This document shows, piece by piece, positions 1 through 56,466 of a stretch of 56,466 nt of DNA (positions are counted from its first letter, which is position 1; each line of letters begins with the position of its first letter). The position numbers and the translations under genes were made by a program. This stretch comes from an uncultured Nitrososphaeria archaeon (GTDB lineage: Archaea; Thermoproteota; Nitrososphaeria_A; Caldarchaeales; Wolframiiraptoraceae): the NCBI GenBank assembly GCA_964637915.1, contig CAZWXN010000002.1, positions 1 to 56,466 of the forward strand, given 5' to 3'. A model generated the notes under the pieces. The model was not told the DNA's origin and did no database searches. It saw only the letters and a list, made by a program, of their open reading frames with translations.

Positions 1-515
1 GGATCTACGCGGACGCCGACCATAATCCCCTCGGAGCTGAGCTTCTCCACGGCATTAAGCCTCCTCGAGGGCGGAGGCGCGCCTGGCTCAAGCCTACGAG
101 CAAGAGCATCATCAAGGGTGGTTATCGTTAGTGTCACTGCGCATCTAAGCCTCCTGAGTAGATCCAGATCCCTGAGAACAAGATCGCTCTTCGTTATGAC
201 TAGGATTCTCAGGTTCCTCCCTTGGAACTCTTCTAGACAGAGCCTCGTAAGCTGCATACCCTGCTCCATCGGCGGATAAGGATCAGAGCTATTCGACATG
301 GAGATAAGTGCGTTATCAGGTAACCGAGCCACATCGCCCCTAACGAGCCTTAGGAGATCCTTCTTAGGCCTACACTCATGAAACCTCCTAACATATGATG
401 AGGCATAACAGTAGAGACAACCATGCTCGCATCCAGTATAAGGGTCGAAGGAGAACTTCGGCGGGCATGTGCAAAGTCTGCCCCTCCAGGGATCAAAGGG
501 CCTTATGATGATCAT
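1..515 (-). CDS. radical SAM protein, SplB/COG1533-like (N-terminal part only; C-terminus lies beyond the window edge)
   Basis: Own translation of the minus strand from ATG 515-513 (GTG 521 also possible): MIIIRPFDPWRGRLCTCPPKFSFDPYTGCEHGCLYCYASSYVRRF... It has the CX3CX2C radical-SAM cluster motif CEHGCLYC. The frame stays open to position 1, which is presumably why it is missing from the ORF track. Confidence 0.6.
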   Translation of the reverse strand, partial: MIIIRPFDPWRGRLCTCPPKFSFDPYTGCEHGCLYCYASSYVRRFHECRPKKDLLRLVRGDVARLPDNALISMSNSSDPYPPMEQGMQLTRLCLEEFQGRNLRILVITKSDLVLRDLDLLRRLRCAVTLTITTLDDALARRLEPGAPPPSRRLNAVEKLSSEGIMVGVRVD

Positions 516-666
516 TCTCACGGCCCAGCGCACTCGATACCTTCATCTCATGCAGCTAGCTAAATAGATGGAGCATCCTTTTTAGCGTTCTGCAGCTTTA
601 GGTATAAATAATGCTCGGCGGAAAAAAGCGTTAGAGCCTCTCTTCTAAGGAGCTAGCGGTGAGAGC

Positions 667-1698
667 TTGAGTAGCGGTGTTATGATTCCTCAAGCGGTTA
701 TATGGATAATGAGTGGGGTATGTAATCTCAGCTGCATTCATTGTTATGCAAGTAGGTTTATGGATGTTGAGGAGCTCAAGCTCGAGGAGAAGCTCAGGTT
801 GATTGATGAGCTTGCAGAGCACGGTATATCGTATATAGGCATAACCGGGGGAGAGCCGCTGATAAACCCGGATCTAGAGCCATGTCTCAAGCGAGCACAC
901 GACTATGGCATTGAATGCAGCATTAACACTAATACGCAATGCCTGAATGAGAGGGCCGCCGAGATCCTCGAGAGATACGACGTCTATCTGTTTATTAGTG
1001 TGGATGGATCGCGCAGGGAGGTTCATGAGCGTATTAGGGGCCCGGGGACTTGGAGTAGGCTGATGAGGGGGGTTGAGTCCGCTAGAAGGGCCGGCCTCAG
1101 CTTCTCGACCGTCATGACGATAAATAGCTTGAATTATTTGGATGCTGCAGGATACGTTAAGCTGGCTGAGAGGCTTGGAGCCGATAATGCTTGCATGATA
1201 CCGGTGATGCCCGCTGGGAGGGCTGGCCGGGAGATTGCACCAAACACGAGCCAACTTATCACGGCGCTGAAGCTGGCTGAGTCCGCTGCGAGAAGCATCG
1301 GCTACTGGATCAATGTCTGGTGCTATGTCCCCGGAAAGCTAATCATAGATTCCAGGTACATCTCCACCTGGGCCGACTGTAGAAGGGGTAAAGTGGTCGA
1401 TATAGATCCGGCTGGAAGCCTCCTCCTCTGCGATATTCTAGATATAAGGCTCAGCAATGTGAGGAGGGGATTTATGCAGGCTATCGAAGAATACTTCCAG
1501 AGCAAGGAGATGAGCAAGGTGATGAATCCAGGGCTGAGAGAGCCCTGCGAATCATGTAGCATAAGGGAATCATGCATGGGAGGATGCTATGCTAGATCAT
1601 ACCTCATATTCAAGAGCTTCGATGGACCCGACCCATATTGCCCACGCGCCAACATGGATCTGCATACAAAGGTAATTGGCCAGGTTCAGAGGAGTTGA
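667..1698 (+). CDS. radical SAM / SPASM-domain protein (AhbD/NirJ/PqqE/anSME-like maturase family, substrate unknown)
   Basis: 343-aa ORF (TTG 667; ATG 682 is an alternative start). N-terminal CX3CX2C (CNLSCIHC) and GGEPL motif. The C-terminal SPASM signature is complete: CX11GX4C (CRRGKVVDIDPAGSLLLC), CX2CX5CX3C (CESCSIRESCMGGC) and a final Cys (DPYC). Confidence 0.8.
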   Translation: MSSGVMIPQAVIWIMSGVCNLSCIHCYASRFMDVEELKLEEKLRLIDELAEHGISYIGITGGEPLINPDLEPCLKRAHDYGIECSINTNTQCLNERAAEILERYDVYLFISVDGSRREVHERIRGPGTWSRLMRGVESARRAGLSFSTVMTINSLNYLDAAGYVKLAERLGADNACMIPVMPAGRAGREIAPNTSQLITALKLAESAARSIGYWINVWCYVPGKLIIDSRYISTWADCRRGKVVDIDPAGSLLLCDILDIRLSNVRRGFMQAIEEYFQSKEMSKVMNPGLREPCESCSIRESCMGGCYARSYLIFKSFDGPDPYCPRANMDLHTKVIGQVQRS

Positions 1699-1750
1699 GC
1701 TAATCTCGTGAAAAGGACGGTTCTGCCGGCTTATTTGACGCTAAAGAGCT

Positions 1751-3082
1751 CTATGATGTAGCTTTACCGCCCTCGCTTTCCGCTTTACCTGATCCTGTCT
1801 CCGGCTTCGGCTCAGATATCTTCCTCTCGACAGGCCTTATTATTATCGAGCCGTTTCCATAGTCTATTTCTACTAGGTCGCCTTCCTTTATCCCAAGCCG
1901 CGCCGCTGCATCACTCGGTATCGTAACCCTTCTTCCTGAGAGTATCTTCTGGATCTTCTTCTCCCCATTACCCTCCTCCATCACCTCGGGTGATCTGGGT
2001 TTCTTGGCTAGCTTCTTGGATAGTACTGCGTAGATTCCTAGGCCCACCGCGACTGCCGCTGTCTGGGCGAAGAGGATGTTCTTTGTCAGCGAGCTCTCGC
2101 CGAGGGTTGCCTCATAGACCCTGTTGAGGTAGCTGTAGTCCTCCTCTAAGTCGGCGAGCTTTTGCCTCAGCTGGGCTGCCTCGGCTATCAGCGCATCATG
2201 CCTAGACCTTAGATCATCATGCCTAGCCTTCAGATCATCATACATCGACTTATACGTCCTGAGTTCGGATAATGCTGACTCATAATCTCTGAGAAGGGAG
2301 CTATACTGCTCCTCCAGCTTGTTAAACTGCCTCGTGAGGGAGTCATAGAGCATCCTCACCCTCTCCAAGTCCATGATGGTTGATTGATGCTTACTGCTCA
2401 ACGACTCATAGGAGCTCTGCAGCCTCGAGTAATCCTCCTGAAGCTTCCGATAATCATCCTTCAGATTCTGGTATGATTCCTTTATGGATAGATAGTTGGC
2501 GAGGAGCTGGTTATAATTGTCCTTTAGCTTGCTTAGCTCTTGGCTCTTCTGATCAAGCTCCTTCTCGAGAGCGCTTATCTTACTCTCCAGATTAGAGACC
2601 TTGCTCCGCAGAGTGCTCACCTGAGACTCTAGCTCGGCATAGGTTTCAGCCCTTACAATAGACATGTAGAACTCGTGCGAGAGCCTTCTACTACCATTAT
2701 AGTAGAACTCTATCTCAGCTCTCAGATATGGGTCAACGGGCCTCGCCCTTGGGATGCATACGGGTATTGATTTTGATATCGTGGAGCCGGCCCCGAGAAT
2801 GTCAGCGCTTATGATTGTGTCGCTGTAAAGCGTTCTAACGCCCGAGTTCTCGTGATAGAATATGGAGAATGAAACTTTGAGATCTGTTAAAGTTTTATGG
2901 GCCTTCATCCAGAAGTTTATCGTGAAGCATGTGCTCGTCTTGACCTCGACCGGGTAATCAAGCCTATACTCTAGGTCGTTCTCGACTGTTGAGAAGCCTT
3001 GGGCTGATAGGGGCATGACGAGTGAGGCTATCAAGACCATTACGGAGATAAGCCAGATTAGCCTGATGGGTCTCATGGCCAC
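1751..3082 (-). CDS. single-pass membrane protein: signal peptide, beta-rich ectodomain, ~180-aa coiled coil, TM helix, cytoplasmic SpoVT/AbrB-type domain
   Basis: 443-aa ORF. N-terminal hydrophobic signal (LIWLISVMVLIASLVMPLSAQG). Uninterrupted heptads over aa ~150-328. TM helix ILFAQTAAVAVGLGIYAVLS followed by the basic KKLAKKPR. C-terminal RRVTIPSDAAARLGIKEGDLVEIDYGNGSIIIRPV matches the SpoVT/AbrB swapped-hairpin consensus. Confidence 0.7.
   Translation of the reverse strand: MAMRPIRLIWLISVMVLIASLVMPLSAQGFSTVENDLEYRLDYPVEVKTSTCFTINFWMKAHKTLTDLKVSFSIFYHENSGVRTLYSDTIISADILGAGSTISKSIPVCIPRARPVDPYLRAEIEFYYNGSRRLSHEFYMSIVRAETYAELESQVSTLRSKVSNLESKISALEKELDQKSQELSKLKDNYNQLLANYLSIKESYQNLKDDYRKLQEDYSRLQSSYESLSSKHQSTIMDLERVRMLYDSLTRQFNKLEEQYSSLLRDYESALSELRTYKSMYDDLKARHDDLRSRHDALIAEAAQLRQKLADLEEDYSYLNRVYEATLGESSLTKNILFAQTAAVAVGLGIYAVLSKKLAKKPRSPEVMEEGNGEKKIQKILSGRRVTIPSDAAARLGIKEGDLVEIDYGNGSIIIRPVERKISEPKPETGSGKAESEGGKATS
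2191..2252. repeat. about 2.9 copies of a 21-bp in-frame tandem repeat inside the coiled-coil gene
   Basis: Units are gcgcatcatgcctagacctta / gatcatcatgcctagccttca / gatcatcatacatcgactta. On the minus strand they encode the consecutive heptads MYDDLKA-RHDDLRS-RHDALIA. Confidence 0.8.
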
Positions 3083-3261
3083 GTTCTTCGGTATAAAGAG
3101 AGTGAGGATCTGGGTAATAAGCTACTCCATACATGAGTGCTACAGTGCTGGATGTAGCGGCATGTAGCACCGGAGGGAGGCTCACGGACATAGAAAGCTG
3201 GAGAGGGTATCTTATTAGGCAGTCGGACTCGCTAAAAATAAAGTAATCTGTGGTTCCCTTC

Positions 3262-4665
3262 TTATACGATCACGGTTTTTATACCAAGCAATTTGCAGGC
3301 CTCAGCTATAGGCTCAACATAGTCCCCGTGAATTAGGCTTGCATGATGTATGAATCCCTCCTCTATCAGTGTTCTATAGAGCTTATCTAGGTCGGGGACC
3401 CTCACCCAGACCCAGCTCCCCCTGAACTCCGCCTCCTCCTCGATTGCTTCTCCACGAGTTATAAGCATCTTGAACTCTCCTCGATACTCGACGAGCCTGC
3501 ATATCGTTACTGGCCCCGGCTTAAGCCTGAACTCCGCGGTTCCATAGGATCTCTCGACCCCAACATCCCGATACATGATGCTATGGTACCTTAATGCTGC
3601 TGGGCATCCTGTGCAGACAAGCCCTGGTGGAGCATTCCCACAATGCCATGCTAGGAAGACATTTGGATTCTTCGGATGCTGAATAGTCCAGTCTATGAAG
3701 TGTGGTGGAGTGGTTTCTAGGGATGCCTCATATTGGACTAGCATCGTGAGGGCCCCATAGATATCGACCTCGCAGGAGCACATTATGCCGGACTGGGTAA
3801 GCCTTCCCATGACAAAGCATGGGCTTATGCCATAGTATTTCTGGATCTCCGTCCAGCATCGAATACCCATCCCTGAGAGCCTCCGATCCTTGGCAAGCCT
3901 TCTCAAAACAACCTCCAGTTTCGCCATCTTCAGTAGCGCCTCGGAGGATACCTGGGAGACGTTTATCACGCGCCTCATATCCTCAAGGATGCTCTTTACA
4001 TCCGGATCATCGTCCTTTAGGGCCCTAGCCTCCTCGATGACGCCGAAAAGCGATTCATGAACCACCCTCTGCTTAAATCTCCTGACCATCTCCACCTCAT
4101 TAAATGCGACAGTCTCGAACCTCTCGGGCCTCGGGCCCACGAGACCAATTCTAGCACCTATGAACCTACTGACTATCGCCGCAGCTCTAGCAAATGTCTC
4201 GACCCTCTTCTTGAAGCCATCCTCCTCCGGGAAGAAGATGCCTAGGAAGGTGAAGGGTATCATCCTACGATAGAGGCCCGATGCGAGGGATAGAGTTCCA
4301 CAGAAGGAGTCTGACCGCCTAAAGCCTCCCGGTAGAAGCTCGGGCTCCTTGGTCCCGAAGACCGCGATCGGGTATCCCCTGAACTCCTCGGCCACCCTCG
4401 CTCCAGCGAGCTCATCCCCAAACGTCATCGTCCCTATTAACAGCCCATCAACATTCTCGCGCTTAAACAGCTCTATCACCTTCTCAGCGTCATCATCATC
4501 CCATACGAGACCCATCTTCGTCAAATCCTCGCTGGGATAAACTAACTGGACACCAGGAATCCTTGATACACTTTCAATAACCCTGCGCCTTATCTCAACA
4601 CCCCACTTCTCATCAAAGGGGTATCTATGGAGAGGGACAAAACCTAGCCTAACAGTTCTCATCAA
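3262..4665 (-). CDS. L-fucose/L-arabinose isomerase family protein (COG2407-like sugar isomerase)
   Basis: 467-aa ORF. The overall pattern (N-terminal RLGFVPL..., ...VDGLLIGTMTFGDE..., C-terminal HHASLIHGDY...LGIK) resembles FucI-related isomerases. This is family-level recognition only. Confidence 0.5.
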   Translation of the reverse strand: MMRTVRLGFVPLHRYPFDEKWGVEIRRRVIESVSRIPGVQLVYPSEDLTKMGLVWDDDDAEKVIELFKRENVDGLLIGTMTFGDELAGARVAEEFRGYPIAVFGTKEPELLPGGFRRSDSFCGTLSLASGLYRRMIPFTFLGIFFPEEDGFKKRVETFARAAAIVSRFIGARIGLVGPRPERFETVAFNEVEMVRRFKQRVVHESLFGVIEEARALKDDDPDVKSILEDMRRVINVSQVSSEALLKMAKLEVVLRRLAKDRRLSGMGIRCWTEIQKYYGISPCFVMGRLTQSGIMCSCEVDIYGALTMLVQYEASLETTPPHFIDWTIQHPKNPNVFLAWHCGNAPPGLVCTGCPAALRYHSIMYRDVGVERSYGTAEFRLKPGPVTICRLVEYRGEFKMLITRGEAIEEEAEFRGSWVWVRVPDLDKLYRTLIEEGFIHHASLIHGDYVEPIAEACKLLGIKTVIV

Positions 4666-4706
4666 ATAATGGTATGGATGTCAGTTGCTTAAATAATTTT
4701 CACAAG

Positions 4707-5447
4707 CTATGGCTTTACCCCAAAACTCTCAGACTCCTGTTCTATAAGCGCGTTATAAGCCTCTAGGGCGATTAGCTTCAGCTTTTTAACCGCCTCCTCT
4801 ACAGCACTTTGTCCAAATGTACTTGTTCCCGCAATAATTACATTTGCCCCTGCATATACTATCGAGGAGACGTTAGTGAAATCTACACCGCCGTCAACGG
4901 CTATATCTTTCCGCAGCCCCTGCTTGATCATAAGGCTCCTCAGGCTTCTAATCTTATCCATCATTTCCGGGATGAATTCCTGCCCCCCAAATCCGGGCTC
5001 CACTGTCATCAATAAGATCATGTCAGCATATTTCACAATATATTTTATGGCTGAGAGCGGGGTTGCGGGATTCAGGGCAACGCCCACGCCAACACCCCTT
5101 CTCTTAAGGTGATCTATCAATCGAAACGGATAGCGGCAGGCTTCAATATGGAATATCACGATATCCCCGCCGGCGTTTATCACAGGCTCGACGAGGTCCT
5201 CGGGCCTCTCAACCATTAGATGGACGATGAAGGGGAGGCTTGACCCGCTTCTCAAGGCCTTAATTATCATCGGGCCGAAGCTTATATTGGGGACAAAGTG
5301 CCCATCCATGATATCGAAGTGAAGCATGTCAGCCCCGCCTTTCTCGGCCTTCTTCACTTCTTCCTCAAGCCTCCTGAAATCGGCTGAGAGGATAGAGGGA
5401 ACTATCTTCGGAGGAGGGATTAGAAAGGTATCATGCCTCAAGGTCAT
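4707..5447 (-). CDS. rpe: ribulose-phosphate 3-epimerase
   Basis: IVPSILSADF...GADMLHFDIMDGHFVPNISFGP...VHLMV...GVALNPATP...MTVEPGFGGQEF...VDGG: the classical Rpe motif series. Confidence 0.9.
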   Translation of the reverse strand: MTLRHDTFLIPPPKIVPSILSADFRRLEEEVKKAEKGGADMLHFDIMDGHFVPNISFGPMIIKALRSGSSLPFIVHLMVERPEDLVEPVINAGGDIVIFHIEACRYPFRLIDHLKRRGVGVGVALNPATPLSAIKYIVKYADMILLMTVEPGFGGQEFIPEMMDKIRSLRSLMIKQGLRKDIAVDGGVDFTNVSSIVYAGANVIIAGTSTFGQSAVEEAVKKLKLIALEAYNALIEQESESFGVKP

Positions 5448-5535
5448 ATAACTCAGCCTAAAAGTTGATAATAGCTCTTTCCAAGCTTACATCAAAAAGA
5501 GGGAGGGAGCAAGGAAAATAGAGAGATTAGTGGCT

Positions 5536-6636
5536 TCAGAATATTGTTCTCTCGGTCTTAGCATCGAATATATGGATCTTGTCCATCAGGAGCCCGACCC
5601 AGACCTTACCCCCGATCGGAGGAAGCCTCGTGGTCACGGGTGTTATTGCCTTGAGGAGGTATTCTCCAGCCTTTAGGTCCACGACATAGCTGGAACCCAT
5701 GGGCTCAACCACATAGACATCCGCCTGGAACACGGAGTCCGGAGCCCTTTCCATCGATAATGTCATGTATTCAGGCCTGAACCCTATCACTACTTTGTCG
5801 CTCGTTGCACCCTCCTTGACGAGCCTAGCCAGATCTTGTGGGAGTGGGAGCTCGAATACCCCAGCATCAAGTATTATCCGTGAGTCCCTCTCGACTATCG
5901 TCGCATCGACGAAGTTCATGGGTGGGCTTCCGAGGAAGCCTGCGACGAATATATTCGCGGGCTTCTCATAGACCACGTGGGGCTCATCATATTGGAGGAT
6001 CTTGCCCTTATCCATCACCGCGATCCTATCTCCCATAGCCATGGCCTCGGCCTGATCATGCGTTACATAGATCGTCGTTATTCCCAAGTCCTTCTGGAGC
6101 TTCTTGAGCTCAGCCCTCATGTAGACCCTCAGCTTGGCATCCAAGTTGCTCAGGGGCTCGTCCATCAGCCATACCTGCGGGTTCCTCACAAGAGCTCTTC
6201 CCAATGCTACTCGCTGCTGCTGGCCTCCGCTAAGCTGCCTCGGCTTCCTATCTAATAGGTCCTCGATCCTGAGTAGCCGGGCAACTTCCTTAACCCTCCT
6301 ATCAATCTCATCCTTCGGATACTTCCTCATCTTGAGTGGGAAGGCGAGGTTGTCGTATACGGTCATATGCGGGTATAGAGCATAGCTCTGGAACACCATC
6401 GCAATATCCCTATCTTTGGGCGGAAGATCATTCACAAGCCTATCCCCTATGTATATCTCACCCTCATCAGGCGTCTCAAGCCCCGCGATGCACCTGAGAG
6501 TCGTCGTCTTACCACATCCTGACGGCCCCAGCAGGATCACGAACTCGCCATCCCTCACCTCGAAACTAACACCATCAACAGCAATAGTCTTCTTGTCAAA
6601 GACCTTGCGAAGCCCAACAACCCTCACACCAGCCAA
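5536..6636 (-). CDS. ABC transporter ATP-binding protein, MalK/UgpC-type sugar importer ATPase
   Basis: Walker A GPSGCGKTT, Q-loop, ABC signature LSGGQQQRVALGRAL, Walker B VWLMDEPLSNLD, H-loop YVTHD, and a C-terminal MalK-like regulatory/TOBE region. Start is TTG 6636 or GTG 6627. No permease or binding-protein gene is adjacent. Confidence 0.9.
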   Translation of the reverse strand: MAGVRVVGLRKVFDKKTIAVDGVSFEVRDGEFVILLGPSGCGKTTTLRCIAGLETPDEGEIYIGDRLVNDLPPKDRDIAMVFQSYALYPHMTVYDNLAFPLKMRKYPKDEIDRRVKEVARLLRIEDLLDRKPRQLSGGQQQRVALGRALVRNPQVWLMDEPLSNLDAKLRVYMRAELKKLQKDLGITTIYVTHDQAEAMAMGDRIAVMDKGKILQYDEPHVVYEKPANIFVAGFLGSPPMNFVDATIVERDSRIILDAGVFELPLPQDLARLVKEGATSDKVVIGFRPEYMTLSMERAPDSVFQADVYVVEPMGSSYVVDLKAGEYLLKAITPVTTRLPPIGGKVWVGLLMDKIHIFDAKTERTIF

Positions 6637-6809
6637 ATAACTTAACCCCCTAAATATTTGCGAAAAGACCTATATATAAGCATAATTTCTAGACCTTATA
6701 ACAAAGACAAAAATAAGTCAGCATGACCTTGACACTATTACATAAGCAGGTTGAGGCTTCTCTTTCCATGCTTTCTTTTCTGCGATAAAAGCTTAACGTA
6801 TATATAATT

Positions 6810-7874
6810 GTGAATCAGGTTTTAGAGGCTGGAGGGAGGATTTTGAGGATAGGAGTTTTGACTGGTGGAGGTGATTGTCCGGGACTTAACTCGGTTATCC
6901 AAGCTATTGTCTTAAGGGCGGCTCGTTATGGGTTTGAGGTCTGGGGTATCGAGGATGGCTATAAGGGGTTGATTGAGGGGAGGGCTAGACCGCTAAGGAA
7001 GGAGGATGTAAAGGGCATACATTTTGTCGGCGGCACTATCCTAGGGACCTCGAGGAAGAATCCTGCGAAGTCTGAGGAGGATATGGCTAGGGTCATTGAT
7101 AATGTGAGGAAGCTTGGGCTCAATGCCCTGATAGCGATCGGCGGCGATGATACGCTTGGAGCTGCTCTCAAGCTCTATCAGCGGGGCCTCCCGATAGTCG
7201 GTGTCCCAAAGACGATAGATAATGATCTCTCCGCGACGGATTACTCGATAGGCTTCTGGACCGCTGTCGAGACTATTGCTGATGCCTTGGAGAAGCTTCA
7301 TACGACGGCCAAGTCGCATAAGCGGGTTATCATAGCTGAGATCATGGGAAGGTATGCTGGATGGCTCGCGCTCATGGGCGGGCTTGCCGGCGGCGCACAC
7401 GTGATCCTGATACCGGAGAAACCGCTTGACATAGATGAGGTATGCAGGGTTATCAAGGAGAGGGATGAGAAGGGTGAGGGATACACGCTGATAGCCGTGG
7501 CTGAGGGTGTCAAGATCCCTGAGACCGGTGAGCTCGCGGTCGCCGCGGCCGAGAAAGATGAGTTCGGGCACGTGAGGCTTGGGGGCATAGCGAAGTTCCT
7601 CGAGGAGGAGATTAAGAGGAGGACTGGTAGAGAGGTTAGATCAACGATCCTCGGGTATATTCAGAGAGGAGGGTCTCCATCCGCGTTCGATAGGGTTCTC
7701 GGGGTGAGACTGGGCATTAAGGCTGTCGACTTGGTGAAGGAGAAGAAGTTCGGCCACGCGGTTGTCCTTCGGGGGACAGAGATCGTGCCCGTGAAGCTTG
7801 AGGAGGTTGTCGGCCGCCCGAGATACGTCCCAGAAGAGCTCTTCGAATACACCGACATCTTCCAGGAAAGCTAG
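6810..7874 (+). CDS. pfp: 6-phosphofructokinase, PFK-A family, with pyrophosphate-dependent-type signature residues
   Basis: RIGVLTGGGDCPGLN, IGGDDTLG, VPKTIDNDL, MGRYAGWLAL and YIQRGG motifs align with E. coli PfkA. Asp (7149-7151) and Lys (7209-7211) occupy the positions of E. coli Gly104 and Gly124. The start may be TTG 6843 (MRIGVL...), preceded by GGAGGGAGGA. Confidence 0.85.
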   Translation: MNQVLEAGGRILRIGVLTGGGDCPGLNSVIQAIVLRAARYGFEVWGIEDGYKGLIEGRARPLRKEDVKGIHFVGGTILGTSRKNPAKSEEDMARVIDNVRKLGLNALIAIGGDDTLGAALKLYQRGLPIVGVPKTIDNDLSATDYSIGFWTAVETIADALEKLHTTAKSHKRVIIAEIMGRYAGWLALMGGLAGGAHVILIPEKPLDIDEVCRVIKERDEKGEGYTLIAVAEGVKIPETGELAVAAAEKDEFGHVRLGGIAKFLEEEIKRRTGREVRSTILGYIQRGGSPSAFDRVLGVRLGIKAVDLVKEKKFGHAVVLRGTEIVPVKLEEVVGRPRYVPEELFEYTDIFQES

Positions 7875-7902
7875 CCCCAATCGCATCTTCCAGATCTCTT
7901 TC

Positions 7903-7924
7903 CTCTTTTTCTTTACTTTGTTTC
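7903..7924 (+). terminator. T-rich tract downstream of pfk (candidate archaeal oligo-T terminator)
   Basis: ctcTTTTTcTTTacTTTgTTTc lies 30 nt after the pfk stop codon. Archaeal RNAP is known to terminate at oligo-T runs. Confidence 0.3.
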
Positions 7925-7976
7925 AAGTGTTTAAGGTTTTAAGGTTGTTGAGTTTCCCGGCTATGGGGGTTTCCTC

Positions 7977-10739
7977 GTGGAGCTTAAGGATGCCCATGCG
8001 CTTCCAGTTGATGAGGTTCTGCGGAGGCTTGGAACGGGCCCTAATGGATTGAGTGATGATGAGGCTCGCAAGAGGCTTGAAGTTTATGGTTATAATGAGA
8101 TTAGGGAGGAGAAGCGCGTCTCAGCATTCTTCATCTGGCTGGAGCAGTTTAAGAACCCCCTTATCCTGATACTCCTCGCTGCGACCGCCATCTCCTATGT
8201 TGTCTCGGTTATAGAGGGGGAGTTTCCTGTTGATAGCATATTGATCTTCGCGATTGTGATAGCAGCCTCAACCCTCGGCTTCATCCAGGAGTATAGGGCT
8301 GAGAGGGCTATAGAGGCGCTTAAGAGGATGCTTACTCCCATGGCCAAGGTTATCAGGAGTGGCGTTGAGAAAATTATTCCCGCTAGGGAGGTTGTTCCAG
8401 GAGATCTTCTAGTCGTCTCAGCCGGAGATAAGGTTGCCGCTGACTGCAGGATCGTGGAGTGTTATGATCTCCAGGTTGATGAAGCCCCTCTCACAGGTGA
8501 GTCTGCTCCCGTCTCTAAGCGGGTTGAGCCCGTCCCGGCGGAGGCTTCTCTCCCGGATCGTGTGAATATGCTCTATGCCGGGACTACTGTTACTTATGGT
8601 AAGGGCAAGGCTGTTGTGGTCGCCACAGGCATGAGGACGGAGCTTGGGAAGATCGCTGGCGAGGTAGCGGCCATAGAGGTATCTGAGACGCCTCTTGAGA
8701 GGAGGATGAGGGATCTTGGGAGCGCTCTGGGAAAACTGGTGATAATAATCTGCATAGTGATCGCCTTGGCCCTTCTCCTCGAGGATCTTCTGGTCGTGGG
8801 CAGCGTATCCACCGGCACGATAATAAAGGTGATGCTCTTCTCGATAGCTCTCGCGGTCGCGGTGATCCCGGAGGCCCTGCCCGCGATAGTCACGGGGACG
8901 CTGGCGATAGGGATGAGGGAGATGGCGAGGAGGAATGCTCTGGTGCGGAGGATGCCAGCTGTCGAGACCCTTGGATGCGTCACGGTGATCTGCTCCGACA
9001 AGACGGGGACGCTGACGAAGGGCGAGATGACGGTCAAGAGGATCTACGTGGATGATAGGCTCTATGAGGTTACTGGAGTTGGCTACGAGCCTAGGGGCGA
9101 GATAGTGGGCGATCCCGATAGCAGAGCCTTCGAGCTCCTAATGTTGGGTGCGATGCTATGTAATGATGCCAGGCTTGTTAGGGGAGATAAGGGGTGGAGT
9201 ATTGAGGGTGATCCGACAGAGGCCGCGCTACTAGTCGCCGCGGAGAAGGCTGGATTCAGGCATGAGGAGATTAGGCTAAGGTATCCGAGGCTTAGCGAGA
9301 TCCTATTTAGCTCCGAGCGCAAGAGGATGACGACGATCCATGAGGTTGATGGGCTTGGCCGCGTGGCCTTCATGAAGGGCGCTGTCGAGGTCGTCCTCGA
9401 TAGATGCAGGTATATTCAGGTTGGCGACGAGGTTAGGGAGCTCACAGACGAGATAAGAGAGAGGATTCTAAGGATCAATGAGGAGCTGGCCTCGAATGCT
9501 CTCAGGAATCTCGCCTTCGCTTATAAGCGGTTGGATGAATCCATATCATACTCGCCAGACGATATGGAGCGGGACATGATATTCCTCGGGATAATGGGGA
9601 TGATTGACCCGCCGAGGGAGGAGGCTGTTGAGGCCGTGAAGATCTGTAAGAGGGTTGGGATAAGGGTGGTGATGATTACCGGCGACCATAAGCTCACGGC
9701 GGTCGCGATAGCCCGTGAGATGGGGATCTATAATGAGGGCGACATAGTCCTGACCGGCGAGGAGCTGGATAGGATGAGCGAGGAGGAGCTCGAGAAGATA
9801 GTTGATAGGGTTACGGTCTATGCGAGGGTCTCGCCGATGCATAAGCTCAAGATAGTTAGGGCCTGGAAGAGGAGAGGTGAGATAGTCGCGATGACGGGTG
9901 ATGGCGTAAATGATGCGCCGGCTGTGAAGCAGGCCGACATAGGCATCGCGATGGGTGTCACGGGGACCGAGGTGACGAAGGAGGCCTCAGACATGATACT
10001 CCTTGATGACAACTTTGCCACAATAGTCAAGGCGATAGAACTCGGCCGATGGATCTACGATAACGTCAAGAAGTATCTCGTCTACCTCTTGGAGAGCAAT
10101 ATCGTTGAGATAGCTATGCTAGCTGTCGCGGCCATAGTAGGCACATATATCTTTAAGGAGCTCTCACTGCCGCTTCTCCCGATTCATATACTTTACATAA
10201 ACTTGGCAACAGATGGTCTGCCGGCACTCGCTCTCGGAGTCGCTCCACCCGACCCAGATGTGATGAAAAGGCCTCCAAGAGATCCTAAGGAGTCCGTTTT
10301 TAGTGGGGAGGCAATGCCATTCCTAATAATGATACCGTCCATCAACACGCCAGTATTGCTCGCGATATACTTTATCGAATACTTCACGGCAGGCCATGCT
10401 CGGGCCATGACCATGACCTTCCTGACATTCGTCTTCCTAGAGCTCTTCGTCGCAATAAATTGCAGATCGCTGAGGTTTACGATGGTTAAAGCACCTCCAC
10501 ATAAGCTATTGATACTCGCGGTATTATGGGAGGCGATCCTCATAACCGTCTTAACGCTCATCCCGGCCACTCGCGAAGCTCTCCAAATAACTCTCCCAAC
10601 ACTTCAGGATATCTTATTTATCACCTTAATCTGCATCTCGACATTCGTGATACGTGAGGCGATAAAGATATTCATCGTACCGAGAAAGCTCCGATGGGCC
10701 GGCGAATATCCGGAGATACCCTCTTACACTAGTGCATGA
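7977..10739 (+). CDS. cation-transporting P-type ATPase (P2-type, Ca2+/Na+,K+-like)
   Basis: 920 aa. Phosphorylation motif CSDKTGTLT, TGES actuator motif, PEALP in M4, MITGDHKLTA, hinge TGDGVNDAPAVKQADIGIAMG, and NLATDGLPALALG in M6. Confidence 0.9.
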   Translation: MELKDAHALPVDEVLRRLGTGPNGLSDDEARKRLEVYGYNEIREEKRVSAFFIWLEQFKNPLILILLAATAISYVVSVIEGEFPVDSILIFAIVIAASTLGFIQEYRAERAIEALKRMLTPMAKVIRSGVEKIIPAREVVPGDLLVVSAGDKVAADCRIVECYDLQVDEAPLTGESAPVSKRVEPVPAEASLPDRVNMLYAGTTVTYGKGKAVVVATGMRTELGKIAGEVAAIEVSETPLERRMRDLGSALGKLVIIICIVIALALLLEDLLVVGSVSTGTIIKVMLFSIALAVAVIPEALPAIVTGTLAIGMREMARRNALVRRMPAVETLGCVTVICSDKTGTLTKGEMTVKRIYVDDRLYEVTGVGYEPRGEIVGDPDSRAFELLMLGAMLCNDARLVRGDKGWSIEGDPTEAALLVAAEKAGFRHEEIRLRYPRLSEILFSSERKRMTTIHEVDGLGRVAFMKGAVEVVLDRCRYIQVGDEVRELTDEIRERILRINEELASNALRNLAFAYKRLDESISYSPDDMERDMIFLGIMGMIDPPREEAVEAVKICKRVGIRVVMITGDHKLTAVAIAREMGIYNEGDIVLTGEELDRMSEEELEKIVDRVTVYARVSPMHKLKIVRAWKRRGEIVAMTGDGVNDAPAVKQADIGIAMGVTGTEVTKEASDMILLDDNFATIVKAIELGRWIYDNVKKYLVYLLESNIVEIAMLAVAAIVGTYIFKELSLPLLPIHILYINLATDGLPALALGVAPPDPDVMKRPPRDPKESVFSGEAMPFLIMIPSINTPVLLAIYFIEYFTAGHARAMTMTFLTFVFLELFVAINCRSLRFTMVKAPPHKLLILAVLWEAILITVLTLIPATREALQITLPTLQDILFITLICISTFVIREAIKIFIVPRKLRWAGEYPEIPSYTSA

Positions 10740-10980
10740 CCTTGAAAGGCAATCCTTCCAAATGAATTGTCTTCATGTAGGAGACCTCAATGCCGAATCC
10801 GGATATCATGAGCTAAGCCGTCTGAGATTTTTCTGATTAGAGGTCATTGGGGATCCTCATATCAATAGTCCAGCAAGTCTTTGCATTTTTATGAAAACTT
10901 GCTTATAGCTCGAAAGCTGTCTTATTCCCTGCGTTTTTCGTTAAAACATTAATTAGGATGGATGTTTATGAGGGCTGGAA

Positions 10981-12294
10981 ATGTGGAAGCAGGAGCTAAG
11001 GGCTCTTGAGGAGGAGAGGAGGAAGGTCCTTGAGAGGATAATGGGGCTCTCGAGCTTTGAGGGCTTCGATGCGCAGAAGTGGGAGGAGCTTAAGAGGCTC
11101 GTCTACGAGCCCCTACCACTCAGCGTGGACGTAATTGTTGATGATACTACGCTGAGGGAGGGCTTCCAGATGGCCGGTCTGCTGAACCCTAGGCCGGAGG
11201 AGTATCTGAGGATAGCCATGATGCTCAGGGAGATCGGGATAGAGAGGCTGGAGATAATGATGTATACGAAGACGGATAGGGAGGCTATAAAGCTGATGAA
11301 GAATGAGGGGCTCACTCCGCTCCTTGCTGGATGGTGTAGAGCGAATAGGGCGGATATAGACATGGCGTTGGAGCTGGATCTACAGCAGGTGGGGATCTCG
11401 CACCCAGTCTCCTACATACACTTCAGCAAGTGGCCAGACACACCCCTAGAGGATCTCGTGAACAGGGTTGTAGACGCCGTTACATACGCGAGGGAGCATG
11501 GTCTTAGAGTCTTCGTGCATGGAGAGGATAGCACTAGAGCTGACTGGAGGTTCGAGAGGATATTCATTAATGCAGTCGCGGAGGCCGGCGCCGAGGTCTA
11601 CAGGATCTGTGATACCATTGGGTGCGGTGTATCAGATCCACGTGCACCGCTCCCGAGGGGGATACCGGAGAAGATTAGGAGGATCAAAGCCGAGACCAAG
11701 ATACCGTACGTGGAGATGCATGCGCATGATGATCTTGGAAACGCTGTGGAGAACACGATGGCGGCGATCAAGGCTGCTGACGGGCTCTATGACAAGGTAT
11801 ATGTCAGCACGACATTCTTGGGCCTAGGGGATAGGGCTGGAAACGCCGAGACAGAGAAGATTATCATGAACTGCTATATGCATTATGATGTCAGGAAATG
11901 GAACCTGAAACCCCTGAGAGAGCTCGCGGTCTATATAGCCTCGGCGCTCGGATACCACCTCCCGATAAACAAGGCCATAGTAGGGGATGGCGTCTTCGCC
12001 CACGAGTCTGGCATACACCTCCACGGGATATCGAAGCTGCCCCTAACATATGAGCCGTTCCCACCCGAGCTGGTGGGCCAGAGAAGATCAATAGTGATCG
12101 GCAGGAGGTCCGGGAAGCATGGAATAAAGCTCAAGCTCGAGGAGATCCTCGGGAGGAAGGTGGATGAGAACGATCCAAGGCTCATGAACCTTGTCGAGAT
12201 GATAACCAACGAGTTCTCAACGCGGGAGAGGAGATATCCGATAGGTGAACAGGAATTCAGGTTGTTCGCGAAGAGGGCTGGATTCGAGGTCTAA
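10981..12294 (+). CDS. homocitrate synthase / 2-isopropylmalate synthase family (DRE-TIM metallolyase), divergent member
   Basis: DDTTLREGFQ, HAHDDLGNAVEN, GLGDRAGNAETE and HESGIH motifs. There is a ~50-aa charged helical N-terminal extension. A TATA-like AACATTAATTAG lies ~29 nt upstream of the ATG. Confidence 0.7.
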   Translation: MWKQELRALEEERRKVLERIMGLSSFEGFDAQKWEELKRLVYEPLPLSVDVIVDDTTLREGFQMAGLLNPRPEEYLRIAMMLREIGIERLEIMMYTKTDREAIKLMKNEGLTPLLAGWCRANRADIDMALELDLQQVGISHPVSYIHFSKWPDTPLEDLVNRVVDAVTYAREHGLRVFVHGEDSTRADWRFERIFINAVAEAGAEVYRICDTIGCGVSDPRAPLPRGIPEKIRRIKAETKIPYVEMHAHDDLGNAVENTMAAIKAADGLYDKVYVSTTFLGLGDRAGNAETEKIIMNCYMHYDVRKWNLKPLRELAVYIASALGYHLPINKAIVGDGVFAHESGIHLHGISKLPLTYEPFPPELVGQRRSIVIGRRSGKHGIKLKLEEILGRKVDENDPRLMNLVEMITNEFSTRERRYPIGEQEFRLFAKRAGFEV

Positions 12295-12302
12295 GTGGGG
12301 TA

Positions 12303-13379
12303 ATGGTAAAATTAAGCGCAAATCGTGGTCGGGTGATTAATATGGGTAAGAGGGCTGCGCTCATACGTGGAGATGGTGTCGGCCCCGAGCTAGCTGAAGC
12401 AGTTATGATGATCCATGAGGCTGTGGGCAGCGAGGTCGAGATAATACCGGTCGAGGCGGGCTATGAGTGGTGGCTGAAGCATGGCGGGGACTCCCTGATA
12501 CCGAGGGAGACTTGGGAGGTTCTCGAGCAGTCGGATGCGGTTCTCAAGTGCCCGACCACGACGCCGCCGGAGATAAAGCATCTAAGGAGCGTAGCGGTCA
12601 GCATTAGGCAGAGATTTGACCTATACGCGAATATCAGGCCCATTAAGACCTTGGGCGGGATCAAGGGAAGGCTCGGGCCAGTCGATCTAATATGCGTCAG
12701 GGAGGCCACGGAGGGGCTCTACGCCGGGATAGATGTAAGACTCTCGCCCGACGTCGCAATCGCGATCAGGAAGATAAGCAAGAGGCAGTCGCTAAGAGTT
12801 GCGAGAAAGGCATTCGAGATAGCAAGGGAGAACGGCTGGAATAAGATCGTTGTGGTCACCAAGAGGAATATCCTGAAAGAGACGGATGGACTCTTCATAG
12901 AAGCGGTCCAAGAAGTTGCAAAGGATTATCCCGAGATAACTTGGGAGGAGTATTTCATAGATAATCTTGCTCAGCAGCTCGTCAAGAATCATGAACGATT
13001 TAACCAGACCGTGATCCTAGGGACGAACCTCTTCATGGATATAATAAGTGAAGAGGCTTCGGCCCTTGTCGCAAGCATAGGAATAGTTTATTCCGCGAAC
13101 ATGGGCGATAGCTATGCCATGTTCGAGCCAGCGCATGGAAGCGCTCCGAAATACAAGGGACAGTATAAGGTGAACCCCACGGCCACGATACTCTCCTATG
13201 CCTGGATGATCGGATACCTTGGCGAGAAGGAGAAGATGAACATTATATTCAGGGCGACGGAGGATGTTATAGCTGAGGGAAGACATATAACATATGATCT
13301 CGGCGGAAATGCCTCGACACTTGAGATGACAGAGGCTATAGCCGGAAGAATAAAGACATTGCTCGAGAAGGGCTATTAA
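12303..13379 (+). CDS. isocitrate / isopropylmalate / homoisocitrate dehydrogenase family protein
   Basis: RGDGVGPEL, SVAVSIRQRFDLYANIRPIK, REATEGLYAG and MFEPAHGSAPKY motifs of beta-decarboxylating dehydrogenases. ATG 12342 (MGKRAALIRGDG..., preceded by GGTGA) is a likely true start. Confidence 0.8.
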   Translation: MVKLSANRGRVINMGKRAALIRGDGVGPELAEAVMMIHEAVGSEVEIIPVEAGYEWWLKHGGDSLIPRETWEVLEQSDAVLKCPTTTPPEIKHLRSVAVSIRQRFDLYANIRPIKTLGGIKGRLGPVDLICVREATEGLYAGIDVRLSPDVAIAIRKISKRQSLRVARKAFEIARENGWNKIVVVTKRNILKETDGLFIEAVQEVAKDYPEITWEEYFIDNLAQQLVKNHERFNQTVILGTNLFMDIISEEASALVASIGIVYSANMGDSYAMFEPAHGSAPKYKGQYKVNPTATILSYAWMIGYLGEKEKMNIIFRATEDVIAEGRHITYDLGGNASTLEMTEAIAGRIKTLLEKGY

Positions 13380-13384
13380 CAGAT

Positions 13385-13765
13385 CTATCTTTTCTCCATG
13401 CTTACTCTGATTAGCTCCCCATCGGACACTTCTTTCAAGCGATTCAAGCCCTCGACAACTCTACCGAGGGGCTTAACCTTGCTATAGGCAACCGGCCGCT
13501 CATCCTTGCTTATCGGGGTTGGGCCGAAGAATATGCAGAGGCAGTTTCCATCAGGCCAGTAAGCCACCTCACCAACCTCCATCAATGTCCTCTCACCCTT
13601 GAGCCCGAGCTTTGCCGGCAGCTCAAAATACACCTCATCACCCCATCTCTCAGCCTCAGCCTCGAATGGCGAGCTCTCTAGAAGCTTCTCTAGCTCCGGC
13701 TCATCCACCAGCTCACAAACCACCCTAACACCAGAACTAAATTCAAGGCTAACTATGTAAGGCAT
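13385..13765 (-). CDS. cyclophilin-like superfamily small protein (TM1367-like), function unknown
   Basis: 126 aa. The VGEVAYWPDGNCLCIFFGPTP motif resembles the 'cyclophilin-like' family core (G-D/E-I/V-A-Y-W-P-x-G-N-A-L-C-I-F-F-G). Recognised from memory of the family only. Confidence 0.45.
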   Translation of the reverse strand: MPYIVSLEFSSGVRVVCELVDEPELEKLLESSPFEAEAERWGDEVYFELPAKLGLKGERTLMEVGEVAYWPDGNCLCIFFGPTPISKDERPVAYSKVKPLGRVVEGLNRLKEVSDGELIRVSMEKR

Positions 13766-13873
13766 GCCTACCCAGAATAAGCGAAGACAACCGCGCTAAA
13801 TACCTTATAGCAGGCCAGAATCTTCAGCCCGATGAAAAGCTTGAGAAGAATAAGTGGTAGATGTTCACCACCC

Positions 13874-14551
13874 CTATAGCTGCTTCAGCTCCTCGATTAT
13901 CCTCGTCCCGGACCTTGTTCCAATCCTATCAGCCCCAGCCTCTAAGAAGCTGAGAGCCTGCTCCCCGGTTCTTATGCCACCAGCCGCCTTTATCTTAATA
14001 CGCGGCGGTAACACGCTTCTCAGGAGCTTCACATCCTCTATCGTAGCCCCGGAGGACCCAAAGCCGGTTGAGGTCTTGACGAAGTCCGCGCCAGCCCTCT
14101 CAGCAATCCGAGCCGCAGCAATCTTCTCCCCATCAGTCAAGTAGCAGCACTCAATTATTACCTTCAGGATGTTGCCGCCTATCGCCCTCTTAACTTCCCT
14201 GATTTCCTCCTCAACATAGTCATATCTCCTCGACTTAAGCATCGGCAGACTTATCACCATGTCAATCTCAGATGCACCTTCCTCCACCGCGCGCCTAGCC
14301 TCCTCCACCTTCACCTCCTTAAACGTCGAGCCAAGCGGAAAACCAACAACAGTACAGACTCTAACATCAGATCCGCTTAAAAGCCGATACGCCAGCGGGA
14401 CATATATCGGATTAATACAAACCGCAGCAAACCTATATCGAACAGCCTCATTGCATAATCTCCGAATATCATCCTCCGTAGCATGAGGCTGAAGCAAGGT
14501 ATGATCTATCGCCTTAGCAACCAGTTCGATAGTCCACTTATTTTTCTTCAT
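13874..14551 (-). CDS. deoC: deoxyribose-phosphate aldolase
   Basis: IDHTLLQP..., AAVCINP, VCTVVGFPLG, IDMVI, LKVIIE, ADFVKTSTGF (Schiff-base Lys) and IKAAGGIRT: the full DeoC motif series. Confidence 0.9.
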   Translation of the reverse strand: MKKNKWTIELVAKAIDHTLLQPHATEDDIRRLCNEAVRYRFAAVCINPIYVPLAYRLLSGSDVRVCTVVGFPLGSTFKEVKVEEARRAVEEGASEIDMVISLPMLKSRRYDYVEEEIREVKRAIGGNILKVIIECCYLTDGEKIAAARIAERAGADFVKTSTGFGSSGATIEDVKLLRSVLPPRIKIKAAGGIRTGEQALSFLEAGADRIGTRSGTRIIEELKQL

Positions 14552-14664
14552 AATAGAAATCTGTTTTCATATTTTAAAAGCTTTCTTTTATAAGCTTTTT
14601 AAGAAGAAAACGCATTTTTCAAAAATTGAGGCAAGTTAAGATTGATAAATTGTTTGATTGAACT

Positions 14665-15441
14665 TCAGAATCTCTCGACGGCTGTTATCGTCATTCCTCC
14701 ATCAACGACTATTGCTTGCCCAGTAACGTAACTTGCCTCATCACTTGCTAGGTAGATTGCTGCACCGGCTATGTCCTCTGGCTTCGCGAGCCTTCCGAGA
14801 ATGCATCTTGACGCCATTCGCTTCCGCTCACTTTCATCCGTCACTGCGTAAAGGAGGGGCGTCTCAGTCGGCCCAGGACATATAGCATTCACCCTAATAT
14901 TATATGGTGCTAGCTCAACAGCCATCGCCCTCGTAAGCGCTAAGACGGCACCCTTTGACGCGGAATATGCTGCGTGCCCAGGCTCCCCCACTATAGCAGC
15001 CTTTGATGATATGTTGATTATGACTCCACTTCTTCTCTCGATCATATGAGGCACGACTACCTGCGATGGGATTACCACTCCTAGAACATTAACCTTAAAG
15101 AGTATTTCCCAGAACTCTAATGGCTCTTCCCAAAATGGTTTCCCTCGGTAAATACCAACATTATTCACCAAGATGTCTATTTTCCCATACCTCTTGAGCA
15201 GTTCGGAGACTATTTCCTGGATCTTATCACGTGATGTTACATCACCTTGAAAACCTATAGCTTCTCCACCACTTTCCCGTATCCTTTTAGCAGCCTCCTC
15301 CACTCTATCGCCAGCAATATCAATTATTGCGACTTTGGCTCCCTCACCCGCGAACTTTGAGGATATCGCAAACCCTATCCCACTTGCTCCGCCAGTCACT
15401 ATAGCGACTCTATCCTTCAGTCTCATATGTCTTATAATCAA
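14665..15441 (-). CDS. short-chain dehydrogenase/reductase (SDR) family oxidoreductase
   Basis: VAIVTGGASGIGFAI (TGxxxGIG), NNVG, and the catalytic S...YSASK triad. ATG 15426 (MRLKDRVAIVTGG) is a likely start. Confidence 0.85.
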   Translation of the reverse strand: MIIRHMRLKDRVAIVTGGASGIGFAISSKFAGEGAKVAIIDIAGDRVEEAAKRIRESGGEAIGFQGDVTSRDKIQEIVSELLKRYGKIDILVNNVGIYRGKPFWEEPLEFWEILFKVNVLGVVIPSQVVVPHMIERRSGVIINISSKAAIVGEPGHAAYSASKGAVLALTRAMAVELAPYNIRVNAICPGPTETPLLYAVTDESERKRMASRCILGRLAKPEDIAGAAIYLASDEASYVTGQAIVVDGGMTITAVERF

Positions 15442-15558
15442 ATCAGAGTAACTTAAATCTTTGCTCTATGATGTTTTTCAAGCCCCAGAAGCCGAGGAAG
15501 ATATGACTTATTGGGGGAAAATGGAATTATATATTATGAAAAAAGAGTAAGTGCTGGA

Positions 15559-16600
15559 TTACTCTATTGGTAACTCCACTGGCTTATGTTCTTTTATCGA
15601 CTTTATGGCGGCTAGTGTTGCCTCTAAGGCTTTTTTACCATCTTCACCCGTTACTTCAGGTTCTCGATCCTCGATTATCGACTTTATGAAGCTTTCAGCT
15701 TCAGCTATGTAAGCTTCTCTGAACCTATCTCTCCAGCTATGGAATGGCTCTGTCGTTATTTTTTGATCCTTGTGGCAGACTAGTAGACTTGTCCCTTGGA
15801 CCTCGCCTATCGTGAGTAAACCTTCTGTTCCAAGTACTTCGACTCTAGCATCATATGCATAGTTGACTGGGCAGCCACCGTCAATTATTCCAAATCCGCC
15901 CCTCTGGAATCTAGCCATAACGGCAACGATGTCGTGAAATCCGGGGAACTCCTCAGCTACATCCGGCCTTAGCAGCGCCGCCGCGTCAGCGTAAATAGTT
16001 TTGAATTCATCGTTCATAAACCACCTAAGCGTGTCAAAGTCGTGGCTATTGACCTCTGCTACCATGCCTAAGCCCGTCTTCGGATCTAAGGCCCATCTTG
16101 GAGGGAGCCCAGGGCCCCTCCCAACGGACTTCACCAAAACCGGCTTCCCTATTACTCCTTCATCAATTAATGATTTGGCCCTTCTGAATTCTGGGTCAAA
16201 TCTACGCATGAAGCCTATCTGGAGCTTCACATTATTCCTCCTAGTGATTGAGATCATTTCATCTGCTTCTTTTAGTGTCAGGGCCATGGGCTTCTCGCAG
16301 AAAACGTGCTTTCCTGCCTCTGCCGCCTCAACTGTTAAAGAATGGTGCGTGAATGTTGGAGTGGTTATGAAGATCGCGTCAAAATCCTCCCTCTTTATGG
16401 CATCCGTGAGACTTTCATAATAATTTATACCGCCAAGAAGGCTTGCTAGATTCTTTGCAGCCTCTAGGTTCGCGTCAACAATCGCCACGACTTCTGCCAC
16501 GCAGATTCTAAAAGCCAAGTTTGCCCCATGAACCTGCCCTGTCCTACCAGCTCCAACAATACAGACTTTAACTTTCCTCGTTTCTATATCACCCCGGCAT
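15559..16600 (-). CDS. Gfo/Idh/MocA family oxidoreductase; the N-terminal Rossmann segment is connected to ATG 16600 only after a 1-nt frame correction (possible pseudogene or sequencing error)
   Basis: The canonical ORF (TTG 16518) starts after the dinucleotide-binding loop. In-frame upstream codons 16519-16596 encode RGDIETRKVKVCIVGAGRTGQVHGAN (GxGxxG), but there is no ATG/GTG/TTG before the stop at 16600-16602. ATG 16600-16598 is +1 out of frame, and removing one base from the C4 run 16592-16595 restores MPGDIETRKVKVCIVGAG... Confidence 0.7.
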
Positions 16601-16626
16601 TACGCTTGGATGCCCGCTTAAAAATG

Positions 16627-16634
16627 TTATTTAT
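16627..16634 (-). promoter_or_regulatory. TATA-like box (ATAAATAA on the minus strand), ~30 nt upstream of ATG 16600
   Basis: The spacing matches that seen at other near-leaderless operon heads in this window. This supports ATG 16600 as the original start of the Gfo/Idh/MocA gene. Confidence 0.4.
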
Positions 16635-16716
16635 GCAGAAAGCTTCTCAAAAAGTTGTTCGCTCATCTGAATTCCTGCTGTTCCTAGGAAACTTTATGAT
16701 TTAATCTAGCCAAAGT

Positions 16717-17322
16717 ATGTATATTGAATTGTCTAGAGAAGATCTTCTCGAGAAATTAAGAAAGAAGGTCGAGAATTGTAGGAAGTGTGTTTTGTGGAGG
16801 ACTAGAAATAGGCCTGTTTTTGGTGAAGGGCCTGTTGATGCAGGGATAATGATTGTTGGCCTGGGGCCTGGGAGGCAGGAGGATCTTCAGGGGAGACCTT
16901 TTGTCGGTGCTGCTGGCAGGTTTCTGGATCAGCTTCTGGCTGAGGCTGGATTGAGCAGGAGCAAGATCTATATCACGAACGTTATCAAGTGTTTTCTGCC
17001 CGAGAATAGGGCGACTGAGGATCAGATCAAGTCCTGTACCCCGTATCTGGATCAGCAGATCGAGATTATTCAGCCTATGCTGATAATAGCCTTGGGGAAT
17101 GTCGCGGCGTGTTATCTGCTTGAGAAGTTTGGCTTGAGATGCGAGTCAATGGAGAGGGTTCATGGGAGGGTTTACGAGGTTTCAAGCCTGACTTTAAGCC
17201 TCCGCATAATCCCCATGTATCATCCGGCCTCGGCTCTTAGGAATCCTGGGCTCCGAGGCAGGCTCATCGATGATTGGAGAGGGCTTGGCAAGGTTATTAA
17301 GGATCTCGGGCTGGCGGGTTAA
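16717..17322 (+). CDS. udg: uracil-DNA glycosylase, family 4 (thermostable UDG type)
   Basis: CRKCVLW...PVFGEG...IMIVGLGPG..ED..GRPFVGAAG..L...ITNVIKC...C..YL...HG...PMYHPA: family-4 UDG motifs, including Fe-S cluster cysteines. Confidence 0.9.
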   Translation: MYIELSREDLLEKLRKKVENCRKCVLWRTRNRPVFGEGPVDAGIMIVGLGPGRQEDLQGRPFVGAAGRFLDQLLAEAGLSRSKIYITNVIKCFLPENRATEDQIKSCTPYLDQQIEIIQPMLIIALGNVAACYLLEKFGLRCESMERVHGRVYEVSSLTLSLRIIPMYHPASALRNPGLRGRLIDDWRGLGKVIKDLGLAG

Positions 17323-17354
17323 CCTTAATACCTCGATCGCCCATCTCAATATTG

Positions 17355-17639
17355 ATGAGGGTTAAAGTGAAGTACTTCGCTTCGATGAGGGAGCTCTTCG
17401 GCGTTAGCGAGGAGGAGTATGAGGTTGAGAAGGGGGTTAAGCTCGTGGACCTGCTGCTCAATCATATTCCGAGTAGGCATGCACATGTGGCCGATATCTG
17501 GAGGAATAAGGTGGAGAGCTTCATGAAGGGCGAGGAGGCGAGCTACATAGTTATCGTGAATGGTGATAGGGCTAGGCTTGACCAAGAGCTGAAGGATGGC
17601 GACGTAGTCGCGGTTCTCCCGCCGGTTGGCGGGGGCTGA
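17355..17639 (+). CDS. moaD: MoaD/ThiS-family ubiquitin-like sulfur-carrier protein
   Basis: ~94 aa. MRVKVKYFASMRELFG..., C-terminal VAVLPPVGGG followed by stop (Gly-Gly terminus). It is adjacent to moaE. Confidence 0.8.
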   Translation: MRVKVKYFASMRELFGVSEEEYEVEKGVKLVDLLLNHIPSRHAHVADIWRNKVESFMKGEEASYIVIVNGDRARLDQELKDGDVVAVLPPVGGG

Positions 17640-17641
17640 GA

Positions 17642-18103
17642 CTACCCCCCGGAAACCCAGTACTCCCCCTCATCAGTTATCTCCTTCTTCCATATTGCCG
17701 CCTCTCTCTTCATCCTCTCGACCGCGTCTCTCAGCGTATTGAAAACCTCTTCTCTATGGGCTCCAGCTACCACGATGTAGACTATGTCCTCTCCAACTGA
17801 GAGTTCTCCTACTATGTGATGTATTCTTACATCCACGATTCCAGGCCTCTCAAGTAGCTCTTGTGCGATGCGTTTTAGGCTCTTCTCGGCCTCCTCGCGA
17901 TATGCCTCAAGGACCAGCTTTCTAACCCTCCCACCTCTCATGCCTCTGCCTCTGACAATTCCTATGAAGCATGCGATTGCTCCCGCCTCGCCAAGCTCCG
18001 GGTTCTCTCTAACCCTCCTAAGTATCTCCTCGAGGGTTATCTCGCCCTTCCCATGCACGCCGACACTATAGGCACCCATGACCTTTACCACCCATAACAC
18101 CAT
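17642..18103 (-). CDS. moaE: molybdopterin synthase catalytic subunit
   Basis: GAIACFIGIVRG..., LEAYREEAEK, RIHHIVGELSVGEDIVYIVVAGAHREEVF and AAIWKKE motifs typical of MoaE. It is convergent with moaD; the stop codons are 2 nt apart. Confidence 0.85.
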   Translation of the reverse strand: MVLWVVKVMGAYSVGVHGKGEITLEEILRRVRENPELGEAGAIACFIGIVRGRGMRGGRVRKLVLEAYREEAEKSLKRIAQELLERPGIVDVRIHHIVGELSVGEDIVYIVVAGAHREEVFNTLRDAVERMKREAAIWKKEITDEGEYWVSGG

Positions 18104-18179
18104 CTTTAATGATGTCTTGAGCCTTCTAAGAACCTTCCTTAGGCGCTGCTGGAGGCCTCAGCAATGCCTTAAATAATAA

Positions 18180-18593
18180 TTGCGTTTAGGAATTATCTCA
18201 GGGCTTGGTTTGAGGCGTGGTCGCGGGGGCTTAAGCGAGCTTTTATCGGCGCTTATCCTCCTCAGCATCTCCATAGCTGTAGCGTTCATTATGGTGTATT
18301 ATCTGCCCGTTGTATCGCCTCCCAGCGTTAAGCCTTGGCTAAGGCCAACCCTGATAACCGCATTCGAGGACTCGGATAACGTGAAGATCTATCTCTACAA
18401 CCCACACTCAGAGAACATAAAGGTGGTTGAAGCGTGGATCGGCGACACGAGGCTCACGCCAGATTGCCCTGATAACGAGTGTATTATCGAGCCGAGAACA
18501 TATGAAATTGTAACAATAAGCGTCTCCGGATCCGTATCTTCCATTCTCCTGAGGTTTGATACTGGCGCCTGGATGGAGGTAAGATTTGGTTGA
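18180..18593 (+). CDS. type IV pilin-like protein with putative archaeal class III signal peptide
   Basis: The N-terminus RRGRGGLSELLSALILLSISIAVAFIMVYY is a basic stretch, Gly, then ~20 hydrophobic residues. The likely true start is TTG 18210 (MRRGRGG...), with TATA-like TTAAATAATAA at 18169-18179. It is the first gene of an ATPase/platform locus. Confidence 0.55.
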   Translation: MRLGIISGLGLRRGRGGLSELLSALILLSISIAVAFIMVYYLPVVSPPSVKPWLRPTLITAFEDSDNVKIYLYNPHSENIKVVEAWIGDTRLTPDCPDNECIIEPRTYEIVTISVSGSVSSILLRFDTGAWMEVRFG

Positions 18594-18689
18594 TAGCTGG
18601 GAATTTTGAGGGTATATCTTGCTCATCCCATCCGCTCCACCCAGTTATATCTATCGTGTTCTACGACATTATTGGAGGAGGTGTTTTGG

Positions 18690-20027
18690 TTGGCTGAGCT
18701 GAAGGGTGAAAAGGAGGTTTCTAGGGTTTTCGCGGAGTATCATGTTGGTGATGCTGTTGTCAGGCTTAGGCAGCGGGATAACGCGTTATTCTATGAGGTT
18801 GAGGAGCCCGCCTTGACGGAGAGGGTTAGGAAGCTCTTGGATCAGGCCATGGATGAGTATGTGAAGAGGGGGATTGAGCCTGAAAAGCTTGCCGAGAAGT
18901 ACTCAAAGAGGCTTGGGTCATCCGAGGCCCTCGCATTCAGATATTATCTCCTGAGGGAGCTTAAGGGGTTCTCGAAGCTTCATGTCTTCATGTATGATGA
19001 TCAGATAGAGGATTTCACGATAACGATGCCCGGGCCCGTGAGGCTGATTCATAGGCTTGCGCCCCATTATGAGTGGATTGAGAGTAACGTAGTTGTTGAG
19101 TCGGATGAGGAGCTGGATAGGCTGGTCAAGCTAGTAGTCGAGAGGTCTGGTGGGTCGATAACCCCCGCGAGCCCTGTCGTCGAGATACTTACGCCGAGCT
19201 TTGATAGGGTTGCGGGTGTCTTGAGGGGTGAGGTCTCACTACACTCGAGTATAACTGTCAGGAAGTTCCCGAGGCGGCCATATAGCCTTGCGAGGCTGGT
19301 GAGGCTTGGGACTCTTAACTCAGAGGTTGCAGCGGCCCTCTGGCTCGCCGTCGAGCTCAAGTGCAATGTGATCATCGCGGGGCTTACTGGAAGCGGTAAG
19401 ACGACTCTGCTAAACTCCCTCCTACTCCAGCTACCCAGAAACTATAAGATCGTGACCATCGAGGAGCACCCCGAGATAAATCTTAAGGATCATCCGGGCT
19501 GGCTCCCCCTCTATGCTAGGCTTCCAACGAGCCCGGCCGCGAGGCAGACGGCCATACCATTGACGCAGCTATTGAAGGCCGCGCTTAGGCATAGACCGAC
19601 GGTGATAGCTGTCGGGGAGGCTAGGGCTGAGGAGGTTCAGGACATGATCACGGCGGCGTCCGTGGGGCATGGGACCGCCACAACTCTCCACACAGACAAC
19701 CTCGACCACATGTTGAAAAGGCTCACAAGCCACCCCATGAACCTGAGACCCGATCAGTTGGCCCTGATAGACTACGCCGTCTTCATAGTCAGGATGCCCG
19801 ATGGCAGGCGGCGTGTAAAGGAGATCTATGAGAACATATCGGGAAACTGGGAGCTCGTCTACGACTATGAGAGCAGGAAGTTCAAGCTTCCGGAGAAGAT
19901 AGGCCAGAAGCTCGCCACGACCCATCGGGGCCTCGAGCCTTATGAGCTGGCGGCTCTAGAGATTAGGAGGAGGGCTGAGCAGCTCAGGGCTCAGGCTAGG
20001 AGGGAGGAGGTGGTGACGACTGTTTAA
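18690..20027 (+). CDS. type II/IV secretion-system ATPase (FlaI/PilB/VirB11/TadA family), pilus assembly ATPase
   Basis: Walker A GLTGSGKTT, Asp box TIEEHPE, Walker B PTVIAVGEARAEE, His box GHGTATTLH. I place the start at TTG 18690 because GGAGGAGGTG (18674-18683) precedes it by 6 nt. The track ORF extends to 18606. Confidence 0.9.
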   Translation: MAELKGEKEVSRVFAEYHVGDAVVRLRQRDNALFYEVEEPALTERVRKLLDQAMDEYVKRGIEPEKLAEKYSKRLGSSEALAFRYYLLRELKGFSKLHVFMYDDQIEDFTITMPGPVRLIHRLAPHYEWIESNVVVESDEELDRLVKLVVERSGGSITPASPVVEILTPSFDRVAGVLRGEVSLHSSITVRKFPRRPYSLARLVRLGTLNSEVAAALWLAVELKCNVIIAGLTGSGKTTLLNSLLLQLPRNYKIVTIEEHPEINLKDHPGWLPLYARLPTSPAARQTAIPLTQLLKAALRHRPTVIAVGEARAEEVQDMITAASVGHGTATTLHTDNLDHMLKRLTSHPMNLRPDQLALIDYAVFIVRMPDGRRRVKEIYENISGNWELVYDYESRKFKLPEKIGQKLATTHRGLEPYELAALEIRRRAEQLRAQARREEVVTTV

Positions 20028-20064
20028 TCAGCTCCTAGGATACCTACTCAACATAAATACCCTG

Positions 20065-21432
20065 ATGATTAGCGCGCTGATAGTTCTTCTAGCCCTGCTC
20101 CCGATAGCGTTGAAGAAGGAGAGGGCTGCAAGGCTCGAGGAGGAGCTCCCAATATTCCTGAGCTATCTCTATGCGAGGCTTGAGGCTGGATGGAGCTTGA
20201 GAAGGGCTCTGGAGGCTGCGGCGGCTGAGAAGACGCTCATGCCAGCATTCCATGAGGAGGCCGCGAGGATAATTAGGCTGGCTGAGAGGAAGGGTGATTT
20301 GCCGGGAGCTCTACTCGATTACAAGACGCCAAGCCCGAGAGTCACGAATATTCTCAGGTCGATTGGTGAGGAGGCTTTCACGGGCTTCGACCCGGCTACG
20401 AGGGTTCAGGTCCTGCTTTGGGATGAGGAGGAATATGCCGCTGAGCGGGCTAGGAAGAAGGCTGAGAGCGCGGAAAACTTGGCCGAGGCTAGCCTAACCG
20501 TCATGATCCTTATCCCATTATTCATATCATTTACGGCATTCTTCGGCGGGAGCCTCGAGCTAATCTTCCCAATAGTCGTGTTATCCTCGATCGCGACATA
20601 CATAGCCTCCGTGGCCCTCCAAGGCGTCCCGATAGTAATTCTTTCGTCTAAGGTTAGGAGGATTATACCGGCTCAACTCGCCCTGATAGCCGCCGCGATC
20701 GCCATCTCGATCCCGGCGAGGGGGCTCTCGCTCGCCAATCCGATGATATACCTCGGACTGGGCGCTGGGCTGGTAGTCCTTTCGATACCGGCAGGCCATG
20801 AGGTTAGGAAGGCGATCTTGGAGATGGAGGGTGGGCATCTGCTGGCGCAGGGATTGGCCACAAAGCTCCAGCTCGGCTACCCGGTCGAGAGATCGTTCCA
20901 GCTCATCCGAGATGGAAGGGTTGTGGAGCAGGTTAGGAGGGTCTCGCTGGGGATTGAGACTGATCCGAGGAGTAGGCAGCTTCACCTCGTCCTCTCGACG
21001 ATTAAGGTTGTGAGGGATAGCGGTGCTGGTGGGAAGGCGCTCGAGATCGTGGCTAGGACTGCCCAGAGGCTCTACCACGCATACCGGGATCTACGAAGCA
21101 GGCTCAGATTCTATGAGATAATCAGCATGGCGGCCGGCCCCATAGTTCTAGTAATGAGCTTCGCGATAACTAGGCCTCTTAAGGAGTTCTCCGCGAGATA
21201 TGCTGCCACGGTGGCGGAGGGCGGTATGAGCATCCAGCTAGCCCCCCTCTTCGGCGGAGCCGCCCTCGAGAATATTGGAGCTCTCCTGCTTCCAGTAAGC
21301 ATTCTCCTAGCCCTAATCCTCGGGCTGGCAGTCTCGAAGCTCTGCGACCACACCGTGGCCAGCACTTGGAGGTCTGGGGTCGGCGTTATCGCCACTACCT
21401 TGATATACCTGGCTTTAGAGCCCTATTGGTGA
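20065..21432 (+). CDS. FlaJ/PilC/TadC-like polytopic membrane platform protein (T2SS-F-type domains)
   Basis: 455 aa. It has two soluble helical segments (LPIFLSYLYARLEAGWSLRRALEAAA...; ...GHLLAQGLATKLQLGYPVERSF...), each followed by hydrophobic helices. It sits immediately after the secretion ATPase. Confidence 0.7.
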   Translation: MISALIVLLALLPIALKKERAARLEEELPIFLSYLYARLEAGWSLRRALEAAAAEKTLMPAFHEEAARIIRLAERKGDLPGALLDYKTPSPRVTNILRSIGEEAFTGFDPATRVQVLLWDEEEYAAERARKKAESAENLAEASLTVMILIPLFISFTAFFGGSLELIFPIVVLSSIATYIASVALQGVPIVILSSKVRRIIPAQLALIAAAIAISIPARGLSLANPMIYLGLGAGLVVLSIPAGHEVRKAILEMEGGHLLAQGLATKLQLGYPVERSFQLIRDGRVVEQVRRVSLGIETDPRSRQLHLVLSTIKVVRDSGAGGKALEIVARTAQRLYHAYRDLRSRLRFYEIISMAAGPIVLVMSFAITRPLKEFSARYAATVAEGGMSIQLAPLFGGAALENIGALLLPVSILLALILGLAVSKLCDHTVASTWRSGVGVIATTLIYLALEPYW

Positions 21433-21454
21433 GCCGCGTTAAGGGTAGAGGGGA

Positions 21455-22555
21455 ATGAGTCCAACTGATATCCTCCAGCTCCTGCAAAGGCTCGAGGTCC
21501 TGATAATTATAGCGGCATCCATAGCGGTGATCATAACTGTGATCATAATGTTGAGGAAGAGGGGGAGGGGTGAAAAGAGGTCGAGCGCCTTGGAGGGGCT
21601 GGATTCTATTAAGGTGATCTCGGGACTCGAGGAGGCCGTGGGAGAAGAGAAGCCGGCGCTCACAGAGAAGGGTGCGGGGGAACTCTCCGAGGAGGAGCTT
21701 TCTAAGCTCGAGGCAAGAGTCATAGAATCTCTGATGATTAGGGGTGCTCTTAGGCCCCTCCCAATCCCTGGCAGCAAGGAGGGTGGTCATTACCCGGAGC
21801 TCGCAGGAGCCTCAGAGAGGGATGCACAGCGCGTGATCAGGGGGCTTATCGAGAAGGGCTTGGTAATTGAGGCTGAGAGGGAATTCTCGGCAGTCGCCTG
21901 CCCGATATGCGGCTCGTGCATGCAAGTAGCATTTATATCATGTAGGAATTGCGGCTCATTCAGGATTGAAGAGACGAGATACTATAGGCATACATGCGGC
22001 TACATTGGGCCCGAGTCAAGCTTCAAGACCAAGCTCGGGTTCATCTGCCCACACTGCGGGGGGACAGAGAACATAGAAGCCTATTATAGGAGGTATCGGT
22101 GCCCTGATTGTGGTGCCGAGTTCGAGGAGCCTAATATCGCGTTCAGGTGCGGGTCATGTGGTTCACTCTATGATGAGCAAACTATGGAGATCAAGCCGTT
22201 CAGGAGGATAGAGTCATCAAGGGAGATGCTGGCCGAGTATGAGAAGATTAGCAACGCCGTCAATAAACAGATCGAGCTCCTGAAGCAGCGGGGATATGAG
22301 GTTGAAGGGCCTGTAAGCCTAGTGGGAGAGTCCGGCGTCATCCACAAGTTCGCTGCGGTTGCCAAGAGGGGTGATGAGACCATAGCAATTATATCATCCT
22401 TCGGCGAGCCCCTGACACAGGTCTTGATAAGGCTCGGCGTGGCTAGAAGCGACCTAAAGCTAGGCAAGATAATTCTCGTGACAAGCAATAGGCCGACCGC
22501 GCCGGAAAGGGAGTTCGCGAGGAGCCTCGGGATAGAGATCGTCGAGGTGGCTTAG
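21455..22555 (+). CDS. uncharacterised N-terminally anchored protein with five CxxC motifs (Zn-ribbon cluster) and an unassigned C-terminal domain
   Basis: 366 aa. TM helix aa 14-33 followed by RKRGRGEKR. A possible wHTH-like segment (SERDAQRVIRGLIEKGLVIEAE). CPIC, CRNC, CPHC, CPDC and CGSC lie between aa 149-235 (21899-22159). The C-terminal ~90 aa are GYEVEGPVSLVGESGVIHKFAAVAKRGDETIAII... It is the last gene of the pilus-like locus (22-nt gap). Confidence 0.6.
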   Translation: MSPTDILQLLQRLEVLIIIAASIAVIITVIIMLRKRGRGEKRSSALEGLDSIKVISGLEEAVGEEKPALTEKGAGELSEEELSKLEARVIESLMIRGALRPLPIPGSKEGGHYPELAGASERDAQRVIRGLIEKGLVIEAEREFSAVACPICGSCMQVAFISCRNCGSFRIEETRYYRHTCGYIGPESSFKTKLGFICPHCGGTENIEAYYRRYRCPDCGAEFEEPNIAFRCGSCGSLYDEQTMEIKPFRRIESSREMLAEYEKISNAVNKQIELLKQRGYEVEGPVSLVGESGVIHKFAAVAKRGDETIAIISSFGEPLTQVLIRLGVARSDLKLGKIILVTSNRPTAPEREFARSLGIEIVEVA

Positions 22556-22556
22556 G

Positions 22557-25109
22557 CTACTGAGCCTCCATCCTCGCAGAGGCCCTGATCCTTCTAATGA
22601 TCATTCTCAGGATCACCGGTATCGCTGTTATGGCTGCCAGCGCTGACACGAGTATTATGAAGCCCTGGAATGGAAGTATGAGGCCGAGGAGGTTTATGGC
22701 CTCAAGCTCTATGATCGCGGTCTCTCCTGGGCGGATGACCTTGCTCATTTTTAGCGGCCCATGCCAGACCTCCAGCTGATACGCGCTGAGATATGGTATC
22801 CCGGAGAATACTGCAACTCCATCAGGGCCCGATCTCCCTTCACCTAGAACTATTCCTGAGACCTGTAGTCTCGCGGATACTCCGGGAAGCGGGGTCCCAA
22901 GCATGTCAACCACCTTAACAGCAACCCCCGTCAGCCTAACCTCAATCTCAACGGGTTCTCCGGCGAATGTAACATTCCCGGAGAATATTGGAACCGTTGT
23001 CCCAGGATAATATATCTTCAGGCTATAGTTCGCGAAAGGCATTAGGCTGAAGACTATCATGCCCTGCTTATCCGTGAGACCTTCACCCTTCAGGCCGGCG
23101 GGGCCTATCAACACGACCCTAGCATTGGAGACTGGCGCGCCGCCGCTCCATAATATCCTAAGCACCATATCCTTCACCGGTAGCTTGATCACATTAATGC
23201 CCGCAAGCTCCTCGATGCTCGTATTCCATGAAAGGAGCATCAGGTTCCGCTCATCCGAGATCATGAGGCTGCATGAGCCGCGTGGAACAAGTTCTATGGT
23301 GATCGAGTCGGATTGTCGCCCTACCTCATGCTTATGGCCGGATGGGTCTATGAGGATCCAGAATGCGGGGAATGGCCGCCCATCCGCTGTCTTGAGCTCG
23401 ATCCTGATATTATACACGTCGGCCGTTATGTTCCAGGATCCGGAGCCTGAGATGGTTATCCGGTCATCATACACTTCGATACCCTGCCACATTATCTTGA
23501 CGCGATACTCTCCTTCTGGGATGCCTGGAAAGCTCACGTATCCCCAGCGATCAGCCCTGGCCTCGATGCCGCCAAGCATCACCGAGGCGTTGCCGAGCTC
23601 AATGCCGTCCTTCGCGCATATATGAAGTGTTACCGAGTGGAGGGGTAGCTGGAGCTCTGAGGGCCTCCCCGGCTGGAAGACCCCTGAAGCCTCGGCGCAT
23701 GTCCTGAGTACAGTGGAGCAGTTTAGCGCATGCACATGATAATCGCCCACTATTATCTGGGTTATGTTCAGAAGCCCTGAGCTCGAGTATAGCCTTGTCT
23801 CAGGCAGCGCTCCACGGGGGTCGAGCACCGTGAAGTTCACGGCTAGTGGTGATCCACCACTATCAACAGCCTGGACGAGCAGATCATCAACCGGGAGAAT
23901 CAGCTTGAGCTTGGGCTCCTTGATCTCCGGCGAGATTGTCGGGTGATATCCGATCCAAACCCATTCATCTAGAAGCTTTACACCCATCCAGTATGCTTGT
24001 AGGGAGTGGTTTCCATTCGGGACCAGCTGATATAATGTTAAGCCGTTTTCAGCAACCACCTCAACTCCGTCCAAGATTATCCTCGCGCCATTCAGCGGCC
24101 TCTCCCTCAAATCAAGCGCCCTAACCTCTACGTTAAAGAGAAGCGTTCTAACACCCTTTGATGCGAGATCATAAGCCGTATGATGGTCTATGTGCACAAG
24201 CGGTGACTCCTGCATGAAGAGGCTGCTATTCCAGTATACTCTCACCTCATAATAATCCTCTTCAAGCCTGTAGATTCTTATAGTCCCATTATCTGGGGTG
24301 ATATGCTCCCTAACATCATAATAGTGCATGAGCCTCCTGATCACGACCTTAGCGCCAGAGATGGGGTTCAAGCCATCATAATCCGTTACCGTGAGGTTAA
24401 AGCTCCTATAGGGCTGGATCTCGAAGGGCCCATGAGTTGGATAAGCCTCGAGGGTGTAATCTATCCACCCGGGATAATGGACCCTCAGATCCATGACGGG
24501 CTTGAGAAACCGCTCTTCCGGGTATATGTCTGGTGGAATGAATACGTTAAACTCGAGCACAATGGATGATCCGTGGCTGCGCCCGTTAAGTATGTAATCT
24601 ATGGGGTTGAAGGCCTTAAGCTCGACATTAGCATCAGCCCTAAACGCCCAATCCCTTCCAGGATGCTTCCTCCAAGGGAACCAGAGCAGGGCATGATAGA
24701 GCTTTATGGACTTTCCTTGACAAGCTTCTTTTATCGTCAACTTCGCATCAAAGTATACCTGGCCGCCAAAGCCATAAGCATTCTTTATCTTGTAATCATA
24801 ATTTTTTATCCAGCCGCCTTCCATCATCTCCTGAGCCCTATTCAAGATAAGCTCAAGATCCTGCTCAGGGATTCCTTTAAACTCCTTTTCAAAGGGTTTA
24901 TCCGAAGGCTGCCTTGAGGAGCAGTCCATATTCGTTATGTTTGCTTTCAGCTTCCCCCACTCCCCCATGTACAATTCTGCTGGGAGGAGCTCGATTGAGA
25001 AGTTCCATATTGGCTGCGCGTTTGACGGTGTTATAGCTAGCTGGAGCGCGGAGAGGAAGGAGGATAATATCATGAGACAGAGGAGGATCGTGGAGATGCT
25101 GGAGCGCAT
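22557..25109 (-). CDS. large cell-surface protein: signal peptide, multiple CarboxypepD_reg/PEGA-like beta-sandwich repeats, C-terminal TM anchor
   Basis: 850 aa. Signal peptide ILLCLMILSSFLSALQLAITPSNA. A recurrent ~80-100-aa module is seen at least 5 times, e.g. GAKVVIRR...DNGTIRIYRLEEDYYEVRVYW, NGARIILDG...NGLTLYQLVPNGNHSLQAYW, NASVMLGG...WGYVSFPGIPEGEYRVKIMW, NARVVLIG...KQGMIVFSLMPFANYSLKIYY and VSARLQVS...DGVAVFSGIPYLSAYQLEVWH. Many N-x-S/T sequons. C-terminal TM helix plus the basic tail RMIIRRIRASAR. Confidence 0.7.
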   Translation of the reverse strand: MRSSISTILLCLMILSSFLSALQLAITPSNAQPIWNFSIELLPAELYMGEWGKLKANITNMDCSSRQPSDKPFEKEFKGIPEQDLELILNRAQEMMEGGWIKNYDYKIKNAYGFGGQVYFDAKLTIKEACQGKSIKLYHALLWFPWRKHPGRDWAFRADANVELKAFNPIDYILNGRSHGSSIVLEFNVFIPPDIYPEERFLKPVMDLRVHYPGWIDYTLEAYPTHGPFEIQPYRSFNLTVTDYDGLNPISGAKVVIRRLMHYYDVREHITPDNGTIRIYRLEEDYYEVRVYWNSSLFMQESPLVHIDHHTAYDLASKGVRTLLFNVEVRALDLRERPLNGARIILDGVEVVAENGLTLYQLVPNGNHSLQAYWMGVKLLDEWVWIGYHPTISPEIKEPKLKLILPVDDLLVQAVDSGGSPLAVNFTVLDPRGALPETRLYSSSGLLNITQIIVGDYHVHALNCSTVLRTCAEASGVFQPGRPSELQLPLHSVTLHICAKDGIELGNASVMLGGIEARADRWGYVSFPGIPEGEYRVKIMWQGIEVYDDRITISGSGSWNITADVYNIRIELKTADGRPFPAFWILIDPSGHKHEVGRQSDSITIELVPRGSCSLMISDERNLMLLSWNTSIEELAGINVIKLPVKDMVLRILWSGGAPVSNARVVLIGPAGLKGEGLTDKQGMIVFSLMPFANYSLKIYYPGTTVPIFSGNVTFAGEPVEIEVRLTGVAVKVVDMLGTPLPGVSARLQVSGIVLGEGRSGPDGVAVFSGIPYLSAYQLEVWHGPLKMSKVIRPGETAIIELEAINLLGLILPFQGFIILVSALAAITAIPVILRMIIRRIRASARMEAQ

Positions 25110-25173
25110 GCCCTTCTAACATGAGTATAGTGGCTGGAGATAAGCTTAGCAGCCCGGGCTTTCTCGAGCAAAT

Positions 25174-25183
25174 CTTATATACC
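25174..25183 (+). promoter_or_regulatory. TATA-like box CTTATATACC with an A-rich BRE-like GCAAAT on its + strand side (possibly bidirectional)
   Basis: This is the only strong TATA-like element in the 335-nt gap between the surface-protein gene (ATG 25109, minus) and the aro operon. It would place a + strand TSS near 25204, ~19 nt before ATG 25223. Confidence 0.35.
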
Positions 25184-25222
25184 ATCTGCGAGACGAATAT
25201 CCAAGCGCTCCAGGGGCGAATA

Positions 25223-25315
25223 ATGATGGACCATGCTGGGCATGCTTGCTTGAGCCGCTTTAACAGCCTCTGGAGCTACTGGTATTTTGGCTTCTATTAT
25301 TTTGCCCTGGCGTAA
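25223..25315 (+). promoter_or_regulatory. candidate leader-peptide ORF rich in Trp/Tyr/Phe codons upstream of the shikimate operon
   Basis: ATG ATG ... TAA encodes MMDHAGHACLSRFNSLWSYWYFGFYYFALA. Codons 25271-25303 read W S Y W Y F G F Y Y F. A weak SD AGGGG (25212-25216) lies 6 nt before the ATG. This is the C-terminal part of track ORF 25121..25315. Confidence 0.35.
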
Positions 25316-25324
25316 GGCCAGGGC
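25304..25324 (+). promoter_or_regulatory. perfect 8-bp GC-rich hairpin with the leader-ORF stop codon in its loop
   Basis: GCCCTGGC (25304-25311), loop GTAAG (25312-25316, containing TAA 25313-25315), GCCAGGGC (25317-25324). Confidence 0.5.
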
Positions 25325-25360
25325 CCCGCGCATGATTCCTTGGTTTTGGAGGTGTTCTAC

Positions 25361-25468
25361 ATGCTTGGGGTCCACTCTATAGATCTTCTGGAGTATCGGT
25401 TTGGGCTTGACACGTCCATAGCTTACATTCTATGGTTTTTGGGAGGTGACAGGTATGGTTTGGGGTAA
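25361..25468 (+). promoter_or_regulatory. second upstream ORF (35 codons) with a consensus SD, overlapping the aroA' start
   Basis: GGAGGTG (25348-25354), 6 nt, then ATG 25361. It encodes MLGVHSIDLLEYRFGLDTSIAYILWFLGGDRYGLG. It reads through the hairpin CCATAG/CTATGG (25416-25421/25430-25435) and T5 (25436-25440), and stops at 25466-25468 in a different frame from aroA'. Confidence 0.25.
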
Positions 25469-26249
25469 GAGGGTTAGGTTGAGTAGGATAATGGAGTCGG
25501 GCAGGATGGTTTGCGTGCCAATGGATCATGGAGTCAGCTCTGGGCCATTGAAGGGCATCGACAGGATAAGGGAGATAATAAGGACGCTGGAGTCTGCTGG
25601 TGTTACCGCCATACTGGTCCATAAGGGGATTATCAAGAGCTTGGATGAGCCCCCGAGGACGGGCTTGATAATGCATGTCTCTGCTAGCACGAGCCTCTCC
25701 ACCTCGCCGAACTGGAAGGTGAGGATCGCATCCGTCGAGGAGGCCATCAGGCTTGGGGCTGACGCCGTCTCAGTCCACATAAATATCGGGAATAGGGATG
25801 AGCAGGATATGCTGAGAAAACTCGGCGCGATCGCTGATGAGTGCGATGCATGGGGAATCCCATTGATAGCAATGATGTATCCGCGTGGTGAGAATATCAA
25901 GGATCCAAATGACCCGCAGGTGATAGCTCATGTTGCGAGGGTTGGCGCGGAGCTCGGCGCTGACATAGTCAAGGTGCCGATGCCATCCTTTAACCCGGAT
26001 GATATTCGAGTGATAACCGAGAGCTGCCCGGTCCCTGTTGTCGCAGCTGGAGGCCCGAAGATGGATGATGACAGGAAGGTTCTAGAGCTCGCGAAAGCCG
26101 TCGTGGATGCTGGTGGAGCCGGGGTTACATTCGGGAGAAACGTCTTCCAGCATGAGAGGCCGAATGCTATCGCCAGAGCGCTTAGGGCCGTCGTGATCGA
26201 GGGCAAGAGCGTCGACGATGCCATGATGATTCTGAGGGAGCGACGATGA
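25455..26249 (+). CDS. aroA': 2-amino-3,7-dideoxy-D-threo-hept-6-ulosonate (ADH) synthase, DhnA-type class I aldolase family
   Basis: Strong resemblance to the MJ0400 family: VPMDHGVSSGPLKGI, VHKG, EEAIRLGADAVSVHINIG, IPLIAMMYPRG, ARVGAELGADIVKV (Schiff-base Lys), VVAAGGPK and GRNVFQH. Start ATG 25455 lies 6 nt after GGAGGTG (GTG 25446 in the track). It is the first gene of the aro operon. Confidence 0.85.
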   Translation: MVWGKRVRLSRIMESGRMVCVPMDHGVSSGPLKGIDRIREIIRTLESAGVTAILVHKGIIKSLDEPPRTGLIMHVSASTSLSTSPNWKVRIASVEEAIRLGADAVSVHINIGNRDEQDMLRKLGAIADECDAWGIPLIAMMYPRGENIKDPNDPQVIAHVARVGAELGADIVKVPMPSFNPDDIRVITESCPVPVVAAGGPKMDDDRKVLELAKAVVDAGGAGVTFGRNVFQHERPNAIARALRAVVIEGKSVDDAMMILRERR

Positions 26250-27280
26250 GGAAGGAGATAATCATCGCGCTATCCAAGCCTGATGAAAGGATCCTCGAGA
26301 GGGCGATTGCGAGAGGCATTAAGGCGGTCTACATTGATCCTGAAAAGATGCCTGAGAGGTTTCGCGGCAAGGTCGAGGTCTATCATGAGTCCGAGTCGGC
26401 CGACTGGAGGATTGTCAGGGACTTGTCAAGCATCTCGGAGAATGTTGTTCCCGAGATGGTACTTAGGAGTCCTGACGATTATGAGAGGATAATCGCGGCG
26501 GCGAGAATGGGTGCCAAGAGCATTATAGTAAGGGCTGAGGATCTGAGGATAATAGCGCTCGAGAACCTGATAACTGACTTGGCGCCGCTGGGGACGAGGA
26601 TTATCGCGGCTGCGTCGCCGCTTGAGGTCGAGACGCTCTCCGGAGTTCTCGAGAAGGGTGTTGATGGCATCATAGTCCCCGTTAACAGTCCGGACGAGGT
26701 TGATCTCGTGGTAGATCAGCTCTCAGCCCCCAGCAGGCTCGAGCTGGGTGAGGCGGAGGTCGTCGAGGTCAGGGATGTTGGGCTGGGTGAGAGGGCATGC
26801 ATAGATACGACGTCAATTCTCAGCGCTGGCGAGGGCATGCTTGTCGGGAGCACGTCAAGCCTGCTAGCCCTCATACATAATGAGAGTCCGGGATCCGCGC
26901 TCACGGCTCCGAGGCCCTTCAGGGTTAATGCTGGTGCGATTCACTCGTATACGCTGGTGCCCGACGGCTCCACCAAGTATCTCTCGGAGCTGAGAGCTGG
27001 CGATAGGGTCCTCATAGTCTCCAAGAGGGGTGCTAGGGTCGTGTCTGTAGGAAGGGTGAAGATCGAGCGGAGGCCGCTACGGCTCATCAGGATCAGGATG
27101 GGAGATGTTGAGGGCTCCGTGATAATCCAGAACGCTGAGACGATAATGCTCCTCGCGCCCGATGAGTCGCTTATACCCACGACCGAGATCAAACCGGGCG
27201 ACAGGATCCTCGCGCATACACCGAGGGCCAAGGCGAGACACTTCGGGAGAGCTGTGGACGAGTTCATAATCGAGAGGTGA
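26246..27280 (+). CDS. aroB': 3-dehydroquinate synthase II (archaeal, MJ1249-type)
   Basis: EKGVDGIIVPV, ACIDTTSIL..GEGMLVGS, RPFRVNAGAIHSY, TKYLSELRAGDRVLIV, GRVKIERRPL, IIQNAETI and ARHFG closely follow the MJ1249 family. ATGA start/stop overlap with aroA'. Confidence 0.85.
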   Translation: MRKEIIIALSKPDERILERAIARGIKAVYIDPEKMPERFRGKVEVYHESESADWRIVRDLSSISENVVPEMVLRSPDDYERIIAAARMGAKSIIVRAEDLRIIALENLITDLAPLGTRIIAAASPLEVETLSGVLEKGVDGIIVPVNSPDEVDLVVDQLSAPSRLELGEAEVVEVRDVGLGERACIDTTSILSAGEGMLVGSTSSLLALIHNESPGSALTAPRPFRVNAGAIHSYTLVPDGSTKYLSELRAGDRVLIVSKRGARVVSVGRVKIERRPLRLIRIRMGDVEGSVIIQNAETIMLLAPDESLIPTTEIKPGDRILAHTPRAKARHFGRAVDEFIIER

Positions 27281-27287
27281 CCAATTA

Positions 27288-27971
27288 TTGAGGCCGCTGA
27301 TATGCGTCAGCATCATGGGTAGGGATGAGGCTGAGCTTGAGAGGAAGATGGAGCGGGCGCTGAGCCTCGGCGGAGACCTTGTTGAGCTCAGGTTAGATTT
27401 TCTCCATGACCTCGATGTCAGCCGCCTGGAAAACATTGTCTCGAGCTTTATGGACAAGGTCATCATAACGCTTAGGCCGAGCTGGGAGGGAGGCCACTAT
27501 CATGGAGGCGAGGAGAAAAGGATCGAACTATTGAAAATGTTATCCGACCTGAAGCCCGCCTACATGGATCTCGAGCTCGCGGCAAGAAACATCGCTGAAA
27601 TCTCCAAGGAGCTTAGGAGAAAGTCGCGTCTCATAATATCTTTTCATGATTTCTCGGGAACGCCCCCTGAGGAGGAGCTGGCATCACGAGCCTTGGAGGC
27701 CCTAAGATATGGTGACATCGCGAAGATCGTGACTCTCTCAAGGGGAATGGATGATAATCTCGGGATTCTGCGGCTTTACCGGCTGGATGGTATACCGGCT
27801 AAGAGGCTGATAGCATTCGCCATGGGCGAGGCTGGAGTGGCGACGAGAATCCTTGCGCCCCTCCTAGGGTCGCCGATAGTCTATTCATGTTTCCCGGGCG
27901 AGGAGGTTGCTCCGGGCCAGTTGAACATAATCCATTTTAAGAGGATCTTGGAGCTGGTGATGCCGCGTTGA
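27288..27971 (+). CDS. aroD: 3-dehydroquinate dehydratase, type I
   Basis: ICVSI.G...E......A...G.DLVELRLDFL, ITLRPSWEGG and ISFHDFSGTP are typical of type I DHQase. Confidence 0.85.
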   Translation: MRPLICVSIMGRDEAELERKMERALSLGGDLVELRLDFLHDLDVSRLENIVSSFMDKVIITLRPSWEGGHYHGGEEKRIELLKMLSDLKPAYMDLELAARNIAEISKELRRKSRLIISFHDFSGTPPEEELASRALEALRYGDIAKIVTLSRGMDDNLGILRLYRLDGIPAKRLIAFAMGEAGVATRILAPLLGSPIVYSCFPGEEVAPGQLNIIHFKRILELVMPR

Positions 27972-28831
27972 TCAATGCCTCGACGAGGCTCTGCTGTCTT
28001 ATAGGGCATCCGGTCGGCCACTCGGTCTCGCCCCAGATGCATAATGCCGCCTTTAGGACTCTTGGGCTAAACTATGTCTACCTCGCGTTCGATGTCTCGC
28101 CGGAGATGCTAGCTGATGCCGTGGCAGGGTTAAGGGCTCTCGGCGCCGCCGGCTTCAACGTCACGATACCCCATAAGGTGGCGGTGATGAGGCTGCTCGA
28201 CGAGCTCGATCGCTCGGCAGAGAGGACGGGCGCGGTAAACACCGTCGTGAATCATCATGGAATCTTAAGGGGCTATAATACTGATCTTCATGGTATTCGG
28301 AGGGCGCTGGAGGGCCGGAGCCTCCCCATCTCGATGCCAGCCCTCGTGATTGGCGCTGGAGGCGCTGCAAGAGCCGCAGTGGCCGCTCTCATAGACCTCG
28401 GCTTCCGGAGAATCCTTATCGCTAATAGGACTATTGAGAGGGGCTTGGCCCTGGCTGCGGTTGCACGCTCCTTTGGAGCCTCGGCGGAGGTCTTGGATCT
28501 CGATGAGGGTAGGCGGAGGGCAGTTGAATGTGGGGTTGTGGTGAATGCGACCCCTGTCGGCATGTATCCGGATACTAGCGCCACGCTAATCGTGGCCGAG
28601 GAGATGCGGAGAGGTATTATAGTCCTCGACCTCGTGTATAATCCTCCTAAGACTAGGCTCCTGGAGGAGGCGGAAATAGCTGGAGCGGTTCCTATCTCCG
28701 GCCTCGATGTCCTAGTTTATCAGGGGGCTGAGGCTTTCAGGCTCTGGACCGGTGTGGATCCGCCGATCGAGGTCATGAGAAGGGCTGCGATCGAGGCACT
28801 GGAGGGGTATCGGGGGGATGAGGGGCGCTAG
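27968..28831 (+). CDS. aroE: shikimate dehydrogenase
   Basis: IGHPVGHSVSPQMHNAAF, GFNVTIPHK, GAVNTV, GYNTDLHG, VIGAGGAARA, NRT and NATPVGM motifs. TTGA start/stop overlap with aroD. Confidence 0.9.
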   Translation: MINASTRLCCLIGHPVGHSVSPQMHNAAFRTLGLNYVYLAFDVSPEMLADAVAGLRALGAAGFNVTIPHKVAVMRLLDELDRSAERTGAVNTVVNHHGILRGYNTDLHGIRRALEGRSLPISMPALVIGAGGAARAAVAALIDLGFRRILIANRTIERGLALAAVARSFGASAEVLDLDEGRRRAVECGVVVNATPVGMYPDTSATLIVAEEMRRGIIVLDLVYNPPKTRLLEEAEIAGAVPISGLDVLVYQGAEAFRLWTGVDPPIEVMRRAAIEALEGYRGDEGR

Positions 28832-29681
28832 GGCAGTGGTTCATGGCGCGGTGAGTATCCTAAATGCCATACCAACATGGATTGGAGGAGCCTTGGGAGT
28901 GGATCTTTGGACCGAGGCGGAGGCCTGGATTAGTGATGATCCTGGGAGGATTGAGGCGGAGATACCGGGTGGGGAGGATCCAAGCCTCGTGATCGAGACC
29001 GCGAGGACTGTCCTCCAGCGGGCCGGGAGAGGCGATCTAGGCCTCCGGGTGAGGACTAGGTCGAATATCCCGATAGGGAGGGGGCTTAAGAGCTCGAGCG
29101 CCGCCTCAGATGCCGTGGCCCTAGCAGTTGCGAGGCTCGTTGGCCTTGAATGCGATGGAGAGGAGGTGGTGAGGCTTGCTGTCGAGGCCTCGATCAAGGC
29201 GGGCGTCACGATCACCGGAGCATATGATGATGCCTACACATGCTATTATGGTGGGATAAATATCACGGATAACAGGTCGAGGAAGGTTCTGTTGAGGAGG
29301 ATGGCGCCGGAGGACTTGGTCGTGGTAATATCCGTGCCCGAGAAGAAGATCTATACTAGGTCTGTGGATGTTGGGAGGCTTAGTGCTTTTAGGGAGGTTT
29401 GTCTTAAGGCGGCGAGGCTCGCGCTCCAGGAAAAATTCTGGGATGCAATGATCTTGAATGGGCTGGCGATCGCCTCGGCCCTAGACCTAGATCCAACGCC
29501 CATCCTCGATGCGCTTAGGGCTGGGGCCATAGCCGCTGGGGTTTCCGGAACCGGGCCCGCAATAGCAGCAATCACCCCGCCCAAGAGGGTTGATGATATT
29601 CGAAAGGCCTTGAGGGATTATGGGGATCTTCTCATATGTGGGGTGAATAATTTCGAGGCGAGCTGGGAGGTGTCTGGATGA
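28818..29681 (+). CDS. aroK: shikimate kinase, archaeal GHMP-kinase type
   Basis: It has the GHMP motif IPIGRGLKSSSAASDAVALA, is ~287 aa long, and sits between aroE and aroA. Archaeal shikimate kinases are known to belong to the GHMP superfamily. Confidence 0.8.
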   Translation: MRGARAVVHGAVSILNAIPTWIGGALGVDLWTEAEAWISDDPGRIEAEIPGGEDPSLVIETARTVLQRAGRGDLGLRVRTRSNIPIGRGLKSSSAASDAVALAVARLVGLECDGEEVVRLAVEASIKAGVTITGAYDDAYTCYYGGINITDNRSRKVLLRRMAPEDLVVVISVPEKKIYTRSVDVGRLSAFREVCLKAARLALQEKFWDAMILNGLAIASALDLDPTPILDALRAGAIAAGVSGTGPAIAAITPPKRVDDIRKALRDYGDLLICGVNNFEASWEVSG

Positions 29682-30973
29682 GCAGGATGATACTCGTGAG
29701 GCCGTCGGTGCTCAGGGGCGTGGCTGAGGCTCCGCCGAGCAAATCCTATACGCATCGGGCTTACGCGGCCGCCCTCCTCTCCGATGGCGTCAGCGGGATC
29801 ATCAGTCCTCTCAAATCCCGAGATACAGATGCGACTAGGAGAGCCTGTATTCACTTGGGCGCGGAGATCGAGGAGGAAGAGAACCATGTCCTAGTTAGGG
29901 GTGGAAAATTTAGGACTCCCGATAATGTTATTGATGTTGAGAATTCTGGAACCACTCTCAGGTTCTTCACGGCAATCTCGGCTCATGCTCCTGACGGCTA
30001 CGTGATCTTGACTGGGGATGACTCGATTAGGAGGAGGCCTATGGAGCCTCTCCTAAAGGCTCTTAGGATGCTTGGTGTCGAGTGCTGGTCGAGCAAGCTG
30101 GATGGGACGGCGCCGATAATAGTTAGGGGCGGTGGGATAGAAGGCGGCGAGGCTAGAATAGAGGGTGGGATCTCATCTCAGTTCATCTCAGCCCTAATCT
30201 ACGCGTCGACTAAGTCTAGGAAAGGTGCGAGGATAATTGTCGAAGGCGAGATGGTCTCGCGACCATACATCGACGCGAGCCTAGCTGTTCTCGCGAGATT
30301 CGGGTTCCGCGTGGAGCGCGAGGGATACTGCTTCTTCGAGGTTGAGGGCGGGCAGCATGGGATGGCATGCGAGTTCATGGTTCCGGGGGACTTTGGCTCA
30401 GCCGCCTTCCTAATGGCAGGGGCATGCCTGACAGGTGGAGACATAGTCGTGAGAAACCTTAGCTTGGATCTTCCGCAGGCCGACGCCGCGATAATAAATT
30501 TCCTGAGGATGCTTGGATGCCGCGTGGAGATAATGGAGAATGCTGTTAGAGTTTATCGCGCTGGGAAAGCATGTGGAGGAGAATTTGATCTAAGGGATTC
30601 GCCGGATCTCCTCCCGATACTCGCCTGCATCGCTGCCAAGTGCTCGGAGGAAGTGGTCTTGAGAGGCGCCGCTCATGCGAGGTTCAAGGAGAGTGATAGG
30701 ATCATGGTCATGGCGCATGAGCTCACCAAGCTCGGCATCGACGCTGAGCCCCTCCCAGATGGCTTGAGAATACGCGGGAGGGATAGTATCGAGGGGGGAT
30801 GTATATTGGATCCCCATGGTGATCATAGGGTATTCATGGCTCTCACGATGCTCGCGGCCTCTACTGAGAGGGGGTGCATCGTGAAGGATCTGGAGGTTGC
30901 TGAGGTCTCATATCCCCAGTTCCTCGAGCATGCGATTGGTCTAGGATTGAATGTAGAGGTGCTTGAGGGATGA
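29678..30973 (+). CDS. aroA: 3-phosphoshikimate 1-carboxyvinyltransferase (EPSP synthase)
   Basis: PPSKSYTHRA, NSGTTLRF, LTGDDSIRRRPM, ISSQFISAL, PGDFGSAAF and KESDRI motifs. ATGA overlap with aroK. Confidence 0.9.
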   Translation: MSRMILVRPSVLRGVAEAPPSKSYTHRAYAAALLSDGVSGIISPLKSRDTDATRRACIHLGAEIEEEENHVLVRGGKFRTPDNVIDVENSGTTLRFFTAISAHAPDGYVILTGDDSIRRRPMEPLLKALRMLGVECWSSKLDGTAPIIVRGGGIEGGEARIEGGISSQFISALIYASTKSRKGARIIVEGEMVSRPYIDASLAVLARFGFRVEREGYCFFEVEGGQHGMACEFMVPGDFGSAAFLMAGACLTGGDIVVRNLSLDLPQADAAIINFLRMLGCRVEIMENAVRVYRAGKACGGEFDLRDSPDLLPILACIAAKCSEEVVLRGAAHARFKESDRIMVMAHELTKLGIDAEPLPDGLRIRGRDSIEGGCILDPHGDHRVFMALTMLAASTERGCIVKDLEVAEVSYPQFLEHAIGLGLNVEVLEG

Positions 30974-32076
30974 GGGGCAATATTATCGGCGAGAGGTTCA
31001 TAGTCCTGAGCTTCGGCGAGAGCCATGGAAGATGTGTTGGAGCTGTTGTTGATGGCTGCCCCGCTGGCCTAGCCCTCCGGGAGGAGGATATTCAACGTGA
31101 GCTGGATTTGAGGAGGCCCTCGAGCCCGCTTATCTCGACCGAGAGGAGGGAGGAGGACGTTGTCGAGATACTTTCAGGAGTCTTCGAGGGGTATACGACT
31201 GGTGCGCCGATATGCATGCTTACCTGGAATAGGGATGTTAGGAGCGAGGACTACGCGGAGATCAGGTATAAGCCTAGGCCGGGCCACGCCGACTATTATG
31301 CCCATGTCAAGTATGGAGGCTTCAATGATTATCGTGGCGGCGGCAGGTTCTCGGGAAGGATAACCGCCGGATTCGTGATGGCTGGAGCCGTCGCGAAGAA
31401 GCTCCTGAGTGATGTCCTAGGCATCAGGATCATCGGATACTCGCTTGAGATTGGTGGGGTGAGGGCTGGCGAGTTCACTTTAGAGGATGCTGAGAGGAAC
31501 AGGTATGAGAATGATGTTAGGGCGCCGACCCCAGAGGCTGCTGAGAGGATGATGGAGAGGATTCTGGAGGCGAGGGAGAGGGGGGATAGCGTCGGCGGGA
31601 TAGTGGAATGCATAGCCGTGAATGTTCCTATAGGGTTGGGTGAGCCGGTATTCGATGCCTTAGACGCTGATCTCGCGAAAGCCATGATGGCGATTCCCGG
31701 GGCGAAGGGGGTTGAGTTTGGCGCTGGATTCGCCGCTGCTAGGATGGCCGGCTCACAGCACAACGATTTATTAACCGTGAGGGGTGGCAGGATAATCTCG
31801 GAGAAGAATGATGCTGGAGGAGTGATCGGGGGCCTCTCGACAGGCATGCCGATAATCGTCAGGGTTGCTTTCAAGCCGACGAGCTCTATACCCTTGGAGC
31901 AGAAGACTGTTGATCTTAGGGATCTCAGCGAGGCGAGGCTGAGGATACGCGGCAGGCATGATCCATGCATCGTCCCAAGGGCGGTGGTGGTCGTCGAGGC
32001 GATGATGGCGATAGTGCTTGCCGATCATGCGATTAGAGCCGGATTCATACCACCAGTCCTCAGGCGTGGGGATTAA
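30970..32076 (+). CDS. aroC: chorismate synthase
   Basis: SFGESHG, GCPAG, RRPS..., RPGHADY, GGGRFSGR, GDSVGG and RHDPC motifs. ATGA overlap with aroA. Confidence 0.9.
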   Translation: MRGNIIGERFIVLSFGESHGRCVGAVVDGCPAGLALREEDIQRELDLRRPSSPLISTERREEDVVEILSGVFEGYTTGAPICMLTWNRDVRSEDYAEIRYKPRPGHADYYAHVKYGGFNDYRGGGRFSGRITAGFVMAGAVAKKLLSDVLGIRIIGYSLEIGGVRAGEFTLEDAERNRYENDVRAPTPEAAERMMERILEARERGDSVGGIVECIAVNVPIGLGEPVFDALDADLAKAMMAIPGAKGVEFGAGFAAARMAGSQHNDLLTVRGGRIISEKNDAGGVIGGLSTGMPIIVRVAFKPTSSIPLEQKTVDLRDLSEARLRIRGRHDPCIVPRAVVVVEAMMAIVLADHAIRAGFIPPVLRRGD

Positions 32077-32903
32077 GCCGCCTTCACCGGCAGGATCTTC
32101 AGCGCCTCCTCAACCCTACGCCAAACATCATCGCCGCCGCGGGCAAGCTCGTCAATCGACCTCTTCAGGTCCTCAACAGCCCTCCCAGCATACCGATTCG
32201 ACTCAGCTATCTCCCTAATCACCCTCAAGTTGCCGCGAAGCATTCTTAGCATCTGCATGGTCTTTCTCAGGGATCTGGTCGCGTAGCCCTCCAGCATCTC
32301 CGGCCCCCTATTATGGAGCGTGAGGGCTAAGGCTAGGTAGGAGAGGTGATGGGCGACTTGGACATAGGCCATTATCTCATCATGCTCTTCCGGGGTTGAG
32401 AGGGCCACCCTCAGCCCAGCATCCTCAAAGATCATCCTAATCACCTCGATGTAGGATGAGCCTCGAATAGGGATGAGTATTACGCGGTTGCCTGCGAGCT
32501 TTCTGGCAGCAGGCCCGAGGAGCGGGTGGATGCTCAGATACTCGACGCCACCTGGTAAAAGCTCCAGCACCTTCTCGATGATGCCGAGCTTGACCGATGA
32601 GATGTCCATGAGGAGGGATCCATCCCGGAGGAGGGGCGAGATCTTTCCCACCATTTCCGGGATATGTTGTGATGGCGTCGTTAATATCACCGCATCATAT
32701 TCCCCGATGGACTCCATCGCCGAGCAGCTTACCCCCATCATCCTCGAGAACCTTCTCGCCTTCTCAGGGCTCCTCGATATTATAGCCACCTCCGATACCC
32801 TGCCCTTAAAGATCCTTGTAAGGATCCTCGCCATCCCGCCAGCCCCAATTATCGCGAGCCTCAGATCAAGTGGCTTCTCCAAGATCTCACCCGAGCTCCT
32901 CAT
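32073..32903 (-). CDS. tyrA: prephenate dehydrogenase
   Basis: Rossmann loop LAIIGAGGMARIL, a prephenate-dehydrogenase-like core (DISSVK, SIHPLLGP), directly downstream of pheA. The start is ambiguous: GTG/ATG 32939 (track), ATG 32903, or TTG 32882 (no overlap with pheA). Confidence 0.75.
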   Translation of the reverse strand: MRSSGEILEKPLDLRLAIIGAGGMARILTRIFKGRVSEVAIISRSPEKARRFSRMMGVSCSAMESIGEYDAVILTTPSQHIPEMVGKISPLLRDGSLLMDISSVKLGIIEKVLELLPGGVEYLSIHPLLGPAARKLAGNRVILIPIRGSSYIEVIRMIFEDAGLRVALSTPEEHDEIMAYVQVAHHLSYLALALTLHNRGPEMLEGYATRSLRKTMQMLRMLRGNLRVIREIAESNRYAGRAVEDLKRSIDELARGGDDVWRRVEEALKILPVKAA

Positions 32904-33966
32904 ATGATCCAAGGATCTTGAGGAAGAGAGCCTTCTCACCTAGCTCCCTCAACGCCTCGATACACCTCTCCTCAGCCTCTCCATCACCCTCGAAGTCAAC
33001 ATGGAAGAGATACTCCCATGGCCTCTCCTTCACGGGCCTCGACTCTATCCTCGTCAGGTTAATCTTCTTTGAGGCTAATATTGAGAGGGCTTCATGGAGC
33101 GAGCCGGGCCTATGCTGAAGCCTGAAGATTATCGAGGTCTTTCTCCTGCCCGAACCCGCTAGCCGCTCCCGCCCGATTATGAAGAACCTGGTCACATCAT
33201 CCTTTACATCCTGTATATCGCTTGCAAGGATCTCGCCGCCATACACTACCGCGGCCATCTTGGATGCTATCGCGGCCGCGCCATCACATTCTAGAGCCCT
33301 TCTCACGGCCTCCGCCGTGCTCGGGCAATCCTCAACCCTAACATTCTTCAAGGCTCTGCTCAGGAACCCCCTACACTGCGCTAGAGCGGTTGGGTGGCTC
33401 ATGATAATACGTATGTCCTCGAGCCTCATCCCGGGCTTGGCTATCAAGTTGAGGCTTATCTTAACCTGGATCTCCCCGCATACTCTTAATGGCGTCTCGA
33501 CGAGTAGATCTAGCGTCTCCCTCACACCTCCCTCGATCGAGTTCTCGACAGGAACAACGCCATACTGCGCGTCACCGGACTCGACAGCCCTAAAGACATC
33601 TTTTATCGTCGGCATGGGATATGGCTCAAGCCCCCTGCTGAGTAGGGCCTTAAAAGCCGCCTCCTCGCTGAATGATCCCCTAGGGCCGAGGTAGGATACT
33701 CTCCCCGGGCTCTGCGCCCTCCTGCATATCCCGATAAGTGCTCTAAGCGCGATCAGAGTCAGCCCCTTATCTATCCCGAGAGACTCGGCGAACTCACCCC
33801 CGCGCCTCAAGACCTCCTCCTCGCGCTCCAAGTCAGCCACCGGTAATCCGCCAGCCCTCTTCAACTCACCTATCCTCCGGGCTATCTCGACCCTCCTCGC
33901 GACGAGTCGGAGGATCTCGGAATCAATCTCATCTATCATTCTCCTCAGCTCATCCAGCTCCGACAT
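32887..33966 (-). CDS. pheA: bifunctional chorismate mutase / prephenate dehydratase (P-protein) with C-terminal ACT domain
   Basis: CM type II N-terminus (LDELRRMIDEIDSEILRLVARRVEIARRIGELK). PDT core (VSYLGPRGSFSEEAA, VPVENSIEGGV, TRF). ACT domain (TSIIFRLQHRPGSLHEALSILASKKINLTRIESRP). Confidence 0.9.
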   Translation of the reverse strand: MSELDELRRMIDEIDSEILRLVARRVEIARRIGELKRAGGLPVADLEREEEVLRRGGEFAESLGIDKGLTLIALRALIGICRRAQSPGRVSYLGPRGSFSEEAAFKALLSRGLEPYPMPTIKDVFRAVESGDAQYGVVPVENSIEGGVRETLDLLVETPLRVCGEIQVKISLNLIAKPGMRLEDIRIIMSHPTALAQCRGFLSRALKNVRVEDCPSTAEAVRRALECDGAAAIASKMAAVVYGGEILASDIQDVKDDVTRFFIIGRERLAGSGRRKTSIIFRLQHRPGSLHEALSILASKKINLTRIESRPVKERPWEYLFHVDFEGDGEAEERCIEALRELGEKALFLKILGSYEELG

Positions 33967-33992
33967 CCCGGCGGATCAAGACTCCAGACGCC

Positions 33993-34000
33993 GATATATC
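33993..34000 (-). promoter_or_regulatory. TATA-like box GATATATC ~30 nt upstream of the pheA ATG (near-leaderless)
   Basis: The centre of the box is about 30 nt from A of ATG 33966. No SD lies in between. Confidence 0.4.
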
Positions 34001-34066
34001 CTCTTCTCCACAACGGATCCCGTGAGCCCTAAACCCTAGGATATGGATCAGCTTAACATTCTCTCA

Positions 34067-35773
34067 TTAGGAGGTGGATGATATTGCTGATGCGAGCTCC
34101 GCTGCTTTCTTATCAATCCTCTCCACCAGTTTCTTGAATAGCCCCTTATACTCGAGGGTAGCCTTCTCGAGAGCCTCCTCATATGTTATCTCGCCCCTCT
34201 CAATTCTGCTCATCATCTCCTCGATCCTCCTCCTAGTCTCGGGCGTCACGAGCTTCGGATCTATCGACTCGAGAACCTCGATCAGCTTCATACCCAAGGG
34301 TGTTGGCTTGAATGTCCCCTTCTCCTTGACAGCATATCCCCTCTCCCTGATGAGCTGTGGAAAGCTCGCCCTTGTGGCGTCGGTTCCTATCCCATGCTCT
34401 TCCATGAGCCTAAGAAGTTCCGCCTCGGTCAGCCTATCAGGAGGCTTGGTCTTCCCCTCATGAAGCCTGATGGACGCTATCCTCAGCCTCCCACCAACCA
34501 CGAGCTCCGGGATCGGGTTATCCTCAGGCCTAAAGTACTCGTATACCTCGAAGAATCCCGGCTCCACCAGCTCTGATCCTGAGGCCTTTAGCTTTATGCC
34601 CGCAATGCTGAGCTCCACAGACCTCAGCCTCTTAATCGCATCGATGTAGAATGCATTGGCAAGGAATCTTTTCGCGACATATCTCCAGACCTCTAGGCTA
34701 AGGCCTGAGCCTGTGTAGGGGGCTATTGGGTAGATGGGCGTATGAGCGCCATCATCAAGGCTGCCCTGCCTAGGGCTTGGCCGAGCGAGAGGAGGCTTCA
34801 CACCAAGCCCCTGAGCCGCTGCACGGAGAGGCTGCTCAAAGTCGAATCCAGGCCTGTACCTGTTCGTATCCGTCCTAGGATAGGAGATGTATCCCTCGGC
34901 GTAGAGGTTCTCGGCGACTTGGAGTATCTTGGCAGCTGGCTGGCCTGTTATCCTCGACAAGTCCCTTAATAGGTCATCAGTCCGGATCGGCGTCGGCCTC
35001 GCAACTTCCATGATCCTCTCATCAAACTTCTCGACCACCGCGTATCTGGCGCTGTATGCCCTCTCGAATGCTCCCCACGCCTCGCCATGATCCCAGAACC
35101 TATCACTCTCCGCCTCAAACCTCTCTCCAAGCCCTGTCTCGAGAGTCGCCTTGATCGTCCAGAAGGGCTTAGGCTTGAAGTTTATCCGCTCAAGCTCTCG
35201 CTTAACTATGAACCAGAGTGTTGGAGCTTGGCAACTCCCCCAGCTTATCAGCCTCACACTACGATCATGCTTCCTAGTCGATAGCGTTAGAAGCCTTGTA
35301 AATGCTGCACCTGTGATTAGGTCGAACCTCTGCCTGAAAAGCGCCTTCATCACCCAGCCCCAGTTCAAGTCATCCTCGAGGCTTTGCCACGCTCTCCTAA
35401 GCTCGCCCAGATCCGTGCTGTTGAACCTCATCCGCTTATATGGAGCATCCCCCCTAACCTCCCTCCAGATCTTCAGTATCTCGGCGCCTATCAGCTCGCC
35501 CTCCGAGTCATTATCCGTTGCTATCACGAGCACGTCAGCCTCCCTGAACAGCTTCCTGAGCTCCCTAATGGCCCTCGCATCCCTCACTTCATCCCTAAAC
35601 TCGCGGACATCAAAGAGCTTGAGCGGGTCACATCTTCCCCATCCATATTCCTCGGAGAACTCGGAGTCGAGTACATGCCCCCTGACAGAAGTCACTATGA
35701 CATCGCTTCTCCTCAGAGCCTCCCTAATCCTCCTCGCGACACTCGGCTTCTCGGCGACCACCACGAACCTCAT
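34067..35773 (-). CDS. topA: DNA topoisomerase, type IA (Topo III-like), lacking C-terminal zinc-finger repeats
   Basis: TOPRIM N-terminus MRFVVVAEKPSVARRI (catalytic Glu), ATDNDSEGELIG (DxD), active-site Tyr in GYISYPRTDT. It is only 568 aa and ends soon after the core. Confidence 0.85.
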   Translation of the reverse strand: MRFVVVAEKPSVARRIREALRRSDVIVTSVRGHVLDSEFSEEYGWGRCDPLKLFDVREFRDEVRDARAIRELRKLFREADVLVIATDNDSEGELIGAEILKIWREVRGDAPYKRMRFNSTDLGELRRAWQSLEDDLNWGWVMKALFRQRFDLITGAAFTRLLTLSTRKHDRSVRLISWGSCQAPTLWFIVKRELERINFKPKPFWTIKATLETGLGERFEAESDRFWDHGEAWGAFERAYSARYAVVEKFDERIMEVARPTPIRTDDLLRDLSRITGQPAAKILQVAENLYAEGYISYPRTDTNRYRPGFDFEQPLRAAAQGLGVKPPLARPSPRQGSLDDGAHTPIYPIAPYTGSGLSLEVWRYVAKRFLANAFYIDAIKRLRSVELSIAGIKLKASGSELVEPGFFEVYEYFRPEDNPIPELVVGGRLRIASIRLHEGKTKPPDRLTEAELLRLMEEHGIGTDATRASFPQLIRERGYAVKEKGTFKPTPLGMKLIEVLESIDPKLVTPETRRRIEEMMSRIERGEITYEEALEKATLEYKGLFKKLVERIDKKAAELASAISSTS

Positions 35774-35818
35774 CCAGATCTTCTAGAGTCATTAGTCCAG
35801 AGCCATAATTTTATGATT

Positions 35819-36745
35819 CTAGACCTGGCTCCTGCCGCATCTCGGGCAGAAGAGGCTTGACAGTGGCTTTGATCCCCTGCAGAATCTGCAAATTGGCGAA
35901 ATCGCCTTGGAGATGGCCAGCCTCCACTCAACCTTCCCCCTAACAGCCCTATACTCCGGGCTTCGATAAAACTCTAGGATATGATTGATCCTCTCCTCGT
36001 GTGTCGGATGTGTGGTTACTGGCTCTAATGCCGGCTCATCGAGCGCTGGAAGTATTCTCGCAAGCTTTCGTAGAAGGCTTATTGGCTTTGCCGGGTCTCC
36101 GGAGACTATTAGCGCGGCCCTATCAGCCGATATCTCGGACTCTCTATGCCATGAGAGGAGCATCAGCCGGAGGATGGGCGAGAGCATGTTCAATAATCCC
36201 CCGGCGAGGTCGAGGGAGAACTCGGCTCCCCTGACAAGCATCTCCGCCAGCGTATGATACCTGATATGATGACACTTTACATGGCCGAGCTCATGGCCTA
36301 GGACCGCTTTAACCTCGCCACTGTCAAGGATCTCGAGGAGCCCAGAGCTTATCACGAGAAACTGCCTATCACGCGACCCGAAGGTGAAGGCGGTTGGCGC
36401 GCCTGATCTCAGCAGATATGCCTCTGGAAGCCCGGGGAGGCCGAGGATTATCCCGCACTCCCTTATTATAGAGCCGAGCTCTGATGAATAGTCAATCCTC
36501 CTCGAGGATCCACGAAGCCTGGATAGAATCTGATGCACATGGCGCTTGATCATGAGCTCATCAACTATTGGTGAGAGAGCCTCAAAGTCCCTCAGATTCT
36601 CCATCGCATCGCGATCGGGCGGGTAGATGAAGTCCGATACCTCTAGATCATATCTCGTCAGCGGGACAACTCTTCCACCACATCTCATGCAGAAGACCTT
36701 CTCGATCTCTACAAACGCTCCGCAACTCGGACAAGTGATCTGCAT
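35819..36745 (-). CDS. M48-family zinc metallopeptidase flanked by N- and C-terminal zinc ribbons, no obvious TM helices
   Basis: HELGHVKCHH (HExxH, 36281-36295 on the plus strand) with downstream E..SADRAA. N-terminal CPSCGAFVEIEKVFCMRCGG and C-terminal CRFCRGSKPLSSLFCPRCG. Confidence 0.75.
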   Translation of the reverse strand: MQITCPSCGAFVEIEKVFCMRCGGRVVPLTRYDLEVSDFIYPPDRDAMENLRDFEALSPIVDELMIKRHVHQILSRLRGSSRRIDYSSELGSIIRECGIILGLPGLPEAYLLRSGAPTAFTFGSRDRQFLVISSGLLEILDSGEVKAVLGHELGHVKCHHIRYHTLAEMLVRGAEFSLDLAGGLLNMLSPILRLMLLSWHRESEISADRAALIVSGDPAKPISLLRKLARILPALDEPALEPVTTHPTHEERINHILEFYRSPEYRAVRGKVEWRLAISKAISPICRFCRGSKPLSSLFCPRCGRSQV

Positions 36746-36765
36746 TCAACGCTATAGTGCGTGGA

Positions 36766-36803
36766 TAGGCTTAATGAGTATTTCGATGAGCGCTAGGCTT
36801 AAT
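36766..36803. repeat. two perfect copies of TAGGCTTAAT, 28 bp apart, in the divergent promoter region
   Basis: The copies lie at 36766-36775 and 36794-36803. Each is centred ~26-27 nt from one of the two divergent start codons (ATG 36745 minus; TTG 36826 plus). Confidence 0.6.
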
Positions 36804-36825
36804 ATCTGCTAGCATCCGGCAACCC

Positions 36826-37749
36826 TTGAGAGGAGCCTTGAAGATCATCCCCCTCCTCGCGCTCCTGCTACTGGCCTCACAGCCCACCACAACCCTCATC
36901 ATAATAGACTCGAGCGGCATCGTCGAGGCATATCTGAGCTTGAGAACCGTTGAGGGCTTGAATGAGGTTAGGCTGCCGGCCGAGCCCATCCCGGAGACTA
37001 TCGAGGTTCGCGTTGGCAGCGAATGTGTTGCCGCAATCTACGAGGATGGAATCCTCTACTTCTTCTCCCCCGCGCCCGGCGATGCGGAGATAACATATAT
37101 GGTCAACGTGTCGGCGAGGAATAATATCCTCAGTTTCGATATCGGCGGGGGGAACCTTACGAGGTTGAGGATATCTCCCCAAGTAATCCTGCTAACAGTC
37201 CCGAGGAGCATCGAAGGGATTGAATATGTTGAGGGCGATCTCGTGATAGAGTTCCATGGCCCGGAGAGGATAGAATATGCCGTGAGGGCTGGAGCAACTC
37301 CGCAGCCAACCATCACCGCAACCCGGACGGAAACTGTAACATCCATCACAATCGCTCAGATATCGGGCACATATGCGACCGAGTCCATCGAGACGTCTGG
37401 AGCCCGGCTCATCGATCCAATCATAACAGTGGGCTTAGTCGTGATCGTGATAATCGTGGTCGCGGCGATTCTCGCCTACTCCAGGTCGAGAGGCAGGAGG
37501 ATGCCTGGCGAGGATCATGCTTTAACAAAGCTTGATAGGATAATCTTGGAGGCTATCGAGAATTCGGGCGGCTCCATTCTCCAGGGGGAGCTTCAGGCGG
37601 CCCTCGGCCTCCCGAAGACCACGCTATGGAGGCATGTCAAGAAGCTCGGGAAGCTCGGATACATACAGATCGTGAAGGAGGGGGCCCTAAACAGGCTCAT
37701 ACTCCTCAAAAAGCCGGGCCGGGGATTTCCGCCGAGTTCCTGGCAGTGA
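36826..37749 (+). CDS. membrane-tethered winged-helix (MarR/ArsR-like) protein: signal peptide, ectodomain, TM helix, cytoplasmic wHTH (COG2512-like architecture)
   Basis: 307 aa. N-terminal signal IIPLLALLLLASQP. TM helix IITVGLVVIVIIVVAAILAY followed by SRSRGRR. C-terminal LDRIILEAIENSGGSILQGELQAALGLPKTTLWRHVKKLGKLGYIQIVKEG is wHTH-like. Confidence 0.6.
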   Translation: MRGALKIIPLLALLLLASQPTTTLIIIDSSGIVEAYLSLRTVEGLNEVRLPAEPIPETIEVRVGSECVAAIYEDGILYFFSPAPGDAEITYMVNVSARNNILSFDIGGGNLTRLRISPQVILLTVPRSIEGIEYVEGDLVIEFHGPERIEYAVRAGATPQPTITATRTETVTSITIAQISGTYATESIETSGARLIDPIITVGLVVIVIIVVAAILAYSRSRGRRMPGEDHALTKLDRIILEAIENSGGSILQGELQAALGLPKTTLWRHVKKLGKLGYIQIVKEGALNRLILLKKPGRGFPPSSWQ

Positions 37750-37801
37750 AACCATTTGGAACTGGGATTCCCGAGATTCCCTAAAATCATGACCATACTC
37801 T

Positions 37802-39049
37802 ATGATATCCGGTGAGCATGCGGTGATGAGGGCAAGGATGAGCTTCCAAGCAATCGCCATCGTGCTTCTCCTCCTGCTCGCGGTATCTCCCATTATGGCT
37901 GTATATGGTCAGGCTGCCGGCCAGGCGAACCCCGAAGCCCCCAGCAGGGAGCTTGAGAGGCTGAGTCTGCGCGCACATGTCCTCCAGAGGGTTCTGGAGA
38001 GGGCCGCGAACATCGCAAACATCCCTGATTCCTTGAGGAGCGAGATCCAGGCGCTTGTCTCCATGAATATCTCAGCGTTATCTGAGGAAGAGCTTAGAGC
38101 ATTCATCGCGGAGGCTGAGGCCCTTCTAGCCGAGATCAGGGAATCAATCTCGAGATGTAATGCGACTTTTAGCCAGGAGCGAGTCGCCCTGAGGCTTCTC
38201 GAAAGGGTTAGGGAGAGGCTGAACATGACCTTGATGAGGATGAACTTAACGCCGGGCGAGGCGGAGCAGGTTAGGGAGAAGATTATGGAGTGGATCAGGG
38301 AGAGGGCTGGGGAGAACCTGACGGTCAGGGATGTCGCGCATCTCATGAAGAGTGTTAGGGAGATGCTGAGGCACAGGTTTGCCGCGAGGTTCTCCGAGGA
38401 GGCGATGAACTATAGTGAGAGTGCGGCTGGATCCGGCGCCATCTTCGGCCTATTGAATGCCTTGAATGCCTCGAGCAAGGTCCTACTAGTCCTCGAGAGG
38501 GTCAAGATGAGGCTCATGGAGGTTAATGCATCAGAGAGGGCTGTAGAGGTGATAGAGCGTAATATAGAGAGGATAGCGGTAGCGAGGGAGGTTCTGAGGC
38601 AGCTTATTGATAGAATGTCCGCGGGCCATCCGCCCGGAAACATCACGCGTGAGAGGGCTAGGGAGGAGCTTGAGTCAATAGTGAAGGAAAGGGCTGAGAG
38701 GCTTAATGAGACGATCGAGGAGTATATTGGCAGGCTTCAGGAGCTCAGGGATGAGGCCTTGAGACTAAATCTAACAGATCTCGTGAATGAAATAGAGAGG
38801 GGGATGATAGAACTTGAGGCGCTTAAGGATAAGCTTGCATCGGGCAACCTGAGCTTGAGCGAGCTGGCCGGCGCCGCCGCCTCAGCTAAGGGATTGATCA
38901 AGCATGCCGAGAAGCTTATCGAGAAAGCATCCGAGAAGATGGGTAAGCATGGCCCGGATAGGACTCCGCCGGAGAGGGAGCTTCAGCGAGGCGAGAAGGA
39001 GAGGAAGCCGCCGATAACACCGCCGGGCCGATCAAAGGTAAAGCCCTGA
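37802..39049 (+). CDS. secreted all-helical/coiled-coil protein with 12 N-glycosylation sequons and a Lys/Pro-rich tail
   Basis: 415 aa. Signal peptide FQAIAIVLLLLLAVSPIMAVYGQA. A long E/R/L-rich helical sequence. Sequons NIS, NAT, NMT, NLT, NLT, NYS, NAS, NAS, NIT, NET, NLT and NLS. No C-terminal anchor. Confidence 0.6.
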   Translation: MISGEHAVMRARMSFQAIAIVLLLLLAVSPIMAVYGQAAGQANPEAPSRELERLSLRAHVLQRVLERAANIANIPDSLRSEIQALVSMNISALSEEELRAFIAEAEALLAEIRESISRCNATFSQERVALRLLERVRERLNMTLMRMNLTPGEAEQVREKIMEWIRERAGENLTVRDVAHLMKSVREMLRHRFAARFSEEAMNYSESAAGSGAIFGLLNALNASSKVLLVLERVKMRLMEVNASERAVEVIERNIERIAVAREVLRQLIDRMSAGHPPGNITRERAREELESIVKERAERLNETIEEYIGRLQELRDEALRLNLTDLVNEIERGMIELEALKDKLASGNLSLSELAGAAASAKGLIKHAEKLIEKASEKMGKHGPDRTPPERELQRGEKERKPPITPPGRSKVKP

Positions 39050-39056
39050 GAGGCGG

Positions 39057-40739
39057 CTAGCCCATAATACCCTCCCTTTTTCTCCGATTTTCACATGATG
39101 CTTTTATGAATTCTATGAAGAGTGGTGATGGCTTTCTCGGCCTGCTCTTGAACTCTGGGTGGAATTGGACTCCAACTATCCAGGCGTCCCTGAGCTCTAT
39201 CCCGCATATCGTTCCATCAAGCTCATCGTATGCCGAGATCATGAGGCCCTTCCCCGCGGCGAGCTCCGCGTATCTCGGGCTTATATGATACCTGTGCCTA
39301 AACCTCTCGATTATCCTCCCCGACTTGTATGCCTGGTATAGCTTTGTCCCGAGGATCAGTTTCACGGGCCTTCCACCAAGCTTCATCGTCCCTCCCTTGA
39401 GGTTCATCTCCCGCTGCTCGCTGAGAAGATCCACTACTGGATGCGGAGTATTTGGGTCAACCTCCGTGGAGTGGGCATCTCTCAGTCCTAGGATGAGCCT
39501 TGAGAAGGCGACGAAGAGGAGCTGGGCCCCGAAGCATATTCCGAGTAGGGGTATCTGCTTCCTTATCGCGTGCTCCGCCGCCATGATCATCCCCTCAACG
39601 CCTCTAGCGCCGAACCCCGGCGTGAGGAGTATTCCATCAACATCATCGAGGATTCTAAGCTTCTCGGGATCTCGTTCAAACTCCTCGGTCTCTATTAGGA
39701 TTGGCTCTGCTTTCAGTCCAAGCCATGCGGCGGATGACCTGAGAGCCTCGATTATACTGATATAGCTATCGGAGATCATGCAGTATTTCCCCGGCATGGC
39801 TATCCTGACGCGGTCTGAGGGCTCCTTAAGCCTCCTAACCAGCTCGCTCCACTCACTCACCACCTCATCATCCGGTCTTCTTCTTGGGAGTCCTAGGAGG
39901 CTGCATATCAGGTCTCCAAGCCCCTGCCTCTCGAAGATAATGGGAAGCTCGTAGGGAGTCTCGAGATCCGGGTCCGAGATCACGGCATGCCTCGGCACGC
40001 TGCAGAAGAGGCTTATCTTCTCCTTGATCTCCTCCGGGAGCTCTATCCTGCTCCTCCCGACTATGATGTCTGGTTGAAGGCCCATGCTCTGGAGGAGCTT
40101 CACGCTATGCTGGGTCGGCTTGGTCTTGAGCTGCCCAACAGTCTCAAGATATGGGATGAGCGTGACGTGTACGAGTATTATCCTCCCTTTCCCAAGCTCT
40201 AGCATTAGCTGCCTCAGGGCCTCTAGGAATGGCATGACCTCGATGTCGCCGACCGTTCCGCCTATCTCGACGAGCAGAACATCCGGCTTAAGCCTCTGCG
40301 AGGCCCCGAGTATCCTCCGCTTTATCTCGTCAGTTATATGCGGTATGACCTGTATTGTTTTTCCGAGGAACTCGCCGACCCTCTCCTTCAATATCACGCT
40401 CAGATAGACCTGTCCCGAGGTAATGTTATTCGATGGATGCATATTCATCTCGAGGAAGCGCTCATAGGTCCCGAAGTCCTGATCTATCTCGGCTATCCTG
40501 AACCTGTATCCGGGGGCGGCCTCGAACTCCCAGACCTCCTCACAGACGAAGACCTCCCCATGCTCCACGGGGTTGAGCGTCCCCGGATCAACGTTAAGAT
40601 ACGGGTCTATCTTCACAGCATCGACTGTGTATCCCCTGAATTGGAGGAGCTTCCCTATTGAGGCTGTTACAACGCCCTTTCCCAGGCCGCTCAAGACGCC
40701 ACCAGTGACAAAGATGAACCTCGTTTCTGAGCCGCTCAT
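39057..40739 (-). CDS. pyrG: CTP synthase
   Basis: [38 protein letters not shown], the glutamine amidotransferase domain GICFGAQ, and the HRYH/HPEF motifs. Confidence 0.95.
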
Positions 40740-40764
40740 AATTCATCCACCCCGCGAATGCTCC

Positions 40765-41682
40765 TCATGGTCTCTGTGCATACCCCACCAGCTCCTTGAT
40801 GGATTTGAATCCTCTCGAGGTGAGAAAGCTTCTTAATCCTTCGATAATCTCCCTGAATATCTCGAGGTCTTTCCTAGCTATCGCCGAGCCCACTCCGACG
40901 GCATTAGCTCCCGCGAGGATTAGCTCTAGCGCAGCCCTCCAGCCATCCACGCCGCCGACGCCGATTATGGGCACATCCGGGAGCTCCCGCCTAATCTCGT
41001 ATACAGCCGCGACGGCTATCGGCCTGATACATGGCCCCGAGAGACCCCCAAAGATGTTGGATAATATCGGCGTCATGGATTCCACGCTTATCGCCGCCGC
41101 CCGGATCGTGTTTATCGCTGTCACGCCATCAGCCCCAGAGCCGATATAGCGAGAGACGATATCCGGCCTAGCCTGATAGGCCGAGATCTTCACGAAGACA
41201 GGCCTCGATGATATGCTCCTGACCGATCTTATTATGTTGCATGCGAGCTGGATGTCTGAGCCTATCTCCAGCCCATATCCCCCCACGTGTGGGCATGAGA
41301 GGTTAAGCTCGATCGCGCTGCATCCAGCATCCAGAGCATGCTCCGCGACATCCATGAACTCGCTCTCATCCCTGCCGCCTATACTCGCGATCACCGGTAT
41401 CCTGATGTTCTCCACAGCTCTTCTCAGCTCCATCTTGAAGGCTGTTATCCCCAGGTTCGGCAGCCCCATAGCATTGAGATATCCGAATCCGAGATCCGCG
41501 AATACCGGGTTTGAGTAGCCCTCCCTCGGCTCACGCGTGATAGTCTTGGTGGTTATCGCGCCAGCGCCAGCCTTCTCAACCCTCCTCATCAGCCCATAAG
41601 ATGATCCGAGGATCCCCGATGCGAGGATTGTCGGGTTCCTCAGCCTGAGCCCGGCAAGCTCCACCTCAAGATCCGGCGACAT
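40765..41682 (-). CDS. pyrD: dihydroorotate dehydrogenase, catalytic subunit (class 1B type)
   Basis: LAGLRLRNPTILASG, TTKTIT, NAMGLPN, ELNLSCPH, GGLSGP and IGVGGV motifs. It is paired with pyrK. Start taken as ATG 41682 (MSPDLEV...); the track ORF extends to 41718. Confidence 0.9.
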   Translation of the reverse strand: MSPDLEVELAGLRLRNPTILASGILGSSYGLMRRVEKAGAGAITTKTITREPREGYSNPVFADLGFGYLNAMGLPNLGITAFKMELRRAVENIRIPVIASIGGRDESEFMDVAEHALDAGCSAIELNLSCPHVGGYGLEIGSDIQLACNIIRSVRSISSRPVFVKISAYQARPDIVSRYIGSGADGVTAINTIRAAAISVESMTPILSNIFGGLSGPCIRPIAVAAVYEIRRELPDVPIIGVGGVDGWRAALELILAGANAVGVGSAIARKDLEIFREIIEGLRSFLTSRGFKSIKELVGYAQRP

Positions 41683-42955
41683 GTCTCCCAAACCCCATCC
41701 CGACCACGGGCTCACCATCCTCCAGCGCTAGAACGCCGCGCAGGAAAACCATCCTAACCTCGGCCTTCACCATCCAGCCCTCGAATGGAGAATACTTGGC
41801 CTTCGAGGCGAACCTCGATGGATCTATGGCCTGTTCTCTTCCAAGCTCGACGATCACCACGTCGCCATCCATGCCGGGCTCGAGGGCGCCCTTACGAGCT
41901 CCCAAGATCTCCGCAGGTCTGCGAGAGTAGAGATCTAAGGCCTTGAGCGGCATAACGCCATCCATTATCTGGGTCATGATTAGCGGCAGATAGATCTCTA
42001 GGCCGGGGAAGCCGGGTGGAACCTCATCATAGCCACTGCGGACCTTCTCCTCGAGCAGGTGCGGCGCGTGATCCGATGCTATCGCGTCAACGAGCCCAAG
42101 CCGTATAGCGTTCAGAACAGCGTCCGCATCCTCCATGCTCCTGAGGGGTGGATTCACCTTCGCTATCCCGCCGAATCGCCTCAGAACACCCGATGAGAGG
42201 AGCGCATGATGCAGGGTTGCGTCGCATGAGATATTTGCCCCGCGGAGCTTTGATGACGCTATCATCATTATTGAGTCCTTGGTTGTCAGGTGGGTGAGGT
42301 GGAGCCTTATACGACCACTCCCAGCGATCCTTAGCATGTTCTCCACGGCTCTTACCTCGGCCATCCTCGGCCTTATTCTCCCATGATCCTCGATTTTCGG
42401 CTCGGCGATCATCCCCCTCTCCCGCATTATCGTCTCCAAGTCTTCCGGGTGGACGACGACGAGATCTCCCTCGAGGCAGTTGATTATGCTGGGCAGCTTA
42501 CCATAATCCTCCGGATATATCTTGAAGCCGCATGCTATTCTCCTGATCTCAGGTATCTCGCGTAAGTCCCTAGGCGCGCCGCAGTAGAGTGCGAAGTCTA
42601 CAAGGGCTTTTCTCGCCGCGATCTCGAGCTTCTTCATCAGCCTCTCGAGTGAGTCTATGAATGGATCATTGTTCGGCATGTCGGCGACCAGTGTTACGCC
42701 TCCACGCAAGGCCGCGAGCGTCCCAGTATACCAGTCCTCCTTATACGCCTGGTTAAAGTCTCTTAGATGCACATGCATATCCACCATTCCCGGGAGCATT
42801 ATCTGGCCCTGCCTCAGCACGATCTTCTCATCGGCGCTTGGGGCGAGAGCCGGGCTCGAGATCGATGTTATCACGCCATCATCTATCGCGACCGCCGCCT
42901 CGATCAGCCTGCCATCCAAATACGCCTTACCCTCGATCACGAGATCAACCCTCAA
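41666..42955 (-). CDS. pyrC: dihydroorotase
   Basis: LPGMVDMHVHLRD metal-binding motif, amidohydrolase-fold pattern (HLTHLTT, ASDHAPH). It sits in pyr operon context. Confidence 0.9.
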   Translation of the reverse strand: MRVDLVIEGKAYLDGRLIEAAVAIDDGVITSISSPALAPSADEKIVLRQGQIMLPGMVDMHVHLRDFNQAYKEDWYTGTLAALRGGVTLVADMPNNDPFIDSLERLMKKLEIAARKALVDFALYCGAPRDLREIPEIRRIACGFKIYPEDYGKLPSIINCLEGDLVVVHPEDLETIMRERGMIAEPKIEDHGRIRPRMAEVRAVENMLRIAGSGRIRLHLTHLTTKDSIMMIASSKLRGANISCDATLHHALLSSGVLRRFGGIAKVNPPLRSMEDADAVLNAIRLGLVDAIASDHAPHLLEEKVRSGYDEVPPGFPGLEIYLPLIMTQIMDGVMPLKALDLYSRRPAEILGARKGALEPGMDGDVVIVELGREQAIDPSRFASKAKYSPFEGWMVKAEVRMVFLRGVLALEDGEPVVGMGFGRHVAGS

Positions 42956-43713
42956 TCCTCATCAGCCTCCAGCATCGGCGCGATTATCCTTCCATCGAGG
43001 ATCGGGCCATCCCTGCAGACTCTAAGCCCAAGCGGCTCGATAGAACATGAGCCGCATATCCCGGCGCCGCATCTTATCCTCCTCTCAAATGATGCTTCAA
43101 CCGGCAGTCCAGCCCTCAAGCACTCCCGCATCACCCCTAGATTCAGCTCCTCCTTCCCGCAGACATAGACCATGTCATAGCTCCCGTCCCGGATCACACT
43201 CCTGAATAGGTCGAGGACTGTTCCGCGATAGCCGGATGATCCATGCTCGACCGAAATCTCGACCTCGCCGAGCCTCTCGAACTCCTCCCGGTAGAATATG
43301 TCGACATCGGACTTGAAGCCTAGGAGTGCCTTTACACCGCATCCCATGGCTCTCAGCTTCTTCGCTAGGAAGTATAGTGGAGCGAGGCCGTATCCGCCGG
43401 CTACTAGGAGCGCACGACCGCCTGGGGCCCGCGTGAACCCCCTTCCAAGAGGCCCTCGGATGAAGACCCTATCACCGGCCATGAGCCTCTCATGCATGTA
43501 GCCCGTGACCCTTCCAACCCTCGCCACTATGAACTTGACGGTGTTATCCTCGGCGTCGGCGAAGCTTAATGGTATCTCTCCGACGCGGGGTATCCAGAGC
43601 ATCGCGAACTGGCCGGGCTCGGGCTCGACGCGATCCTCCAAGAGGATCTCGTATTCCTTGATGCTCTTGGTCAGGCCTCTCATCCCCTCTATCACTCCTG
43701 TAATGTAGCTCAT
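42952..43713 (-). CDS. pyrK: dihydroorotate dehydrogenase electron-transfer subunit (FAD / 2Fe-2S)
   Basis: Ferredoxin-reductase-like fold (RPLGRGF, LVAGGYGLAPL) and a C-terminal Cys cluster CGAGICGSCS...C. Start ATG 43713 forms an ATGA overlap with the pyrI stop and gives a typical ~253-aa product. The track ORF extends to 43776. Confidence 0.85.
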   Translation of the reverse strand: MSYITGVIEGMRGLTKSIKEYEILLEDRVEPEPGQFAMLWIPRVGEIPLSFADAEDNTVKFIVARVGRVTGYMHERLMAGDRVFIRGPLGRGFTRAPGGRALLVAGGYGLAPLYFLAKKLRAMGCGVKALLGFKSDVDIFYREEFERLGEVEISVEHGSSGYRGTVLDLFRSVIRDGSYDMVYVCGKEELNLGVMRECLRAGLPVEASFERRIRCGAGICGSCSIEPLGLRVCRDGPILDGRIIAPMLEADED

Positions 43714-44192
43714 GGCCTCGACTCCAGCTGCCGTGCGATGTCGTCGAATGTTAGGGCTAGGCCGCAGTAGTCGCAAACGAGCTTAAGCGGGTCATAGCTC
43801 GCGGTTATGAACCTGGGCTTAACCGGCTCATTCCTCTGATTCGTGATGCAGTTCGGGTTCTTGCATCTGAGGAACCCCTCAACAATCTTGGGCGGGACAG
43901 CTTTCCTCTTCTCAACGACCGTGTAGTCCTTTACCACGTTTATCGTCGCCATAGGGGCCAGAAGGGCGATCTTATCCGTGTCCTCGGGCCTTAGCTCCAG
44001 TCCCTCCACCTTGATTATATCCTTCCTGCCGAGCTTCCTGCTCTCAACATTCATGACGATCGCGACCGTGAATCCCTCCTTACCCGTTATCCCCATGAGC
44101 CTCAGGATGCTGAGGGCTCGGCCCGCCGGGATATGATCTATGATCGTCCCATTTCTTATCTTTGCTACGAGCAGTGGCTTCTCCGCCATCAC
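43710..44192 (-). CDS. pyrI: aspartate carbamoyltransferase regulatory chain
   Basis: LLVAKIRNGTIIDHIPAG allosteric-domain motif and the Zn domain CKNPNCIT...CDYC. Confidence 0.9.
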   Translation of the reverse strand: MMAEKPLLVAKIRNGTIIDHIPAGRALSILRLMGITGKEGFTVAIVMNVESRKLGRKDIIKVEGLELRPEDTDKIALLAPMATINVVKDYTVVEKRKAVPPKIVEGFLRCKNPNCITNQRNEPVKPRFITASYDPLKLVCDYCGLALTFDDIARQLESRP

Positions 44193-44195
44193 ATA

Positions 44196-45113
44196 TCACC
44201 CCACGAGTATTAGCTTGAGGAGGGCCATTCTCACGGGAACCCCGAGAGCAGCCTGCTCAAAGTATTTGGCATATGGTGTCGAGTCCACCTCGAAGCTTAT
44301 TTCATCCACTCTTGGCAGCGGATGGAGTATTGTCAGGTTCTTCTTGGCGCCTCTAAGGCTCTCCCCCGTTATCATGTAGCTCCCCCTCACCATCTCATAC
44401 TCGCTTGGGTCTGGGAATCTCTCCCTCTGTATCCTGCTCGCGTAGAGGACGTCAAGCTCTCCCACCACCTCCTCGAGCCTCTCAACCTCCCTGAAATCTA
44501 TGCCCGCCTCCACTAGGAGTTCACGAGTATCATCCCTGACCCTTAGCTGGGGCGGCGAGATCAAGTATAGCCTCCCTATCCTAAACTTTGTCAAGGCGGC
44601 TATGAAGGAGTTCGTCGCCCTCCCATACTTCAGGTCTCCCAAGACGCCTATCGTCAATCCATCTATTCCCCCGTGAAGCCTCTTTATAGTGTAGAGGTCT
44701 ATCATGGCCTGTGTCGGGTGGTTTCTGCTACCATCCCCCGCGTTTATCACGGGCTTCTCTGCGACCTCGGCCGCGAGCTTCGCCGCGCCCTCAAGCTTAT
44801 GCCTTATCACTATCACATCAGCATACGAGTCCAGCATTCTCACGGTGTCAGAGAGATTCTCTCCCTTGGCTATCGAGCTCTTCTCAACCTCACCCAAGTC
44901 TATTACCTCTCCGCCCAGCCTTAGCATCGCTGTCTGAAAGCTTAGCCTAGTCCTAGTGCTGGGCTCGAAGAACGCTGTCGCCATTATCCTACCCCTGAGA
45001 ATGGAGGACCATTTCTCCGGCGCCTCAAGGATCTCATCAGCTATCTTGAAGATCTCTTCGAAATCCTGCCTACTCAAATCATTTACGGATATTATGTCTC
45101 TACCCCTTAGCAT
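44196..45113 (-). CDS. pyrB: aspartate carbamoyltransferase catalytic chain
   Basis: [14 protein letters not shown]...G, HPTQA and HPLPR motifs. Confidence 0.95.
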
Positions 45114-45669
45114 TTCGCATCACCTCCCCGCTTACCTCGAGCAGCGAGGTTAGCTGGCTAAGCGTTATCATGGAGTATAGCCTCACGCCAAGCTTTTCCA
45201 GCCTCTCCCCGGCACCCTCCTCCCGGTCAACCACGACGAATGCATTCTCGACCACGAGGCCCTCTGATCTCAACGCTGAGACCGCTTTCTCCAGCGATGA
45301 CCCCGTCGTCGCGACATCGTCCACGAGAAGCGCCCTCACCCCAGTCGCGAAATCCCCCTCAATCATCTTCCGCGTCCCATGAGCCTTCTGCTCCTTCCTA
45401 ACGTAAATCATCGGCCTCTCCATGATTAGCGCAAGCGCCGTTGCAAGCGGTATCCCGCTCGACTCGACGCCTGCGAGCATCTCGAATTCCAGCTCCCTTA
45501 TCCTCCGGGCGCATAGCTCTACCAGCGCCCTGAACTCCCTTGGATGCGAGATAACGGATCTCAGGTCTATGTATATCGTGCTCTCGCCGCCGGAGCTTAG
45601 GATGAATCTCCCAATCTTCACGCAGTTGGCGCTCCTCAATATCCCGGAAACCTCACGCGCATAGGACAT
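45100..45669 (-). CDS. pyrE: orotate phosphoribosyltransferase
   Basis: [16 protein letters not shown] and the PRPP-binding loop [12 protein letters not shown]. Confidence 0.85.
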
Positions 45670-46372
45670 CTCTCTCAGCCTCCACTATCATGCGGGCTGC
45701 CTCGAGGGGCTTCTCCGCCATCATTATCGCCCTCCCAACTATCTCGAAGTCTCCACCCATCCTCAGCGCATGCGCCGGGCTTGCGCCCTGTGTGACTATG
45801 CCTGGTGAGAGGATAGTCATCTCCGGGAGAATCCTTCTCGCCTCCGCGATCAACTCGCCCCGCGTCGCCCCAACTATTATACCGTCCACGCCAGCCGTCT
45901 TAGCCTCCTCCAACAGCCTATGAAAGCTCTGCTGGATTAACCGTGCCTGTGGATGGCTCATGGCAACGACCCCGAAGAGGTCTATGCTACGCCTCACCTC
46001 GCCGACCCCTCCTTGGAACAGGTGGGCTATCGCGGCGTCAAACCCGATTCTCCAGAAGCTCTCAAGCACGACCTGAATTATCTCGGGTATATCTGATAGC
46101 TTGAAGTCCGCGATCATGTAGAACTCCCCCTTGAAGCGGTCTAGGATCTCGGATACACCGTCAAACCCTATCGAGAGGCTTAGCGGCAGCCCAATCTTCA
46201 CCCCGACACTGAGCTCCCGAAGCCCATCAAGAAGGCTAATGCACCTTTTGATGAGCTGCCGCTTGTCCGCTGAATTATCATGGAGATCGAGGGCGATTAT
46301 CAGCCTGCTCCGCCTATCCTCAGAGATCCTCCAAAGCTTCTCCGGAGACCTTCCACGCGGAACTTGGGCCAC
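45653..46372 (-). CDS. pyrF: orotidine 5'-phosphate decarboxylase
   Basis: LIIALDL, VKIG and IADFKLSDIPEI (D-x-K-x-x-D) motifs. GTG start at 46372 with TATA-like CTTTATAAC (46402-46410, minus) ~34 nt upstream. Confidence 0.8.
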   Translation of the reverse strand: MAQVPRGRSPEKLWRISEDRRSRLIIALDLHDNSADKRQLIKRCISLLDGLRELSVGVKIGLPLSLSIGFDGVSEILDRFKGEFYMIADFKLSDIPEIIQVVLESFWRIGFDAAIAHLFQGGVGEVRRSIDLFGVVAMSHPQARLIQQSFHRLLEEAKTAGVDGIIVGATRGELIAEARRILPEMTILSPGIVTQGASPAHALRMGGDFEIVGRAIMMAEKPLEAARMIVEAERDVLCA

Positions 46373-46471
46373 GAAGCCCTTTCTCGGAGAATCTCAGTCT
46401 CGTTATAAAGATTGCCTCAGTGGGTCCTCCCGCTCCGGCGACTAGATCCCGCTCAAGGGAGGGGGCTCCAG

Positions 46472-47278
46472 CTATTGGCCAGGATTGCTTAGCGCCTCAA
46501 CAAACCCCTTTACGAGCCTCTCAACAGCCCTCTCAGGGCACACTGGGCTCCTTTTTATCTCGGAGATTATCCTGCTCCCAGCTATAATGCCATCGGCGCC
46601 GAGCTTGGCGAGCTCAACCGCTTGATCCGGCCTCGAGACTCCGAAGCCCACTGCCACCGGCTTCTCGGGGTTCAGGCTCTTGCTTCTCCGGAGTAGCTGG
46701 ATTGCTGTCGGCGGGAGGGACTCTCTCTCGCCCGTCGTCCCGGTGAGGGATACGAGATATGCGAATCCCATCGTCTCGTCTAGGATTTTCGCGAGCCTCT
46801 CATCACTCGTCGTCGGCGCTGCTAGGAGCACCAGCGAGATGCCATGCTCCATGGCGATCCTCTTCACGGGGCCGGCCTCCTCGAGGGGTAGATCCGGTAT
46901 AATTACTCCGCCGACTCCATGTCTCGAGGCCTCCTCCATAAATCTCCTCAAGCCCATACGATAGACGGGGTTAAGATATGTCAGGATCACGATCGAGACG
47001 TTATGCCTCGATGAGATCTCCTTGGCGAGCTCTAGGACCTTCCGTGGGGTCGCCCCTGCCTGAAGAGCCTTGAAGGTCGCCTCCTGTATCGTGACGCCAT
47101 CCGCTATAGGGTCAGAGAACGGTATTCCCAGCTCGATTATCTCCGCCCCGGCCTCCGCCATCGCCTCAAGTATTCTTCTACATGTCTCCATGTCAGGGTA
47201 TCCGCCCGTGATATATGGTATGAAGATTGATCGGCCTATTCTCCTCGCTCGCTTAAACCTCTCTTCGATCCCGTTCAT
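46472..47278 (-). CDS. trpA: tryptophan synthase alpha chain
   Basis: [24 protein letters not shown] and GFGVS motifs. 4-nt overlap with trpB. Confidence 0.9.
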
Positions 47279-48465
47279 CTCCCAAGCCTCCTCAAGACTG
47301 TCTCGAGATCCTTGTCTCCCCTGCCCGAGAGATTCACGACTATTATCTCGTCTCTCCCGATGTTCTCGGCGAGCTTCATCGCGTATGCTAGTGCATGGGC
47401 GGATTCGAGTGCCGGCAGAATTCCCTCAGTCCTCGATAATGCTAGGAATGCTTGGAGAGCTTCTTCATCTGTTACCGTGAAGTATTGGGCTCTCCCCATC
47501 TCCTTGAGGTAGGCGTGCTCCGGCCCGACCGCGGGATAGTCTAGGCCGGCTGCTATGCTATGTGTTCCAGCTATCTGCCCATCATCATCCTGCAAGACAT
47601 ATGTCAGCGCGCCATGTAGAACTCCCTCAATGCCTCTTACGAGCGATGCTGAGTGTTTTCCGAGATCCTCACCCTCTCCACCGGCCTCGACGCCGATCAG
47701 CTTAACCTCGCGATCCTCGATGAATGGATGGAATATCCCTATCGCGTTGCTCCCGCCGCCGACGCATGCCACGATGTAGTCTGGAAGCCTCCCCTCCTTC
47801 TCAAGAATCTGCCTCTTCGTCTCCAATCCTATAACAGACTGGAAATCCCGGACAATCATGGGATATGGATGTGGGCCGACACATGATCCGAGCAGATAAT
47901 ACGTCGTCTCGACATTCGTCACCCAGTCCCTTATCGCCTCGTTTATCGCGTCCTTCAACGTCTTCGATCCGGATGAGACGGGGTGTACCTCGGCGCCAAG
48001 AAGCCTCATCCTCTGTACGTTCATCCTCTGCCTCTCCATGTCTATCTCGCCCATGTAGATCTCGCATCTCAGGCCGAGGACTGCGCAGGCCATAGCGGTC
48101 GCGACGCCATGCTGCCCAGCCCCGGTCTCAGCTATCACCCTCCTCTTCCCCATCCGCTTGGCGAGCAACCCCTGGCCCAGCGTATTGTTTATCTTGTGGG
48201 CGCCTCCATGGAGCAGGTCCTCGCGCTTGAGATAGATCTTCGCTCCGCCCACCATCCTCGTGAGGTTCTCAGCGTAGTAGAGCGGCGTCGGCCTGCCAGC
48301 ATACTCCCTGAGCATATAGTCTAGCTCGCGCCTGAACCCTGGATCATCCCTCAGCTTGAGATAGCTCTCCTCGAGGTCGCTTAGCGCCTCCATCAGCGTC
48401 TCGGGGACATATCGCCCGCCGAACCTGCCAAACCTCCCATTGCTCGTCGGAAGATTATACCCCAT
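47275..48465 (-). CDS. trpB: tryptophan synthase beta chain (TrpB1-type length)
   Basis: [22 protein letters not shown] (PLP Lys), GAGQHG and GGGSNA motifs. Start ATG 48465 lies 4-5 nt after GGGAGGTGGAG (complement of 48471-48480). The track ORF extends to 48495. Confidence 0.95.
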
Positions 48466-49069
48466 CAAGCTCCACCTCCCTAACCCTCCTAACAAACTCT
48501 CTTATCATGTGCGCGTCCTTTATCCCGGGAGATGACTCGACCCCGCTCGAGACATCAACACCATATGGCCTGACTATCCGGATCGCGTCCCGGATGTTCG
48601 ATGGGCTGAGGCCTCCAGCCAGTATAACGGGAAGCCCAGACATCTCCCGGATCCTCCTGCATACATTCCAGTCGGGCTTCAAGCCCCTCCCCATGCTGCT
48701 GTCGAGGAGTATAGCGTCGAAGCCATTGCAGTCTGGCGCCGCGTCAATATTTGCCTGAACAGGCTTAATAATCCACTTGACTCCAAGCTCTCTCAACTGA
48801 TCTGGGTCAATATCGCCATATACTTGGACAGCGTCGGGCCTTATCTCGCGGATAGCCCTAGCCAGCATATCGCGATCGCTCCCATTAACTACTAGGACTA
48901 CGTCGAGGAATGGCGGCGCCATCCTCCTGAGAGTTCTCGCCCTCTCGATCGTGAGGTTTCTCGGCGATCTTGGGAAGCCCACCACTAGGCCCACTGCATC
49001 AGCGCCATGCATGGCGGCTGCCATCAAATCCGCCTCACGCGTTATCCCGCAGATCTTCACCCTAACCAT
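48455..49069 (-). CDS. trpF: phosphoribosylanthranilate isomerase
   Basis: VKICGIT, DAVGLV, ILLDS and AGGL motifs. It lies between trpC and trpB. Confidence 0.85.
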
Positions 49070-49865
49070 CGCCCAGATCCCCCTTAAGCTCTCTTATCTT
49101 TGACGCGATGCTCCTCGATCGCATGATCGAGGTGCCAACCAGGAACTTGCTCACGCCAAGCTCTAGAAATTTTCTCACGTCAGATGCCGAAGTTATCCCG
49201 CTCTCGAGGACTATCCGCTCACAATCGCCGCCATGCGCCGCGATGATCTCATAAGCGCGGTCGAGACTGAGGTCAAGCGTGTCGAGGTTTCTAGAATTCA
49301 CCCCAAGGAGGTCCGCATCATAGTGAAGCGATGCTTTGAAGTCCTCCATCGTATAGGATTCAAGCAAGATCTCGAGCCCCATGCCGTGGGCGAGCTCTAT
49401 CGCATCCCTCAACTCGAGCTCTGTGCAGCCCCTCGAGAAGGCCGGGAATATTAGGAGTATTGCTGATGCACCCGCCCTATAGGCGGCCTCTATCTGGGCC
49501 TCAGAAACTATGAAGTCCTTCATCAAGATTGGGAGGCTTGTGATTCCCGAGGCCTCCGCGAGATATCCTATTGACCCGGAGAAGTTGTCAGGGTCTGTTA
49601 GGATCGAGAGAGCATCAGCCCCAGCGTTCTCCATCTCCATTACGAGGCTTAGTGGATCCTGCTCCTCCCTGATCCAGCCCATGGATGGTGATCGGAGCTT
49701 CAGCTCACATATCAGCGAGATCCCGGGCTTATCCAAGGCCTTAAGCATGCTCGGCCTCTTCACCGCCGCCTTGCATTCATCTAAGCTATAATACCCCTCT
49801 GCAACCCTTCTCCTCGCCTGGGCACATGCCTTCTCTAGAAAGCTCATTCCACCACCCTCATCCAC
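49062..49865 (-). CDS. trpC: indole-3-glycerol-phosphate synthase
   Basis: ICELKLRSPSMG, LSILTD, KDFIV, LLI, GVNSRNL and ESGI motifs. Confidence 0.85.
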   Translation of the reverse strand: MDEGGGMSFLEKACAQARRRVAEGYYSLDECKAAVKRPSMLKALDKPGISLICELKLRSPSMGWIREEQDPLSLVMEMENAGADALSILTDPDNFSGSIGYLAEASGITSLPILMKDFIVSEAQIEAAYRAGASAILLIFPAFSRGCTELELRDAIELAHGMGLEILLESYTMEDFKASLHYDADLLGVNSRNLDTLDLSLDRAYEIIAAHGGDCERIVLESGITSASDVRKFLELGVSKFLVGTSIMRSRSIASKIRELKGDLGDG

Positions 49866-50911
49866 GACTCGAATCTATCTTGATCGCCGCCAGTCTCCTT
49901 CACGAGCCTCCTCAATAGCTCGATCGGCTTTCCCGATTCTATCACGCGCCAAGCCATCTCCGCGCCACCAGCCGGGTCATCAGCCAATCCGCCGACCATT
50001 AATGTTAGCGATGAGTTCGCGAGGAGGAGCCTCGTTAATGGATGACTTCTCCCAAGAGCCCCCGCCAAGGCCTCCAAGGTTCTTCTGATGCACTCATCCC
50101 TGCTTCCCACGATTATCTCCTCAACTCTCGCCTTCTCGAGCCCAAAGCTCTCAGGGCTGAGTATCACCCGCCTAGCCTCCCCATCCTTGATCCAGATCAC
50201 CATAGTCTCGGAGAATATTGATGCCTCATCTATCCCGCCATCCCCATGGATTATCGCGGCCTCCTCCCTTCCAAGGATTTTGACCGCCTCAGCCACGCGC
50301 TCCATGAACTCGCGGGAGAAGACTCCGAGAACCTGAGCATTCACCGGTGCCGGGTTTGTTAGGGGGCCCAGCAAGTTGAAGATCGTCCTTATTCCGATCT
50401 CCTTCCTCACGGGCATGACATTCTTCATTGATTGATGATATCTTGGCGCGTAGATGAATCCGAAGCCCAGCGACTCGATGCACCTTGAAACCATGTCCGG
50501 CTCTAAGTCTATCCTCACGCCGACCTCCTCAAGGAAGTCCGCGCTGCCACAGTAGCCTGTGAATGATCTATTGCCGTGTTTTGCGACCCGGCATCCAGCA
50601 GCAGCGGCCACAAGTCCAGACGCTGTGCTGACGTTAATAGTCTTTACCAAGTCGCCCCCGGTCCCGCACGTGTCTATCAGCCGTCCCCTTGTGGGGCTTA
50701 CCCGTATCGGTGTCGCAAATCTTCTCATAACCTCTGACATGGCGGCTATTATCGCTGGATTCTCGCCCCGTATACGGAGGGCGGTGAGGAAGGCGGCAGC
50801 CTGAGCATGTGTCGCCTTACCCCTCATCAGCTCCTCCATGCATCTTGCCGCGAGCTCCGGTTCTATGCCCCCACGCTCCACAAGCAGCTTTATCGCCTCG
50901 ACTATGCTCAT
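49844..50911 (-). CDS. trpD: anthranilate phosphoribosyltransferase
   Basis: AAFLTALRIRGE, DTCGTGGD and KHGNRSFTGYCGSADFLE motifs. Confidence 0.9.
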   Translation of the reverse strand: MSIVEAIKLLVERGGIEPELAARCMEELMRGKATHAQAAAFLTALRIRGENPAIIAAMSEVMRRFATPIRVSPTRGRLIDTCGTGGDLVKTINVSTASGLVAAAAGCRVAKHGNRSFTGYCGSADFLEEVGVRIDLEPDMVSRCIESLGFGFIYAPRYHQSMKNVMPVRKEIGIRTIFNLLGPLTNPAPVNAQVLGVFSREFMERVAEAVKILGREEAAIIHGDGGIDEASIFSETMVIWIKDGEARRVILSPESFGLEKARVEEIIVGSRDECIRRTLEALAGALGRSHPLTRLLLANSSLTLMVGGLADDPAGGAEMAWRVIESGKPIELLRRLVKETGGDQDRFESWMRVVE

Positions 50912-51492
50912 ATCATTCCCCCCAGGAAGTTCCTGAGAATCTTGATCCCGCTGGTGGTTAGGATGGATTCGGGGTGGAACTGCACGCCCGCGATAGGCAG
51001 GCTTCTATGCCTAACCCCCATGATCTCGCCATCATCGAGCGATCTCGCGGATATCTCGAGGCAGTCCGGCAGGCCCTCCTCATCGGCGACGAGTGAGTGA
51101 TATCTACCGGCCATGAGCGGGTTCTCAAGCCCTTCGAATATCCCCCTCCCATCATGGCTTATGGGACTTGGCTTGCCATGCACGATCCTCCTCGCCCTAA
51201 TTACCCTACCGCCAAACGCGTGGACTATCAGCTGATGGCCTAGGCATACCCCCAGTATCGGCGTATCCCGCGAGAATCTCGTGATGACATCCTCGCAAAC
51301 TCCAGTATACTGTTTCTCGGATGGATGGCCGGGGCCTGGCGAGATTATAATCCTATCCGGGTCAATCTCCTCAACCTCATTTAGGGTGATCTTGTTGCTT
51401 CGCACAACTATCGCCTCAGCTCCCAGCCTGCCAACATAGTCGGCGAGATTATAGACGAATGAGTCGAAATTGTCTAGGATTAGGACGCGCAT
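50908..51492 (-). CDS. trpG: anthranilate synthase component II (glutamine amidotransferase)
   Basis: ILDNFDSFVYNL, the GVCLGHQ catalytic Cys motif, and VQFHPES. Confidence 0.9.
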   Translation of the reverse strand: MRVLILDNFDSFVYNLADYVGRLGAEAIVVRSNKITLNEVEEIDPDRIIISPGPGHPSEKQYTGVCEDVITRFSRDTPILGVCLGHQLIVHAFGGRVIRARRIVHGKPSPISHDGRGIFEGLENPLMAGRYHSLVADEEGLPDCLEISARSLDDGEIMGVRHRSLPIAGVQFHPESILTTSGIKILRNFLGGMI

Positions 51493-52886
51493 CTCTCACC
51501 AGCCTCCTCTAAGGCCCTCACAAGCGCCATCATCTTATGCTGGGTCTCCTTCCACTCTCGCTCCGGGATTGAGTCCCAGACGATACCGGCGCCCGCTTGG
51601 ATGTAGGCTAGGCACGATCTCCTGATCAGGGTTCTTATCGTGATCGCGAAGTCGCAGCAGCCATTCAGCGAGAAGTATCCAATCGCCCCTGCATATGGGC
51701 CTCTCCTGACGGGCTCAAGCTCCTCTATTATCTCCATCGCTCTAGGCTTTGGCGCCCCCGAGACTGTTCCAGCCGGGAAGACGGCCTTGAAGGCATCATA
51801 CATCGTGGCTCCATCTCTCAGCCTTGCCTCAACTCTTGAGACTATGTGCTTGACGTGGCTATACTTGACTAGGGTCATGAAGTCCTTCACCTCGACTGAT
51901 CCGGGCTCCGCGATCTTGGCGAGATCATTTCTAGCGAGATCGACGAGCATAACATGCTCCGCCCTCTCCTTCTCGTCGGAGAGAAGCTCGTGGTCGGATT
52001 CCTCCTCCAGCCTCGGATCATTCATCCTCGGCCTAGTCCCGGCTATCGGGAACGTCTCAACTCTGACGCCCTCAACCCTAACCAGCATCTCGGGGCTCGC
52101 TCCAACAATCTCGTCATCCCCGAGCCTGAGATAATACATGTAAGGTGATGGATTAAGATCGCGAAGCCTGAGATAGAATGGGAGCAGGTCTCCCTCGATC
52201 TCGAATTCAAGCCTCCGTGAGAGAACTACTTGGAAGATATCGCCGTGCTCAATATACTTCCTTCCAGCCTCCACGATGCCCATGAACTCGTCCATGCTCA
52301 TGTTGCTCCTCGGGCTGGTGTATCTGAGACGACGAGTGGCGGACGGCGGCGCAGCGTCCCTCAGAACCCTCTTGACCACATCCAGCCTACCATCCCCAGC
52401 GCATGAGCAGTAATAGTAGATTCGCCTTCCATGATCGTAGATCAGCGCGTCCTCGAATAAGCCGAACTTCATGAGCGGAAAGATGCTGCCCGGCTTCTCG
52501 CGCACTCGGATATCCTCCCAGAGGAATGAGGCCTCATATGAGACGTAGCCTACAAGGCCGCCGATAAACCGGGGCGAGGGGGAGGCACTCGCGATCGGCC
52601 GGGCTAGGCTTCTCAGCAGATCTAGTGGATCACCCTCCACCTCGCCGACAGAACCATGCTCATGGATTCTCGAGAACCCCTCATAACACTCGATGATTAG
52701 CTTGGGGTCGAAGCCGATGAAGCTGTATTCTGCGAGCCTCTTGGGGCCTGTTAGAGATTCTAGGAGAAAGGCATCCCGCCAAGCAGCTCTTATGGCCCCG
52801 AAAACCTGGAGGGGGGTGAGCCCTAGATCAAGCCTTACAAGCCTAAGCCGTCTCTCAGCGTGATATTCAGAGCCAAAGACAGCCAC
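51480..52886 (-). CDS. trpE: anthranilate synthase component I
   Basis: Chorismate-binding domain motifs (FPAGTVSGAPK, GPYAGAIGY, GAGIVWDSIPEREWKET). It is the first gene of the trp run. GTG start at 52886. Confidence 0.9.
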   Translation of the reverse strand: MAVFGSEYHAERRLRLVRLDLGLTPLQVFGAIRAAWRDAFLLESLTGPKRLAEYSFIGFDPKLIIECYEGFSRIHEHGSVGEVEGDPLDLLRSLARPIASASPSPRFIGGLVGYVSYEASFLWEDIRVREKPGSIFPLMKFGLFEDALIYDHGRRIYYYCSCAGDGRLDVVKRVLRDAAPPSATRRLRYTSPRSNMSMDEFMGIVEAGRKYIEHGDIFQVVLSRRLEFEIEGDLLPFYLRLRDLNPSPYMYYLRLGDDEIVGASPEMLVRVEGVRVETFPIAGTRPRMNDPRLEEESDHELLSDEKERAEHVMLVDLARNDLAKIAEPGSVEVKDFMTLVKYSHVKHIVSRVEARLRDGATMYDAFKAVFPAGTVSGAPKPRAMEIIEELEPVRRGPYAGAIGYFSLNGCCDFAITIRTLIRRSCLAYIQAGAGIVWDSIPEREWKETQHKMMALVRALEEAGERCAS

Positions 52887-52915
52887 CGTTCATGCGAGAT
52901 AGGCATTAGTGCACA

Positions 52916-52923
52916 AATATAAA
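52916..52923 (-). promoter_or_regulatory. TATA box TTTATATT ~33 nt upstream of the trpE start codon (short or no leader)
   Basis: Minus strand reads ...CACCAAAGTTTATATTTGTGCACTAATGCCTATCTCGCATGAACGGTG. The box is flanked by GCAC/GTGC 4-bp inverted arms. Confidence 0.45.
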
Positions 52924-53083
52924 CTTTGGTGCTCAAAAAAGATCATTATTACACGGCCCAAAACGGCCTGAAAGGGGCGTATAAGATGCTGGCCAAGGTG
53001 GGCCAGAGACCGCTATAGGCGTATTTAATATGTTGTCCTAGAGGATTAATAGCGCCGGCATCGGAGATAAAAGGCTAAATCAG

Positions 53084-53479
53084 GTGCATGTATATTATTG
53101 TGCAATGTTGGATGGCGGGGAGGCGTGGGGGTGGGGTGATCTTCGGGAAGCTCTTAGGGCGATCCTCGAGGCGATCTTGGGGAGGAGCTGCTTCACGGCT
53201 CTAAGCTTTCACCTTAGGAAGGCTTTAGGCGAGGATCCTATCACAGCATTCCTTAGAAGACCTAGAGACTTTTACCAGGCTTTATCCGCCTTCTTCGGCG
53301 AGAGCGGGGCAACGGTAACCTTCAAGATAATATGCGGTAGACTAATCCTTCTCAGCAGCTCTGAGGAATTGACCCCAGATGATATTTACAATCTCTTGAT
53401 GAGGGATGAGAATGCTGCTAGAAGAGTAATAATCGAGATGCTTGAGAAGCTTGTGAGGAAGAAGGGGCAGCTAGCATAA
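53084..53479 (+). CDS. hypothetical small protein, divergently transcribed from trpE
   Basis: 131-aa ORF (GTG 53084; ATG 53105 gives MLDGGEAWGWGDL...). Helical, with no motif I can assign. Coding status is inferred from length and composition only. Confidence 0.4.
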   Translation: MHVYYCAMLDGGEAWGWGDLREALRAILEAILGRSCFTALSFHLRKALGEDPITAFLRRPRDFYQALSAFFGESGATVTFKIICGRLILLSSSEELTPDDIYNLLMRDENAARRVIIEMLEKLVRKKGQLA

Positions 53480-53541
53480 TCCAATACTTTAGCTTCAAAT
53501 ATGTCTCCGCAAGATCGGGTTTACCCGGCTTATTAGCGGGT

Positions 53542-53985
53542 TTACCTCTTCGGCTTCTGTATCTTGCCCTGCACTAGAAGCTTTAGTGGAACCCCATTCA
53601 CGAGCTCTACCTTGTATCGGACGCCTGGGAGGTCGCCCATGGACCTGCCCAGGGTCCCGCCGATCCCGCAGATTATCACCTCATCATGCTCATCTATCAC
53701 GTTGAGGGCTCCGTCGCCCGGGCAGAAGGCCGTCACGACCTTTCCATTCTTTATCAGCTGAACCCTCACACACTTCCTGACAGCCGAGTTCGGCTGCCTC
53801 GACTCTATCCCGACCTTCTGGATTACTATGCCGCGGGCCATGGGAGCGCCCTCAAGCGGGTCAACCCTCTCCTTGAGCCTTAGCATCCTGACTCGATAAC
53901 TCCTCTGACTCCACCTGAACTTCTTCCTATTCAGCCGGAGCTTTCTCGCAGCGAACTCGCCGTTACCCATCCCGGCCCAAGGCAA
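53542..53985 (-). CDS. rps12: 30S ribosomal protein uS12 (S12P/S23e)
   Basis: [72 protein letters not shown]. Near-identical pattern to crenarchaeal S12. Alternative start ATG 53970, 28 nt from TATA-like TTTAAAA (53996-54002). Confidence 0.95.
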
Positions 53986-54005
53986 TCCTCCCAGCTTTTA
54001 AACCT

Positions 54006-55244
54006 TCAGGCGCAAACAGGGCACCGGGCATAGGATATTATTATCAGCGTAACCCGGCCCTCAGCCTGGAGCTCGACAAGCCTGTTCCCGGCAGCCCAGG
54101 CCCTCTCGCCGATCTTCTCGGCGCCAATGTTCCCGAGCAGCCTCATAAATGCCTCCAAGAACTCCGCAGCCTCCTTCTCATCCTCCCAGAGTATCTTCCA
54201 TCGCAACATGTAGCTGTCCCCCCGCTCGTAGAGCTGAAGCACGTCGCCCCTCCAGCCCTCAGCCGACCTGTTAGCCGATATACCGTCGAGATGTGCTCTA
54301 AGAACCTGCCGGATGAAGAACTCGCCCATGACATCTTGTAGAATCAGCCTCCACTCGCCTCCCGGGTGGGGCGGCGGATCAACAATTATCGGCCTCCACC
54401 CCTCAAGATGCTTCTCCGGGTGAAGAATCTGGGCCGTGGATCGAGGTGGATCATCATAGAGCGCGTTCACCATGCTCCAGCCGCCCCGCTCATAGACACA
54501 TCTCACGAAGGGCTCGCCATAGATATATGGGAAGAGCCAGAGAGCCTCAAGCGGCTCGAGGATCGACTCGGGTGATGAGCCGCGAGGCCTAACACCATGC
54601 TCCAACAAGTATCGGGAGCCTATCATGCCCGCCTCGCCCTCGACAAGAGCGCTCAACGCATTCCGTTCATCGGTGGAGCCCGGCCTCGGCAGGCTGAAGT
54701 ATTCACCCTGAAGGATGTGCATTAGTTCATGAGCAAGAATCGAGCCGGCTTCAACCCTATAAGATGGATCGAAGAACTCCTTCACTACGTATATCGTGTG
54801 GTCGGCCGCGCCGGCTATCATATAGCCGCTCACCCGAACCTTAAACTCGGTTAAATTGAAGTCATCAGGGACTATGAAGAGGGATTTTAGAACCGCCTCC
54901 TCGATCCTGACCTGTGTAGTGTTTAGGCCTCCCACGCCCCAGTGCTCCATAACCCAATCCCTCGTGAGGACAATTATTTCAACATCCTCCTTGAGGCTCA
55001 GCCCACGACGCGACTCAACCCAATCCCTCACATATTGTAGGAGTTCGCGGACAGCCTTCTCATACTCCTCATCCGAGATTATTGTGGCCTCGGGCTTTGA
55101 CACTAGAATCGTCTCCGTTACTATTATGGTCTTTGCCCCCACCTGGCCTTGGGAGAGGAGATATGAGAATGTAAATGATGATGCCGCTGTGATTATCAGG
55201 ATTAAGATAATCCAAATTCTAGTCTTCATTAGCCGATGAACCAC
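54006..55244 (-). CDS. putative membrane-anchored/secreted zinc metalloprotease (HExxH), family not recognised
   Basis: 412 aa. N-terminal hydrophobic anchor IWIILILIITAASSFTFSYLL. A single HELMHILQGEY motif, with downstream E-rich LVEGEAG. Confidence 0.45.
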   Translation of the reverse strand: MVHRLMKTRIWIILILIITAASSFTFSYLLSQGQVGAKTIIVTETILVSKPEATIISDEEYEKAVRELLQYVRDWVESRRGLSLKEDVEIIVLTRDWVMEHWGVGGLNTTQVRIEEAVLKSLFIVPDDFNLTEFKVRVSGYMIAGAADHTIYVVKEFFDPSYRVEAGSILAHELMHILQGEYFSLPRPGSTDERNALSALVEGEAGMIGSRYLLEHGVRPRGSSPESILEPLEALWLFPYIYGEPFVRCVYERGGWSMVNALYDDPPRSTAQILHPEKHLEGWRPIIVDPPPHPGGEWRLILQDVMGEFFIRQVLRAHLDGISANRSAEGWRGDVLQLYERGDSYMLRWKILWEDEKEAAEFLEAFMRLLGNIGAEKIGERAWAAGNRLVELQAEGRVTLIIISYARCPVCA

Positions 55245-55286
55245 CTAGACTTCACGAGATAAAAAATGTTGTGTGTTACAGGTTTT

Positions 55287-55853
55287 TTATGCTGGAGGTG
55301 GTGGGGGCGGAGGTGGAGCCCTTTCAACAGGTATCTGGAAGAACGCGATTATCTGAAGGATTATTGCGACGAGGGCGACAATAGCGCCCACGAGGATTAT
55401 CGTCAATATCGCTCCGATGAGGTATAGGAGGGCTGCTGTAGAGAACATCTTGACGTTCAGGCTCGTGGCTATTGAGTTGAAGCTTCGCCTGATGAATATC
55501 GCGGATATGATACCGAGTATCCAGACGACAATAAGCACGGCTATCAGGGTCATGAGCATTCCAGCAAGGGTAGCTATAGGCCCACCCGCCATGAGTAGGC
55601 CCATGCTTCCGAGAAGTCCCGCAACTCCCATTACCGCAGCCACGATAGCCGAGATTATCCCTATTATCACTGCGATCAAGTAGTTGTTAAAGATCGTGCG
55701 ATCACCCGTGTGATCCGAGATATACTTGACTGCAATAAGGACTAGGATGAAGCCGATGATGCTCAACACGGTGCCAGCATATGGGACAAATGCCAAGAGC
55801 ATTAAGATGGATCCGATGCCTCCGAAAAGTCTTGCTTGCTCTAGAGCTGGCAT
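55287..55853 (-). CDS. DUF996-like archaeal integral membrane protein with C-terminal octa-proline tail
   Basis: LFGGIGSILMLLAFVPYAGTVLSIIGFILVLIAVKYISD resembles the DUF996 N-terminal signature. Five or more hydrophobic helices. The C-terminus is ERAPPPPPPPPA (Pro codons 55293-55316). Confidence 0.6.
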   Translation of the reverse strand: MPALEQARLFGGIGSILMLLAFVPYAGTVLSIIGFILVLIAVKYISDHTGDRTIFNNYLIAVIIGIISAIVAAVMGVAGLLGSMGLLMAGGPIATLAGMLMTLIAVLIVVWILGIISAIFIRRSFNSIATSLNVKMFSTAALLYLIGAILTIILVGAIVALVAIILQIIAFFQIPVERAPPPPPPPPA

Positions 55854-55854
55854 G

Positions 55855-55868
55855 CAACAATATTGTTG
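55855..55868. promoter_or_regulatory. perfect 14-bp palindrome CAACAATATTGTTG between the TATA-like box and the start codon of the DUF996 gene
   Basis: The palindrome is 55855-55868. TATA-like TTTTATA (minus strand, 55878-55884) is centred 28 nt from ATG 55853. The palindrome therefore covers the expected TSS. Confidence 0.5.
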
Positions 55869-55902
55869 TATTTCCGGTATAAAAGGATTTCAAAAACTTG
55901 TG

Positions 55903-56208
55903 TTAGAGGTTCTCGATAATTCTGATCAACGCCTGTTTGAAGTCTTCCGGGGATGCTCCCTCAATCCACTCGACCCTCTCTCTTAGGAAGTTGTCGAGCT
56001 TGTTCAGCAGATTGTCTCTCTCCTTGATGCTCAGTCCTACAAGGGACTCACCGATTCTATTGAGCTCCTCAGCCGGCTCTCCAAAGAAGTCCCCGGTAAA
56101 GGTTGCATGCATTATCATGTCACCACGTATGGCTATGCATAGCCTCACTGTCTTTCCCCTTTCAGACCTGTACACTACGCTTCTCCTAATCTCCGCCTGC
56201 AAGCCCAA
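55903..56208 (-). CDS. lplB: stand-alone lipoate-protein ligase C-terminal (accessory) domain protein, LplB-like
   Basis: 101 aa. ...VRLCIAIRGDMIMHATFTGDFFGEPAEELNRIGESLVGL matches the LplA C-terminal domain pattern (I....F.GDFF..P...I..LE..L.G). It directly follows the catalytic-domain gene. Confidence 0.5.
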   Translation of the reverse strand: MGLQAEIRRSVVYRSERGKTVRLCIAIRGDMIMHATFTGDFFGEPAEELNRIGESLVGLSIKERDNLLNKLDNFLRERVEWIEGASPEDFKQALIRIIENL

Positions 56209-56466
56209 CCCTCCTGAGTATCAACGCATCCCTATCCCTGTCTGGGCACCCCCTACATGGCCCCAGATTCCAGTCTACTGTCAGGTACTTATTCCTATAA
56301 AGATCCTCAGCCATTTTCTTCTCCCAGCTCGTCAGCTCACCAAGCATGAACTCCTCGCCGAATATCTCCTCGAATCCTTTCAGGAGCGCGGCCTTAACTT
56401 CATCCATTGTAATCTCGCGGTTAAGCTCATTCTTCAAGGTCGTAACTCTCGCCCTCACACTACCCA
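56186..56466 (-). CDS. lplA: lipoate-protein ligase A catalytic domain protein (C-terminal end only; N-terminus beyond the window edge)
   Basis: ...ITMDEVKAALLKGFEEIFGEEFMLGELTSWEKKMAEDLYRNKYLTVDWNLG resembles the end of the LplA/BPL_LplA_LipB catalytic domain. The frame is open to the window end. Confidence 0.5.
   Translation of the reverse strand, partial: GSVRARVTTLKNELNREITMDEVKAALLKGFEEIFGEEFMLGELTSWEKKMAEDLYRNKYLTVDWNLGPCRGCPDRDRDALILRRVGLAGGD

Follow-up and report, generated by a model that had tools for sequence, protein, structure and literature searches.

The window, that is, the whole stretch of 56,466 nucleotides analysed in this study, derives from a hot-spring Wolframiiraptor (Caldarchaeales) and carries an aro operon on its + strand. 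The seven genes of this operon were assigned with Pfam and encode, in order, ADH synthase (DeoC-type aldolase), DHQ synthase II, DHQ dehydratase, shikimate dehydrogenase, a GHMP-type shikimate kinase, EPSP synthase and chorismate synthase. The gap ahead of the first gene, aroA' (25110-25454, 345 nt), was found to be the longest intergenic gap in the window, as the original prediction had held when it proposed an attenuator there, and the positions it had given for the BRE/TATA elements, AGGGG, ATGATG, the ORF, the aromatic run, the stem, both downstream modules, uORF2 and the hairpin with T5 were all reproduced. The promoter block (AAAnTTTAATTAC / CTTATATAC) is kept 25 nt upstream of helix P1 in 13 aligned relatives, and the usual archaeal distance from TATA box to transcription start site (TSS) would place the TSS of the operon at about 25204-25206; a leader spanning about 25205-25360 is presumably transcribed ahead of the operon. 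No further leader peptides were found in the intergenic gaps of the window. A non-conserved 64-codon + strand ORF, whose start at 25121 precedes the TATA box, was excluded. The features of the locus are listed below.

25168-25183, + strand: BRE/TATA promoter of the aro leader (GCAAAT CTTATATACC), a conserved block
25207-25217, + strand: 5' arm of helix P1 (GCTCCAGGGGC), pairing with 25266-25276 and holding the SD-like GGGG/GAGG of uORF1
25223-25315, + strand: uORF1, leader peptide MMDHAGHACLSRFNSLWSYWYFGFYYFALA followed by the stop codon, an ORF kept in 20/20 distinct relatives
25266-25276, + strand: 3' arm of P1 (GCCTCTGGAGC), equal to codons (S)-L-W-S of uORF1
25271-25303, + strand: aromatic codon run W-S-Y-W-Y-F-G-F-Y-Y-F (9/11), abutting P2 directly
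25304-25324, + strand: P2 hairpin, with 5' arm GCCCTGGC (codons A-L-A), loop GTAAG and 3' arm GCCAGGGC
25321-25327, + strand: candidate 5' arm of helix P3 (GGGCCCC), overlapping the P2 3' arm by 4 nt
25336-25347, + strand: pyrimidine/T-rich block (TTCCTTGGTTTT) between P2 and SD2, conserved in position
25348-25363, + strand: SD2 (GGAGGTG) and start2 (ATG 25361), the ancestral aspartokinase translation start
25361-25468, + strand: uORF2, 35 codons (MLGVHSIDLL...GLG and stop), bridging into aroA'
25367-25373, + strand: candidate 3' arm of P3 (GGGGTCC), codons 3-5 of uORF2
25416-25440, + strand: hairpin CCATAG/CTATGG with T5, within uORF2 and immediately ahead of the SD of aroA'
25441-25457, + strand: SD (GGGAGGTG) and start codon (ATG 25455) of aroA'
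25455-32076, + strand: aro operon

Conservation of uORF1 and of helices P1 and P2

uORF1 comprises 30 codons and ends at TAA (25313-25315). AGGGG (25212-25216) is followed by ATGATG at 25223, and the start codon shared with relatives is the second ATG (25226), giving 29 codons; the two ATGs (25223/25226) sit 6-9 nt past GGGG, a short SD of 4 nt, and about 20 nt past the presumed TSS. The W/Y/F run reported for 25271-25303 (9/11 codons) was borne out as the only one of its kind: at least seven aromatic codons per 11 are found nowhere else in six frames of the 56 kb, and runs with at least nine in 11 are expected 9e-5 times in the window, so a chance origin is excluded. The peptide has a basic N-terminus and a hydrophobic C-terminus. 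The codons TAT TTT before P2 are invariant in all members of the window's leader family, and TTT is a rare Phe codon in this genome (7 versus 23 per 1000). An exact look-up in a collection of 15 billion proteins retrieved neither uORF1 and uORF2 nor their versions in relatives, and uORF1 is therefore considered unannotated. The 66-codon antisense ORF that had been noted over the same DNA is present here but not conserved, and was rejected because in many relatives none of the three antisense frames is free of stops.

Homologous leaders were recovered ahead of the aro operon in 20 distinct sequences, taken from genomes of different species and from metagenomes, and a covariance-model search of 94 loci added no members to those already recognised. 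uORF1 is open in 20/20, and its nine lengths (23-30 and 32 codons) differ by whole codons only; preservation as an ORF can thus be regarded as shown by the comparison. The start codon always lies 5-10 nt past a GAGG/GGGG (20/20), and every member contains 8-11 aromatic codons, with Trp (1-2), Tyr (2-5) and Phe (4-6) each always present. The expectation that a W/Y/F uORF would be conserved upstream of aroA' orthologues was strongly upheld by these 20 distinct sequences. The N-terminal half drifts freely among relatives, while C-terminal W-S-[YF]-x-Y-F-[AT]-[LP]-A-stop is strongly kept in the Wolframiiraptor/Geocrenenecus group; within the window's leader family Y-F-A-L-A-stop is conserved, a conservation that is confounded by the P2 stem.

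P1 had been described as a competing 10-bp helix (25207-25216/25267-25276); the helix is present, and its actual length is 11 bp (25207-25217/25266-25276). It too is conserved in relatives, with 96.4% of cells paired over 11 pairs in 20 sequences and changes of the G-U type, and its predicted pair probability is 0.84-0.98 at 37-80 °C. P2 is an 8-bp stem (25304-25311/25317-25324) with the TAA stop codon in its 5-nt loop, for which 99.4% of cells are paired and compensatory double changes occur at 3/8 pairs (G-C to A-U, U-A to C-G). The last Ala codon has its third base in the loop, where it varies freely (G, A, T, C), all three stop codons occur in the loop among relatives, and in one relative (L013) the stem is preserved at the price of a Leu-to-Pro change. 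The proposed stop-in-loop hairpin is accordingly well conserved, compensatory changes included. Taken jointly, P1 and P2 pair in 97.6% of 380 cells versus 32-57% with partners slid, with double changes at four pairs, three of them among the eight of P2, and with one-sided changes of the G-U type on the + strand, bar nine non-standard cells (eight in P1). This substitution pattern shows P1 and P2 to be conserved + strand RNA helices.

Both helices are still strongly predicted at 70-85 °C, the range of the organism (PMC9246946). RNAalifold detected P1 and P2 alone, and the covariance model likewise supported just these two; an antiterminator/terminator pair, mutually exclusive and conserved, was not found by either program. 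Pairings of the P1 and P2 arms in 1:3 and 2:4 order are possible, as the arms are alike, and were discarded as lacking covariation. The synonymous sites of TGG AGC in the P1 3' arm are invariant, and the Trp codon of the family, which lies in this arm, may be kept for structure and not for sensing.

Elements downstream of P2 and leaders of other families

The T-rich block begins 7-17 nt (mostly 10-14 nt) after P2. Among 19 members the T run is T5 in six, T4 in five, T3 in three and T2 in five; T4 or more is reached in just 11/19 and the run is weak or absent in 8/19, the T2 cases including the closest relative (L001). Conservation of T-tracts after the hairpin, as originally expected, therefore failed the check, and a bacterial-type terminator read-out is unsupported as stated, since P2 has no directly adjoining T run; an intrinsic terminator scan did not call P2. 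The distances from the uORF1 stop to start2 (44-50 nt) and from P2 to SD2 (22-28 nt) fall within these ranges in all sequences.

P3 would form between the end of P2 and the beginning of uORF2. Predicted probabilities of P3 versus P2 are 0.68 versus 0.57 at 70 °C and 0.25 versus 0.81 at 80 °C, and P3 is weak in the predicted ensemble at 80-85 °C. It can be drawn in most window-type relatives, and some other members show an analogous pairing to SD2/start2; the mean z is -1.2, and 6/18 beat 98% of shuffles. P3 is absent from four sequences (L005, L007, L009 and L083) and shows no covariation, and members without T runs tend to carry it, and vice versa. On these folding predictions P3 is tentatively classified as a partial, clade-specific helix.

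SD2/start2 aligns with the SD and start of aspartokinase (AK) in L004-L013 and L083, and the operon of these relatives begins with a pathway-specific aspartokinase at start2, followed by asd, aroA' and so on. No AK or asd was found elsewhere in the window. The alignment indicates that aspartokinase and asd have been lost from the operon in this genome. Two TGG-Tn-GGAGGTG-N6-ATG modules, at 25341-25363 and 25433-25457, are both present as described; they are not the duplication they had been taken for, because the first corresponds to the old SD/start of the lost aspartokinase. uORF2, which starts there, reads through the SD and start of aroA' and stops 14 nt inside it. It is open in 9/9 window-type relatives (32-44 codons). 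The spacing between start2 and the aroA' start has five different lengths among them and equals 1 mod 3 in 8/8, and the stop is always 14 or 23 nt inside aroA'. Both uORF2 and the nucleotides GGGGTCC are conserved. Comparison of these reading frames indicates that selection keeps uORF2 open into aroA'; as it is kept open in 9/9, ribosome traffic from start2 would matter. The body of uORF2 was considered as a remnant of aspartokinase or asd and rejected, having no similarity to either, with homology confined to the SD, the start codon and the few codons after it. The hairpin CCATAG/CTATGG is genus-only (window and L001; shortened in L002 and L090). With the two genes gone, the relic start site would have been reused to open a translated bridge. 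In the ancestral operon, the supply of aspartate semialdehyde to the archaeal shikimate route would have stood behind this same leader.

Other Caldarchaeales families have leaders without nucleotide similarity to that of the window, of the same aromatic composition and ahead of the same operon, whichever gene is first (AK, asd or aroA'). Their leader peptides, each followed by a stop codon, are given below.

Calditenuaceae: MGRVNLLGFAFTAYTYFYFWEG
L014: ending in LFGWTATYAYFFGPRE
Terraquivivens: ending in GYSYYRYSETGASL
L025: ending in CFFFNFYY

In every family, the region of the uORF's own SD or start pairs with sequence located at the aromatic codons or beyond them, which fits reading once per transcript. 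Terraquivivens leaders contain a 14-17-bp helix between the end of the uORF and SD2, together with an alternative 9-bp helix with the 5' end, and in Calditenuaceae SD1 pairs over 13 bp with the CCCCCUCCGC segment, which could also pair with SD2. A 7-bp stop-in-loop hairpin was seen by eye in 3/5 Calditenuaceae leaders; as RNAalifold did not choose it, no weight is placed on it. In ammonia oxidisers (L043, L073 and L075), the aromatic mini-ORFs that precede aroA' proved to be AT-rich TATA regions and were excluded.

Proposed mechanism and alternative explanations

Judged from the comparative sequence evidence, the leader is probably a ribosome-mediated attenuator of the aro operon. The sensor would be a ribosome on the 29/30-codon uORF1, and the charging of aromatic tRNAs is what it presumably senses. 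When Phe-, Tyr- or Trp-tRNA is short, the ribosome would halt on aromatic codons within the last 14 and cover the P1 3' arm and/or the P2 5' arm; while waiting on TAT TTT it would cover the P2 5' arm and not the 3' arm. When supply is ample, it would reach the stop in the P2 loop and depart, and P1 and P2 would close. Closed P1 would mask the SD of uORF1 itself, so that mainly the first ribosome behind the polymerase would read the leader. The open or closed state of the helices would in turn set expression from SD2/start2, 45 nt downstream. As the favoured output, closed P2 would act as 'off' by promoting premature termination in the T-rich block about 11 nt behind it, which a halted ribosome would prevent; as the next most likely output, the P2/P3 alternative would gate translation at start2. 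From start2, uORF2 would carry ribosomes across the gap into aroA'. The translation of the small ORFs, the stalling, the output step and the direction in which the operon responds are all inferred. Hairpins are not known to be a requirement for termination by archaeal RNA polymerases, a point against this reading.

Translational attenuation shares this sensor, is nested in the same class of explanation and differs in the output step alone: the position of the ribosome on uORF1 would pick P2 or P3 and thereby gate start2, other families would choose an anti-SD pairing with SD1 or SD2, and uORF2 would relay ribosomes to aroA'. P2 and P3 compete in the predicted ensemble of the window, and pairing of the freed arm with start2 is predicted in most members, with the shuffle results given above for 6/18. 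The uORF-end:SD2 helix of Terraquivivens and the SD1 partner of Calditenuaceae point the same way, as do the conservation of uORF2 and GGGGTCC, the tight spacing from P2 to SD2 and the tendency of members without T runs to have P3. However, P3 is missing in L005, L007, L009 and L083, lacks covariation and is weak at the upper temperatures, and, when no ribosome is present, the prediction leaves SD2 mostly unpaired. Default sequestration of SD2 that is freed by stalling was not found, SD2/start2 being mostly unpaired at 70 °C. Constrained folding with a ribosome on Trp, the last Phe or the stop (37 and 70 °C) revealed no consistent opening of SD2, and in several members stalling is predicted to lower the accessibility of SD2/start2. 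The freed P2 3' arm can, by prediction, pair with the start2 region in many members, and at equilibrium both this pairing and the SD2 pairing of Terraquivivens would shut start2 on stalling. By these folding models, a biosynthetic operon would then respond in the wrong direction, unless the folding is under kinetic control. On balance, gating of start2 as the output is possible and rather doubtful.

The puzzle of sign, in which stalling shuts start2 or frees the 3' arm, would be settled by an arrest peptide, with the nascent chain of uORF1 sensing free aromatic amino acids in the tunnel as TnaC and SpeFL do; stalling would then report excess and not starvation, and would shut the operon off. 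The strongly kept C-terminal residues of the Wolframiiraptor/Geocrenenecus group are consistent with such a peptide, but most of the peptide conservation is explained by the helices (F/L-W-S by P1, A-L-A by P2), and a rare TTT codon occupies the critical position. The families share aromatic composition alone, neither motif nor distance to the stop, which is the signature of codon-based sensing. We know of no arrest peptide for Phe or Tyr and regard this explanation as unlikely.

uORF1 might also encode a small functional protein, a hydrophobic/aromatic micro-protein merely co-transcribed with the aro genes, as its conservation as an ORF, its basic N-terminus and its hydrophobic C-terminus would allow. 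This is very improbable, since the N-terminal half is unconstrained, the families have only composition in common, a membrane helix would need a longer hydrophobic stretch, and no homologue is annotated in the 15-billion-protein look-up; the ORF moreover always occupies the 5' end of the same operon though the first gene differs, its codons are interlocked with two conserved helices, and its stop is always in the loop. Least probable of all is a pure RNA or DNA element with an incidental ORF (riboswitch-like, a protein-binding site or a palindromic operator), for which the strong nucleotide-level conservation of P1 and P2, the inverted repeat of P2 and the repeated TTC/TAT triplets could be cited, and against which stand length differences of whole codons alone, the conserved start and SD, TTT/TTC and TAT/TAC exchanges at non-helix positions, an aromatic frame common to families without sequence similarity, a P1 interior whose sequence and length vary greatly, as those of a ligand pocket would not, and one-sided changes of the G-U type, which argue against a DNA operator. 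Rfam yielded no family at its gathering score anywhere in the window, and a search of 25100-25500 that admitted matches up to E = 10 returned a single chance lncRNA match.

Returning to the ribosome-mediated attenuator, it is fairly probable that Caldarchaeales in general use true leader-peptide attenuation, in which the supply of Phe-, Tyr- and Trp-tRNA sets the aro operon, including aspartokinase and asd, with different RNA solutions in each family and a read-out other than a hairpin-plus-U terminator; termination that depends on a factor or is assisted by the hairpin could serve as this read-out, as could gating of the next start site. Archaea have a eukaryote-like polymerase, hairpin-independent termination and the termination factor FttA/aCPSF1. 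If the interpretation is true, these leaders would give the archaeal domain its first family of amino-acid-sensing attenuators, and comparative evidence for an archaeal sensor of this kind now spans a whole order. Whether, and how, the position of a ribosome can govern an archaeal polymerase or initiation at the following start codon thereby becomes a concretely testable question. Helices, codons and spacings are now defined as mutation targets, and an enrichment culture of W. gerlachensis (PMC9246946) and a cultivated Calditenuis (PMC12979851) exist.

Comparison with known systems

The leader resembles E. coli trpL, pheL-pheA, hisL and thrL in having a short ORF, rich in codons for the end products, near the transcription start. 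As in bacterial attenuators, the regulatory codons lie toward the 3' end of the ORF, the leader precedes its own biosynthetic operon and the leader ribosome-binding site is hidden by a later segment; the stop codon in the loop of P2 has its counterpart in trp segments 1:2. It differs from bacterial attenuators in its archaeal host, TATA/BRE promoter and Pol II-like polymerase, in having two helices without a conserved antiterminator/terminator pair, in a hairpin that lies 7-17 nt from a T-rich block missing from some members, and in a peptide that mixes all three aromatics and matches no Rfam leader family. Leader-peptide attenuation is the textbook case of coupled transcription and translation and has been treated as bacterial; searches of the full-text literature found no described archaeal case, in agreement with the original prediction, which knew of no established precedent.

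Aromatic genes of archaea are known to be controlled by DNA-binding regulators, for example TrpY of Methanothermobacter. TrpY-type repressors have the same target, aromatic biosynthesis, but are proteins acting at the promoter, whereas the element described here would lie in the transcribed region and be built round a translated ORF. With tnaC and SpeFL it shares a short conserved uORF, control through the ribosome and an aromatic residue upstream of the stop; in those systems particular residues are held at set distances from the arrest site, whereas the archaeal families share composition alone.

Translational attenuation by leader ORFs has been described for ermC/cat, B. subtilis rtpLP and mycobacterial poly-Cys uORFs (bioRxiv 10.1101/834739), in which ribosome position selects pairings involving the ribosome-binding site of the next gene. 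The Terraquivivens and Calditenuaceae leaders resemble this type in showing explicit anti-SD segments, whereas in the window family SD2 is predicted to be mostly free and the effect of stalling to be of opposite sign. As summarised in PMC11802643, C. glutamicum aroR-aroF (Neshat et al. 2014) has a Phe-Tyr-Phe leader on which stalling raises transcription, and is like the archaeal leader in placing mixed aromatic codons before a shikimate entry enzyme; it differs in being bacterial, in preceding a DAHP synthase gene and in using an intrinsic terminator. Compared with aroR-aroF, the archaeal peptide has 8-11 aromatic codons including Trp, and the archaeal leader precedes the ADH-synthase route together with the feeder genes aspartokinase and asd.

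The aromatic leader and its relatives

According to Pfam, the seven genes of the aro operon encode a DeoC-type ADH synthase (AroA'), DHQ synthase II, DHQ dehydratase, shikimate dehydrogenase, GHMP shikimate kinase, EPSP synthase and chorismate synthase, which make up the archaeal shikimate route. Because the upstream gene (22557-25109) is on the opposite strand, the 345-nt intergenic region 25110-25454 is a divergent one; no gap of the window is longer.

25207-25217/25266-25276, + strand: helix P1
25223/25226-25315, + strand: uORF1, the aromatic-codon-rich leader ORF
25304-25311/25317-25324, + strand: hairpin P2, with the uORF1 stop in its loop
25348-25363, + strand: SD2/start2 module with ATG at 25361, opening uORF2 (25361-25468)
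25416-25440, + strand: hairpin CCATAG/CTATGG with immediate T5, inside uORF2 and immediately upstream of the aroA' SD
25455-32076, + strand: aro operon, seven ORFs

The AroA' of the window shares 96% identity with the Candidatus Wolframiiraptor gerlachensis protein and 92% with its W. sinensis counterpart; the two species belong to the Caldarchaeales ('Aigarchaeota'), whose habitat is at ~80 C or above (PMC9246946). The divergent neighbour at 22557-25109 specifies an 850-aa secreted protein of CarboxypepD_reg/prealbumin-like repeats, and the protein from 21455-22555 combines a TackOD1 output domain with zinc-ribbon-like motifs. At ~25139-25149, between the secreted-protein gene and the leader, a conserved GATAAGCTTAG box probably belongs to the promoter of that gene.

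Every coordinate of the original prediction was found correct on re-checking. The worry that AT-rich composition mimics the aromatic run was ruled out: aromatic codons occupy 6.3% of codon positions in all six frames, chance would give 9e-5 windows of 11 codons with nine or more aromatic ones, and the uORF1 run is the sole 11-codon window reaching at least 7/11 in 56 kb. The 66-codon antisense ORF, raised as a caveat, is closed by stops in every frame in many relatives.

DNA around AroA' homologues was taken from 80 species-representative genomes (fetched relative loci carry L numbers). In five relatives (L001, L002, L003, L005 and L008) the leader immediately precedes aroA', and in seven more (L004, L006, L007, L009-L011 and L013) a homologous leader lies ~2.3 kb upstream of it, where two extra genes intervene. 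By Pfam these encode an aspartokinase with an ACT domain and aspartate-semialdehyde dehydrogenase (asd), whose products yield aspartate semialdehyde, the substrate of ADH synthase. A metagenome scan with a leader-derived pattern returned two chance matches and seven additional distinct sequences, which amount to six new types since L088 and L094 are near-identical. A covariance model from 19 sequences recovered all 19 at 79-103 bits, and among the 94 loci searched it found no members beyond the known ones.

uORF1 is open in 20/20 distinct sequences, and in all 20 its start (ATG, GTG or TTG) lies 5-10 nt downstream of GAGG/GGGG, the alignment-conserved start being the window's second ATG (25226). 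It comes in nine lengths (23-30 and 32 codons), which differ by whole codons only. The N-terminal half has almost wholly diverged (e.g. MMDHAGHACLSRFNS, MKEQKHTVPKGFFG, MNKRNKNLRTAAASR, MAGFSVTGWR, MELTKNACIV), and the C-terminal part carries 1-2 Trp, 2-5 Tyr and 4-6 Phe codons in all members of the family. TTT/TTC and TAT/TAC exchanges occur at several positions; TAT TTT directly precedes P2 in all members, TTT being the minor Phe codon in the window (7 vs 23 per 1000). On these sequence patterns uORF1 behaves like a translated ORF, and its translation may be presumed. The small ORFs of the leaders were absent from 15 billion predicted proteins.

Other Caldarchaeales families have leaders without nucleotide similarity and with the same aromatic composition, always heading the same operon. 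Their peptides, each followed by a stop, are MGRVNLLGFAFTAYTYFYFWEG and VVLSSVNAFWFTTYPYFYFGN ahead of asd-aroA' in Calditenuaceae, MSRGRGIGRKSIQLFGWTATYAYFFGPRE in L014, VRDCLFLTTGYSYYRYSETGASL ahead of aspartokinase in Terraquivivens, and MDSSPTSETKCFFFNFYY in L025. Composition is kept across families and sequence only within a family, as codon-based sensing predicts, which argues against a functional micro-protein or a specific arrest motif. No such leader was found in Candidatus Caldarchaeum or the ammonia oxidisers, and apparent aromatic leaders of the latter were rejected as TATA boxes. In Candidatus Caldarchaeum (L015-L017, L019, L023, L029, L031) a short 5' region, free of aromatic uORFs, precedes asd-aroA'; not all of the order thus has the leader, which this group either lost or never acquired.

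L028:600-745, L030:597-742, L032:597-742: Terraquivivens leader, Tyr-rich (GYSYYRY)
L025:560-720, L033:560-700, L027:1690-1775, L041:1650-1770: regions with the motif GAGGCGAT[CT]GACTTTA

In Terraquivivens the start codon lies in one hairpin and the Tyr codons in a second, palindromic one (GCTATAGC). The GAGGCGAT[CT]GACTTTA motif is found ~25 nt past the TATA box in other Nitrososphaeria in which aspartokinase comes first; read in frame, the motif gives 'EAIDF', and a canonical start is not conserved. Aromatic-rich uORFs occur in L025 and L033 as well, that of L033 having a TGA that overlaps the kinase ATG. These 5' regions may form a further leader family.

RNA helices P1 and P2

RNAalifold predicted exactly two helices from 13 sequences, P1 and P2. 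The pairing proposed between 25207-25216 and 25267-25276 is present and is longer than claimed, with 11 bp. For pair counting, 20 sequences were re-aligned to the covariance model, giving 380 cells, of which 97.6% held standard pairs, vs 32-57% with partners slid by 1-3 columns. Four P1/P2 pairs show changes on both sides, and the covariation score exceeded all 500 shuffles. Nine cells are non-standard, eight of them in P1; the other one-sided changes are G-U on the + strand. Read from the opposite strand, or as a DNA palindrome, they would give A-C mismatches, so P1 and P2 are + strand RNA helices.

P2 is better supported than P1, with compensatory double changes in 3/8 pairs: G-C to A-U (L011, L083), U-A to C-G (L013, L082) and terminal G-C to A-U (L083). 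L013 keeps the stem despite the resulting Leu to Pro replacement. The uORF1 stop, which may be TAA, TAG or TGA, is always in the loop, where the third base of the last Ala codon is G, A, T or C; synonymous sites within the stem are invariant. P1, with a variable interior, joins the first nucleotides of the inferred transcript, including the uORF1 SD, to the (L/F)-W-S codons. Both are conserved helices that stay strongly predicted at 70-85 C, with pairing probabilities of 0.97-0.59 for P1 and 0.57-0.86 for P2. The leader matched no Rfam family.

The arms of P1 and P2 are alike (CCAG(A/G)GGC vs CCAGGGC; GCCTCTGG vs GCCCTGG), which would allow cross-pairings 1:3 and 2:4; covariation lends these no support. 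The likeness may come from an old duplication. Within uORF2, CTTCTGGAGTATCGG (25384-25398) closely resembles CCTCTGGAGCTACTGG, the P1 3' arm, with the P1 5' arm as a potential partner; L001-L003 do not conserve this near-repeat.

The second start and the lost head genes

SD2/start2 aligns with the aspartokinase SD and start in relatives retaining that gene, and L083 links both types: its kinase starts ATG TCT GGG GTT (MSGVIVVKFGGS), which is the head of uORF2 in L003, L005 and L081. What had been read as the first of two duplicated modules is, by the alignment and L083, the old aspartokinase SD and start; the Wolframiiraptor clade therefore lost the operon's aspartokinase and asd and retained the old start site. 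Neither gene was found in the window, and the uORF2 body has no similarity to either. In most Caldarchaeales the operon is headed by a dedicated aspartokinase (AA_kinase + ACT) and/or asd under an aromatic leader; in the Wolframiiraptor clade the kinase's SD, start and first codons are the sole remnants.

L004:730-2996: aspartokinase and/or asd head genes
L083:1368-2591, - strand: the same
L018:1945-2997: the same
L028:736-1956: the same

uORF2 is open in 9/9 window-type sequences (32-44 codons). From start2 to the aroA' start five different distances occur (85, 88, 94, 100 and 121), all 1 mod 3, and uORF2 always passes through the aroA' SD and start, stopping 14 or 23 nt inside aroA'. To judge from its sequences, uORF2 is not decaying; since it is open, in frame register and ends inside aroA', selection appears to keep start2 ribosome traffic up to aroA'. 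The leader's control, whatever its target, is apparently relayed via start2, which lies 44-50 nt after the uORF1 stop, with 22-28 nt between P2 and SD2. The hairpin at 25416-25440, the leader's sole bacterial-type terminator shape, is limited to the genus and shortened in W. sinensis; uORF2 translation would unfold it.

Mechanism and comparison with known attenuators

The leader is probably a ribosome-mediated attenuator sensing aromatic aminoacyl-tRNA. Its sensor half is well supported as a translated leader ORF whose aromatic codons abut the P2 5' arm and overlap the P1 3' arm. If the ribosome is assumed to protect ~12 nt on the 5' side of its P site and ~15 nt on the 3' side, a pause with TAT or TTT in the A site would mask the P2 5' arm but not the 3' arm, and a pause at the Phe or Trp codons before these would mask the P1 3' arm. 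A pairing of the uORF's SD or start region with sequence further downstream recurs in all families and would limit leader translation to ribosomes loading during RNA synthesis. The E. coli trp leader has such a pairing too.

For the output half, P2 would be the 'off' element together with the T-rich block, and a stalled ribosome would prevent P2. This scheme is favoured because it is the only simple one with the homeostatic direction, and even so, granting attenuation, P2-dependent premature termination is a tentative proposal. In all members 7-17 nt (mostly 10-14 nt) separate P2 from the start of the pyrimidine-rich block, a gap that speaks against the scheme, as does the T run (T5 in 6/19, T4 in 5/19, T3 in 3/19, T2 in 5/19), weak or absent in 8/19. 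Archaeal polymerases, moreover, terminate at oligo-T without hairpins.

Translational gating of start2 is the second candidate output, somewhat less likely than termination. In the window the P2 3' arm and the following CCCC can pair with uORF2 codons 3-5 (P3, a tentative pairing of 25321-25327 with 25367-25373), at predicted probabilities at 70 C of 0.68 for P3 and 0.57 for P2; P3 drops to 0.25-0.15 at 80-85 C, with P2 at 0.81 at 80 C. The P2 3' arm pairs with the SD2-start2 spacer in several aspartokinase-type members, and against shuffled targets it gave a mean z of -1.2 and p <=0.02 in 6/18, but nothing in four members. In Terraquivivens the last uORF codons and stop can pair with the 5' end (9 bp) or with the aspartokinase SD, which is SD2 (14-17 bp), and in Calditenuaceae the C-rich segment bound to SD1 over 13 bp could instead pair with SD2. 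At equilibrium, however, such pairings predict that stalling shuts start2, the reverse of what is needed. This leaves three escapes: incidental pairings, kinetic control of folding during the first round, or stalling that signals excess in the manner of an arrest peptide. Members without a T run tend to show P3, and vice versa, which in this small sample hints that the two are interchangeable outputs.

Taken as a ribosome-mediated attenuator, the window leader has an architecture that works like that of bacterial leader-peptide attenuators. Nearest in content is the C. glutamicum aroR-aroF leader, whose peptide bears Phe-Tyr-Phe (PMC11802643). The window leader has neither a conserved antiterminator/terminator pair nor a hairpin directly followed by a U run, and therefore lies outside the bacterial attenuator family as defined; no Rfam leader model matched it. 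It also differs from ermC-type translational attenuators, in which the SD is sequestered by default and opened by stalling. The full-text literature searched yielded no described archaeal leader-peptide attenuator, and one tool paper makes the general statement that genes in all domains are regulated by uORFs (PMC10219788). The leader is real, conserved and non-random; the best reading is a new variant, in archaea, of leader-peptide attenuation with a read-out unlike the bacterial one. What makes it of high interest is that there are cultured relatives and that the targets for mutation are precisely defined.
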